The notes beneath the pieces were generated by a model, which saw only the letters and a list, made by a program, of their open reading frames with translations, was not told the DNA's origin and did no database searches. DNA of 14,270 nucleotides, taken from positions 1 through 14,270 of the IMG/VR virus record IMGVR_UViG_2609459861_000003; one strand, written 5' to 3'. Shown piece after piece: positions 1 to 14,270 of this stretch. Source of the stretch: a virus. Its lineage: Duplodnaviria > Heunggongvirae > Uroviricota > Caudoviricetes. How positions within the stretch are numbered: position 1 is the first letter of the stretch; each line of letters begins with the position of its first letter. A program made the position numbers and the translations under genes.

Positions 1-1173
1 TCAGGCCTTATGGTGGAAATAATCACTCAGGCGGGAAAACATGCTGCCTTCCCCGACAGATTCCAGGGTAACCAGCGGCCAGTGCGCCACCTGTTTATCA
101 CGGTCGTAAAGTTCAATTTCCCCTACCCGCTGATGGGAGCTAATTGGCGCGGTGAGCTCTTTACCATCAAGGGTATATTTGGCTTTGATATGTGGAATTT
201 CGGCTTTCGGTAGCACCATCCAGAACTCTTGTTCCGTTCCCAGGGCGATATTTTCTTTATCGCCATACCAGATGCGTTCCGTACCGACCTTTTTCCCACG
301 GTGCAAAATTTGCACCGTAGTAAAGTTTTGTTGCCCCCAACGCAGTAATTTTCTTGCCTCTTCCTCACGACCTTTTGCACTGTCAGCCCCCATTACCACT
401 GCAATGAGACGACGCTGCCCATCTACAGCCGAAGCAATGAGGTTAAAACCGGCACCAGAAGTATGACCCGTTTTCAGGCCGTCAACATTCATGGTTTTAT
501 CCCACAATAACCCGTTACGGTTTTGCTGAGTGATACCGTTCCAGGTGAGGCTTTTCTCACTGTACATATGATAAAACTCGGGCTCGCCGTGGATGATAGC
601 GCGAGAAAGCACGGCTAAATCATAAGCCGAGCTATGCTGGCCAGGTGCATCCAGACCATGCACTGTTTCAAAATGCGTATCCTTGAGATGCAGCTTCTCG
701 GCATAGTTGTTCATCATTTCAACAAACTGCCGTTGCCCACCGGCAATATAGTCAGCCAGAGCAACACAAGCGTCATTTCCGGAATCCACAATTAAACCAC
801 GGCTTAAATCACGTACCGATACGCGATCGCCCTCTTTCAAAAACATCAGTGAAGAACCGACAAACACCGGATTATCTTTCGCCCACGCATCACGCCCCAC
901 GGTGACAATATCGTCTGGCGTAATGCGATGACTATCGATAGCGCGATCCACGACATAACCCGTCATCAGCTTTGTCAGGCTGGCGGGATTGCGCTGTTGA
1001 TGCTCATTACCCGCGGTGAGAATCTGACCGGTGGTGTAATCCATCAGTACCCAGGACCCGGCTTGAATCTGTGGAGGCTGAGGTGAAAAAGGAATGTTTT
1101 CCGCCGCAAAACCAGACGATAAGTTAAAAACGAACAAAGAAGCGGCAATAATAAGACGGCGTTTCAACAGCAA
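1..1173 (-). CDS. dacD: D-alanyl-D-alanine carboxypeptidase DacD (PBP6b), S11 serine peptidase
   Basis: Complete 390-aa ORF with stop at 1-3. N-terminal signal-peptide-like segment; SxxK (SLTK), SGN and KTG active-site motifs of class A low-MW PBPs. Distinct from DacA/DacC as recalled. Divergent neighbour is sbcB, as at the E. coli dacD locus. Confidence 0.85.
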   Translation of the reverse strand: MLLKRRLIIAASLFVFNLSSGFAAENIPFSPQPPQIQAGSWVLMDYTTGQILTAGNEHQQRNPASLTKLMTGYVVDRAIDSHRITPDDIVTVGRDAWAKDNPVFVGSSLMFLKEGDRVSVRDLSRGLIVDSGNDACVALADYIAGGQRQFVEMMNNYAEKLHLKDTHFETVHGLDAPGQHSSAYDLAVLSRAIIHGEPEFYHMYSEKSLTWNGITQQNRNGLLWDKTMNVDGLKTGHTSGAGFNLIASAVDGQRRLIAVVMGADSAKGREEEARKLLRWGQQNFTTVQILHRGKKVGTERIWYGDKENIALGTEQEFWMVLPKAEIPHIKAKYTLDGKELTAPISSHQRVGEIELYDRDKQVAHWPLVTLESVGEGSMFSRLSDYFHHKA

Positions 1174-1375
1174 ACCCTCAGGAGTTTCAAATAGCTGTTC
1201 TTTTTACGGAAATACTTATGAACTGGCTGGAATAAAGTGCAAGAAAATGTGACTACCCTCCCATTTTTATCTGACATGATCTGTTGCCACTCGCTGTCAA
1301 ATTATCGCGCTAAAGCTGATTAGCACGGTGATATTTGATACTCTGGCAGACAGCAGAAATAACGGATTTAACCTA

Positions 1376-1438
1376 ATGATGAATGACGGTAAGCAACAAT
1401 CTACCTTTTTGTTTCACGATTACGCGCAATACCCCTGA
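1376..1438 (+). pseudogene. sbcB: Exonuclease I (sbcB) 5' end interrupted by prophage insertion
   Basis: ATGATGAATGACGGTAAG... encodes MMNDGKQQSTFLFHDY, matching the SbcB N-terminus as recalled (next residues should be ETFG). Here the frame continues AQYP then stops at 1436-1438, so host/phage junction is at about 1424/1425. Confidence 0.6.
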
Positions 1439-1810
1439 GAACCGCCATGAACAAGGGTTTCATGATTTGTGATTTTAGTTTGGTACGCAATTTGGTACAC
1501 AACACAATTTTCACTTCAGCGGGTAGTCATCAAACTCACCATAACGAGCATCGTTAATGATGTATGTGATCACCACAAACATCACATCTGGAATAGTTCC
1601 GTTTTCATGCGCAGGTATTTGTTCACGCCTCCCTTTCTGCAAATCCTAAAGATGAGATTTTGGGGTTTTGGGATATCTTTTATCCTCAGTTCTCTATCCA
1701 TTATGCAAACCAGTAATGAACCATCACCGTGTGATAGTGAGGCATCTGCCACGATAAGCGCAGAGAAATGATGCAGTGGTGGGCGGACTGGCTGGACGAA
1801 AAGACACAGT

Positions 1811-1844
1811 AATCAAAAGCGGCAGGCCACATAAAAAGCCTGCC
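1811..1844 (-). terminator. Putative intrinsic terminator of the LexA-controlled operon
   Basis: Inverted repeat GGCAGGC / GCCTGCC (1821-1827 and 1838-1844) with a 10-nt loop, directly after the stop at 1845-1847; followed on the minus-strand RNA by GCUUUUGAUU. Confidence 0.45.
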
Positions 1845-2162
1845 TTATACCGCTACGCTGTCACTTCTCACATCGATGATGGTGTGTGTCACCACGCCGG
1901 CGACAGTGATATCATCCAGGGCCTCGCCTTCAATCGCTTCGCCGTCTTCAGTAATCAGGGCCCTCCCTCTCAACGTGGCAAGCTCAGTCCCGCCGCCGTG
2001 CTGGATCAGAACCTGACTACCCTGCTTTGGCTTCAGGGAGATATCCAGCACAACATAACCGCCATCCCTTTCGAAAACGCGGGTGTTAGGACCAACATTG
2101 CATATCGAGTTAACGGACAGTCGCTGCTCGACGTAGTCCGCTGCGGGTGAAGGAAAGCCCAT
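1845..2162 (-). CDS. UmuD'-like S24-family protein (HumD-like); Ser/Lys catalytic dyad apparently absent
   Basis: 105 aa starting MGFPSPAADYVEQR, which matches UmuD immediately after its Cys24-Gly25 self-cleavage site (recalled UmuD: ...CGFPSPAADYVEQRIDLN...). C-terminus DDITVAGVVTHTIIDVR parallels UmuD DTLDVFGVVIHVVKAMR. No GDSM serine motif and no aligned catalytic Lys visible by eye. ATG overlaps upstream stop by 1 nt (TAATG). Confidence 0.6.
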   Translation of the reverse strand: MGFPSPAADYVEQRLSVNSICNVGPNTRVFERDGGYVVLDISLKPKQGSQVLIQHGGGTELATLRGRALITEDGEAIEGEALDDITVAGVVTHTIIDVRSDSVAV

Positions 2163-2401
2163 TACAAAACCCTACCCATGTTAGCCATCATCCACAAACG
2201 GTTTTCGCTATGGTCGGTGGTTTTGTCGACAAAGTACGTCTGCTCTCTAGATATCCACGCATTAGCCTCTGAGTCGGTAAAGTGCAGCCCACGCCGGAGC
2301 AGCGCTGACACAAAATCCTTTGTATGCAGATACTGGTAGCCTTTGGAGTTGCGCAATACCGACTCGCGGAAAGCCTGATAGATGTCTGACTGACGGTGCA
2401 T
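2162..2401 (-). CDS. Hypothetical 79-aa protein, first gene of LexA-box operon
   Basis: ATG at 2401-2399 preceded by GGAGGG with 6-nt spacer; LexA box 19 bp upstream; translationally coupled to the downstream UmuD'-like gene. No family recognised. Confidence 0.55.
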   Translation of the reverse strand: MHRQSDIYQAFRESVLRNSKGYQYLHTKDFVSALLRRGLHFTDSEANAWISREQTYFVDKTTDHSENRLWMMANMGRVL

Positions 2402-2419
2402 GATCTTCCCTCCGATGAT

Positions 2420-2439
2420 TACTGTTTTTATATACAGTA
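2420..2439 (-). promoter_or_regulatory. LexA (SOS) box overlapping the promoter of the 79-aa/UmuD'-like operon
   Basis: Minus strand reads TACTGTATATAAAAACAGTA = CTG-N10-CAG with perfect TACTG/CAGTA arms and AT-rich centre (consensus TACTGTATATATATACAGTA). Flanked by a 10-bp inverted repeat TGATCTTCCC / GGGAAGATCA. Confidence 0.7.
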
Positions 2440-2620
2440 GTTTTACTGTAAGGGAAGATCAATAGCTGTTGCGACTATCAATGGTAGTAACCGGAAATGT
2501 TACTGAATCATATGACTTTGTTGGCGTTCAGCCAATGAATTCCATCTGTTGAAGTATTGGCTACGGCACTGGAAGGTTCATTGGTTTGAATGCTCTGCCA
2601 TCAAAGCCTAGTGGTGATTA

Positions 2621-2872
2621 TTAATCAATTATTGAGAAATTGCTCAGGTATGTTTCTTTAGCCAAAGAAAACACATCATCAGGTTCTCCACTGAGAGTTA
2701 CTACGTTGAAATCGAATATTTTATTTTCCTTGCCCTCTCCATCATAAATTCCGATAGCACTGATATAAAGATCTCCATCTTTCACGGTGTCATCTATGTA
2801 GGCAAAACATCCTACCTTCGATTCGCCATAGCGAGAGTTCGTCGATATGTAATCACCTTTCATGTAAGTCAT
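2621..2872 (-). CDS. Hypothetical 83-aa protein, AT-rich, coupled to the tailspike gene
   Basis: ATG at 2872-2870 overlaps the tailspike stop (ATGA overlap); ORF track gives an alternative TTG start at 2884. No family recognised. Confidence 0.45.
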   Translation of the reverse strand: MTYMKGDYISTNSRYGESKVGCFAYIDDTVKDGDLYISAIGIYDGEGKENKIFDFNVVTLSGEPDDVFSLAKETYLSNFSIID

Positions 2873-4203
2873 AGTGTTCCCCAAGCAGCTCTGAAGATGG
2901 AATATGCGTATGCGCTATTTAAATAAGATGTGTAGTCTCCGGCAATATAGTCCTGACTGGATACATCCCATTTCCTTACTACAGCATAGGATGATGTGAC
3001 GCTATAAACTAAATAATAATAACCGTTTATTAGCATGTATTCACCGGCAGACAGTAGCGAGCTCCCCATGGCTATTACTGTTTCTCCAGAAACAATCGTA
3101 TTGTATAGCGAGTAAGCAGGCCCCCAGCCACTGTTGAATGGCAAATTGCCTGTAGCCCGAATGAGGTTATCTTCCCCAGTCGTAGCGGAATACATCATGT
3201 ACGGCGCGGTGAATGAACAGCGATAGTACCTAGTGTTGTTTGCGGATGGCCAACCACGAGGTGTCGTGTTGTACGGTATGCCATCTGTCTGAACTCCGTT
3301 GTAGACCTGCTGAACCATTCTTGTATAGACACATCCGTTAGATTTTTTGGGAACGTAAAGAAAACACCTGCCAATGCTTTCATGGTTATTCACCCCAATA
3401 TCAACGTAAATCATCCCTCCAGTTGTCACAAAGGAGTCAATACAGTTTTTTAGTGTGTTGTTATAAACGCGAGTGTAACCAACTGCATTCTTCCAGCGGA
3501 TGCCCTGGCTGGAGGCAATATCCGCCCCTGTTATCGTGCATCCAATTACAGAACAATTATACGCAGCTGTATTTATCCGGTTAAAGAAAACACCAGAGTT
3601 ACTAAATCCTGAAATACGGCACGAAGATATTGCCACGTTTCCGCATGATTCGATGAACACTCCTACGCTTACATCACGGATAGTGTTATTACTAACAACA
3701 ACATCCTCCGCAACTCCCTGTCCAGATTCGTCAGTTACGTTACCAAAGATATCAATGCCATTATCACCGCAGGAGGCCACGGCACATCCCGTAATGGTCA
3801 TCCCGTTGGGGCGTTCACACTGAATGCCAATATATTCAACGTTGTGAACGTAGCAGTTCATAATTCTTGAGTTAGAACAGCCATAAACCGTATTGTTAGC
3901 TCGGCGTAAATAAATCCCTCCAGAAGTGCTATCTATCGCCTTAACGTTATCAATAGTGACATTATCCGAGTCCAAGATATTAATGCAGGTAATCCCCGTT
4001 CCGGCAGCGGTGCCACGGCTGCCGTTAAGCGTGATCCCCTGAATCTTGCAGTTATCGGCGGCGCCTTCCCAGTTTGTAATGATTGCGCCGCTGGCTGAGC
4101 CAGTAAAATTGCCATCAAGCGTGATTGCTCCGCCGCCCATCAGTGTTACACCACTACGCATACACAGCGCACCTCGACCCGCAGCAACCTCACCAGGTAT
4201 CAA
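2869..4203 (-). CDS. Tailspike/tail-fiber protein fragment with right-handed parallel beta-helix (pectate-lyase-like); N-terminal virion-binding part missing
   Basis: 444-aa ORF rich in Gly/Asn/Ser/Thr/Val/Ile/Cys repeats typical of beta-helix rungs (e.g. NCYVHNVEYIGIQCERPNGMTITGCAVASCGDNGIDIFGN). Frame is open upstream to 4266 with no ATG and no RBS; first listed start is TTG. Abuts the helicase fragment. Confidence 0.65.
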   Translation of the reverse strand: MIPGEVAAGRGALCMRSGVTLMGGGAITLDGNFTGSASGAIITNWEGAADNCKIQGITLNGSRGTAAGTGITCINILDSDNVTIDNVKAIDSTSGGIYLRRANNTVYGCSNSRIMNCYVHNVEYIGIQCERPNGMTITGCAVASCGDNGIDIFGNVTDESGQGVAEDVVVSNNTIRDVSVGVFIESCGNVAISSCRISGFSNSGVFFNRINTAAYNCSVIGCTITGADIASSQGIRWKNAVGYTRVYNNTLKNCIDSFVTTGGMIYVDIGVNNHESIGRCFLYVPKKSNGCVYTRMVQQVYNGVQTDGIPYNTTPRGWPSANNTRYYRCSFTAPYMMYSATTGEDNLIRATGNLPFNSGWGPAYSLYNTIVSGETVIAMGSSLLSAGEYMLINGYYYLVYSVTSSYAVVRKWDVSSQDYIAGDYTSYLNSAYAYSIFRAAWGTL

Positions 4204-4601
4204 AGTTGAATTAGGATTGAGAGTAACGGAGAATTCACCTCCAATGAGAATATTGGTTGGGCCGCTTCACGAACCTGCATTGCATAGGCAACGATGTTTG
4301 CGGCGCTTGGCGTGTTCTTTGCGATCTCAGCGATATAAGCAAAACCGCCAACAGACGCCGTTAACGATTTACGCTCCAGTTCATCGAAAAGCGTCAGGCC
4401 ATCTACTGGCTTTTGCTCCCGGTGCATTCTGGTTATCTCTTCGAAAAGAATTTTGTGTGGTCGGCTGTAAAATGAATCAGGCTTCAGCATCGCCAGAACT
4501 TTCTGGACGCGCTCACTGCTGTCATCATCCAGAAGCAATCCACCAATCACCGCCTGCTCTGCCTCGATGCTATGGGGCGGCGCATAAAAATTATCGGTCA
4601 T
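4200..4601 (-). pseudogene. DnaB-family replicative helicase, N-terminal fragment only (P22 gene 12-like), truncated at deletion junction
   Basis: MTDNFYAPPHSIEAEQAVIGGLLLDD...GGFAYIAEIAKNTPSAANIVAYA matches the DnaB N-terminal domain (E. coli DnaB PPHSIEAEQSVLGG...GGFAYLAELSKNTPSAANISAYA). Only about 115 helicase-like residues, then unrelated sequence and a stop at 4200-4202. RBS GAGG before ATG at 4601. Confidence 0.75.
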
Positions 4602-5481
4602 CGTGTTCACCCTCACGAACTTTCAGGTAGGTATTGTCGTTAAGCAGGAAATCAAATCCCTTTTTGTGCCAGACGGTTCCGCGCTGATGGTTTGGGCGCT
4701 CTTCGAACATCCATCGGCAATTTTCGCCTACGTAGCTCAAATAATTTCTCCAGTCCTGCATCGTGAACCCATGCCCGTCAAGCTGGCGGGTTATCACTCC
4801 GGCTTTGCGCCAGAACGTTCGGATCTGGTTTTTACGCTTGTCATTCAGTGCGCGGATTTTTGGCGCTTCAGGAAGGATTTCGTGGTAAGCATCGACAACA
4901 TCCTGACAGCTAACGGAAGGTTTTTTCTTGTCAGACTTTTTGTCTGCTGCGGTACTCTCTAATACGTCAGTATTAGAGATATTATTTATATTATTGTTTA
5001 TGGACAACCGTTGGACAACCGTTGGACAATCTCCGCTGAGAGCCGCGCCATTACTGGTGTTTGCGTTGGACAACCGTTGGACAACCGTTGGACAATTTTT
5101 TGCCTGAAAATCGTCATATTTAACGATTGTAAACAGGCTAAATTTCTTCCCCATCGAGCAAATATTAAGCATCCCTTTCGACTCAAAAGTCCGCAATAAG
5201 CTCCGAACTTTGTTGTCGGGGATGAATGTTTCTCTGACCAGCGACGGGCGTCCAGTTATCATCTGACCGCGATCAACAGTTATCGGCCCGATATCCGTAT
5301 TGACGACAGTAGATTCGTGATTAGCCTTGAGGATTAAGTGAAGCCAAAGATGTACTGCCTGAGAGTCCTTATAGAGCCTGCTGTCCATAAACTGGCGGTG
5401 TATAGAGACATACCCCATACTGGATGCCTCCTGATGTTGTACAGGGTTATGCCTGTAATCAGCTAACTTAACGACGCCCAT
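4591..5481 (-). CDS. Replication initiation protein, lambda O / P22 gp18 analogue, with origin iterons inside the gene
   Basis: 296-aa ORF with GGAG RBS before ATG at 5481; located cII -> O -> helicase as in lambdoid phages; contains the iteron cluster. Sequence unlike lambda O. Confidence 0.7.
   Translation of the reverse strand: MGVVKLADYRHNPVQHQEASSMGYVSIHRQFMDSRLYKDSQAVHLWLHLILKANHESTVVNTDIGPITVDRGQMITGRPSLVRETFIPDNKVRSLLRTFESKGMLNICSMGKKFSLFTIVKYDDFQAKNCPTVVQRLSNANTSNGAALSGDCPTVVQRLSINNNINNISNTDVLESTAADKKSDKKKPSVSCQDVVDAYHEILPEAPKIRALNDKRKNQIRTFWRKAGVITRQLDGHGFTMQDWRNYLSYVGENCRWMFEERPNHQRGTVWHKKGFDFLLNDNTYLKVREGEHDDR
4960..5097. repeat. Phage replication origin: two clusters of three 11-bp iterons (GTTGGACAACC, GTTG/CAAC dyad) plus adjacent AT-rich unwinding region
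   Basis: Direct repeats at about 5000-5029 and 5065-5095 with exact 11-bp periodicity; AT-rich stretch 4960-5000 immediately downstream in the direction of O transcription. Confidence 0.7.
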
Positions 5482-5639
5482 GTTTCACTCCTGCTTTGGC
5501 TAGTCTGTAAACACCAACAAGGCGCTCTGCGAACGCCCTGTTATTTGCTGCGGCTACCACTAATCCCTCAGGTGAATCAGGGTGTCGAATCTCTTCTTTT
5601 TCCTGGTATTTCTTACGACGTTTTGTCATAATTACTCCT

Positions 5640-5716
5640 GTGGATTGATCCAGTAATTCCCTCAGAATTGCATATCAATTTGCTTAAAATCCTCGGTGGC
5701 GGCCGGGGATTTTTTC
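5640..5716 (+). ncRNA. oop: oop-like antisense RNA overlapping the cII 3' end
   Basis: Sequence GTGGATTGATCCAGTAAT...CCTCGGTGGCGGCCGGGGATTTTTTCTTT is colinear with lambda oop as recalled (GTTGATAGATCCAGTAATGACC...GGTTGCCGCCGGGCGTTTTTTATT). Terminator hairpin CCUCGG/CCGGGG (5691-5708) plus U-run; candidate -10 CATAAT at 5627-5632. Confidence 0.6.
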
Positions 5717-5958
5717 TTTGTGACTTCATCAAGCGCATACTTAAAAGCCCTGCTAATCGGACTGATGTCTGATGCCATTCCAAAAGCACACAAGACCGAA
5801 GCAATAAATCTCCAGTCCGTTCTGCTTATCTTCGATTCATGACAGCCAATCATCTTTGCCAGACCGCGCTGGGTAAGCGTTGACAGGTTGATGAGTAAAT
5901 CAGTTTCAGCGCGATCAATTTCTCGCTGTGTTGGCTTGCTGTAACTTGCTTGTGTCAT
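5662..5958 (-). CDS. cII: CII-family transcriptional activator (lambda cII / P22 c1 homologue)
   Basis: 98 aa; C-terminus KKKSPAATEDFKQIDMQF parallels lambda CII KKRPAATERSEQIQMEF; position between cro and O; overlapped by oop and by the PRE -35. Confidence 0.8.
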   Translation of the reverse strand: MTQASYSKPTQREIDRAETDLLINLSTLTQRGLAKMIGCHESKISRTDWRFIASVLCAFGMASDISPISRAFKYALDEVTKKKSPAATEDFKQIDMQF

Positions 5959-5967
5959 TTGTTAATT
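5936..5967 (+). promoter_or_regulatory. PRE-like CII-dependent promoter (TTGC-N6-TTGC) directed toward cI
   Basis: TTGCTGTAACTTGC at 5936-5949 overlapping the cII start codon, with candidate -10 TTAATT at 5962-5967; same arrangement as lambda PRE. Confidence 0.6.
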
Positions 5968-6042
5968 TTCCAATAGTGAATAGTTAGTTGAAAGGTATGC
6001 GTGGAAACGCATATGGCCTTAGTTGGTCAGATATATTGGGAC

Positions 6043-6057
6043 TCGCTTTGTCAGCGA
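6043..6057 (-). promoter_or_regulatory. nutR boxB-like hairpin, P22 type (loop GACAA)
   Basis: Minus-strand UCGCU-GACAA-AGCGA between cro and cII; same loop as the nutL hairpin. Confidence 0.5.
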
Positions 6058-6095
6058 CGTAGGACGAATGTCCATTGTGAAAATAGCGGTGTTAC

Positions 6096-6305
<210 letters not shown>

Positions 6306-6322
6306 TTAGTACATGCAACCAT

Positions 6323-6386
6323 TATCACCGCTAGAGGTAAAATAGTCAACACGCACGGTGTTAGATATTTATCCCTTGCGGTGATA
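6323..6386. promoter_or_regulatory. OR1-OR2-OR3 operators with divergent PR (toward cro) and PRM (toward cI)
   Basis: OR1 TATCACCGCTAGAGGTA (6323-6339), OR2 CAACACGCACGGTGTTA (6347-6363), OR3 TATCCCTTGCGGTGATA (6370-6386). PRM -35 TAGATA / -10 TAGATT with leaderless cI ATG at 6397. Confidence 0.9.
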
Positions 6387-6393
6387 GATTTAA

Positions 6394-7110
<717 letters not shown>

Positions 7111-7258
7111 TCGGCAAGGTGTTCTGGTCGGCGCATAGCTGGTGAAAAAATTATTTAATGCGGTGTATTGGCTGATTGTAACCCCATGTAACATCTTGCC
7201 GTCACCATTTCGGTGGTTAGATTTTTAATAAAAAAACAAATGTATAGCAAGGTTTTTT

Positions 7259-7738
7259 ATGGATAAAATTAATTACCCACCCCTGTTTGAGCCAGGGTTC
7301 CATGACATGGATGAAGCTGGATTAAAATCGTATTGTGTCGATTGCTTTCCTTCATCATCCAGGCGAGGCATGCTATACTGTAATTTTATACAGCTACTCG
7401 AATCTATTCGAGAATTATCTGCTCAATATGGCTGTTTTACAGAAATATGGGTTGATGGTTCATACACCACGTCTAAACCAGAGCCTGATGATATTGATAT
7501 TTTGTTGGTATGTGACTATAGCAATATAAACTCAATACCTGTCATGCTTCGGGGCCGCGTCGATAATTTGCTTGACCGAAACTACATCAAACAAAACTAC
7601 AAAATTGATGTCCTACTACTCATGAAGAATTTAGATGACCCTAACTATGATTATGAGTACTGGCGTAGCTACTGGCGCGGTTGGTTTGGTTTTGATCGCA
7701 GTGAAAACCCGAAAGGGTTAGTGAGGATTTTTTTATGA
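7259..7738 (+). CDS. Nucleotidyltransferase-fold protein (Pol-beta-like NTase motif), first gene of rex-position cassette
   Basis: 159 aa; helix then FTEIWVDGSYTTSKPEPDDIDILLV, i.e. hG[GS]-x9-DxD with G67-S68 and D78/D80, and a third acidic residue in KIDVLLL (D117). Stop overlaps next start (ATGA). Confidence 0.6.
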   Translation: MDKINYPPLFEPGFHDMDEAGLKSYCVDCFPSSSRRGMLYCNFIQLLESIRELSAQYGCFTEIWVDGSYTTSKPEPDDIDILLVCDYSNINSIPVMLRGRVDNLLDRNYIKQNYKIDVLLLMKNLDDPNYDYEYWRSYWRGWFGFDRSENPKGLVRIFL

Positions 7739-8667
7739 ATGATAAATCAATGTTTAAAAATTGCGATAAACGCATTGATTTCATTCAAAAAGAAGTCGAT
7801 GCAATGAAGCAAAACAAAACCAGGTCCTTTGCTGACATGCTTCTTTATCGCTCCATGGATTCTCATCTGAGCGATTTGAAGGCCGAAAAATTAAAGCAAG
7901 ATAGTCGGCACCCACTTATCGATTTTTTTGAGCTGCGGCTGAAAGGCTCTGAGGTTGACTTTGGCTCTATTCCTTTAGAGCTGCTTGGGGCTATTTCAAC
8001 AAATCTTGCAGCGCTAATACAAAGAGCAACACACAAAATTGCCTCAGGCAAGGACTCAAAAAAAGTTCCCTACGACGTGAAAAGCTCCTTAAACCTCAGG
8101 CTGGCTGATTTATCCCCTGGGTCTACAAAATTGGGCGTCACCTTCTCTACAGGAATAGCAGAATTAGTAGAAACAGTACCCAGCAAGGCTGTAAAAGGCA
8201 TATTCGATTTGTTGTTAAGCGATGACGACAACAACTTCATGAATCACGTCGCTGAAATTGGATACAATTCCACTGTAAGCCTTAAGAGAATCGTAGAGGA
8301 ATGCGATAAACACAACTTAACATTTGATGCAAGTTGGACCGGTCCATTTAGTAATGGCACCAAGGTGGCAACTATTGACTCCAATAAAATTAAGTACTTG
8401 GTGAGTAGACTTACATCAACCATTTCATCCCCTCCCATTACTGAAACGGTTACAGGCGAACTGGTCGTTCTATCCAAATATGGGAAGCTGGAGCTTGATG
8501 TTGGTGGTGAACATTTAAAGGCTTCCTATCCGATTGAAATGCTAGATTTAATACAAAAAAAACACAAGGTCGGACAGATTGTTTCTCTTTTAGTGGAGAC
8601 TACTGAGATTCACAATGATCGCATAGGTCTGTACCGTAAAAACCATCTTGTTAAATCGGTTCTTTAA
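7735..8667 (+). CDS. Hypothetical 310-aa protein, second gene of rex-position cassette
   Basis: Translationally coupled to the NTase gene; AT-rich by eye; no transmembrane segment or known catalytic motif recognised. Confidence 0.6.
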   Translation: MNDKSMFKNCDKRIDFIQKEVDAMKQNKTRSFADMLLYRSMDSHLSDLKAEKLKQDSRHPLIDFFELRLKGSEVDFGSIPLELLGAISTNLAALIQRATHKIASGKDSKKVPYDVKSSLNLRLADLSPGSTKLGVTFSTGIAELVETVPSKAVKGIFDLLLSDDDNNFMNHVAEIGYNSTVSLKRIVEECDKHNLTFDASWTGPFSNGTKVATIDSNKIKYLVSRLTSTISSPPITETVTGELVVLSKYGKLELDVGGEHLKASYPIEMLDLIQKKHKVGQIVSLLVETTEIHNDRIGLYRKNHLVKSVL

Positions 8668-8674
8668 TATCTCA

Positions 8675-8700
8675 CCCGGCCACCGCGCCGGGTTTTCTTT
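8675..8700 (+). terminator. Intrinsic terminator closing the cI/cassette operon (tIMM-like)
   Basis: CCCGGC-caccgc-GCCGGG hairpin followed by TTTTCTTT. Confidence 0.7.
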
Positions 8701-8846
8701 GCCTCACGTTCGCCCCAAAACACATAACCAATTGTATTTATTTGAAAATTAATAGATACAACTCACTAAACATAGCAATTCAGATCTCTCACCTACCAAA
8801 CAATGCCCCCCTGCAAAAAATAAATTCATATAAAAAACATACAGAT

Positions 8847-8909
8847 AACCATCTGCGGTGATGAATTATCTCTAGCGGTGTTGACATAAATACCACTGGC
8901 GGTGATACT
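8847..8909 (+). promoter_or_regulatory. OL3-OL2-OL1 operators and PL promoter
   Basis: OL3 AACCATCTGCGGTGATG (8847-8863), OL2 TATCTCTAGCGGTGTTG (8867-8883), OL1 TACCACTGGCGGTGATA (8891-8907). PL -35 TTGACA at 8881-8886 and -10 GATACT at 8904-8909; near-identical to lambda PL as recalled. Confidence 0.85.
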
Positions 8910-8977
8910 AAACACATCAGCAGGACGCACTACTCACCAGGGCGGTGAATATACAACGATTCAAACATGAATCTACG

Positions 8978-8992
8978 GCGCTGACAAAGCGC
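8978..8992 (+). promoter_or_regulatory. nutL boxB hairpin, P22 type
   Basis: GCGCTGACAAAGCGC: 5-bp stem with GACAA loop, matching the P22 boxB RNA as recalled, about 65 nt downstream of the PL start. Confidence 0.6.
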
Positions 8993-9059
8993 AATAACTG
9001 GTCAGACGAAGAATTCATTCGTCATATGAAAGAATTAATCGGTAACGAAGGAGATATTC

Positions 9060-9230
9060 ATGTCACTTGCAACCACAGTGAAGGAGAGCAAGTTACAGAG
9101 ACGCATGTACACGCAGCAGGCGTTAATGTATCGCCAGAAGGGAGATCGTGAAGGTGTTCGCGTATTTTTAAATGCGGCAAAGACTGAAGTATTAAATCAG
9201 CGTTATTTCCTTGGGCCATGTCCATTCTGA
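9060..9230 (+). CDS. Hypothetical 56-aa protein immediately upstream of erf (position of P22 arf)
   Basis: Not in the ORF track (<60 aa). Strong RBS GGAGAT with 6-nt spacer before ATG at 9060; ends 11 nt before the erf ATG. Sequence not arginine-rich, so not an N-like antiterminator. Confidence 0.45.
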   Translation: MSLATTVKESKLQRRMYTQQALMYRQKGDREGVRVFLNAAKTEVLNQRYFLGPCPF

Positions 9231-9240
9231 GAACAATCAT

Positions 9241-9846
9241 ATGAGCAAAGAATTTTACGCAAGACTGGCAGCTATTCAGGAGAATCTGAACGCGCCAAAG
9301 AATCAGTACAACTCATTCGGAAAATATAAATACAGAAGCTGCGAAGACATTCTTGAAGGCGTTAAGCCGTTACTGAATGGCCTGTTTTTATCAATCAGCG
9401 ATGAAGTTGTGTTGATTGGTGATCGGTATTACGTGAAAGCCACGGCAACTATTACCGATGGCGAAAACAGTCATACGGCAACCGCTCTTGCACGAGAGGA
9501 AGAAAGCAAGAAAGGGATGGATTCTGCACAAGTTACGGGAGCTACAAGCTCTTATGCACGCAAGTATTGCCTCAATGGTTTGTTCGGCATTGATGATGCG
9601 AAAGATGCAGATACAGACGAGCATAAACATCAGCAGAACGCAGTAGCAAAGCAATCAAAACCATCACCTACACCTGAACAGGTTCTAAAAGCATTCACTG
9701 ACGCAGCAATGCAGAAAAACACCGTGGAAGAGCTTAAACAGGCGTTCGCCAAAGCGTGGAAGATGCTCGAAGGCACACCGGAGCAGCACAAAGCGCAGGA
9801 CGTTTACAACATCAGACGAGACGAATTAGAAGGAGCGGCTGCTTAA
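9241..9846 (+). CDS. erf: ERF-family single-strand annealing protein
   Basis: 201 aa from ATG 9241 (track gives upstream TTG at 9211); ERF-like core GKYKYRSCEDILEGVKPLL...DRYYVKATATITDGENSHTATA; location in the PL operon. Confidence 0.75.
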   Translation: MSKEFYARLAAIQENLNAPKNQYNSFGKYKYRSCEDILEGVKPLLNGLFLSISDEVVLIGDRYYVKATATITDGENSHTATALAREEESKKGMDSAQVTGATSSYARKYCLNGLFGIDDAKDADTDEHKHQQNAVAKQSKPSPTPEQVLKAFTDAAMQKNTVEELKQAFAKAWKMLEGTPEQHKAQDVYNIRRDELEGAAA

Positions 9847-10229
9847 TGGCACATTCGATTACTGTAAGACTAAACAAGCCCGCAAGAGAGTTTCAGGCCG
9901 GGGAAAATATCGGATTCAACATCCGTGCTGGCGTTCAGTATTACGATCGCCAGACAAAAAAGAAAGAATGGACAAACTACAGCGCCGTTGTATTTGCCAA
10001 GCCGGGGGCGCAAGCGGATTACTACCGTAGTGTTCTTGTTGAAGGTGGCATTGTAGAAATTACCGGAGAAAACATCAGGGTTGATGTTTATCAGGGGCAA
10101 AATGGTCAATCAATCACTCTTGAATTACTGAATGCGAAGATTGGATTTGCAGCTTCAGGAAACAGCCAACAGCAGCAAAGTAGCAATCATCAAAATCATC
10201 CTGAATACGACGATTCAATTCCATTCTAG
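9846..10229 (+). CDS. ssb: Single-stranded DNA-binding protein
   Basis: 128 aa from ATG 9846 overlapping the erf stop (TAATG). OB-fold-like core and Gln-rich linker ending in the acidic tail DDSIPF, typical of SSB C-termini. Confidence 0.8.
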   Translation: MAHSITVRLNKPAREFQAGENIGFNIRAGVQYYDRQTKKKEWTNYSAVVFAKPGAQADYYRSVLVEGGIVEITGENIRVDVYQGQNGQSITLELLNAKIGFAASGNSQQQQSSNHQNHPEYDDSIPF

Positions 10230-10252
10230 ATTAGCAAAATAAGGATTCCATT

Positions 10253-10549
10253 ATGCCAGCGCCTCTGTATGGTGCGGATGACCAGCGCCGCTGTTCCGGA
10301 AATTCCGTATCGGAGGTGCTGGATAAATTCAGAAAAAACTACGACCTGATAATGTCGCTACCGCAGGAAACGAAAGAGGAAAAGGAATTTCGCCACTGTA
10401 TATGGCTTGCAGAGAAAGAAGAACGAGAGCGAATTTACCAGACATCAATCCGACCATTCCGCAAAGCCACATATACCCACTTCCCTGAATATATCGACCC
10501 GCGCCTGCGTAATTACCGCTCACGCTATGGCGCTATCAGTAATGACTGA
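10253..10549 (+). CDS. Hypothetical 98-aa protein (position analogous to anti-RecBCD abc genes of P22; unverified)
   Basis: AAGGA RBS with 7-nt spacer before ATG 10253; family not recognised. Confidence 0.5.
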   Translation: MPAPLYGADDQRRCSGNSVSEVLDKFRKNYDLIMSLPQETKEEKEFRHCIWLAEKEERERIYQTSIRPFRKATYTHFPEYIDPRLRNYRSRYGAISND

Positions 10550-10559
10550 GGAATTAACA

Positions 10560-10850
10560 ATGAAAACAATGAAGCTAAACATCGACCTCGGAAAATACGT
10601 TATTACCGGAACCAAACACGATCTGATTCTTAGCGAAAGAGGAATTATCAAAGAAGGCGAGAATGCAGGGAAAGAAACACTAAGCCGTATCGGTTATTAC
10701 AGCAAGTTTGAGCATCTGGTTAAAGAATTATGCAACCGTGAAATCCTGTTATCTCAGGCGCAGACGCTACAGGATATTCAGCAGCATATCGAGACTTTAG
10801 GTGTGTCACTTAGCATGGCTATTGACCAGTTCGTGGAGAGTAAATCATGA
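10560..10850 (+). CDS. Hypothetical 96-aa protein
   Basis: GAGGAA RBS with 6-nt spacer before ATG 10560 (in-frame alternative ATG at 10542); family not recognised. Confidence 0.5.
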
Positions 10851-11011
10851 GAGGACTTGCATACAATCCCGGCATTCTTCCGGCAGAAATGATTATTCGC
10901 CAACGCGTAAAGCCAATGCCATCGAGAGAGGAATTGCTTAAGAGAAATTCTTTTCCATCAGTGAATCAAAACAAATATCTGAATGCAATGTGGCGGAGTG
11001 GGAAGAAATGA
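10847..11011 (+). CDS. Hypothetical 54-aa protein (not in ORF track)
   Basis: ATG overlaps the upstream stop (ATGA) and its own stop overlaps the HNH gene ATG (ATGA): coupled on both sides. Confidence 0.35.
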
Positions 11012-11709
11012 AACAAATGTCACTAATTGAGATGGATGGTTTTCTGAAAGGTAAATGCATCCCAAGTGATTTAAAGGTTAACGAAACAAACGCTGAATAT
11101 CTGGTGCGTAAATTTGCTGAAGCGGAGGCCAAGTGCGCGGCGCTGACTGACTTATTTGGCGATGTGAAAGAGATTTTTGGTTTTAAGTATCGCTATTTCA
11201 TCACCTCAAAGGGGCTCATTTTCTCATTGGCCTCTGGAGAACTAAAGCAATTAAACCCAACCATGCGCGGTAAGAACAGAAATCAGTATTTATTCGTTAG
11301 GCTGGAGTTTGAAGGAAAACTAAAAGGCGTGAACATCCACCGATTAGTTGCTGAAAACTTTCTCGGCCCTAAGCCTTCTGATGAGCACGTAATTAACCAT
11401 ATAGACGGGAATAAACAAAACAATGATGTTTCAAACCTGGAGTGGACGACGGTAGCGGGCAACACTCAGCACGCATATAGAACAGGTCTGGCCGGGGGAA
11501 GAAAACACGGATCGTATAAAGGTCCAGTCTGCGCTGAGAACGAGGAAGGTTTTGGGTATGTGTTCTTTGACAGCAAACAGGCCATCGAGGCTGGATTTAA
11601 CCCAAACTCAATCAGGGACGCTGTTGTTAAGCCATGGAAGAAAGTATTCGGATTCTATTTTAGTCGCATCAATACCGATGCCCAGCTTCGCAAAGGAGGC
11701 AACCAGTGA
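11008..11709 (+). CDS. HNH endonuclease (homing-endonuclease-like)
   Basis: 233 aa from ATG 11008; HNH motif region [31 protein letters not shown]. Confidence 0.75.
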
Positions 11710-12296
11710 GCAAGATTGATTATCAAAAGCTTCGTGAAATCGCTGAAAAAACAAAAATTGCCGGTGAAGCACCTGTAATGCCTTTCGATCAGCGAATTAA
11801 TGCGCTTAACGATTTTATGAAGCACTTTTCGCCAGATATCGCGCTGGCATTGTTGGATGAACGGGAAAGGAACCAGCAATACATAAAACGCCGCGACCAG
11901 GAGAACGAGGATATTGCACTAACGGTATGGAGGCTGCTAATCGAAAACGGCCAGCTTGTTGCCGATACGCTACGCCACTTAGCTGATAACGAAATCGACT
12001 CTGATTATTTTGCTATCACCTCAACGAATGAGAACGGTACTGAAATTGATCATGAGATGGCTATTACCGATTACGCACTGCAAGCTGCCGGAACTGTAGA
12101 CGAATTGGTTGCGGCGCTGGAATCCGCAGAGAATCGCATAGCAGAACTGGAGGAGCGGGAAATACTGCTCCCGGAACGTAGCAGCATGCTTCATCGAACA
12201 GATTTTCACGAGGATTACCAAACGGTAATGGCATACAAAGTTTCTGAAGTCATCGCTGCAATCCGCTCCGCTGGCATTCGCATCAAAGGAGAGTGA
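11706..12296 (+). CDS. Hypothetical 196-aa protein with coiled-coil segment (possibly Ead/Ea22-like)
   Basis: GTG start at 11706 overlapping the HNH stop, preceded by AGGAGG with 6-nt spacer; acidic coiled-coil segment ESAENRIAELEEREILL. Confidence 0.5.
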   Translation: MSKIDYQKLREIAEKTKIAGEAPVMPFDQRINALNDFMKHFSPDIALALLDERERNQQYIKRRDQENEDIALTVWRLLIENGQLVADTLRHLADNEIDSDYFAITSTNENGTEIDHEMAITDYALQAAGTVDELVAALESAENRIAELEEREILLPERSSMLHRTDFHEDYQTVMAYKVSEVIAAIRSAGIRIKGE

Positions 12297-12297
12297 G

Positions 12298-12489
12298 ATG
12301 GACGGACAAATATCAATCGTTCGACCAGGAGCATGTGACGATCGCGAAATACGAATAATTATTCGTCTGGCAATGGGGAAAGCAATAACTGCTCTCATTA
12401 CCCCAGAAAATCTCGCATTAGCATTAACAGGAAAGTCAGCCCTGCCAGTAGAGCTAAAGCTGCGAAATGTTGAGATTAAGGTGAAATAG
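12298..12489 (+). CDS. Hypothetical 63-aa protein
   Basis: AGGAGAG RBS before ATG 12298; 1-nt gap from the upstream stop. Confidence 0.45.
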   Translation: MDGQISIVRPGACDDREIRIIIRLAMGKAITALITPENLALALTGKSALPVELKLRNVEIKVK

Positions 12490-12491
12490 CT

Positions 12492-13163
12492 ATGACCACT
12501 ATTACCAAAGAACGTATCGAATTATTCATTAAAAATCCGCTTGAAAACGGGCTTACTCGTGGCGAACAAATGGAACTGGCACGAATTGCACTGACATCAC
12601 TGGAACGCGAACAGATTCGCCACGAGCATGCCAAATGGTCGGACTCCACATTTGGCTGCGTTGGCCCCATTGGTCCACTGAAACACCTCTCAAAAGAGGC
12701 ACTGGAAGCCGCAGCCGAACCAGACGATCTTAGCGAGTGGGCTGATATGCAGTTTCTGTTGTGGGATTCACAGCGCCGTGCTGGCATCAGCGATGCTGAA
12801 ATTACCGCTGCTATGGAAGATAAATTGAAGATCAACATGGAGCGCCAGTGGCCTGAGCCAAAAGATGGTGAGCCTCGCTTGCACATTAAAGAACCCGGCA
12901 ACTCTCCGGTAATTCCGGATGGTTGGGTCATGGTGCCGAAGAGACTAACAGCCGAGAACGGCGCTAAGGGTGTGCTATCCGGTGAATTTTCAGAAACTAC
13001 GTTTATAAGCTGCCCGGAATGCTTTGGTGATGATGATTGCGAAACTTGTGACTGTAGCGGGAGAATCGAAATCAAGGTTCCAGTCAGTTGGACAACTATC
13101 AAAACTATTTGGGCTAAAGGGTGTGAGCACTTTTCAATAGTAGCACCGCAGCAAGATGGGTGA
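12492..13163 (+). CDS. Putative MazG-like nucleotide pyrophosphohydrolase domain protein (DUF550-like) with Cys-rich C-terminal region
   Basis: 223 aa; acidic helix pattern LSKEALEAAAEPDDLSEWADMQFLL reminiscent of MazG-type dNTP pyrophosphohydrolases common in prophage early regions; C-terminal CPECFGDDDCETCDC. Assignment from memory only. Confidence 0.45.
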   Translation: MTTITKERIELFIKNPLENGLTRGEQMELARIALTSLEREQIRHEHAKWSDSTFGCVGPIGPLKHLSKEALEAAAEPDDLSEWADMQFLLWDSQRRAGISDAEITAAMEDKLKINMERQWPEPKDGEPRLHIKEPGNSPVIPDGWVMVPKRLTAENGAKGVLSGEFSETTFISCPECFGDDDCETCDCSGRIEIKVPVSWTTIKTIWAKGCEHFSIVAPQQDG

Positions 13164-13229
13164 TGAAAACAAGTATTTATAACTTAAAAGCATTAAAAAA
13201 TCGCTTATAGACCAAAAGAAATCTACGTC

Positions 13230-13259
13230 AAATATTACTATATTTCAATGTGTTATAAT
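13230..13259 (+). promoter_or_regulatory. Candidate promoter with extended -10 (TGtTATAAT) for the 80-aa gene
   Basis: TGTTATAAT at 13251-13259 in an AT-rich intergenic region following a 125-nt gap after the upstream operon. Confidence 0.35.
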
Positions 13260-13289
13260 TACCCCGTACATAAAATGGGGGGACACAAA

Positions 13290-13532
13290 ATGTTCAAACG
13301 CTGCATCACCAAGTGTGGAAGCACACCTGACATCCAAGCTTTTATTAATGAAGATGGTAAGCTTGTTGTTGAGAGGAGTGGTCCTTTTATTAGCAAACAA
13401 CTTATCATTACCTCTCCAGCGGAGATGGCCGGAGAATGGATAGTTTCTGAACCAGAGGAGTTGCACATCCCGCTTCCTTATGGCCCTCAGGGACTGATTT
13501 ATAACCGTTATGTTCAGAAGGAGGCGGGTTGA
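13290..13532 (+). CDS. Hypothetical 80-aa protein
   Basis: GGGGGGA RBS with 6-nt spacer before ATG 13290 (track start 13248 is less likely); preceded by candidate promoter. Confidence 0.45.
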   Translation: MFKRCITKCGSTPDIQAFINEDGKLVVERSGPFISKQLIITSPAEMAGEWIVSEPEELHIPLPYGPQGLIYNRYVQKEAG

Positions 13533-13812
13533 CAATGTCAGGCATAACATCGCCGAGAAATCGAAAGAAAAACAGAACAAGGTAAACGTTGACCTTGCAG
13601 CATCAGGCATGGAGTACAGAGAGCGCCTTAACATACCTGTTATCACTGAGCAGGTATCATGAGAGCAACCTGAGCACTCACGCGAGTATTTCATGGAGCG
13701 CATCAGATACTATCGCGAGCAGTCGTTAAACATGCCCAAGGGAAGCAACCCATGGTATATCGATATGGATGAACAGAACGCCAAGAAGTAAACGCAATTT
13801 GAACGAATGCGA

Positions 13813-13839
13813 ACCCGCCGAGTGCGGGTTTTCTTTTAT
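13813..13839 (+). terminator. Intrinsic terminator
   Basis: ACCCGC-cgagt-GCGGGT hairpin followed by TTTCTTTTAT. Confidence 0.55.
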
Positions 13840-13880
13840 CTGAACTCGCTACGGCGAGTTTTGTTTTATGGAGATGATAA

Positions 13881-14048
13881 ATGCACTTCCGAGTTACAGG
13901 TGAATGGAATGGAGAACCATTCAACAGAGTTATCGAAGCAGAGAACATCAATGACTGCTATGACCACTGGATGCTGTGGGCGCAGATAGCACATGCAGAA
14001 GTAACCAATATTCGAATTGAAGAACTGAAAGAACACCAAACCGCCTGA
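13881..14048 (+). CDS. Hypothetical 55-aa protein upstream of xis (not in ORF track)
   Basis: GGAG RBS with 7-nt spacer before ATG 13881; encodes MHFRVTGEWNGEPFNRVIEAENINDCYDHWMLWAQIAHAEVTNIRIEELKEHQTA; stop lies inside a terminator hairpin. Confidence 0.45.
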   Translation: MHFRVTGEWNGEPFNRVIEAENINDCYDHWMLWAQIAHAEVTNIRIEELKEHQTA

Positions 14049-14064
14049 TGGCGGTTTCTTTTTG
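14039..14064 (+). terminator. Intrinsic terminator upstream of xis
   Basis: AACCGCC-tgat-GGCGGTT hairpin followed by TCTTTTTG. Confidence 0.6.
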
Positions 14065-14078
14065 CCTGGAGAATTAAG

Positions 14079-14270
14079 ATGACCGATACCAGCCTGATTC
14101 CTGAGAAAGAAGTGATGAACAAGCTCGGTGTTTCATCACGTCAGACAATCTGGAACTATACCAAACGGCATGGATTTCCGAAGCCAGTCAGAACCCACCC
14201 CAAATCATACCTTCGTGAAGCTGTTGAAGGGTGGATTCTTAACGGTGGCGTTAATCAGAAATGCTCCTGA
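14079..14270 (+). CDS. xis: Excisionase / AlpA-family helix-turn-helix DNA-binding protein
   Basis: 63 aa; GGAG RBS; HTH-like VMNKLGVSSRQTIWNYTKRHGFPKP; position at the end of the early-left operon where xis-int normally lie; stop at the window edge. Confidence 0.7.
   Translation: MTDTSLIPEKEVMNKLGVSSRQTIWNYTKRHGFPKPVRTHPKSYLREAVEGWILNGGVNQKCS

What the first reader, a model, noticed from the sequence alone, without database searches (positions are those of the whole stretch)
1376..1500. Prophage inserted inside the 5' end of sbcB (exonuclease I), next to dacD
The sbcB reading frame matches the recalled SbcB N-terminus for 16 codons (MMNDGKQQSTFLFHDY) and then diverges into phage DNA, with a stop four codons later. 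sbcB is a known lambdoid and Stx-phage integration site. Unless the far (attL) side of the prophage supplies a replacement promoter and N-terminus, exonuclease I would be inactivated, which matters because sbcB loss suppresses recBC phenotypes and interacts with the Erf/SSB recombination module carried by this element. Direct repeats TTTGGTAC at 1479-1486 and 1492-1499 may be integrase arm-type sites.
Basis: partly seen in the sequence, partly recalled or inferred. Interest (0 to 1): 0.5.

Follow-up and report, generated by a model that had tools for sequence, protein, structure and literature searches.

The report
Prophage junction in sbcB; gene rebuilt
This is one end of a decayed prophage sitting in the known sbcB attachment site of E. 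coli, and the phage brings its own start codon and first ten codons, so the exonuclease I reading frame is rebuilt at the other end rather than destroyed.

Summary
Window 1376-1424 is the native 5' end of sbcB (MMNDGKQQSTFLFHDY). Identity to uninterrupted sbcB stops at 1424, and a stop follows four codons later.

This is the int-distal junction (attR) of a phage 2851/Sf101-type integration module. The crossover core TTTCACGATTACG (1412-1424) is the published 13-bp attP core.

The suspected inactivation is not supported. A public contig identical to window 2492-14270 continues into an intact integrase, 181 bp of phage DNA, and a complete 474-aa sbcB. That gene starts with phage-encoded MTGTDKQPTFLFHDY and keeps all five DEDDh catalytic residues. 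About 10.7% of complete E. coli genomes carry this hybrid junction. It was annotated as intact sbcB in all five I opened.

The TTTGGTAC repeats are probably integrase arm-type sites. There are two here and three next to int. A 60%-identical Salmonella phage integrase has a different repeat at the same five positions.

Whether the phage DNA also supplies a working promoter is inferred, not shown.

The element itself is a remnant of about 14.2 kb. A deletion of about 25.8 kb fuses the helicase gene to the tailspike gene.

The integration site is already known. The closest mechanistic precedents are SXT in prfC and the dusA-specific islands.

The parts
1..1173 (-). dacD, the chromosomal gene flanking the insertion site
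   Evidence: Annotated as dacD in every matching E. coli genome.
1174..1375 (+). Native dacD-sbcB intergenic region holding the original sbcB promoter. It is now orphaned and points into the prophage.
   Evidence: Collinear with uninterrupted genomes. The promoter position itself is not mapped. The consensus scan finds none in 1174-1375.
1376..1438 (+). Orphaned sbcB stub ORF: 16 native codons, 4 phage codons and a TGA (MMNDGKQQSTFLFHDYAQYP*)
1412..1424 (+). attR copy of the 13-bp crossover core TTTCACGATTACG. It covers codons F13-H14-D15-Y16 and the first base of E17.
   Evidence: The core is identical in attB (L003), attR (window), attL (L007) and attP of seven free phages. It is the reverse complement of the published 2851/Sf101 attP core CGTAATCGTGAAA (PMC4159516).
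1425..1803 (+). Int-distal arm of attP (phage DNA)
   Evidence: It is contiguous with the int-side arm in free phages mEp234, EC.P3, E212 and Sf101 (94-97% identity). The same arm adjoins dacD in 574 of 5,426 E. coli genomes.
1479..1502 (+). Two tandem 12-nt repeats containing TGGTACRC, proposed integrase arm-type sites
   Evidence: These are the only two TGGTACRC matches in the window. Three more lie in the int-side arm. All five are in one orientation. SEN34 has TGTACTY at the same five aligned positions. The integrase has an Arm-DNA-bind_3 domain.
1845..2401 (-). attR-proximal cargo genes: a UmuD'-like protein (1845-2162) and a phrog_3893 protein (2162-2401)
   Evidence: A terminator-like hairpin lies at 1844-1821 on the minus strand.
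2869..4268 (-). C-terminal roughly two thirds of a P22-like tailspike gene. The part encoding its first ~170 codons is deleted.
   Evidence: Window 1-4268 matches L001 20001-24267 at 99.6%, ending inside the annotated tailspike. Pfam finds a Beta_helix domain.
4266..4616 (-). N-terminal ~112 codons of a DnaB-like helicase gene, fused at 4266-4268 to the tailspike fragment. This is the deletion junction.
   Evidence: Window 4266-6101 matches L002 18772-16936. Pfam finds a DnaB N-terminal domain.
4591..7110 (.). Replication-initiator-like gene (4591-5481, minus), cII (5662-5958, minus), cro (6096-6296, minus) and cI-type S24 repressor (6397-7110, plus)
   Evidence: Pfam families on the identical contig.
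9241..10549 (+). Recombination module: Erf (9241-9846), SSB ending in DDSIPF (9846-10229) and Abc2 anti-RecBCD (10253-10549)
14079..14270 (+). AlpA-type excisionase gene. Its stop codon is the last three bases of the window. int, attL and the rebuilt sbcB lie just beyond the right edge.
   Evidence: In L007 the integrase is at 11760-12938 (minus) and the hybrid sbcB at 13120-14544. These correspond to window-equivalent positions 14251-15429 and 15611-17035.

Best explanation
Window 1376-1500 is the int-distal junction (attR) of a lambdoid, P22-like element. It entered by tyrosine-integrase recombination between a 13-bp core in its attP and the identical 13 bp in codons 13-17 of sbcB. Those codons include the one for the catalytic Asp15. 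This is the phage 2851/Sf101 type of integration module. The 49 bases at 1376-1424 are the displaced native start of sbcB, left behind with the native promoter. They now encode only a 20-residue stub. The working gene is reassembled at the other junction. The int-proximal arm of attP carries an ATG and ten codons that are in frame with the core. The resulting lysogen gene encodes MTGTDKQPTFLFHDY followed by the unchanged remainder of exonuclease I. Shown here: the junction, the core, the contiguous attP in free phages, the complete hybrid ORF in a contig identical to the window, and the spread of that ORF. Inferred: that the 181 bp between int and the hybrid ATG contain a working promoter, so that ExoI is still made, possibly at a different level. 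Also inferred: that the five TGGTACRC repeats flanking the core are the binding sites of the integrase's arm-binding domain. The element is no longer a viable phage, because a deletion of about 25.8 kb removed everything from mid-helicase to the front part of the tailspike gene. Its int and xis genes are intact, so excision may still be possible.
For: The stub sequence and stop are confirmed. Homology to uninterrupted sbcB ends at 1424 in about 4,800 genomes. The core is identical in attB, attR and attL and matches the published 13-bp attP of phages 2851 and Sf101, which integrate in the 5' end of sbcB (PMC4159516). The reconstructed attP is contiguous in free phages mEp234, HK544, HK140, Sf101, EC.P3, E212 and APC_JM3.2. 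Three of these records (mEp234, HK544, HK140) annotate a prophage attachment site there; two label it 'type 2851'. Contig L007 has no mismatch to the window over 11,779 bases. It continues into a 392-aa integrase and a 474-aa sbcB. That integrase is 99.0-99.7% identical to those of 2851, Sf101 and mEp234. The hybrid differs from native SbcB at six of the first nine positions plus one allelic residue. D, E, D, H and D are all kept at the catalytic positions (residue roles from PMC3675492). Pfam RNase_T and Exonuc_X-T_C scores equal those of the native protein, and the RNase_T match starts at residue 12 or 13, after the swapped residues. The int-sbcB junction is present in 582 of 5,426 complete E. 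coli genomes. sbcB was a 1,425-nt CDS without a pseudogene flag in all five I opened, including one whose integrase is truncated by an IS element. The ATG and reading frame are conserved in all nine 2851-type attP or attL sequences. Salmonella phage SEN34 has the same core and an in-frame GTG...TFLFHDY. Relic junctions with integrase fragments but an intact sbcB exist in Pantoea species and in an Enterobacteriaceae MAG. For the arm sites.
Against: No expression data are available. The consensus scan calls no sigma-70 promoter in the 181-bp phage segment. The same scan also finds none in the native sbcB upstream region, so it is uninformative. The best candidate is only a TATAAC hexamer 37 bp upstream of the ATG, with a poor -35. 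The Shine-Dalgarno sequence is weak. The far junction is outside the window and is read from an identical public contig, not from the window itself. The effect of the changed N-terminus on ExoI activity is untested.
Confidence: 0.85

Rival explanations
1. One reading: the insertion cuts sbcB after codon 16 and leaves the cell without exonuclease I, giving an sbcB-null lysogen.
For: The native promoter and start codon are physically separated from the rest of the gene, and the stub stops after 20 codons. Some papers speak of 'disruption' of the sbcB site (PMC8309913).
Against: A complete 474-aa ORF with a phage-supplied ATG and all catalytic residues lies at the other junction in a contig identical to the window. 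The same ORF is annotated intact in the lysogens examined. It also survives where the prophage has decayed to an integrase fragment.
Confidence: 0.05
2. The ORF is rebuilt, but the phage arm lacks an adequate promoter or ribosome-binding site. In that case the lysogen is an sbcB hypomorph or is effectively silent.
For: No consensus promoter is called in the 181-bp segment, and the Shine-Dalgarno sequence is weak. In the documented dusA case, expression from the element-borne promoter was significantly lower than native (PMC8409611).
Against: The scan also misses the native promoter. Blocks upstream of the start (TTGACG, TTATAAC, AGTTAA-TAAC, GTGGACAA) are conserved between the E. coli phages and a relic in a species whose SbcB is only 77% identical. 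sbcB stays intact in relic-only genomes, which argues that it is still used.
Confidence: 0.12
3. The stub is a duplicated fragment of sbcB, or a relic of some other rearrangement, and not a site-specific recombination junction.
Against: Only the 13-bp core occurs at both ends. The 36 bases before it differ between the two junctions: native at attR, phage-type at attL. The two arms are contiguous in free phage genomes. The junction is base-for-base the same in 574-582 genomes.
Confidence: 0.01

Closest known systems
Phage 2851 (Stx2c) and Sf101-type int/attP module targeting sbcB. Phages mEp234, HK544 and HK140 carry the same module.
   Same: The 13-bp core is identical. The integrase is 99.0-99.7% identical. 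The insertion point in the 5' end of sbcB next to dacD is the same. The two attP arms are the same.
   Different: The element here is a deleted remnant of about 14.2 kb with a different, mosaic set of early genes and no stx or oac cargo. The papers I could read describe the site and the core but do not mention the N-terminal replacement. Strauch et al. 2008 was not available to me.
SXT/R391 conjugative elements in the 5' end of prfC
   Same: [quoted passage not shown]
   Different: It is a different element type (ICE), with a different integrase and target gene. For SXT a promoter is reported. Here it is only inferred.
dusA-specific integrative elements (for example IMEVchUSA3)
   Same: They insert in the 5' end of the target gene. 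[quoted passage not shown]
   Different: There a lacZ fusion showed expression, at a reduced level. No such measurement exists for sbcB. Their replaced N-terminus is longer: 35 residues at 61% identity, against 9 residues changed here.
Salmonella phage SEN34 integration module
   Same: It has the same 13-bp core at the same distance from a divergently oriented int. Five short repeats sit at the same aligned positions. An in-frame potential start runs into TFLFHDY.
   Different: The integrase is only 60% identical. The repeat motif is TGTACTY rather than TGGTACRC. The leader codons are different and begin with a GTG. I did not verify its integration site.

Membership tests
Phage 2851/Sf101-type sbcB integration module | 13-bp core CGTAATCGTGAAA shared by attP and sbcB | tested here: met
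   TTTCACGATTACG at window 1412-1424, at L007 13153 and in attB of L003. The published core is quoted in PMC4159516.
Phage 2851/Sf101-type sbcB integration module | Integrase about 99% identical to the 2851, Sf101, HK544 and mEp234 integrases | tested here: met
   The integrase of the identical contig L007 is 99.2% identical to 2851, 99.0% to Sf101 and 99.7% to mEp234. The gene itself lies just outside the window.
Phage 2851/Sf101-type sbcB integration module | The two junction arms are contiguous in a free phage genome (attP) | tested here: met
   The reconstructed attP matches mEp234, EC.P3, E212 and Sf101 over 97% of its length, and HK544, HK140 and APC_JM3.2 over 66-67%.
Heterobivalent (lambda-Int-like) tyrosine integrase system | N-terminal arm-binding domain plus a catalytic tyrosine recombinase domain | tested here: met
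   Pfam Arm-DNA-bind_3 covers residues 4-85 and Phage_integrase covers 204-366.
Heterobivalent (lambda-Int-like) tyrosine integrase system | Repeated arm-type sites on both sides of the core, bound by the integrase | tested here: inconclusive
   Five TGGTACRC copies flank the core, against about 0.6-0.8 expected per 14-20 kb. The positions are conserved with a changed motif in SEN34. Binding itself cannot be tested with these tools.
Elements that rebuild the 5' end of their target gene (SXT in prfC, dusA islands) | The element supplies an in-frame start codon and replacement N-terminal codons | tested here: met
   ATG plus ten codons run in frame into the core. The hybrid ORF is 474 aa.
Elements that rebuild the 5' end of their target gene (SXT in prfC, dusA islands) | The element supplies a functional promoter for the hybrid gene | tested here: inconclusive
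   No consensus promoter is called, but the scan also misses the native one. Upstream blocks are conserved in a distant relic. An expression assay is needed.
Exonuclease I (SbcB, DEDDh) | The five DEDDh residues (D15, E17, D108, H181, D186) and the three-domain architecture are kept in the hybrid | tested here: met
   All five residues are present. RNase_T and Exonuc_X-T_C score the same as in the native protein. The roles of four of them (D15, E17, D186, H181) come from PMC3675492; D108 is from general knowledge of the DEDDh motif.
Complete, inducible P22-like prophage | Full set of late genes: antiterminator Q, lysis, terminase, portal, capsid and tail | tested here: not met
   The window passes from the tailspike fragment directly into the helicase fragment at 4266-4268. 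About 25.8 kb is missing compared with strain XJ23PTE1.

The most novel reading that the evidence does not exclude
The promoter and N-terminus swap may not be neutral. If so, lysogens make exonuclease I at a different level, or under control of the int-sbcB divergent region where integrase binds. That covers about one in ten complete E. coli genomes, including O157 strains with Stx2c prophages. These same phages carry Abc2 (anti-RecBCD), Erf and an SSB with a host-like DDSIPF tail. Targeting sbcB would then be a form of lysogenic conversion of the host's recombination and mutation phenotype, a partial 'recBC sbcB' state. A related point is that relic junctions in Pantoea and other genera suggest phage-derived sbcB 5' ends and promoters can become fixed after the phage has gone.
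Probability: 0.12. Interest if true: 0.55.

Novelty: already known. Interest (0 to 1): 0.2.

Why it matters
sbcB occupancy is used to type O157 strains and is often described as disruption of the gene. The sequences show that the reading frame is restored by the phage, so lysogens should not be assumed to lack exonuclease I. If the phage-borne promoter changes ExoI levels, this would affect recombination and mutation phenotypes in a sizeable fraction of E. coli. That question can be tested directly with a cured and lysogen strain pair. Otherwise the finding is an ordinary att junction of a known integration module.

Tried and rejected
I looked for the window's own genome among 5,426 complete E. 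coli genomes. No record covers 80% or more of the window. An exact-protein look-up then found an identical draft contig.

Promoter and terminator scans of both the phage arm and the native upstream region were uninformative.

An Rfam scan of the whole window found nothing.

Strauch et al. 2008, the original phage 2851 paper, could not be retrieved by PubMed id or PMC id. I therefore cannot say whether the N-terminal replacement was noted there. A full-text search for sbcB, prophage, N-terminal, integrase and 'exonuclease I' returned only an unrelated review.

I looked for a second core or a native stub next to dacD in the Pantoea loci and found none. Those are one-sided relics, and their history remains open.

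I rejected the duplicated-fragment reading because only 13 bp are shared between the two junctions.

Full report
**Observation**

Window 1376-1480 translates to MMNDGKQQSTFLFHDYAQYP*, followed by further stops. The first 16 residues are the native SbcB N-terminus, as seen in an uninterrupted E. coli locus (L003). dacD occupies 1-1173 on the minus strand.

I compared window 1150-1560 with 5,426 complete E. coli genomes. Most match only as far as window position 1424 and have sbcB annotated there. A further 574 match the full stretch, so they carry the same foreign DNA after 1424.

The short repeat is real. It consists of two tandem 12-nt units, 1479-1490 and 1491-1502.

**What the junction is**

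I aligned the uninterrupted site (attB), the window (attR) and the far junction (attL). This defines a 13-bp common core, TTTCACGATTACG, at window 1412-1424. It is the reverse complement of CGTAATCGTGAAA. That sequence is the attP core published for Stx2c phage 2851 and for Sf101, and both phages integrate in the 5' end of sbcB (PMC4159516).

Joining the int-side arm to window 1425 onward reconstructs an attP. This attP is found contiguous, at 94-97% identity, in free phage genomes mEp234, EC.P3, E212, Sf101, HK544, HK140 and APC_JM3.2. Three of these records (mEp234, HK544, HK140) annotate a prophage attachment site there, two of them as 'type 2851'.

sbcB is documented as one of the four main Stx-prophage sites in O157 (PMC8309913; PMC3519850).

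The core lies on codons F13-H14-D15-Y16-E17. Asp15 and Glu17 are metal ligands of ExoI (PMC3675492). The phage therefore targets the most constrained part of the gene.

**The far end**

An exact-protein look-up with a window gene returned contig JNQH01000035.1 (L007). It has no mismatch to window 2492-14270 over 11,779 bases.

Beyond the window's last base, which is the stop codon of an AlpA-type excisionase gene, L007 continues as follows:
- A convergent 392-aa integrase with Arm-DNA-bind_3 and Phage_integrase domains. It is 99.0-99.7% identical to the 2851, Sf101 and mEp234 integrases.
- 181 bp of phage DNA.
- ATG ACA GGC ACA GAT AAA CAA CCT ACC TTC CTC, running straight into the core and the rest of sbcB.

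The product is 474 aa and begins MTGTDKQPTFLFHDYETFG. It differs from native SbcB at six of the first nine positions (five substitutions and one deleted residue), plus one allelic residue. It keeps D, E, D, H and D at the DEDDh positions. Its Pfam scores are the same as those of the native protein, and the exonuclease domain match starts only at residue 12 or 13. ExoI carrying an N-terminal tag remnant was used for crystallography with bound DNA, which suggests extra N-terminal residues do not disrupt folding.

**How general the rebuilt gene is**

The int-sbcB junction is present in 582 of 5,426 complete E. coli genomes. I opened five of them: XJ23PTE1, UPEC132, TW10598, 7386Nal and ET151. In each, sbcB is a 1,425-nt CDS without a pseudogene flag. 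This includes UPEC132, whose integrase is truncated by an IS element.

All nine 2851-type attP or attL sequences keep the ATG and the reading frame.

Salmonella phage SEN34 has an integrase only 60% identical. It still has the same core at the same distance from a divergent int, and an in-frame GTG leading into TFLFHDY.

**Relic junctions in other genera**

I scanned one genome per species for the phage-type codons joined to host sequence and found six loci.
- One is an E. coli lysogen.
- The other five are Pantoea stewartii, P. anthophila, a Pantoea sp., Tenebrionibacter and an Enterobacteriaceae MAG. They have phage-type sbcB 5' ends; three of the five also carry ~35-residue integrase N-terminal fragments, and three carry TGGTAC- or TGTAC-type repeats just upstream. 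No complete integrase was found.
- sbcB is open and full length (about 475 codons) in three of these loci; the P. anthophila and Tenebrionibacter loci end inside the gene.
- This fits a phage-derived 5' end that goes on working after the phage has decayed. I did not establish the history of these relics.

**What is inferred**

Expression of the hybrid gene is not shown. The consensus scan calls no promoter in the 181-bp arm. It also calls none in the native sbcB upstream region, so it has no discriminating power here.

By eye, the best candidate is TATAAC at L007 13078-13083, 37 bp before the ATG. It lies within blocks that are conserved in the MAG relic.

By analogy with dusA-specific elements, where a lacZ fusion showed expression at a reduced level (PMC8409611), a changed ExoI level is possible.

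**Arm-type sites**

TGGTACRC occurs only twice in the window, both times in the tandem repeat 57-76 bp beyond the core. In L007 it occurs three times within 42 bp next to int, and only once elsewhere in 20.7 kb. All five copies near the core have the same orientation.

In the alignment with SEN34 the arms are otherwise poorly conserved. Even so, SEN34 has TGTACTY at the same five positions. Conserved positions with a changed motif, alongside a diverged integrase that has an arm-binding domain, is what arm-type sites would show. Binding itself is untested.

**The element as a whole**

Window 1-4268 is collinear with the tailspike end of a complete P22-like prophage in strain XJ23PTE1. Window 4266-6101 is collinear with its helicase-to-cro segment.

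A deletion of about 25.8 kb therefore fused helicase codon ~112 to tailspike codon ~170, with 3 bp of overlap. It removed the nin region, Q, lysis and all virion genes.

The remnant is about 14.2 kb. It keeps the following:
- the UmuD'-like cargo genes;
- cI, cro and cII;
- a cI-adjacent pair of unknown function;
- Erf, an SSB and Abc2;
- xis and int.

**Comparison and verdict**

The site, the core and the integrase family are already described. The rebuilding of a 5' end by the inserting element follows the pattern reported for SXT in prfC and for dusA islands. I did not find it stated for sbcB in the papers available to me, and the original phage 2851 paper could not be read.

Its suggestion that sbcB is inactivated is not supported at the level of the reading frame. 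The finding is ordinary, apart from the open and testable question of whether ExoI expression changes in lysogens.

Noticed in passing
window 4266-4268 (flanks 2869-4268 and 4266-4616, minus strand): This is a deletion junction. The first ~112 codons of a DnaB-like helicase gene are fused to the last two thirds of a tailspike gene. About 25.8 kb of a P22-like prophage is missing, so the element is a remnant of about 14.2 kb.
   Followed up: yes
window 7259-7738 and 7735-8667 (plus strand): Two overlapping genes lie directly downstream of the cI repressor gene: a DUF6932 protein (phrog_9194) and a 310-aa protein (phrog_6603). Neither has a known function. They sit where lambdoid phages keep exclusion or defence genes such as rexAB.
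   Followed up: no
window 9846-10229 (plus strand): The phage SSB (phrog_44) ends in DDSIPF, which closely resembles the acidic C-terminal tip of host SSB. From general knowledge, that host tip is a docking site for exonuclease I, so the phage SSB may also contact ExoI. This was not tested.
   Followed up: no
window 1845-2401 (minus strand): The cargo at the attR end is a UmuD'-like protein that already lacks the N-terminal cleavage segment (phrog_3469), plus a small phrog_3893 protein. Other occupants of the same site carry different cargo here, such as HumD-like proteins, an O-acetyltransferase in Sf101, or a hypothetical gene in HK544.
   Followed up: partly
window 1174-1900 (plus strand): The orphaned native sbcB promoter now points into the prophage, antisense to the UmuD'-like gene. 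No plus-strand terminator is predicted between 1425 and 2000.
   Followed up: no
L021 (Pantoea stewartii) about 3900-4150; L022 (P. anthophila) about 7190-7510; L026 (Enterobacteriaceae MAG) 6100-6370; L024 (Tenebrionibacter): sbcB in these species has the phage-type 5' codons (TTC CTC before the core). Integrase N-terminal fragments of about 35 residues and/or TGGTAC- or TGTAC-type repeats lie just upstream, but no complete integrase. These look like fixed relics of the int-proximal junction. sbcB is open throughout: full length in L021 and L026, cut by the locus end in L022 and L024.
   Followed up: partly
L019 (Salmonella phage SEN34) 1580-1900: SEN34 has the same 13-bp core as the sbcB phages, although its integrase is only 60% identical. 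Five TGTACTY repeats sit at the positions of the TGGTACRC repeats. An in-frame GTG-initiated leader ends in TFLFHDY. Its integration site was not checked.
   Followed up: partly

Follow-up and report, generated by a model that had tools for sequence, protein, structure and literature searches.

A prophage operon with a umuDC-type SOS box encoding a shortened, pre-cleaved UmuD'-like protein and a conserved small partner

Described relatives of the operon

DNA polymerase V (Pol V) is the chief source of damage-induced mutations in enterobacteria, and its activation is held back by tight LexA repression and by slow cleavage of UmuD. DinI inhibits this cleavage. The closest described system is humD of phage P1 (comparable proteins, N15 gp26 and phiKO2 gp23, are labelled 'UmuD-like'), which is a phage-borne gene for a pre-cleaved protein starting with M-GFPSPA and is located behind a LexA box with no adjacent umuC. 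P1 HumD has been annotated as functionally complementing UmuD', with a LexA site (McLenigan 1999, cited in PMC11541004). Another related arrangement is the impCAB operon of IncI plasmids, in which a LexA box is followed by the gene of a small (~80 aa) protein and then by a umuD homolog. In addition, several small prophage proteins, including 186 Tum, GfoA of the Gifsy dinI-gfoA locus and N15 AntC, are produced from LexA-repressed promoters that are often linked to dinI.

Here, we analyzed a minus-strand two-gene operon in a 14,270-nt stretch of Caudoviricetes DNA (the window; IMG/VR record IMGVR_UViG_2609459861_000003), in which a LexA box, a ribosome-binding site (RBS), a gene for a 79-aa protein (p79), a gene for a 105-aa UmuD'-like protein (p105) and a terminator follow one another (Table 1). 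The two genes, the RBS and the terminator hairpin described in an earlier sequence-only reading of this DNA were all found. The operon resembles E. coli umuDC in its identical SOS box, its homologous promoter, the identical 13-residue arm of UmuD' and the predicted S24-like fold of p105. On the other hand, p105 lacks the 24-residue N-terminal pro-segment, the cleavage site and the Ser-Lys dyad of UmuD, umuC is absent, and the UmuD'-like gene is separated from the promoter by the p79 gene. The absence of umuC had been considered as a departure from the HumD precedent; however, P1 humD is just as solitary behind its LexA box, and the two loci differ in that p105 is coupled to a preceding p79, which P1 lacks. 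The impCAB operon (for example, our locus L027) is similar in gene order, but ImpC is DinI-like and unrelated to p79, ImpA is a full-length, cleavable protein with both Ser and Lys, and impB, the umuC homolog, comes next. A relationship between p79 and DinI or ImpC was rejected on the basis of an hhalign probability of 0.1% against ImpC of this locus and the absence of a Pfam DinI match. The antirepressor modules share LexA repression with the operon, but p79 has no sequence or family match to them, their genomic position is different, and the resident cI of the window is of the self-cleaving type. A Gifsy-type dinI-antirepressor locus was also rejected as an equivalent because of its different position and because no relationship could be detected.

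Prophage setting and expression signals

The operon is located ~420 nt from the junction between prophage and chromosome. The core chromosome around dacD-sbcB can be followed up to ~1424, in the dacD-sbcB intergenic region; for most of the 5,420 E. coli genomes compared, the match breaks off at query position 325, which corresponds to window position 1424. E. coli HS shares a prophage block (1752..4268), its similarity stopping at 1752. The suggested location at a prophage end is confirmed by both the loss of core chromosome similarity and the extent of the HS block. The prophage in the window has suffered a deletion that fused an N-terminal fragment of DnaB to the C-terminal part of a tailspike, and its lambda-type cI contains a complete S24 domain. 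Rfam and tRNA scans of the whole window returned nothing. The best explanation is that the operon is a LexA-repressed two-gene accessory 'moron' occupying the slot between the tail genes and att in a defective lambdoid/P22-like prophage.

Table 1. Features of the operon and of the adjoining prophage end (window positions).
Feature	Position	Strand	Remarks
Promoter upstream elements	2457..2481	-	TTGATAG 2481..2475; -35-like TTGATC 2462..2457
LexA (SOS) box TACTGTATATAAAAACAGTA	2420..2439	-	Overlaps the presumed -10
Shine-Dalgarno GGAGGG	2408..2413	-	6 nt 5' of p79 ATG; read from sequence
p79 gene	2162..2401	-	79 aa; stand-alone winged-helix protein by predicted fold; PHROG 3893
Internal SD-like TAGGG	2170..2174	-	Inside p79 3' end, 7 nt 5' of p105 ATG
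Stop/start overlap TAATG	2164..2160	-	p79 TAA with p105 ATG
p105 gene	1845..2162	-	105 aa; pre-cleaved, shortened UmuD'/HumD-like protein (profiles, alignment, AF2 fold)
Intrinsic terminator GGCAGGCT-loop-GGCCTGCC, then GCTTTTGATT	1811..1844	-	Directly after p105 stop codon
Prophage-end remnant	1425..1810	.	Between operon and chromosome
intS-like integrase fragment	~1752..1791		Within the prophage-end remnant; integrase pseudogene annotated there in E. coli HS

The LexA box, previously described as near-consensus, has two mismatches to the 20-nt palindromic consensus TACTG(TA)5CAGTA and is identical to the boxes of the umuDC operons of E. coli K-12 (upstream of umuD) and Enterobacter. It was the only match in the window, and none of 200 shuffles gave one. 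Of 22 loci that carry a pre-cleaved UmuD'-like gene, 21 have a similar box in the equivalent position, 276-288 nt upstream of this gene if p79 intervenes and 40-44 nt upstream if p79 is missing. Thus, LexA control of the operon is very likely on sequence grounds. It should be noted that the box does not lie 19 bp upstream of the RBS as first stated: its end is 6 nt from the RBS and 18 nt from the ATG, the figure of 19 being in reality the distance from box to start codon. A second CTGT-N8-ACAG element (7378..7393) falls within an ORF and was regarded as a chance occurrence.

Upstream of the box, TTGATC is followed after a 17-nt spacer by TACTGT, with which the box begins. TTGATC does not vary among 12 aligned loci, the K-12 umuDC promoter being one of them, and the whole arrangement (TTGATAG, TTGATC, 17 nt and the box) aligns with the umuDC promoter, which shows that the putative promoter and the operator are homologous to those of the host umuDC operon. 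With TTGATC at this distance, the box would cover the -10 element, as in the aligned umuDC promoter. A strict sigma-70 scan called no promoter at the LexA-box site because the -10 (TACTGT) is weak, and the TTGATC and TACTGT elements are regarded here as a putative promoter. Homologous loci retain a purine-rich GGAG/GAGG, and their two genes either overlap (TAATG or TGATG) or are only a few nt apart; in the other p79 subtype the codons for the C-terminal ...NGG spell GGAGG. Translational coupling of p79 and p105, as had been proposed for this locus, is supported by the overlap and its conservation. The terminator hairpin (8 bp with six G-C pairs, plus a T-tract) was the single site reported by a terminator scan of 1700..2700.

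The two gene products

p105 starts with M-GFPSPAADYVEQR, which is the exact N-terminus of UmuD'. Its residues 2-14 are identical to UmuD residues 25-37, so that the start at the equivalent of UmuD Gly25 had been recognized correctly from the sequence. Comparison of the 13 arm codons with K-12 umuD revealed six synonymous and no non-synonymous changes, and the motif M-GFPSPA-x-DY is invariant across a family whose members are otherwise only 35-50% identical. The ORF opens at Gly (ATG-GGC), no in-frame coding sequence is present upstream, and p105 contains no internal Ala/Cys-Gly self-cleavage site.

The suspected loss of the Ser-Lys dyad was borne out by alignment: in 12 out of 12 short forms an 11-residue segment with Ser60 is deleted and the Lys97 column is occupied by Ala or Gly, whereas all six genuine UmuD sequences retain both residues. 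Judged from these residues, p105 is probably enzyme-dead, the loop with the catalytic Ser being deleted and the catalytic Lys gone. This part of the sequence-only reading stood, but the property is less special than had been implied, since partial loss of Ser and Lys is also seen among the pre-cleaved HumD-like proteins of full length. Compared with P1 HumD (129 aa), p105 lacks the Ser60 loop and has further deletions in its C-terminal half, Lys97 is replaced, and a conserved acidic motif (ITxDGEAIEGEALDD), which takes the place of a UmuD segment in the short forms, is new. The C-terminal ...DDxPVI tail is shared by p105 and HumD-like proteins and not by UmuD.

The profile match of p105 was to PHROG 3469 'UmuD-like' (E 1e-45), the longer HumD-like forms belonging to PHROG 811. 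The NCBIfam HumD model (NF051876) aligned p105 residues 1-101 to positions 1-121 of 129, with 46.3 bits (E 3.9e-12), which does not reach the curated cutoff of 120. Pfam S24 (PF00717) gave no match even at E <= 1, whereas the cI of the same window scored E 7e-29. The AF2 model, built from a shallow alignment, had moderate confidence (pLDDT 74), and its top PDB fold matches were all C-terminal domains of UmuD', LexA or lambda cI; Foldseek probabilities were ~1.0 with TM scores of 0.5-0.6 and E-values of only ~0.01. RecA-bound UmuD, LexA and cI domains (8gmt, 8gmu and 8gms) were also among the fold matches. An S24 beta-rich core is thus predicted by the model. The proposed relationship to the UmuD C-terminal domain is supported by the HumD and PHROG profiles and by the S24-like fold; phmmer matched UmuD only with p105 residues 2-43. 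On the basis of these results, p105 belongs to the lineage of pre-cleaved UmuD' proteins represented by phage HumD, as a minimized offshoot. We also considered p105 as a DNA mimic because of its acidic pI (4.55); UmuD' is equally acidic (4.54), so the acidity is uninformative, and the candidate was rejected.

p79 fits a winged-helix fold, as indicated by its H1-b1-H2-H3-b2-b3 topology and structural matches. PHROG 3893, labelled 'unknown function', is its only family, and Pfam, NCBIfam, PADLOC and the PDB sequences gave no match. When 1.84 billion representatives were searched exhaustively with a profile, only 210 small proteins came up, none of them fused to a larger protein. p79 is a conserved protein of the SOS regulon to which no function has been assigned.

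Distribution and possible functions

The order of box, p79 and UmuD'-like gene was found in ~20 divergent prophages or phage-plasmids of Enterobacterales, none of which had umuC in the module. The p79/p105 pair is conserved in Escherichia, Klebsiella, Enterobacter, Erwinia, Pantoea and other genera, the module is carried by ~3% of complete E. coli genomes, and clustering at 90% identity yielded 857 and 804 protein clusters for the two genes, some clusters of this family containing thousands of K. pneumoniae sequences. The module is not restricted to this prophage: the UmuD'-like family is widespread and already annotated ('UmuD-like' or 'S24/S26 family peptidase'), yet unstudied. Literature searches covering UmuD-like prophage genes under LexA, HumD, SOS-box morons, RefSeq accessions and PHROG identifiers turned up no study of the p105 subfamily.

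Among the loci examined, umuC never followed a pre-cleaved phage gene, while, with a single exception, an ORF of ~420 aa came after every full-length umuD gene that had sufficient downstream sequence; this implies that the pre-cleaved proteins depend on a host partner. We tentatively propose, with a probability of about 0.45, that the operon provides a LexA-controlled UmuD' surrogate or modulator whose conserved arm is presented to host UmuC. After heavy DNA damage, cleavage of LexA would allow expression of the operon in the same way as umuDC. The initiator Met is expected to be removed ahead of Gly, which would leave the exact UmuD' N-terminus, and p105 could then dimerize and engage host UmuC through the arm. 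In this manner, it may supply or modulate the accessory subunit of Pol V and avoid the slow step of UmuD cleavage that depends on RecA*, as P1 HumD does, with the co-translated p79 possibly assisting as an accessory factor directed at SOS and Pol V as well. Pol V as modelled by AlphaFold has the conserved UmuD' arm inserted beside the UmuC active site; furthermore, armless UmuD' is mutagenesis-defective and a single N-terminal residue change alters mutagenesis (PMC11791011). The p79 subtypes and p105 types combine independently of each other, and loci with a single gene exist (only p79 in HK225; only the UmuD'-like gene in P1, L012 and L036), which suggests that p79 and p105 need not work as a pair.

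An unlikely but still very much alive alternative is that p105 works against Pol V, that is, it retains the arm and the dimer surfaces and traps UmuC in non-productive complexes or pairs with host UmuD/UmuD' as a heterodimer, so that the replication checkpoint imposed by UmuD2C or error-prone synthesis would be blocked, released or retimed during phage replication. UmuD' residues S36 and K73, which contact the UmuC C-terminus in the AlphaFold model (PMC11791011), correspond to the deleted loop and the lost Lys of p105. Because the cleft modelled to hold the UmuC C-terminal carboxylate is lost in 12 out of 12 short forms, productive binding of UmuC may be impaired. The new acidic motif is strongly conserved, dinI is the divergent neighbor in HK140, HK225, mEp390 and phage-plasmids, and an armless 99-aa relative lies directly 5' of chromosomal umuDC in Enterobacter, all of which would also fit an inhibitor. 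However, HumD, the nearest characterized relative, activates mutagenesis, and the drift of Ser and Lys in full-length HumD-like proteins suggests that loss of the dyad need not abolish UmuC binding. We lean slightly toward a UmuD' substitute that bypasses the timing of UmuD cleavage rather than an inhibitor. A more elaborate version, also unlikely, is that p105 and p79 together form an unrecognized prophage device that seizes or shuts off UmuC on SOS induction, for example as an 'arm-only' plug of the region around the Pol V active site or as a poison subunit of UmuD/UmuD' dimers, with p79 directing or stabilizing p105.

It is improbable that p105 is a decoy for the RecA* filament, that is, an uncleavable pseudo-substrate in the RecA groove that tunes cleavage of LexA, cI or UmuD and modulates SOS and induction with an effect analogous to that of DinI or PsiB. 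The similarity of its S24 core to the RecA-bound domains, the dinI association and SOS control would agree with such a role, but the invariance of the exact post-cleavage N-terminus and the arm in a protein that undergoes no cleavage is left unexplained. Similarly improbable is that p79 is the key product, either as a LexA-controlled regulator or antirepressor (as 186 Tum, Gifsy GfoA and N15 AntC) or as a PapI/PefI-like co-regulator that switches phage or host transcription after damage, p105 being a separate passenger. The resident cI has a complete S24 domain and should not need an antirepressor, Gifsy antirepressor loci adjoin replication genes rather than the tail end, the net charge of p79 (0 to +4) is not consistently basic, and no similarity to known antirepressors was detected in Pfam, PHROGs or NCBIfam. 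Nothing found in this analysis indicated an interaction with cI. Finally, the view of the operon as a functionless remnant in decay, made up of a truncated piece of umuD and a spurious ORF, which the deletion in this prophage and the missing Pfam match of p105 might suggest, is essentially refuted by purifying selection on both genes (dN/dS ~0.1, dS up to 1.6), by the large number of protein clusters and by the conservation of box, RBS, overlap and terminator across genera, including the viable phages mEp390, HK140, RothC and Midgardsormr38.

Taken together, prophages probably tamper with the error-prone DNA polymerase V of their hosts. A ready-made, pared-down UmuD' look-alike behind the same operator could either advance or block Pol V activation and, given its wide carriage in K. 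pneumoniae and E. coli, could affect antibiotic-induced mutagenesis, the survival of induced phage genomes and the evolution of resistance in clinical lineages. The short form represents a natural minimal UmuD' that has retained the arm and discarded the catalytic cleft, and should therefore be useful for dissecting which UmuD' surfaces are needed by UmuC. If p105 and p79 indeed seize or shut off UmuC, common prophages of Klebsiella and E. coli would set the level and timing of damage-induced mutagenesis in their hosts.

The SOS-box operon and its setting

The minus-strand genes p79 and p105, named after the 79 and 105 amino acids that they encode, form an SOS-box operon of umuDC promoter ancestry whose products are a winged-helix protein and a pre-cleaved UmuD'/HumD derivative without the catalytic dyad. 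The sequence-only reading had the two genes coupled and followed by a terminator hairpin, which was confirmed: the p79 stop TAA and the p105 ATG have one A in common (TAATG), and the hairpin was the single terminator-like site when 1700..2700 was scanned. The LexA box upstream of the RBS was also correctly placed, but the 19 bp assigned to the box-RBS gap is the distance to the start codon, and the gap itself is 6 nt.

Features of the p79-p105 operon in the window
Feature	Position	Strand	Basis
Upstream promoter element TTGATAG	2481..2475	minus	sequence reading
-35-like hexamer TTGATC	2462..2457	minus	sequence reading
Spacer, 17 nt	2456..2440	minus	sequence reading
LexA box TACTGTATATAAAAACAGTA	2439..2420	minus	sequence reading
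RBS GGAGGG	2413..2408	minus	sequence reading
p79 ORF, 79 aa	2401..2162	minus	sequence reading
p105 ORF, 105 aa	2162..1845	minus	sequence reading
Terminator, G+C-rich hairpin and T-tract	1844..1811	minus	sequence reading

The box 20-mer was the only sequence within three mismatches of the palindromic SOS consensus in the 14.3-kb window, and 200 dinucleotide-preserving shuffles gave no match at that threshold. E. coli K-12 umuD has an identical box in its upstream region, and so does a genuine Enterobacter umuDC operon. The K-12 umuDC promoter could be aligned with the upstream region of the operon over TTGATAG, ATTGATCT, the 17 nt and the box, and TTGATC and the box core were invariant in all 12 aligned loci. 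Thus, the operon has a predicted umuDC-type promoter/operator, in which LexA would cover the -10. Since LexA binds the umuDC operator strongly, we expect the operon to be tightly repressed and to be switched on only after substantial DNA damage. A second CTGT-N8-ACAG match (7378..7393), within a PDC-M63A-like ORF and without flanking TA...TA, probably arose by chance. Farther upstream than the predicted LexA-controlled promoter there is a sigma-70-like site (TTGGCT-17-TATGAT; 2507..2535, minus strand), and no terminator was found between the operon and an 87-aa ORF after the tailspike gene (2621..2884, minus strand; no family match in Pfam or PHROG profiles), so late or read-through transcription could also reach the operon.

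Bases 1..1173 encode the DacD carboxypeptidase. For nearly all of the 5,420 E. coli genomes compared, similarity to the dacD-sbcB core stops at ~1424. The remainder of the window is a lambdoid/P22-like prophage, with early genes for a lambda-type cI (HTH and Peptidase_S24 domains both complete), CII, an O-like protein, ERF and others. Directly downstream of cI, in the rexAB position, two genes (7259..8667, plus strand) match the PADLOC candidate defence system PDC-M63 (E values of 2e-41 for subunit A and 7.5e-45 for subunit B). This prophage is defective. At ~4268, a DnaB N-terminal-domain fragment of 138 aa (4200..4616, minus strand) is joined to a tailspike gene (2869..4203, minus strand) that has lost its first ~170 codons and retains the C-terminal two-thirds, and the whole intervening stretch, from the replication genes to the tailspike, has been lost. 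A prophage of E. coli HS matches positions 1752..4268 at 99.7% identity; there, the tailspike gene is full (1,911 nt) and the operon lies between it and an integrase remnant. The operon is thus the final transcription unit at this end of the prophage, with ~420 nt between it and the junction.

The two proteins

Residues 2-14 of p105 are identical to UmuD 25-37, that is, the UmuD' N-terminus, as expected from the earlier proposal that p105 starts at the cleavage point. The 13 codons of this N-terminal arm, which includes the GFPSPAxDY stretch, differ from K-12 umuD by six synonymous and no non-synonymous changes, so selection, and not recent transfer, keeps the arm. p105 matched PHROG 3469 'UmuD-like' (E 1e-45), and its whole length was aligned to the HumD NCBIfam profile (E 4e-12), with a score of 46 bits that is far under the 120-bit cutoff for HumD membership. 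The Pfam S24 model gave no match to p105 and an E value of 7e-29 with the cI of the window. The AF2 model (pLDDT 74) was all-beta with one short helix, and all of its best PDB matches were to UmuD' or to the C-terminal domain of LexA or lambda cI.

We aligned six genuine UmuD' sequences, seven long pre-cleaved (HumD-like) forms and 12 short forms of the p105 type. The dyad residues of UmuD, Ser60 and Lys97, were invariant in genuine UmuD'; in the long forms these positions were Ser/Thr/Arg and Lys/Trp/Met/Arg, respectively, and in the short forms an 11-residue segment with Ser60 was missing and Lys97 was replaced by Ala or Gly. The suspected loss of both catalytic residues in p105 was therefore borne out, and p105 falls outside the S24 peptidases by dyad and HMM, with fold and arm retained. 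The short forms lack two more segments and have a new, highly conserved motif, ITxDGEAIEGEALDD. M-GFPSPA-x-DY was invariant throughout the alignment. A ...DDxPVI C-terminal tail, absent from UmuD, was common to short and long phage forms, which makes p105 a minimised branch of the HumD lineage. No umuC-like ORF followed the pre-cleaved genes in the loci examined; where the sequence beyond a full-length umuD gene was long enough, an ORF of ~420 aa followed the gene in every case except one.

A 99-aa armless relative of p105 was observed in Enterobacter vonholyi (NZ_VTUC01000006.1; locus L017, 3940..4285). It begins MQATAQRFRLNELC, lacks GFPSPAxDY, keeps ITEDGECLEGEALDD and has its own TTGATC-17 nt-LexA box. 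The gene lies at a prophage end, near SGNH tailspike-like and acyltransferase genes, and its stop codon precedes the start of the chromosomal umuDC operon by ~150 nt. Its cluster has 12 members, from E. vonholyi and E. asburiae. It could reflect recombination via the common umuDC-type promoter, or a Pol V-linked variant.

p79 belongs to PHROG 3893 ('unknown function') and had no match in Pfam, NCBIfam, PADLOC or PDB sequences. Its profile retrieved only 210 relatives from 1.84 billion cluster representatives, all small and none fused to a larger protein. The AF2 model based on a diverse alignment was confident (pLDDT 91.7) and of winged-helix topology; with a net charge of 0 to +4 there is no strong hint of DNA binding. 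p79 is unrelated to ImpC/DinI, the small protein that the plasmid impCAB operon encodes in its first gene. In NCBI or UniRef, many of the 79-aa homologues (P0251, P0257 and others) carry the name 'DNA polymerase V'; these proteins have no similarity to UmuC or UmuD, and the name looks like a carry-over from the annotation of the adjoining gene. Two p79 subtypes (…KGY…NMGRV and …NGRRTVTT…NPNGG) pair freely with short and long UmuD'-like genes, and either gene is also found alone, so a specific p79-p105 complex is not implied; p79 may still have a contact that is conserved, such as one with the invariant arm.

Conservation of the module

Of 5,426 complete E. coli genomes, 154 had nucleotide-level matches, as did 46 phage records, chiefly of Klebsiella phages. 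At 90% identity there were 857 clusters for p105 and 804 for the p79 profile, some with thousands of K. pneumoniae members. Pairwise dN/dS was ~0.1 for both genes (dS up to 1.3-1.7), which excludes a pseudogene reading: both are real genes under purifying selection, widespread in temperate Enterobacterales phages. The pair always lies between the tail-fibre/tailspike genes and att/int, or adjoins phage-plasmid partition genes.

Twenty-two loci with a pre-cleaved UmuD'-like gene were compared, from Escherichia, Klebsiella, Raoultella, Kosakonia, Buttiauxella, Enterobacter, Pantoea, Atlantibacter, Leclercia, Erwinia, Rahnella, Lelliottia, Citrobacter, Kluyvera and phage P1. All but one (21/22) had a CTG-N10-CAG box of the TACTGTAT...ACAGT type. 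The distance from box to UmuD'-like gene was 276-288 nt with p79 between (241 nt in the sole locus with a shortened p79) and 40-44 nt without it (P1, L012 and L036). Homologues of p79 precede short and long UmuD'-like genes alike, mostly with a TAATG or TGATG overlap. A Raoultella locus (L008) has an identical SOS box and a p105 counterpart (4001..4315) of 64% identity; its p79 (3762..3998), of the other subtype, is only 25% identical to window 2165..2401. This mosaicism suggests that cassettes have been swapped in the stretch from the conserved promoter to the conserved sequence that encodes the arm.

A dinI gene is often divergent from the pair. In mEp390, HK140, HK225 and an E. asburiae phage-plasmid (L003, L004, L005 and L093), the SOS box lies in the common intergenic region, and the genes form a compact SOS-modulator island; HK225 keeps dinI and an extended p79, with a DNA invertase where the UmuD'-like gene would be.

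Possible roles in Pol V function

According to its annotation (McLenigan 1999, cited in PMC11541004), P1 HumD takes the place of UmuD' as partner of host UmuC. An AlphaFold model of Pol V has the conserved UmuD' arm inserted next to the UmuC active site and sets the UmuC C-terminus against S36, T71 and K73 of UmuD', numbered Ser60, Thr95 and Lys97 in UmuD (PMC11791011). Armless UmuD' forms dimers and does not support mutagenesis, which is also changed by altering a single N-terminal residue (PMC11791011). That the arm and the start position stay invariant in proteins which have lost cleavage argues for a post-cleavage role, in which p105 would engage host UmuC/Pol V. Because of its descent from HumD, we slightly favour p105 as a streamlined UmuD' substitute, which would bypass the RecA*-dependent processing delay. 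Ranked slightly below is non-productive binding, through which p105 would block or retime Pol V or the UmuD2C checkpoint; both readings stand since p105 has lost the cleft residues that hold the UmuC tail in the model. A RecA*-decoy role, or a role of p79 as regulator or antirepressor, is less likely than either.

Phage UmuD'-like genes are already known, and the p105 family is already labelled 'UmuD-like' in databases. In the literature searched, we found no description of the short, active-site-deleted subfamily, its umuDC-type promoter or its conserved coupling to an uncharacterised winged-helix protein. The operon gains weight from how common it is in K. pneumoniae and E. coli, and the short forms make the question of which parts of UmuD' Pol V needs directly testable.

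Follow-up and report, generated by a model that had tools for sequence, protein, structure and literature searches.

Illegitimate recombination in lambda lysogens (lambda-bio/Spi-) joins non-homologous sites sharing 0-3 nt of identity, and does so at preferred, fixed sites. Ikeda and co-workers reportedly explained it by a model of DNA-gyrase subunit exchange. The serine DNA invertases Cin, Hin and Pin, which have AA as their central dinucleotide, recombine their crossover site with 'quasi-sites'. Mosaic joints inside lambdoid genes, a concept said to have been set out in the HK97/HK022, HK620 and Sf6 genome papers with the joints lying at domain boundaries, are as a rule interpreted as rare, ancient events that selection has preserved.

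We have analyzed a 14,270-nucleotide stretch of DNA (the window) that is an exact substring of contig JNQH01000035.1 from E. coli 2-210-07_S3_C1 (GCA_000704205.1). Judged by its sequence, the window contains a defective P22-like prophage of this strain, nearly complete as such and inserted between sbcB and dacD. It contains a scar joining the start of a helicase gene to the middle of a tailspike gene, and this scar is real. Taken alone, the scar would mark one more, ordinary defective prophage. Our reading, to which we assign a probability of roughly 0.6, is that the prophage was made defective by a late-region deletion at a hot spot, through an enzyme-driven conservative exchange.

The deletion junction and the intact parent prophage

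The helicase and tailspike genes both lie on the minus strand, with helicase nt 1-336 (window 4601-4266) fused to tailspike nt 512-1911 (window 4268-2869). Homology to the HK620 P gene (98.9%) and homology to the tailspike overlap by 3 nt at 4266-4268, where TTC on the plus strand, equivalent to GAA on the coding strand, is common to both parents. We place the crossover within the AA of helicase nt 335-336. An earlier note on this DNA had put the scar at 4200-4270; the fusion itself is confirmed, but the true joint is at 4266-4268, and 4200 is the mere end of a frameshifted read-through. The note had called for both breakpoints to be mapped and microhomology to be sought there, and alignment to the prophage of strain XJ23PTE1 and to the parental sequences provides both, the GAA overlap representing a few shared bases with no long homology.

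That the assembler joined pieces of helicase and tailspike which lie apart in the cell is a negligible possibility. The source is a short-read draft assembly, and many SKESA-type contigs stop at helicase nt 332. More than 200 draft-assembly contigs in all end at this position, indicating that the region is troublesome for assemblers. However, the 3-nt overlap is far under any k-mer size, the identical junction is present in both the NCBI and the Logan assemblies (the 600-bp junction sequence being found also in the separate Logan assembly of SRR1186800), and analogous junctions occur in RefSeq assemblies of complete-genome level. The exact junction patterns had no matches in the genome, viral and metagenome contigs scanned, and the source contig was located by exact protein identity alone.

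In XJ23PTE1 this sbcB-dacD site is occupied by an intact P22-like prophage whose O, helicase and tailspike alleles are those of the window. Window 4266-6101 is collinear with positions 14936-16772 of that locus (L007) and window 1-4268 with positions 42556-46822 (99.6% identity). The two breakpoints are 25,786 bp apart in XJ23PTE1, and all the DNA between them is late or nin DNA: the helicase body, nin, Q, tRNAs, the lysis, packaging, head and ejection/tail genes, immI and the 5' part of the tailspike gene. Taken with the exact NCBI contig match and the Logan junction, this comparison supports the view, already put forward in the earlier note, that the whole late region was lost in one deletion. 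The alignments thus identify a single recombination event that fused nt 336 of the helicase gene with nt 512 of the tailspike gene and removed ~25.8 kb.

The gene order considered was int-xis-early left-immunity-O/helicase-nin-Q-lysis-packaging/head-ejection-immI-tailspike, beside a chromosomal att site. The retained parts follow this P22-like (Lederbergvirus-type) order and are collinear with XJ23PTE1 from sbcB to dacD, with the middle lost to the deletion. The contig runs from the sbcB-side int to dacD without anything else between, and genes for Q, lysis, terminase, portal, coat and ejection are all absent from between the junction flanks.

The helicase fragment retains 112 of 478 residues (336 of 1437 nt) and comprises a DnaB-type N-terminal domain ending ...SAANIVAYAMQVRE, with Pfam PF00772 matching residues 8-112 (profile positions 2-103 of 103, E=2.8e-32). 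Beyond residue 112 the frame reads through 21 out-of-frame codons of tailspike DNA (window 4265-4203) to a TGA. We judged DnaB-like replicative helicases by PF00772 together with PF03796. The C-terminal RecA-type ATPase domain with its Walker A motif, GARPKMGKT in the intact 478-aa protein, is absent, in agreement with the description of this frame as an N-terminal fragment stopping at 4200-4202. The identical protein is recorded for the same strain as KDX53772.1, and all 87 of the isolated phages with this helicase (87/87) have the full-length gene. Over its first 336 nt the gene shares 98-99% identity with the P gene (P22 gp12-type DnaB-like helicase) of HK022, HK620, Sf6 and VT2-Sakai, and O overlaps the helicase start as it does in these phages; in contrast to them, the window has the N-terminal domain alone and so holds a gene fragment, not a helicase. 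Within O, CPTVVQRLS motifs are repeated, consistent with an in-gene origin, and HK620 is annotated with O and a rep_origin at the homologous position.

On the tailspike side, the frame opens past a TGA at 4267-4269 and stays open to 2869. The right-handed beta-helix body is present (Pfam Beta_helix, E=8.3e-13), and over window 3900-4268 identity with the E. coli HS tailspike (636 aa) is 100%. As had been noticed before, this body is entered at the junction with neither a start codon nor an RBS. Its match to the gene begins at nt 512 and lacks codons 1-170, the N-terminal head-binding part. The three small genes downstream of the tailspike have no Pfam or PADLOC match.

Table 1. Features of the window, with coordinates, strand and basis of assignment
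Feature	Position	Strand	Basis
dacD, chromosomal flank at tailspike end	1..1173	-	annotated in XJ23PTE1, E272; Pfam Peptidase_S11/PBP5_C
three small genes, tailspike-downstream, prophage end	1845-2162, 2162-2401, 2621-2872	-	same order in HS, XJ23PTE1
tailspike 3' fragment, nt 512-1911 of 1911	2869..4268	-	homology, Pfam Beta_helix
truncated helicase ORF, 133 aa	4200..4601	-	ATG at 4601, TGA at 4200-4202
deletion junction	4266..4268	no strand	three-way alignment, BLAST overlap, parental contexts
replication initiator O, 296 aa, HK620/HK022 type	4591..5481	-	sequence; HK620 annotation
small ORF	5468-5629	-	immunity region
cII	5662-5958	-	Pfam Phage_CII; homologues annotated in E272, R18
cro	6096-6296	-	Pfam Cro; homologues annotated in E272, R18
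cI repressor	6397-7110	+	Pfam HTH_3+Peptidase_S24; homologues annotated in E272, R18
DUF6932/PDC-M63A, candidate defence	7259-7738	+	PADLOC E=1.8e-41; Pfam DUF6932
PDC-M63B, candidate defence	7735-8667	+	PADLOC E=7.5e-45
lambda-type pL promoter sequence	8881..8909	+	read off sequence
second deletion junction	8994..8998	no strand	5-nt microhomology ATAAC
erf	9241-9846	+	Pfam; translation
anti-RecBCD Abc2	10253-10549	+	Pfam
HNH homing-endonuclease-like gene	11008-11709	+	Pfam; PADLOC HEase match
dATP/dGTP pyrophosphohydrolase	12492-13163	+	Pfam
DUF2737 and Ead/Ea22 genes	within early-left 9241..13163	+	Pfam
xis-like HTH gene	14079..14270	+	same 63-aa protein adjoins integrase in E272, XJ23PTE1

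The single-deletion account needs one addition. Window 8674-8998 aligns to positions 14318-14644 of the corresponding E272 locus (L003) and window 8994-9400 to positions 16084-16490, with ATAAC present in both parental sequences and N annotated at 14767-15150 of L003. This alignment identifies a second, separate microhomology deletion that removed ~1.44 kb, the N antiterminator included. The promoter-like sequence TTGACATAAATACCACTGGCGGTGATACT we take, on the basis of the lambda sequence, to be lambda pL.

The immunity, defence cargo and recombination genes that the remnant had been said to keep are indeed in place, as lambda-type cI/cro/cII, PDC-M63A/B, erf and anti-RecBCD genes, and the integrase gene (called at L005 1-351) and sbcB follow directly past the window. 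The candidate defence pair sits downstream of cI. The complete morphogenetic, lysis and replication modules of a viable phage are lacking, and this gene content suggests that the remnant would be unable to replicate from its own origin, lyse its host or make particles, while probably still encoding repressor immunity, the candidate defence pair, Erf/Abc functions and Int/Xis. A defective ('grounded') lambdoid/P22-like prophage in E272 occupies the same sbcB-dacD site and has likewise retained int/xis, immunity and early-left genes and lost its late region. It underwent its own independent deletion with a different junction, losing the DNA from O to immI and retaining the whole tailspike gene, whereas the deletion in the window begins at a breakpoint found again in many unrelated prophages.

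A recurrent breakpoint in the helicase gene

In other genomes, around 20 distinct junctions fall immediately after helicase nt 336, each with a different partner. They include junctions in the complete genomes of CT02 (portal), P13-6 (Ser/Thr phosphatase) and MRE162 (P63C-domain gene). Among proteins retrieved with the 112-aa fragment as query, together with cluster members, there are 14 different tails starting at residues 112-114, and adding the junctions seen in DNA (L011, L013, L014, L021-L025 and others) raises the number to ~20, a census that is not an unbiased sample since the protein search returned short proteins alone. Elsewhere in the helicase, 5 breakpoints are scattered before nt 336, 3 are at nt 393, 1 is at residue 134 and 2 are at residue 185. 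The junctions at nt 336 differ in both partner and immunity region, and their different right-hand partners exclude descent from a single event. The census identifies the helicase breakpoint as a recurrent, nucleotide-exact hot spot; a random endpoint in this gene, as the earlier note implied, is contradicted by so many other junctions at the same nucleotide.

Searches for the other half of the site were negative. A junction pattern retaining the right half (the reciprocal product) had no matches in viral and metagenome contigs, and helicase residues 113-224, used as a protein query, retrieved only 9 short proteins with no clear fusion at residue 113. The 10 matches from a 19-mer scan of genome contigs (lactobacilli, Bacillus, MAGs) were set aside as chance, having no flanking similarity. 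In the searchable literature on prophage deletion or illegitimate-recombination hot spots, P22-like defective prophages and sbcB/dacD integration we found no description of the site. HK620, Sf6, HK022 and Stx phages, as well as many prophages, share the helicase gene bearing the hot spot. A practical consequence is that draft assemblies break at the nt-336 site, and that most of the truncated genes annotated in E. coli as 'DnaB N-terminal domain' are products of this single hot spot.

The hot-spot sequence is GTGAA/ACCG (the slash marks the break), with the exchange region at AA (nt 335-336). AA stands immediately 5' of the junction in every partner for which a parental or near-parental sequence is readable. 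In 16 partner sequences, +2 is C and +4 is G in ~10 cases each (background 0.25), and the partners otherwise appear nearly arbitrary. The gene has a second GTGAAACCG copy, at nt ~1277-1285, which likewise serves as a breakpoint. The internal deletions P0005 and P0016 have 9 and 6 nt in common with the site; these deletions need no special enzyme.

The clearest product is found in locus L022, which reads helicase 1-336, the reverse complement of baseplate 2934..933, the reverse complement of helicase 1019..335, and then baseplate from 2933 onwards. Parents ...GAA/ACCGC and ...GTAA/GCAGC have here given products ...GAA/GCAGC and ...GTAA/ACCGC. This single example is an exact reciprocal inversion with no base gained or lost at either junction; the inverted segment also holds an older deletion.

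On sequence comparison the nt-336 site also coincides with a domain end and a natural mosaic joint. The Pfam DnaB N-terminal domain ends at the break position (residue 112), and between E. coli and Salmonella helicase alleles identity rises from 66-73% ahead of nt 336 to 94-97% beyond it. A 7-bp hairpin, TGCaGGTT-CGTGA-AACCGCA, overlaps the site, and DNA folding around the site is no stabler than that of shuffled sequence (z = 0.16 and 0.09). The motif CCGCAAYGGAA, located downstream of hot spots A and B, is unenriched in the prophage (3 matches vs 1.7 expected), and the prophage's candidate att core (TGTGTACCAAA) is unrelated to the site.

Explanations for the breakpoint

The recurrence, the AA rule, the base-perfect inversion and the coincidence with a domain end and mosaic joint together point to a site-preferring conservative breakage-and-rejoining reaction. 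A putative recombinase-like or topoisomerase-like enzyme would cleave preferentially at GTGAA/ACCG and exchange strands with a second site needing little beyond the same dinucleotide, after which cells with the lethal late region removed or crippled would be favored. As in site-specific recombination, the crossover is fixed and the core identity short, at the AA of nt 335-336 in all events, and the reciprocity of conservative recombination is seen in L022. Cognate sites with recognizable binding arms were not found, the partners offering just AA and the weak +2/+4 preference, and no recombinase or topoisomerase could be linked to the site. Microhomologies of 2-3 nt are also expected from non-enzymatic illegitimate recombination.

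Several other processes could in principle account for the scar. The simplest, an ordinary one-off microhomology-mediated deletion with random endpoints and nothing special about the helicase site, fits the 3 nt (GAA) that are all the parents have in common at the junction, the plain 5-nt microhomology of the second deletion in the window, and the abundance of such scars in defective prophages such as that of E272 at the same locus. It is nevertheless very improbable. Illegitimate deletions should have endpoints free of any particular nucleotide, yet the ~20 independent junctions at nt 336 have different partners and immunity regions, AA is present in every readable partner and L022 is an exact reciprocal inversion. 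Protein-level selection, by which tolerated or useful truncations would leave exactly the folded N-terminal domain, is if anything less credible still: although the break falls at the end of the Pfam domain and the fragment has its own start downstream of O, such selection cannot fix a nucleotide, the tails beyond residue 112 are 1 to ~60 junk residues, breaks at residues 113-130 would be equally serviceable yet are absent, and the AA rule, like the reciprocal inversion, belongs to the level of DNA. One example of a useful truncation would be a fragment acting as a decoy against the replication of superinfecting phages.

Two further explanations grant the site a special status. If a fork travelling rightward from the origin within O stalled or ran off at nt 336 and the nascent ...GAA end re-primed downstream, the left end would be fixed and the right end variable and always downstream, as is seen, with the retained strand carrying the microhomology at its 3' end. 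The stall is posited to come from a small hairpin or a site-specific nick, and the re-priming to use 2-3 nt of microhomology. The site does lie ~0.7-0.8 kb right of the annotated HK620 origin and is covered by the 7-bp hairpin. We regard such template switching as unlikely, because the folding energy equals that of shuffled sequence, jumps of up to 26 kb are unexpected from fork-local slippage, and one-ended switching gives no base-perfect reciprocal inversion. Rather less plausible again is a sequence-specific endonuclease cutting GTGAA/ACCG, with survivors arising by end joining. Candidates for the nuclease are an HNH enzyme beside the XJ23PTE1 helicase, the HNH gene product of the window and a restriction or defence nuclease. 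The presence of HNH genes in these prophages, the two copies of the motif in the gene that are both breakpoints, and the selection for site loss that persistent cutting would impose are all in keeping with this idea. Against it, E. coli resects both ends of a break and yet the helicase end loses no base in ~20 events, each junction restores AA and the left half-site, the L022 inversion lost no nucleotide at either junction, and we could link no nuclease to the site.

Returning to the enzyme-driven conservative exchange, a more ambitious proposal is that GTGAA/ACCG is a genuine recombination site of a putative host or phage activity that both swaps modules and disables prophages. We put this forward tentatively and think it more doubtful than not. 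The same activity would swap the O-matched N-terminal helicase module among lambdoid/P22-like phages, giving the mosaic joint, and would recurrently disable prophages by deleting or inverting DNA rightward from the site. If true, this would provide a mechanistic route to prophage domestication and modular phage evolution. An enzyme-driven reaction would make two long-standing questions directly testable, namely the speed of prophage inactivation after integration and the origin of mosaic joints inside phage genes.

Comparison with known recombination systems

The other recombination and cleavage sites compared offer no match. Of hix/gix/cix/pix, loxP, dif and attC, none fits the motif. For hix/gix/cix/pix, loxP/Cre, XerC/dif and integron secondary sites, the RusA and RuvC preferences, Rci sfx sites, IS3-family and Mu ends, the type I-E CRISPR repeat end and Chi, the predicted cleavage is 1-5 nt off the observed crossover or the flanks are mismatched.

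The lambda illegitimate-recombination hot spots resemble the helicase site in their little identity, their fixed positions, their reciprocity in principle and the deletion of prophage DNA. The gyrase model differs in that gyrase cuts with a 4-nt stagger, whereas the crossover here is confined to the 2-nt AA. For gyrase the comparison covered the cleavage position: a cut before G334 would make that base part of the exchanged overhang, whereas L022 keeps it with its own arm, and a cut before A335 would break the quinolone scission-before-G rule.

Cin, Hin and Pin acting at quasi-sites share with the helicase site a conservative reciprocal exchange, AA as the main requirement of the partner, and both inversions and deletions as outcomes. 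However, the flanks of the helicase site are unlike the ...AAACC-AA-GGTTT... half-sites, the invertase crossover is 3' of AAACC whereas here it is inside GAA/ACC, and there is no true cix/pix partner at the helicase site. With the lambdoid mosaic joints, the nt-336 site has in common its position at a sharp change in allele similarity (~70% to ~95%) and at a domain boundary; unlike them, it is also reused for non-functional deletions and inversions.

The helicase–tailspike junction

The helicase and tailspike genes concerned lie on the minus strand, and DNA matches split cleanly where they meet. One side is 95–99% identical to the P/helicase gene of HK620, HK022, Sf6, VT2-Sakai and 80 other phage records, and the other matches the annotated 636-aa tailspike of E. 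coli HS at 100%. Three-way alignment places the junction at a TTC (coding strand GAA) common to both parents. The helicase frame reads MTDNFYAPPHSIEAEQ...SAANIVAYAMQVRE, with the DnaB N-terminal domain at residues 8–112 (Pfam profile positions 2–103 of 103), after which 21 unrelated codons (AAQPIFSLEVNSPLLSILIQL) lead to a TGA. The second frame encodes a right-handed beta-helix protein, a tailspike fragment without its N-terminal 170 codons and without any start signal. The earlier note, in reading a helicase N-terminal fragment joined to a tailspike body whose frame opens near 4266 with no start codon, was therefore correct; the stop that it took for the helicase end is present, but is merely where frameshifted read-through terminates. 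In HS the tailspike, 100% identical over the compared part, lies with the same three small downstream genes at a different chromosomal site, adjoining a BREX-1 island and a second integrase. The module at the tailspike end has passed from prophage to prophage.

In strain XJ23PTE1 an intact P22-like prophage, whose O, helicase and tailspike alleles are those of the window, occupies the sbcB–dacD interval. Relative to this prophage the window lacks 25,786 bp, comprising helicase nt 337–1437 and an HNH gene; ninB through Q and two tRNAs; holin, endolysin and Rz; terminase, portal, scaffold and coat; gp4, gp10, needle and ejection proteins; and immI with tailspike nt 1–511. The single junction, the 25.8-kb loss and the placement of both endpoints on the XJ23PTE1 prophage uphold the proposal that one deletion took out the late region.

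No complete E. coli genome among 5,426 has the junction, and three contig collections scanned for its pattern gave no match. Exact look-up located the 133-aa fusion protein (KDX53772.1, E. coli 2-210-07_S3_C1) in two records: NCBI contig JNQH01000035.1 (GCA_000704205.1), of which the window is an exact substring, and the Logan assembly of SRR1186800, a contig of which also contains the 600-bp junction sequence. Since the overlap is merely 3 nt, a k-mer assembler by itself would be unable to make this join. The helicase–tailspike joint is almost certainly a deletion scar.

Coordinates of features in the window and in comparison loci (L numbers)
Feature	Sequence	Position
dacD	window	1–1173
Tailspike frame, open	window	4266 to 2869
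Match to HS tailspike (DNA search)	window	3900–4268
TGA ending helicase read-through	window	4200–4202
Helicase–tailspike junction	window	4266–4268
TGA closing the tailspike frame	window	4267–4269
Match to P/helicase genes (DNA search)	window	4266–4620
Helicase ATG	window	4601
PDC-M63A/B candidate defence pair	window	7259–8667
Lambda-type pL	window	8881–8909
Second deletion	window	8994–8998
HNH_3 gene	window	11008–11709
xis-like gene	window	14079–14270
Alignment to window 4266–6101	L007 (XJ23PTE1)	14936–16772
HNH gene after helicase	L007 (XJ23PTE1)	17955–18566
Alignment to window 1–4268	L007 (XJ23PTE1)	42556–46822
Tailspike and downstream genes	L001 (HS)	16075–20880
Defective prophage (with neighbours)	L003 (E272)	10846–11685
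788-bp deletion inside O	L010 (MRE162)	4341–4440
Helicase insertion	L016 (E. coli PK5)	2170–3198
Helicase insertion	L017 (STB20-1)	2170–3198
Breakpoint at second 9-mer copy	L023	3445–3490
Contig ends at helicase nt 332	L026–L031	2832

Content of the remnant

The window runs from dacD to the xis-like gene, with integrase and sbcB just outside, so that the whole remnant is in view; it contains no late genes, as the earlier note had anticipated. The immunity, defence and recombination genes said to be retained are likewise present: cII, cro and a 237-aa cI, the candidate PDC-M63A/B pair (PADLOC), and erf with an anti-RecBCD gene, alongside O with internal origin repeats, an HNH homing-endonuclease-like gene and other early-left genes. 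From this gene content the remnant would be non-replicating and non-lytic. It is one of the defective lambdoid or P22-like prophages, a familiar class. The PDC-M63A/B cassette comprises two genes between cI and pL, encoding a DUF6932 protein and a 310-aa protein without a Pfam family; in lambda this position is instead occupied by rexAB. Strain R18 has the same pair adjoining an intact helicase. The HNH_3 gene, in the early-left operon, encodes a 233-aa protein that matches PADLOC homing-endonuclease models.

Window segments 8674–8998 and 8994–9400 are 1.44–1.7 kb apart in E272 and R18, with ATAAC, a 5-nt microhomology, at both parental sites. The missing ~1.4 kb, just downstream of the lambda-type pL, includes nutL, the N antiterminator and neighbouring genes, so that transcription from pL now enters the kil/erf region almost at once. 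This looks like an ordinary short-homology deletion, and as a separate loss it means that the remnant underwent at least two deletions. E272 carries its own, independently deleted prophage at this sbcB–dacD site, with a different late-region deletion that puts O right against the immI region; its tailspike is whole and IS2 adjoins dacD.

Recurrence of the helicase breakpoint

Three complete genomes (CT02, P13-6 and MRE162) each carry a pseudogene, equal in length, that is annotated 'DnaB N-terminal domain'. Their helicase pieces all end ...CAGGTTCGTGAA (CGCGAA in MRE162), each followed by a different gene: respectively the portal gene interior, the Ser/Thr phosphatase gene just before Q, and the P63C-domain gene of immI. 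Besides this junction, the MRE162 remnant has lost 788 bp within O. Comparison of the 112-aa fragment with a large protein collection and cluster members yielded many short proteins identical through AYAMQVRE that then diverge. In a scripted census of distinct tails over the proteins fetched, 14 start at residues 112–114, all of them at nt 336 at the DNA level, the extra residues being chance matches; the others start at residues 79, 83, 89, 104 and 110 (one each), 131 (three), 134 (one) and 185 (one, with a second outside the census). Adding the DNA-level junctions of CT02, P13-6, MRE162 and L025 (an IMG/VR contig), together with two different ones that encode 'P-stop', brings the total at this one nucleotide to ~20 distinct junctions. 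Among the partners are P22 gp16, gp4, portal and tailspike, Mu-type baseplate genes, siphovirus tail genes, RusA, the nin region and three places within the helicase gene itself. The upstream immunity regions vary from case to case, and these prophages are thus independent. The helicase is full length in 87/87 isolated phages with this gene, and at least 80% of it is present in 367 of the 388 complete genomes carrying it. We put the probability that helicase nt 336 is a genuine hot spot at about 0.9.

The hot spot coincides with the end of the DnaB N-terminal domain (Pfam). A Salmonella helicase allele is 66–73% identical to that of the window over nt 1–336 and 94–97% identical from nt 337; on this sequence comparison, the hot spot is also a mosaic joint. 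A contig end at helicase nt 332, with differing cI/cro types upstream, occurs in more than 200 NCBI draft assemblies; this suggests a repeat or polymorphism boundary here in many strains and could reflect an additional helicase copy, identical in part, or populations that are heterogeneous at the hot spot. PK5 and STB20-1 have an unannotated 1029-bp in-frame insertion at helicase nt 669, beside the Walker A motif, that probably represents an intein carrying a homing endonuclease; the two halves are annotated as pseudogenes in RefSeq. The HNH gene directly after the helicase in XJ23PTE1 is unrelated to the HNH_3 gene of the window, and neither could be tied to the hot spot.

Breakpoint sequences and possible origin

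AA lies directly 5' of the junction in every partner with readable parental or near-parental sequence: GGAA in the tailspike, GTAA in portal and baseplate, TTAA in the terminase region, CCAA in nin, and CGTGAA, GGTGAA, GCAA and GAAA within the helicase. The third base is unconstrained. On the downstream side ~10/16 partners have C at +2 and ~10/16 have G at +4 (hand count), against 0.25 expected after AA in the prophage, which faintly echoes the AA^ACCG of the site itself (caret, breakpoint). The 9-mer GTGAAACCG has copies at helicase nt 332 and nt 1277, and the second (nt ~1281) is also a breakpoint in L023. Another cluster follows nt 393, at CTCTAT^TCCCGCAA (L018/L019/L020), with a lambda-type portal, P22 scaffold and a tail-fibre region as its three partners, and there is possibly a further exact breakpoint after residue 185 (FDPS^), with two partners (proteins P0101 and P0107).

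Contig L022 contains a reciprocal inversion, in the order helicase 1–336, reverse-complemented baseplate segment, reverse-complemented helicase 1019–335, and baseplate resuming at the adjacent base. Parental ...CG(T/C)GAA^ACCGC and ...GCAGTAA^GCAGC yielded ...GAA^GCAGC and ...GTAA^ACCGC with no base lost or gained, the base preceding AA staying on its own arm. End joining after a double-strand break is a poor fit, given that no base is ever lost from the helicase end and that this inversion is perfect. One-ended template switching agrees with a left end that is fixed and a right end that varies, and with the terminal microhomology, but leaves the reciprocal inversion and the 26-kb distances unexplained. 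A local hairpin at the site has a stability no better than chance.

We tentatively favour conservative enzymatic exchange as the cause of the hot spot, at somewhat less than even odds. A recombinase-like or topoisomerase-like break-and-rejoin reaction would act at a preferred motif and would need little at the second site beyond the same dinucleotide; selection would then favour cells losing or crippling the lethal late region. Neither a fixed nucleotide nor the AA of the partners can be produced by selection for an intact N-terminal domain. Among specific candidates, invertase, Cre, Xer, integron and Rci sites and RusA/RuvC, IS3/Mu-end and CRISPR-repeat sequences fail by position or flanks, and the scission-before-G rule of gyrase seems hard to square with a crossover confined to AA.

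The surprising part is the hot spot rather than the scar itself. The literature searched, in which subscription journals are thinly covered, contained no description of the helicase breakpoint, and an earlier one may exist. While matching none of them on the features testable, the breakpoint resembles hot spots of topoisomerase-type illegitimate recombination, invertase recombination at quasi-sites, and mosaic joints within genes.

Follow-up and report, generated by a model that had tools for sequence, protein, structure and literature searches.

A minimal nucleotidyltransferase and a predicted OB-fold partner, matching the candidate defence system PDC-M63, in the rexAB position of a lambda-immunity prophage

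The repressor-downstream cargo slot

The window analysed here, that is the whole stretch of 14,270 nucleotides, carries a lambda-type immunity region in which the genes downstream of the repressor are not those of lambda. The OR operators, with PR on the minus strand and PRM on the plus strand, are located at 6297-6396 (a promoter scan placed a PR-like site, TTGACT-17-GATAAT, at 6349-6321), and are followed on the plus strand by an open reading frame for a lambda-type cI repressor of 237 amino acids (6397-7110, matching lambda cI at 37940-37227), a 31 bp post-cI junction (7111-7141), an AT-rich leader (7142-7258), gene A (7259-7738), gene B (7735-8667), a rho-independent terminator equivalent to lambda tIMM that was detected by a terminator scan (8674-8693), and the OL operators with promoter PL (8820-8909; TTGACA-17-GATACT at 8881-8909). 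Comparison with lambda (blastn against NC_001416) established that window positions 6201-7141, encompassing OR, cI and 31 bp 3′ of the cI stop, correspond to lambda 38136-37196 at 98.2% identity, while positions 8674-8939, which begin with the final base of the rexB stop codon and take in the terminator, OL and PL, correspond to lambda 35825-35559 at 95.1% identity. The intervening 1,532 bp (7142-8673) exactly replace rexA, rexB and their leader (lambda 37195-35826), and, like rexAB, are flanked by cI and tIMM and read in the direction of cI. A sequence-only reading of this DNA had described lambda-like flanks enclosing, instead of rexAB, two AT-rich and translationally coupled genes for proteins of 159 and 310 amino acids, and this description was confirmed by the open reading frames, by their ATGA overlap at 7735-7738 on the plus strand and by a GC content of 39.6% for the cassette as against 45.1% for the window.

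The region 7142-8673 constitutes a cargo cassette of 1.5 kb, exchanged horizontally and located in the slot downstream of the repressor in a lambda-immunity prophage. Its left recombination boundary is the post-cI junction, where lambda homology stops at 7141 and which is 100% identical in lambda, 434, HK544, VT1-Sakai, SfI and further phages, and on the right lambda homology restarts at 8674 (lambda 35825). A copy with 99.8% identity is present in phage mEpX1, and among 5,426 complete E. coli genomes 18 carry the cassette; near-identical cassettes were found behind approximately ten different repressor types, while variants at 55%, 46% and 40% identity also hold the repressor-downstream slot. 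At one related locus (L007) a divergent B variant is followed by a near-identical terminator hairpin. Elsewhere the same lambda-type flanks enclose other cargo, namely rexAB, BstA-C, Nmad5 or KilA-N. RexAB and BstA are both found in the cI-N interval, which has been described as a mosaic region and defence hotspot whose expression presumably comes from the strongly active promoter of the repressor (PMC8585504).

The leader (32.5% GC) is specific to the cassette, is identical in mEpX1 and provides an AAGG ribosome-binding site ahead of gene A. The sequence-only reading had suggested that this AT-rich spacer may hold its own promoter, yet no promoter was found by scanning 7142-7258, and promoter-like sites in the region were no commoner than in shuffled sequences. 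A pLIT analogue within gene A was likewise considered and set aside, as promoter-like sites did not exceed the shuffle expectation. A weak hairpin with a T-run is located between cI and gene A at 7198-7217; a structured RNA in the spacer was not supported (fold z-score of -1.48), and an Rfam scan of the whole window matched no family. By analogy with lambda, from which PRM activity is carried over, the OR/PRM region would act as the promoter region of a cI-A-B transcript, such that in the lysogen A and B would be co-transcribed with cI from PRM up to the retained tIMM-like terminator.

A predicted nucleotidyltransferase with intact catalytic residues and its soluble partner

Gene A encodes a 159-amino-acid protein (DUF6932, PDC-M63A, phrog_9194) which matches Pfam DUF6932 (PF22014) with 87.3 bits and an E value of 1.7e-24 (gathering threshold 27), as do all 40 aligned homologues, and which matches the PADLOC model PDC-M63A (PDLC04744) over residues 1-158 of 159 with an E value of 1.8e-41. 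The arrangement characteristic of Pol-beta-type nucleotidyltransferases, hG[GS] followed after 9-13 residues by [DE]x[DE] and a carboxylate on a later strand, is represented by G67-S68, D78-I-D80 and D117. This signature, previously noted in the single sequence, withstood alignment of the 40 homologues, as G67, S68, D78 and D80 are invariant down to 35% identity and the third carboxylate, D117, is at least 90% conserved. The same alignment revealed a conserved C-terminal family motif, R136-SYWRGWFGF, located after the catalytic residues. Weak matches to NTP_transf_2, Polbeta or DNA_pol_B_palm were obtained for 23-26 of the 40 family members, and the predicted structure has the minimal nucleotidyltransferase alpha/beta fold and matches MNT antitoxins. 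The maximum Kyte-Doolittle mean over 19 residues is 1.25, indicating that A has no membrane segment. With its catalytic residues intact, A belongs among the minimal nucleotidyltransferases of the MNT/Pol-beta superfamily and is predicted to be active.

Gene B encodes a 310-amino-acid soluble protein (PDC-M63B, phrog_6603) that matches the PADLOC model PDC-M63B (PDLC04749) over residues 23-304 of 310 with an E value of 7.5e-45, and is also matched by five other M63B models. In its predicted structure an N-terminal helical hairpin and an alpha/beta middle domain without a match are followed by a C-terminal OB fold (approximately residues 235-309). The earlier statement that the 310-residue partner has no assignable motif stands for Pfam, where B had no match and nothing was consistent across all 37 B homologues, but gives way at the C-terminus to this predicted fold. 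Foldseek searches of the PDB returned no full-length match for B (every E value was above 0.01), and no solved structure matched B outside the OB fold; sequence searches of the PDB with single proteins and profiles returned nothing meaningful, and NCBIfam gave zero matches. The B family comprises roughly 266 clusters. A profile search with the middle domain of B alone (residues 58-150), seeking other architectures, yielded three fragments. The only positions of B that are invariant family-wide are G129-S130; its conserved positions are mostly glycine and aromatic residues and may be purely structural. As had been stated from the sequence, B has no membrane segment (maximum 19-residue hydropathy of 1.38). 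With a pI of 6.9 the predicted OB domain lacks a basic character, and OB folds bind proteins as well. No recognisable nuclease, membrane segment, TIR, SIR2 or HEPN effector domain was detected in either protein. A single match of B to the HEPN RNase motif Rx4-6H, at R39-x4-H45, is not conserved in its homologues, and a HEPN identity was rejected on this basis.

Pairing, genomic context and candidate status

A search for related loci was seeded with the A alignment, and A and B are adjacent at all 88 related loci examined. Gene B comes after gene A at every one of the 8 metagenome or genome loci and the 80 IMG/VR loci; at the 8 loci where spacing was measured, the genes overlap by 4-14 nt or are separated by at most 10 nt. 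Both genes are under strong purifying selection (dN/dS of 0.06-0.07). At 48 of 77 evaluable viral loci (at least 62%) the pair is preceded, at a distance of no more than 700 nt, by an S24 repressor gene of the same orientation, while HTH-only CI-like repressors precede it at other viral loci. The pair also occurs outside prophages, at one locus near a YoeB/Phd toxin-antitoxin pair and a type I R-M system and at another near a type ISP R-M enzyme and an integrase. At two loci (L012 and L013) A and B lie in a same-strand array with a Lar-like restriction alleviation gene, radC and an orphan N6/N4 methyltransferase gene. The latter arrays would suit a counter-defence or anti-restriction role, in which the pair benefits the phage or mobile element at entry rather than protecting the lysogen; we regard this as very improbable, as most phage copies directly follow the repressor gene on its strand, the side expressed in the lysogen, rather than lying in early lytic operons.

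The sequence-only reading had presented the pair as fitting none of the nucleotidyltransferase-containing systems that it considered, whereas the defence scan that it proposed, PADLOC, identifies PDC-M63 at once. [quoted passage not shown] Guilt-by-association candidate lists are known to contain false positives. PDC-M63 originates from a computational survey (Payne et al., bioRxiv 10.1101/2024.01.29.577857; cassette CAS_00189), in which PDC candidates as a class were picked for lying within BREX, DISARM and type I R-M loci. The only published test of PDC-M63 that our literature search retrieved is a deletion of PDC-M63AB from its native prophage in E. coli NILS69, which left infectivity of 10 virulent dsDNA phages unchanged (PMC12409345); searches on DUF6932, on nucleotidyltransferases combined with OB folds and anti-phage activity, and on mEpX1 retrieved no functional characterization. 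The earlier proposal of a candidate lysogen-expressed two-gene anti-phage module is supported by the PDC-M63 listing and by the repressor slot, and is weakened by the negative deletion test.

Two alternatives gain from that test, and we consider both unlikely, to a similar degree. In the first, the pair is a non-defence accessory (moron) of the lysogen which modulates the lysis-lysogeny switch, as lambda RexA reportedly does for the bistable switch (PMC12894663), or which modifies a host molecule and thereby alters physiology. This is countered by the occurrence of the pair outside prophages, adjoining R-M and toxin-antitoxin loci, and by its listing among candidates chosen for embedding in defence systems, while A, at 159 residues against approximately 250-260 for ANT enzymes, is without their C-terminal substrate-binding domain. 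In the second, the pair, with B as toxin and A as an MNT-like modifier, would serve chiefly to keep a prophage or mobile element stable by post-segregational killing and not to exclude phages. The modifier-first gene order and translational coupling, as in MNT-HEPN, are consistent with such addiction, as is the presence of the pair on non-phage mobile or chromosomal islands, where it adjoins another toxin-antitoxin pair. Against this, B is not a HEPN protein and carries no toxin-like catalytic motif, the pattern of an acidic A and a basic B, which would be typical of toxin-antitoxin pairs, is not conserved (median pI of B, 6.4), and the strong preference for the repressor-downstream position, as for RexAB and BstA, fits a benefit to the lysogen better than simple addiction; moreover, toxin-antitoxin and abortive-infection roles can coexist.

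Possible function and relation to known systems

The reading that we favour, with a probability of roughly 0.55, is that the cassette encodes a lysogen-expressed phage-exclusion, abortive-infection or toxin-antitoxin-like module, in which A and B would form a complex, the OB fold and middle domain of B would recognize a target or cue, and A would deliver the output by nucleotidyl transfer. Two tentative versions of this mechanism appear to us about equally likely. According to the first, a switch resembling type VII toxin-antitoxin systems, B would be nucleotidylylated by A, for which the family-invariant Gly129-Ser130 loop is a candidate acceptor, and the modified B would stay inactive until infection upsets the balance. 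According to the second, the A-B complex would be an effector resembling a terminal transferase, adding nucleotides to a nucleic-acid 3′ end on phage DNA or RNA, or on tRNA, that is chosen by the OB fold of B. It is a bolder and rather unlikely proposition that PDC-M63 is a genuine exclusion system with a new mechanism, be it restraint of B through Gly-Ser nucleotidylylation or OB-guided 3′-end capping, which would act mainly against temperate phages and those rich in ssDNA intermediates; phages of these kinds were outside the challenge panel published for NILS69 (PMC12409345).

The predicted OB fold of B and the link between PDC-M63 and the repressor slot are contributed by this analysis. The cI-rexAB-tIMM unit of lambda is the best-studied prophage defence slot, and an active cassette would represent a third mechanistic class within it, after the RexAB membrane channel and BstA, and would extend the type VII toxin-antitoxin concept of a nucleotidyltransferase that modifies its partner to a non-HEPN, OB-fold partner. 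If inactive, the cassette would instead supply a calibration point for the trust placed in guilt-by-association candidate lists. It is directly testable, being 1.5 kb in size and present in lambdoid phages compatible with E. coli K-12, and owing to the lambda-type flanks an isogenic swap of rexAB for A and B in lambda should be easy.

The sequence-only reading had recognized that the pair does not fit CBASS, AbiEii/MenT, MNT/HEPN or Hailong, and this assessment is borne out here. CBASS, Hailong and AbiE/MenT share with the cassette a Pol-beta-superfamily nucleotidyltransferase as core component, however A matches no CD-NTase HMM in PADLOC and is half the size of CD-NTases, and B carries none of the effector or sensor domains of CBASS (SAVED, STING, TIR or nuclease). 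In Hailong a DNA signal is bound by the partner protein. A nucleotidyltransferase encoded with a nucleic-acid-binding fold formally fits such logic, with A producing a cyclic or linear (oligo)nucleotide that B binds through its OB fold as receptor or effector. The differences from CD-NTases and CBASS effectors nevertheless make this improbable, albeit less so than a counter-defence role, and HalA of Hailong is a transmembrane ion channel while B has no membrane segment. With regard to AbiE/MenT, A is much smaller and has no AbiEii or DUF1814 match in PADLOC or Pfam, the nucleotidyltransferase gene comes first here whereas the antitoxin is upstream there, and B lacks the wHTH of the AbiEi antitoxin. 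The HEPN-MNT type VII toxin-antitoxin systems also encode a small MNT-type Pol-beta nucleotidyltransferase first and in translational linkage to its partner, and it is their MNT antitoxins that A resembles in predicted fold; they differ in that A possesses the additional conserved C-terminal RSYWRGWFGF motif, and in that B is predicted to combine an alpha/beta domain with an OB fold instead of forming a HEPN helical bundle.

Two further systems are related to the cassette by position. BstA is found in the same position downstream of the repressor in lambdoid and P22-like prophages, and other E. coli strains carry a gene for the BstA C-terminal domain between these lambda-type flanks, yet BstA is a single protein of KilA-N/BstA architecture without homology to A or B. 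RexAB shares the identical slot from the cI stop to tIMM, the two-gene operon, the cI strand and presumably expression from PRM in the lysogen. It differs in sequence, as BLASTP comparisons of A with RexA and of B with RexA and RexB gave E values of at least 0.14, and as neither A nor B was matched by the PADLOC RexA and RexB models, which recovered the lambda proteins at 9e-110 and 8.6e-61, respectively. RexB is moreover a polytopic membrane effector, whereas A and B have no membrane segment, and RexA, unlike A, is not a nucleotidyltransferase. PDC-M63 itself is matched by the cassette in both HMMs, in gene order and in adjacency, with no structural difference.

The rexAB replacement and its prophage setting

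Direct blastn comparison of the window with lambda (NC_001416) established two aligned blocks, of which the left (window 6201-7141, lambda 38136-37196, 98.2% identity) contains cro, OR and cI plus 31 bp beyond the cI stop, while the right (window 8674-8939, lambda 35825-35559, 95.1%) runs from the last base of the rexB stop codon via the terminator and OL to PL. As the two blocks end at 7141 and start at 8674, the 1,532 bp of window 7142-8673 replace rexA, rexB and the leader (lambda 37195-35826) base for base. The insert encodes two proteins on the same strand as cI (6397-7110, 237 aa in the ORF list), namely the 159-aa nucleotidyltransferase (NTase) A (7259-7738) and its 310-aa partner B (7735-8667); their genes overlap in an ATGA stop/start at 7735-7738, with a GTGAGGA Shine-Dalgarno sequence just before. 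The GC content of the insert is 39.6% as compared to 45.1% for the window, and a consensus scan located PR at 6349-6321, PL at 8881-8909 and a GC-rich terminator at 8674-8693. A and B show no resemblance to RexA or RexB, and the PADLOC models for these two match lambda's own proteins and neither A nor B. The sequence-only reading had described lambda-like flanks and a rexAB slot filled by two other AT-rich, coupled genes, as was found here, while its suggestion of a separate promoter in the spacer received no support from a promoter scan. The replacement of rexAB is real and has clean limits, and what took its place is a catalogued, unvalidated candidate system. Both genes sit between cI and the terminator, on the strand expressed in the lysogen, and, by analogy with lambda, are presumably transcribed from PRM together with cI. 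The cassette leader, which separates cI from gene A, contains a terminator-like hairpin with a T-run (7198-7217) that could attenuate PRM read-through; the whole spacer RNA folds no better than shuffled sequences (z -1.48).

The right arm of the prophage (window 1-4616) looks defective. The replication helicase ORF (4200-4616, minus strand) comprises the DnaB N-terminal domain only and abuts a 444-aa tailspike-like right-handed beta-helix ORF (2869-4203); a host D-Ala-D-Ala carboxypeptidase gene (Peptidase_S11/PBP5_C) occupies 1-1173, with no nin, lysis or head genes in between. On the other side lambda homology stops short of nutL, at 8939 (lambda 35559), and from 8994 onwards the window is 99% identical to mEp213, mEp043 and HF4s. 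No N gene was found between PL and the ERF recombinase gene (9211-9846), the 68-aa ORF at 8945-9151 having no Pfam match, and a 239-aa ORF (10990-11709) inside the early-left (recombination) operon carries an HNH_3 endonuclease domain.

An NTase and its coupled partner

Over its full length protein A matches Pfam DUF6932 (87 bits, cut-off 27), and it also belongs to phrog_9194. An alignment of 40 sequences, down to 35% identity, shows no variation at G67, S68, D78 or D80 and conservation of D117 at 90% or more, a pattern which is the Pol-beta NTase signature already proposed from the sequence and which, at this level, shows the active site to be intact. The same alignment revealed a near-invariant, family-specific C-terminal motif, R136-S-Y-W-R-G-W-F-G-F...R...E..K-G, and 23-26 of the 40 members weakly match NTP_transf_2, Polbeta or DNA_pol_B_palm. 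A fragmentary protein on a 569-bp contig (P0167) matches both CYTH (PF01928) and DUF6932, and may join a triphosphate-tunnel enzyme to an NTase of this family.

Protein B corresponds to phrog_6603. Its AF2 model (pLDDT 83.6, pTM 0.72) comprises an N-terminal helical hairpin (~10-56), an alpha/beta part (~62-231) and a C-terminal five-stranded barrel (~235-309). Foldseek is in local agreement (probabilities 0.94-1.0) and gave no full-length PDB match. Neither Pfam nor NCBIfam has a family for B, but the earlier statement that it carries no assignable motif does not hold for the C-terminus, which is predicted to form an OB fold; no membrane segment was found in B, as had been noted, or in A. Among 49 diverse homologues only G129-S130 are invariant, forming a beta-hairpin turn in a lower-confidence region of the model, while the remaining near-invariant positions are mostly glycine or aromatic, plus the acidic E/D63, with no obvious catalytic constellation; B's conserved residues could be purely structural. 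Residues 62-146, the most conserved region, weakly match PDC-M32A (E 3.4e-5), another unvalidated PADLOC candidate, which hints at a common domain; a homology search with this domain alone returned fragments only.

A and B form an obligate, translationally coupled pair. Eight independent loci from genomes or metagenomes have a B homologue (22-25% identical to the B of the window, E 1e-20 to 1e-32) directly after a DUF6932 gene, with an overlap of 4-14 nt or a gap of at most 10 nt, and in an IMG/VR scan (108 viral contigs) B directly follows A in 80/80 loci kept. Scanning 1.84 billion representative proteins in full with an HMM recovered only 266 B-family clusters, and the 150 listed are, fragments apart, ~300-355 aa long and free of domain fusions. 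Comparison with an 87%-identical variant gave dN/dS values of 0.067 for A and 0.059 for B, showing that both are under purifying selection. Divergence from the related locus L034 is uneven (dN 0.10 for A, 0.30 for B), which suggests recombination between the A and B modules.

Exchange among phages and other neighbourhoods

An S24-peptidase repressor lies upstream, on the same strand and within 700 nt, in 48 of 77 evaluable viral loci, and in several more the repressor is of the HTH-only CI type and is accompanied by a divergent cro-like gene. Variants of 55% (E. coli Rac-like prophage), 46% (Providencia) and 40% identity hold the same slot. Cassettes at least 98% identical to that of the window (A compared; IMG/VR loci L018-L032) follow ~10 S24 repressor clusters (<90% identity), implying recent exchange among heteroimmune lambdoid phages. 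The 31-bp post-cI segment (7111-7141) is common to many heteroimmune phages, and the tIMM-like terminator (ACCCGGCCACCG[C/T]GCCGGGTTTTCTTT; 8674-8693) also lies 3' of the 55%-identical B variant (L007, 6943-6970), so that the two border even a divergent variant; both look like conserved recombination junctions for cargo exchange, and together with the near-identical cassettes therefore point to movement of the cassette between heteroimmune phages by junction recombination. Other cargo found between the same lambda-type cI and PL flanks in E. coli genomes H44-H54 includes rexAB, an Nmad5-family gene, a BstA C-terminal-domain gene, a KilA-N gene and several hypotheticals. The cI-N interval has been described as a mosaic hotspot with RexAB and BstA, presumably served by a strong repressor promoter (Owen et al., PMC8585504).

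Outside phages the pair adjoins a YoeB/Phd toxin-antitoxin (TA) pair and a type I R-M system, a large DUF4011 helicase-nuclease, or a type ISP R-M enzyme and an integrase. In a peat/soil viral lineage (L012 and L013, 1449-10450) it lies in a same-strand array with a Lar-like restriction-alleviation gene, RadC and an orphan N6/N4 methyltransferase. This array is an anti-restriction-type neighbourhood, and it is here that a counter-defence role would find its place, though we regard such a role as very improbable.

Probable function and relation to known systems

HMM and defence-system scans, as the sequence-only reading had proposed, matched A to PDC-M63A (E 1.8e-41) and B to PDC-M63B (E 7.5e-45) in PADLOC-DB, so that its view that the pair does not fit other NTase-containing systems stands for validated systems only. 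The pair is therefore already known as a candidate and would not surprise a specialist running PADLOC. PDC candidates were chosen for embedding in BREX, DISARM or type I R-M loci, and PDC-M63 is cassette CAS_00189 (count 45 in the supplement; bioRxiv 10.1101/2024.01.29.577857). Of 5,426 complete E. coli genomes, 18 contain the cassette, and phage mEpX1 carries a 99.8% identical copy in which both genes are still hypothetical in the 2025 record.

From its context we read the pair, at slightly better than even odds (about 0.55), as serving the lysogen, most probably by excluding superinfecting phages or aborting their infection. Against this, removing PDC-M63AB from the prophage that natively carries it in E. 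coli NILS69 left infectivity unchanged for 10 virulent dsDNA phages, though the panel held no temperate or ssDNA phages (PMC12409345); the literature searched contained no other functional test. A non-defence function in the lysogen, to be weighed beside this deletion, is considered unlikely. In the absence of any classical effector, the output is probably the NTase reaction as such. A nucleotide-signal system appears distinctly improbable. In one version of the exclusion reading A would nucleotidylylate B in a type VII TA-like switch, the G129-S130 loop being the candidate acceptor, as favoured by the MNT-like fold of A and by a gene order that puts the modifier first. A pure addiction TA module, which would share these features, is an improbable alternative. 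In the other version the pair would act as an OB-guided terminal transferase on phage or host nucleic-acid 3' ends. The two fit about equally well; against the reading count the non-basic OB domain of B (pI 6.9), the chance that B's conserved positions serve structure alone, and the failure of A and B to show an acidic/basic asymmetry that is conserved. The cassette lends itself unusually well to testing in an isogenic lambda background, and its NTase/OB-fold mechanism may be new.

Among known systems, the cassette occupies the position of RexAB without being homologous to it, and lacks what defines CBASS, Hailong and AbiE/MenT. Its NTase and operon logic resemble those of HEPN-MNT, but the HEPN component does not fit. 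It belongs to DUF6932 and to the Pol-beta NTase superfamily, and, agreeing in every testable respect, to PDC-M63.

Follow-up and report, generated by a model that had tools for sequence, protein, structure and literature searches.

The window analysed in this work, a stretch of 14,270 nucleotides, very probably records a private deletion from N through kil in an already crippled E. coli prophage, which left orphan nut sites behind. Since N was removed and the nut sites were spared, both sites survive as intact but orphaned cis-elements. Intact relatives carry the same nutL together with N, whereas the window jumps from nutL to post-kil DNA, which bears out the first of the alternatives originally offered, that N had been deleted. 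The orphan state is ordinary prophage decay within known lambdoid biology, and involves no new regulatory system.

Layout and defects of the prophage remnant

What the window contains is a defective prophage of lambdoid/P22-like type, inserted next to dacD in a chromosome resembling that of E. coli. Its plus strand is the counterpart of the lambda leftward operon, and the elements outside the nut regions, the deletion junction and the right-hand terminators are as follows:

1-1173, minus strand: dacD, adjoining the prophage remnant
1803-2884, minus strand: three small ORFs (105, 79 and 87 aa), flanked by the tailspike fragment and by host-type sequence close to dacD
2869-4203, minus strand: beta-helix tailspike-like fragment, a 444-aa ORF (Pfam beta-helix domain)
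4200-4616, minus strand: dnaB-type helicase gene, N-terminal domain only, 138 aa (Pfam), adjoining the tailspike-like fragment
4591-5481, minus strand: O-like replication gene
5468-5629, minus strand: 53-aa gene
5662-5958, minus strand: cII
6096-6296, minus strand: cro
6349-6321, minus strand: PR (promoter scan)
6397-7110, plus strand: cI
7259-8667, plus strand: two genes in the rexA/rexB slot, between cI and PL
8674-8693, plus strand: terminator
9241-9846, plus strand: erf, ssDNA-annealing recombinase (Pfam ERF, 5.6e-44; 99.5% identical to HK97 Erf)
9846-10229, plus strand: SSB-like gene
10253-10549, plus strand: abc2
10550-14078, plus strand: further early-left genes
14079-14270, plus strand: start of the AlpA-type xis

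The sequence to the left of approximately 1803 is of host type, the homology to the 478-aa helicase of R18 ends at 4266, and no nin, Q, lysis, head or tail genes were found between 1803 and 4266. A second large deletion, seen as the join of dnaB with the tailspike-like fragment, removed the nin, Q, lysis and virion genes. With the helicase gene truncated and the late genes absent, replication is impossible. Thus, genes for lytic growth have been lost from a recognizable prophage in three respects, as N has been deleted, dnaB cut short and the late genes lost; in the shortened early-left operon, erf is the first known gene that is intact. In the immunity region (positions 6082-7141 and 8674-8948, with cI, cro, OR and OL/PL) the identity is 94-98% to lambda and 99% to HK97, so the relic should confer lambda-type immunity. 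The combination of lambda-type immunity with non-lambda nut sites is also found in HK97.

The products of the two genes in the rexA/rexB slot are a DUF6932 protein of 159 aa and a second protein of 310 aa; in PADLOC they correspond to a candidate defence pair, with PDC-M63A at 1.8e-41 and PDC-M63B at 7.5e-45. Identical copies of the 310-aa protein are listed in 4258 blocks of the assembly collection, and at the 10 places that were inspected it follows repressors of several different types, in the manner of a mobile moron cassette. The three small ORFs at 1803-2884, which have no match in Pfam or PADLOC, sit where P22-like prophages carry moron or conversion genes. The DNA of the neighbouring tailspike-like fragment shows no more than about 77% similarity to a Klebsiella phage of 160 kb and has no counterpart in the E. 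coli relatives compared. At the other end, the early-left operon includes two genes, at 10990-11709 and 12492-13163 (both plus strand), for an HNH endonuclease (Pfam HNH_3; PADLOC homing-endonuclease model) and for a protein with a dATP/dGTP pyrophosphohydrolase domain.

The nut sites and their class

The early promoter on the plus strand and the elements of the two nut regions are:

8881-8909, plus strand: PL promoter (-35 TTGACA, 8881-8886; -10 GATACT, 8904-8909) with lambda-type OL operators (promoter scan, 10/12 matches)
8926-8934, plus strand: putative nutL boxA CGCACTACT, at the position annotated "putative nutL boxA" in EF120460; poor match to the boxA consensus
8934-8973, plus strand: nutL spacer with two small hairpins (8934-8948 and 8958-8973; RNA fold), conserved in the H-19B, HK97 and mEp234 leaders
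8978-8992, plus strand: nutL boxB hairpin GCGCUGACAAAGCGC, identical in HK97, mEp234 and H-19B, and to P22 nutL boxB
6062-6088, minus strand: nutR boxA CGCTATTTT (6088-6080) and spacer hairpin GGAC-ATTC-GTCC (6073-6062; fold), identical to H-19B nutR
6057-6043, minus strand: nutR boxB hairpin UCGCUGACAAAGCGA between cro and cII, identical to the H-19B and HK97 nutR boxB
5959-6042, minus strand: region from nutR to cII, by its identity the putative functional counterpart of the Rho-dependent tR1 of H-19B

The PL/OL region is 94% identical to that of lambda, and the start of the PL transcript was placed at 8916 by alignment to the annotated mEp234 immunity record EF120460. A boxB about 65 nt downstream of PL, and a matching one between cro and cII, had been reported from the sequence, and both were found. 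The first, GCGCTGACAAAGCGC at 8978-8992 (plus strand), starts 62 nt after the transcript start, and the second, TCGCTGACAAAGCGA, lies at 6057-6043 (minus strand), between cro (6296-6096) and cII (5958-5662). The 13-mer CGCTGACAAAGCG occurs exactly twice in the window, at 8979-8991 (plus strand) and 6056-6044 (minus strand). As the expectation from shuffled sequences is 0.01 and none of 200 shuffles gave two matches, the pairing of the boxB elements is far beyond chance. Each of them forms a 5-bp stem with a GACAA pentaloop (-8.5 kcal/mol, z = -2.9 for nutL; -6.6 kcal/mol, z = -2.4 for nutR), and the RNA of 8917-9005 folds with -21.9 kcal/mol (z = -3.0). Both sites therefore show the 5-bp stem, the GNRA-like pentaloop and the cognate sequence expected of boxB, and they are placed as nut sites should be, one after PL and one past PR, between cro and cII. 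With respect to boxA, it is the nutR copy, CGCTATTTT, that is recognizable, the nutL copy, CGCACTACT, being taken from the annotation of a relative and matching the consensus weakly. An Rfam scan of the whole window (E <= 1) returned two sub-threshold chance matches (rsmX and RNase MRP) and none at the nut sites; lambdoid nut sites in general matched nothing in the Rfam library used.

The hairpins had been assigned to the P22 type. This holds for the 15-nt nutL boxB but not for the full nut regions, as the 83-nt nutL/PL leader is 96-98% identical to those of HK97, mEp234, H-19B, R18 and E272, and the 137-nt cro-cII intergenic region, with nutR/tR1, is 97-98% identical to those of HK97 and H-19B. 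Because the whole leader is shared with H-19B, HK97 and mEp234, the class is more precisely that of H-19B/HK97/933W, and, judged by sequence, the cis sites belong to the N-nut system of these phages (Stx-phage type). The nutR core of H-19B (boxA CGCTATTTT, the GGAC/GTCC spacer hairpin and boxB) is identical in the window, the sites hold the same positions after PL and between cro and cII, and a tR1 region likewise follows nutR. The H-19B nutR has been studied experimentally and has two hairpins, and nutR/tR1 acts as a Rho-dependent terminator in which the nut and rut sites overlap; the arginine-rich motif (ARM) of H-19B N has been described in the same work (PMC3526286). The cognate protein of this system is a 127-aa N with the ARM RSRRRER, and its gene follows nutL in every relative examined but is missing from the window. 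Thus, regarded as an N-nut system, the element lacks what defines one, namely the cognate N. The difference between boxA CGCTATTTT in the window and CGCTCTTTT in HK97 was considered as a sign of decay and rejected, because H-19B carries the version of the window.

The relationship to P22 is narrower. The 15-mer of the window nutL boxB is identical to that of P22 and is the RNA in the solved complex with the P22 N peptide (PMC11480772). However, P22 nutL has no similarity to the window outside this 15-mer, P22 nutR boxB differs (CCGCCGACAACGCGG), and so do both P22 boxA elements, with boxA reading CGCTCTTTA. The window therefore shares with the strict P22 class only the 15-nt nutL boxB, and not the P22 boxA, spacer or nutR boxB. 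The P22 anti-terminator, gp24, has a C-terminal segment in common with the HK97-type N (67% over 33 aa, E = 5e-11), and a gp24 homologue is absent from the window. It follows for annotation that hairpins labelled as "P22-type" boxB also occur in the E. coli H-19B/HK97/933W N family. Lambda has the same layout (PL-nutL and PR-cro-nutR-tR1-cII), and its cI, cro and operators are about 98% identical in DNA; on the other hand, its boxB (GCCCUGAARAAGGGC) is unlike that of the window, and the homology to lambda ends at about 8948, upstream of the window nutL boxB. HK022, with its put RNA and Nun, represents lambdoid early-operon anti-termination that has no need for N (factor-independent). The PL leader of the window is of the HK97 nutL type and not a put element, and a homologue of Nun is absent from the window.

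The junction after nutL and the missing N gene

Between nutL and erf the window contains the following elements:

8994-8998, plus strand: deletion junction with the 5-bp microhomology ATAAC on the nutL side and on the post-kil side (three-way alignment)
8993-9151, plus strand: 5'-truncated small gene of phrog_2123, homologue of mEp213 gp41 and of the N-terminal part of HK97p32 (PHROG 2e-34, profile positions 5-52 of 52)
9060-9230, plus strand: conserved 56-aa ORF of phrog_1723, directly upstream of erf (PHROG 4.5e-34; no Pfam family)

All five relatives (HK97, mEp234, H-19B, R18 and E272) encode a 127-aa N, whose ARM is RSRRRER, in a gene that starts about 165 nt past boxB. In the window the nutL homology stops at 8998, 6 nt past boxB, and the homology to the post-kil DNA of the relatives begins at 8994. 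In the alignment to HK97, window positions 8677-8998 correspond to 3272-3598 of the HK97 locus and positions 8994-10563 to 5146-6715, so that locus positions 3599-5145 are absent. These 1547 bp hold N, gp45, an annotated putative terminator, cIII and kil, which is what normally lies between nutL and erf in HK97, as the proposed comparison with intact relatives was meant to reveal. About 1.7 kb is missing relative to R18; the content deleted from the actual ancestor may differ, since this segment varies among the relatives, with about 1.5 kb in HK97 and 1.7 kb in R18. Other nutL and N types occur in mEp213 and HK544, for which the feature tables give a block of roughly 2.4 kb from PL to kil. 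The right breakpoint is the same against mEp213, HK544, R18, E272 and H-19B, and the post-kil side is 95-98% identical over 1.57 kb to mEp213, HK544, HK97, R18, E272 and H-19B, the H-19B match spanning 900 bp, up to the end of the record used. We propose that a single illegitimate-recombination event between the two ATAAC pentamers would have removed all DNA between a point 6 nt past the nutL boxB and codon 5 of the gene following kil.

RefSeq annotates a "pseudo antitermination protein, missing N-terminus" in R18 (NZ_CP186506), which could have meant recurrent decay of N. This idea was dropped, as an intact 127-aa HK97-type N ORF spans 7904-8287 of the R18 locus, where the pseudo feature occupies 8219-8287, and the label is thus an annotation quirk. 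At 8221-8337 another R18 ORF overlaps this N ORF in a different frame; its C-terminus resembles that of lambda N (..VTCVGRQKIKLGSKPLI), a mosaic scar.

The right breakpoint falls 13 nt inside the phrog_2123 gene, and the start codon and the first four codons are lost. The start of mEp213 gp41 is MSFTDNWSDEEF, whereas the window reads ..TKRNNWSDEEF, without a start codon of its own, and HK97p32 matches the window from residue 5 onward. Since the breakpoint lies inside this gene, the 68-aa ORF at 8945-9151 is an accidental fusion with nutL sequence. The truncated gene, and not the 56-aa ORF, is hence the first to follow nutL directly, which amends one part of the original description; the other part, that a 56-aa ORF lies after nutL and is followed by erf, stands, and this ORF is not N. 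P22 Arf was considered as the identity of the truncated ORF and rejected, the match being of 10 residues only (E = 1.4). The phrog_2123 and phrog_1723 ORFs overlap in different frames (8945-9230), and a single 83-aa ORF, HK97p32 (HK97 locus 5133-5384), covers both. The version in the window, mEp213 and HK544 is 2 nt shorter, which splits the ORF in two, either as an indel polymorphism or as a frameshift site.

It could be imagined that one of these small ORFs, the 56-aa ORF at 9060-9230 or the 68-aa fusion ORF at 8945-9151, encodes an unrecognized anti-terminator that replaces N. The former, the first ORF to follow nutL intact, encodes a protein with basic stretches (KLQRRMYTQQALMYRQK). However, ORFs of phrog_2123 and phrog_1723 sit just upstream of erf in HK97, mEp213 and HK544, whose N proteins are of the HK97, HK620 and lambda type, respectively, and genes common to phages with three different N types are not N substitutes. 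This also leaves the earlier suggestion of an unrecognized factor unsupported, as the small ORFs occur in phages that have their own N. Pfam, which does hold N families (PF25694 and PF11438 were found on relatives), detected no family, N_peptide/N36 included, in the two small ORFs, the ARM scan described below was negative, and the 68-aa ORF is an accidental product of the deletion. A substitute encoded in the window is therefore scarcely credible.

The search for N itself was equally negative. In tblastn searches of the window, the HK97/H-19B-type, HK620/mEp213-type and lambda-type N and P22 gp24 gave nothing below E = 0.1, HK022 Nun gave no match at E <= 10, and sieB, ral, cIII, kil, gp17, ea10 and gam gave nothing below E = 0.14; the positive controls, Erf and HK97p32, were recovered at 1e-138 and 3e-22. 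With such strong controls, the reported absence of the N, sieB, ral, cIII and kil block from the window is borne out, as is that of any homologue of P22 gp24, lambda N or HK022 Nun. A six-frame ARM scan, with a filter that picks up the known ARM in the N proteins of HK97, P22, lambda and mEp213, found seven arginine-rich stretches, none of which begins a plausible ORF after nutL; the five that were compared with the ORF list either are out of frame with the gene or precede any start codon. The first gene after nutL in the window is accordingly not one for an ARM protein, and the two observations that would have spoken against the original description, an N-like ARM protein in this interval or hairpins foreign to every boxB class, were not made: the ARM scan, Pfam and tblastn are negative, and the hairpins are identical to the H-19B/HK97 sites. 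The absence of N applies to the 12.5 kb of prophage DNA within the 14-kb window, the rest of the source genome lying outside it.

Among 5426 complete E. coli genomes, the nutL type is present at >= 80% coverage in 416 and the N gene in 414. As these counts are almost equal, the two normally travel together and the orphan state is unusual. The junction is witnessed by one assembly: its 36-mer has no exact match in GTDB representative genomes, its 25-mer has none in JGI metagenomes and IMG/VR, and no record among the 5426 complete E. coli genomes and 50,697 GenBank phage records spans it in megablast. This, and the fact that the nut sequences have not decayed, speaks for a deletion that is recent and private to the strain. 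A junction seen in one sequence only could also be an assembly or chimera artefact, or, in view of the pronounced mosaicism of lambdoid genomes (PMC2629481), an ordinary mosaic boundary in a type of viable phage that has its N elsewhere. We consider this highly improbable, because 5-bp microhomology at a junction that cuts into a conserved ORF is what a real microhomology-mediated deletion leaves behind, and the flanks are collinear with relatives over 3.4 kb on the left (5620-8998 vs R18) and 1.6 kb on the right (8994-10563). Furthermore, N is the first early-left gene in lambdoid phages (PMC2629481), and none is present in the 12.5 kb of prophage DNA.

Expected transcription and the fate of the orphan sites

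Two sets of terminator-like hairpins precede xis:

13811-13831 and 13842-13861, plus strand: tandem terminator-like hairpins, 8-bp stems with T tracts (terminator scan)
14038-14057, both strands: bidirectional terminator-like hairpin just upstream of xis (terminator scan), in a region conserved in the E272 prophage

Terminators had been cited at 13813 and 14039; the hairpins predicted at 13811-13831 and 14038-14057 agree with this, and that at 13842-13861 is a third. These are consensus predictions, and tR1 is assigned by 97% identity to the Rho-dependent tR1 of H-19B. No strong intrinsic terminator was predicted between PL and 13811, and the one annotated in HK97 lies in the deleted segment, so erf, abc2 and their neighbours may still be transcribed.

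From the terminator predictions and the published behaviour of H-19B nutR/tR1 we infer the following transcriptional consequences. With cI active, PL and PR would be off. Upon derepression nut RNA would be made from both promoters, and the polymerase would not be converted to its termination-resistant form. Rightward transcripts would then largely stop at the Rho-dependent tR1, before cII and O, and leftward transcripts could cover erf, abc2 and their neighbours but would stop at 13811-13861 and 14038-14057, before xis and int. Combined with the truncation of the helicase gene and the lack of the late region, the loss of N would lock the element in place, and the loss of kil would remove the lethal consequence of derepression, i.e. 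the killing of the host.

In a rival reading, N would come in trans from a prophage with N of the H-19B/HK97/933W type, either resident in the same cell or superinfecting it, and the early operons of the relic would be anti-terminated when both elements are derepressed. Neither the boxB hairpins nor any part of the nut leaders is damaged, and all match those of functional phages, the N of 933W is 98% identical to the HK97-type N, and the N gene is present in the 414 genomes mentioned above. However, this corresponds to a base rate of only about 8% of genomes, the intact sites are equally well explained by a recent deletion, the junction being private, and the benefit to an element whose replication and late genes are gone is not evident. 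We therefore regard help in trans as unlikely. It is very unlikely that, beyond being undecayed, the orphan sites have been retained, with the early-left operon (erf, the ssb-like gene, abc2, the HNH nuclease and the dATP/dGTP pyrophosphohydrolase) fully expressed only with N from a phage of the 933W/H-19B/HK97 type. If this were true, the cryptic prophage would act as a piggy-back or sensor element, which responds to, or titrates N from, the Stx-type phage class.

The deletion of N through kil by one recent event, which we prefer, shows instead how a lambdoid prophage may be disarmed: a single microhomology deletion takes the early anti-terminator, kil and cIII together, and the repressor, the candidate defence pair and the recombination genes remain. 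For annotators it means that intact nut hairpins do not amount to a working N system, and it has little significance beyond annotation. With this respect, the relic resembles the cryptic lambdoid prophages of E. coli, which have likewise lost lytic functions by deletion: it keeps the repressor, the candidate defence pair in the rexAB slot and the recombination genes, and the killing, replication and virion functions are gone. It differs from them in that the deletion takes exactly N through kil and spares the nut sites. The sister relic in strain E272, at the same dacD site, lacks most late genes, yet it has retained N. The site adjacent to dacD is a shared prophage integration hotspot. Window positions 1150-1803 are 97% identical to the ends described as "duplication due to insertion" in the record of the Stx2c phage 1717 and in other Stx phage records, and in E272 this stretch is interrupted by IS2.
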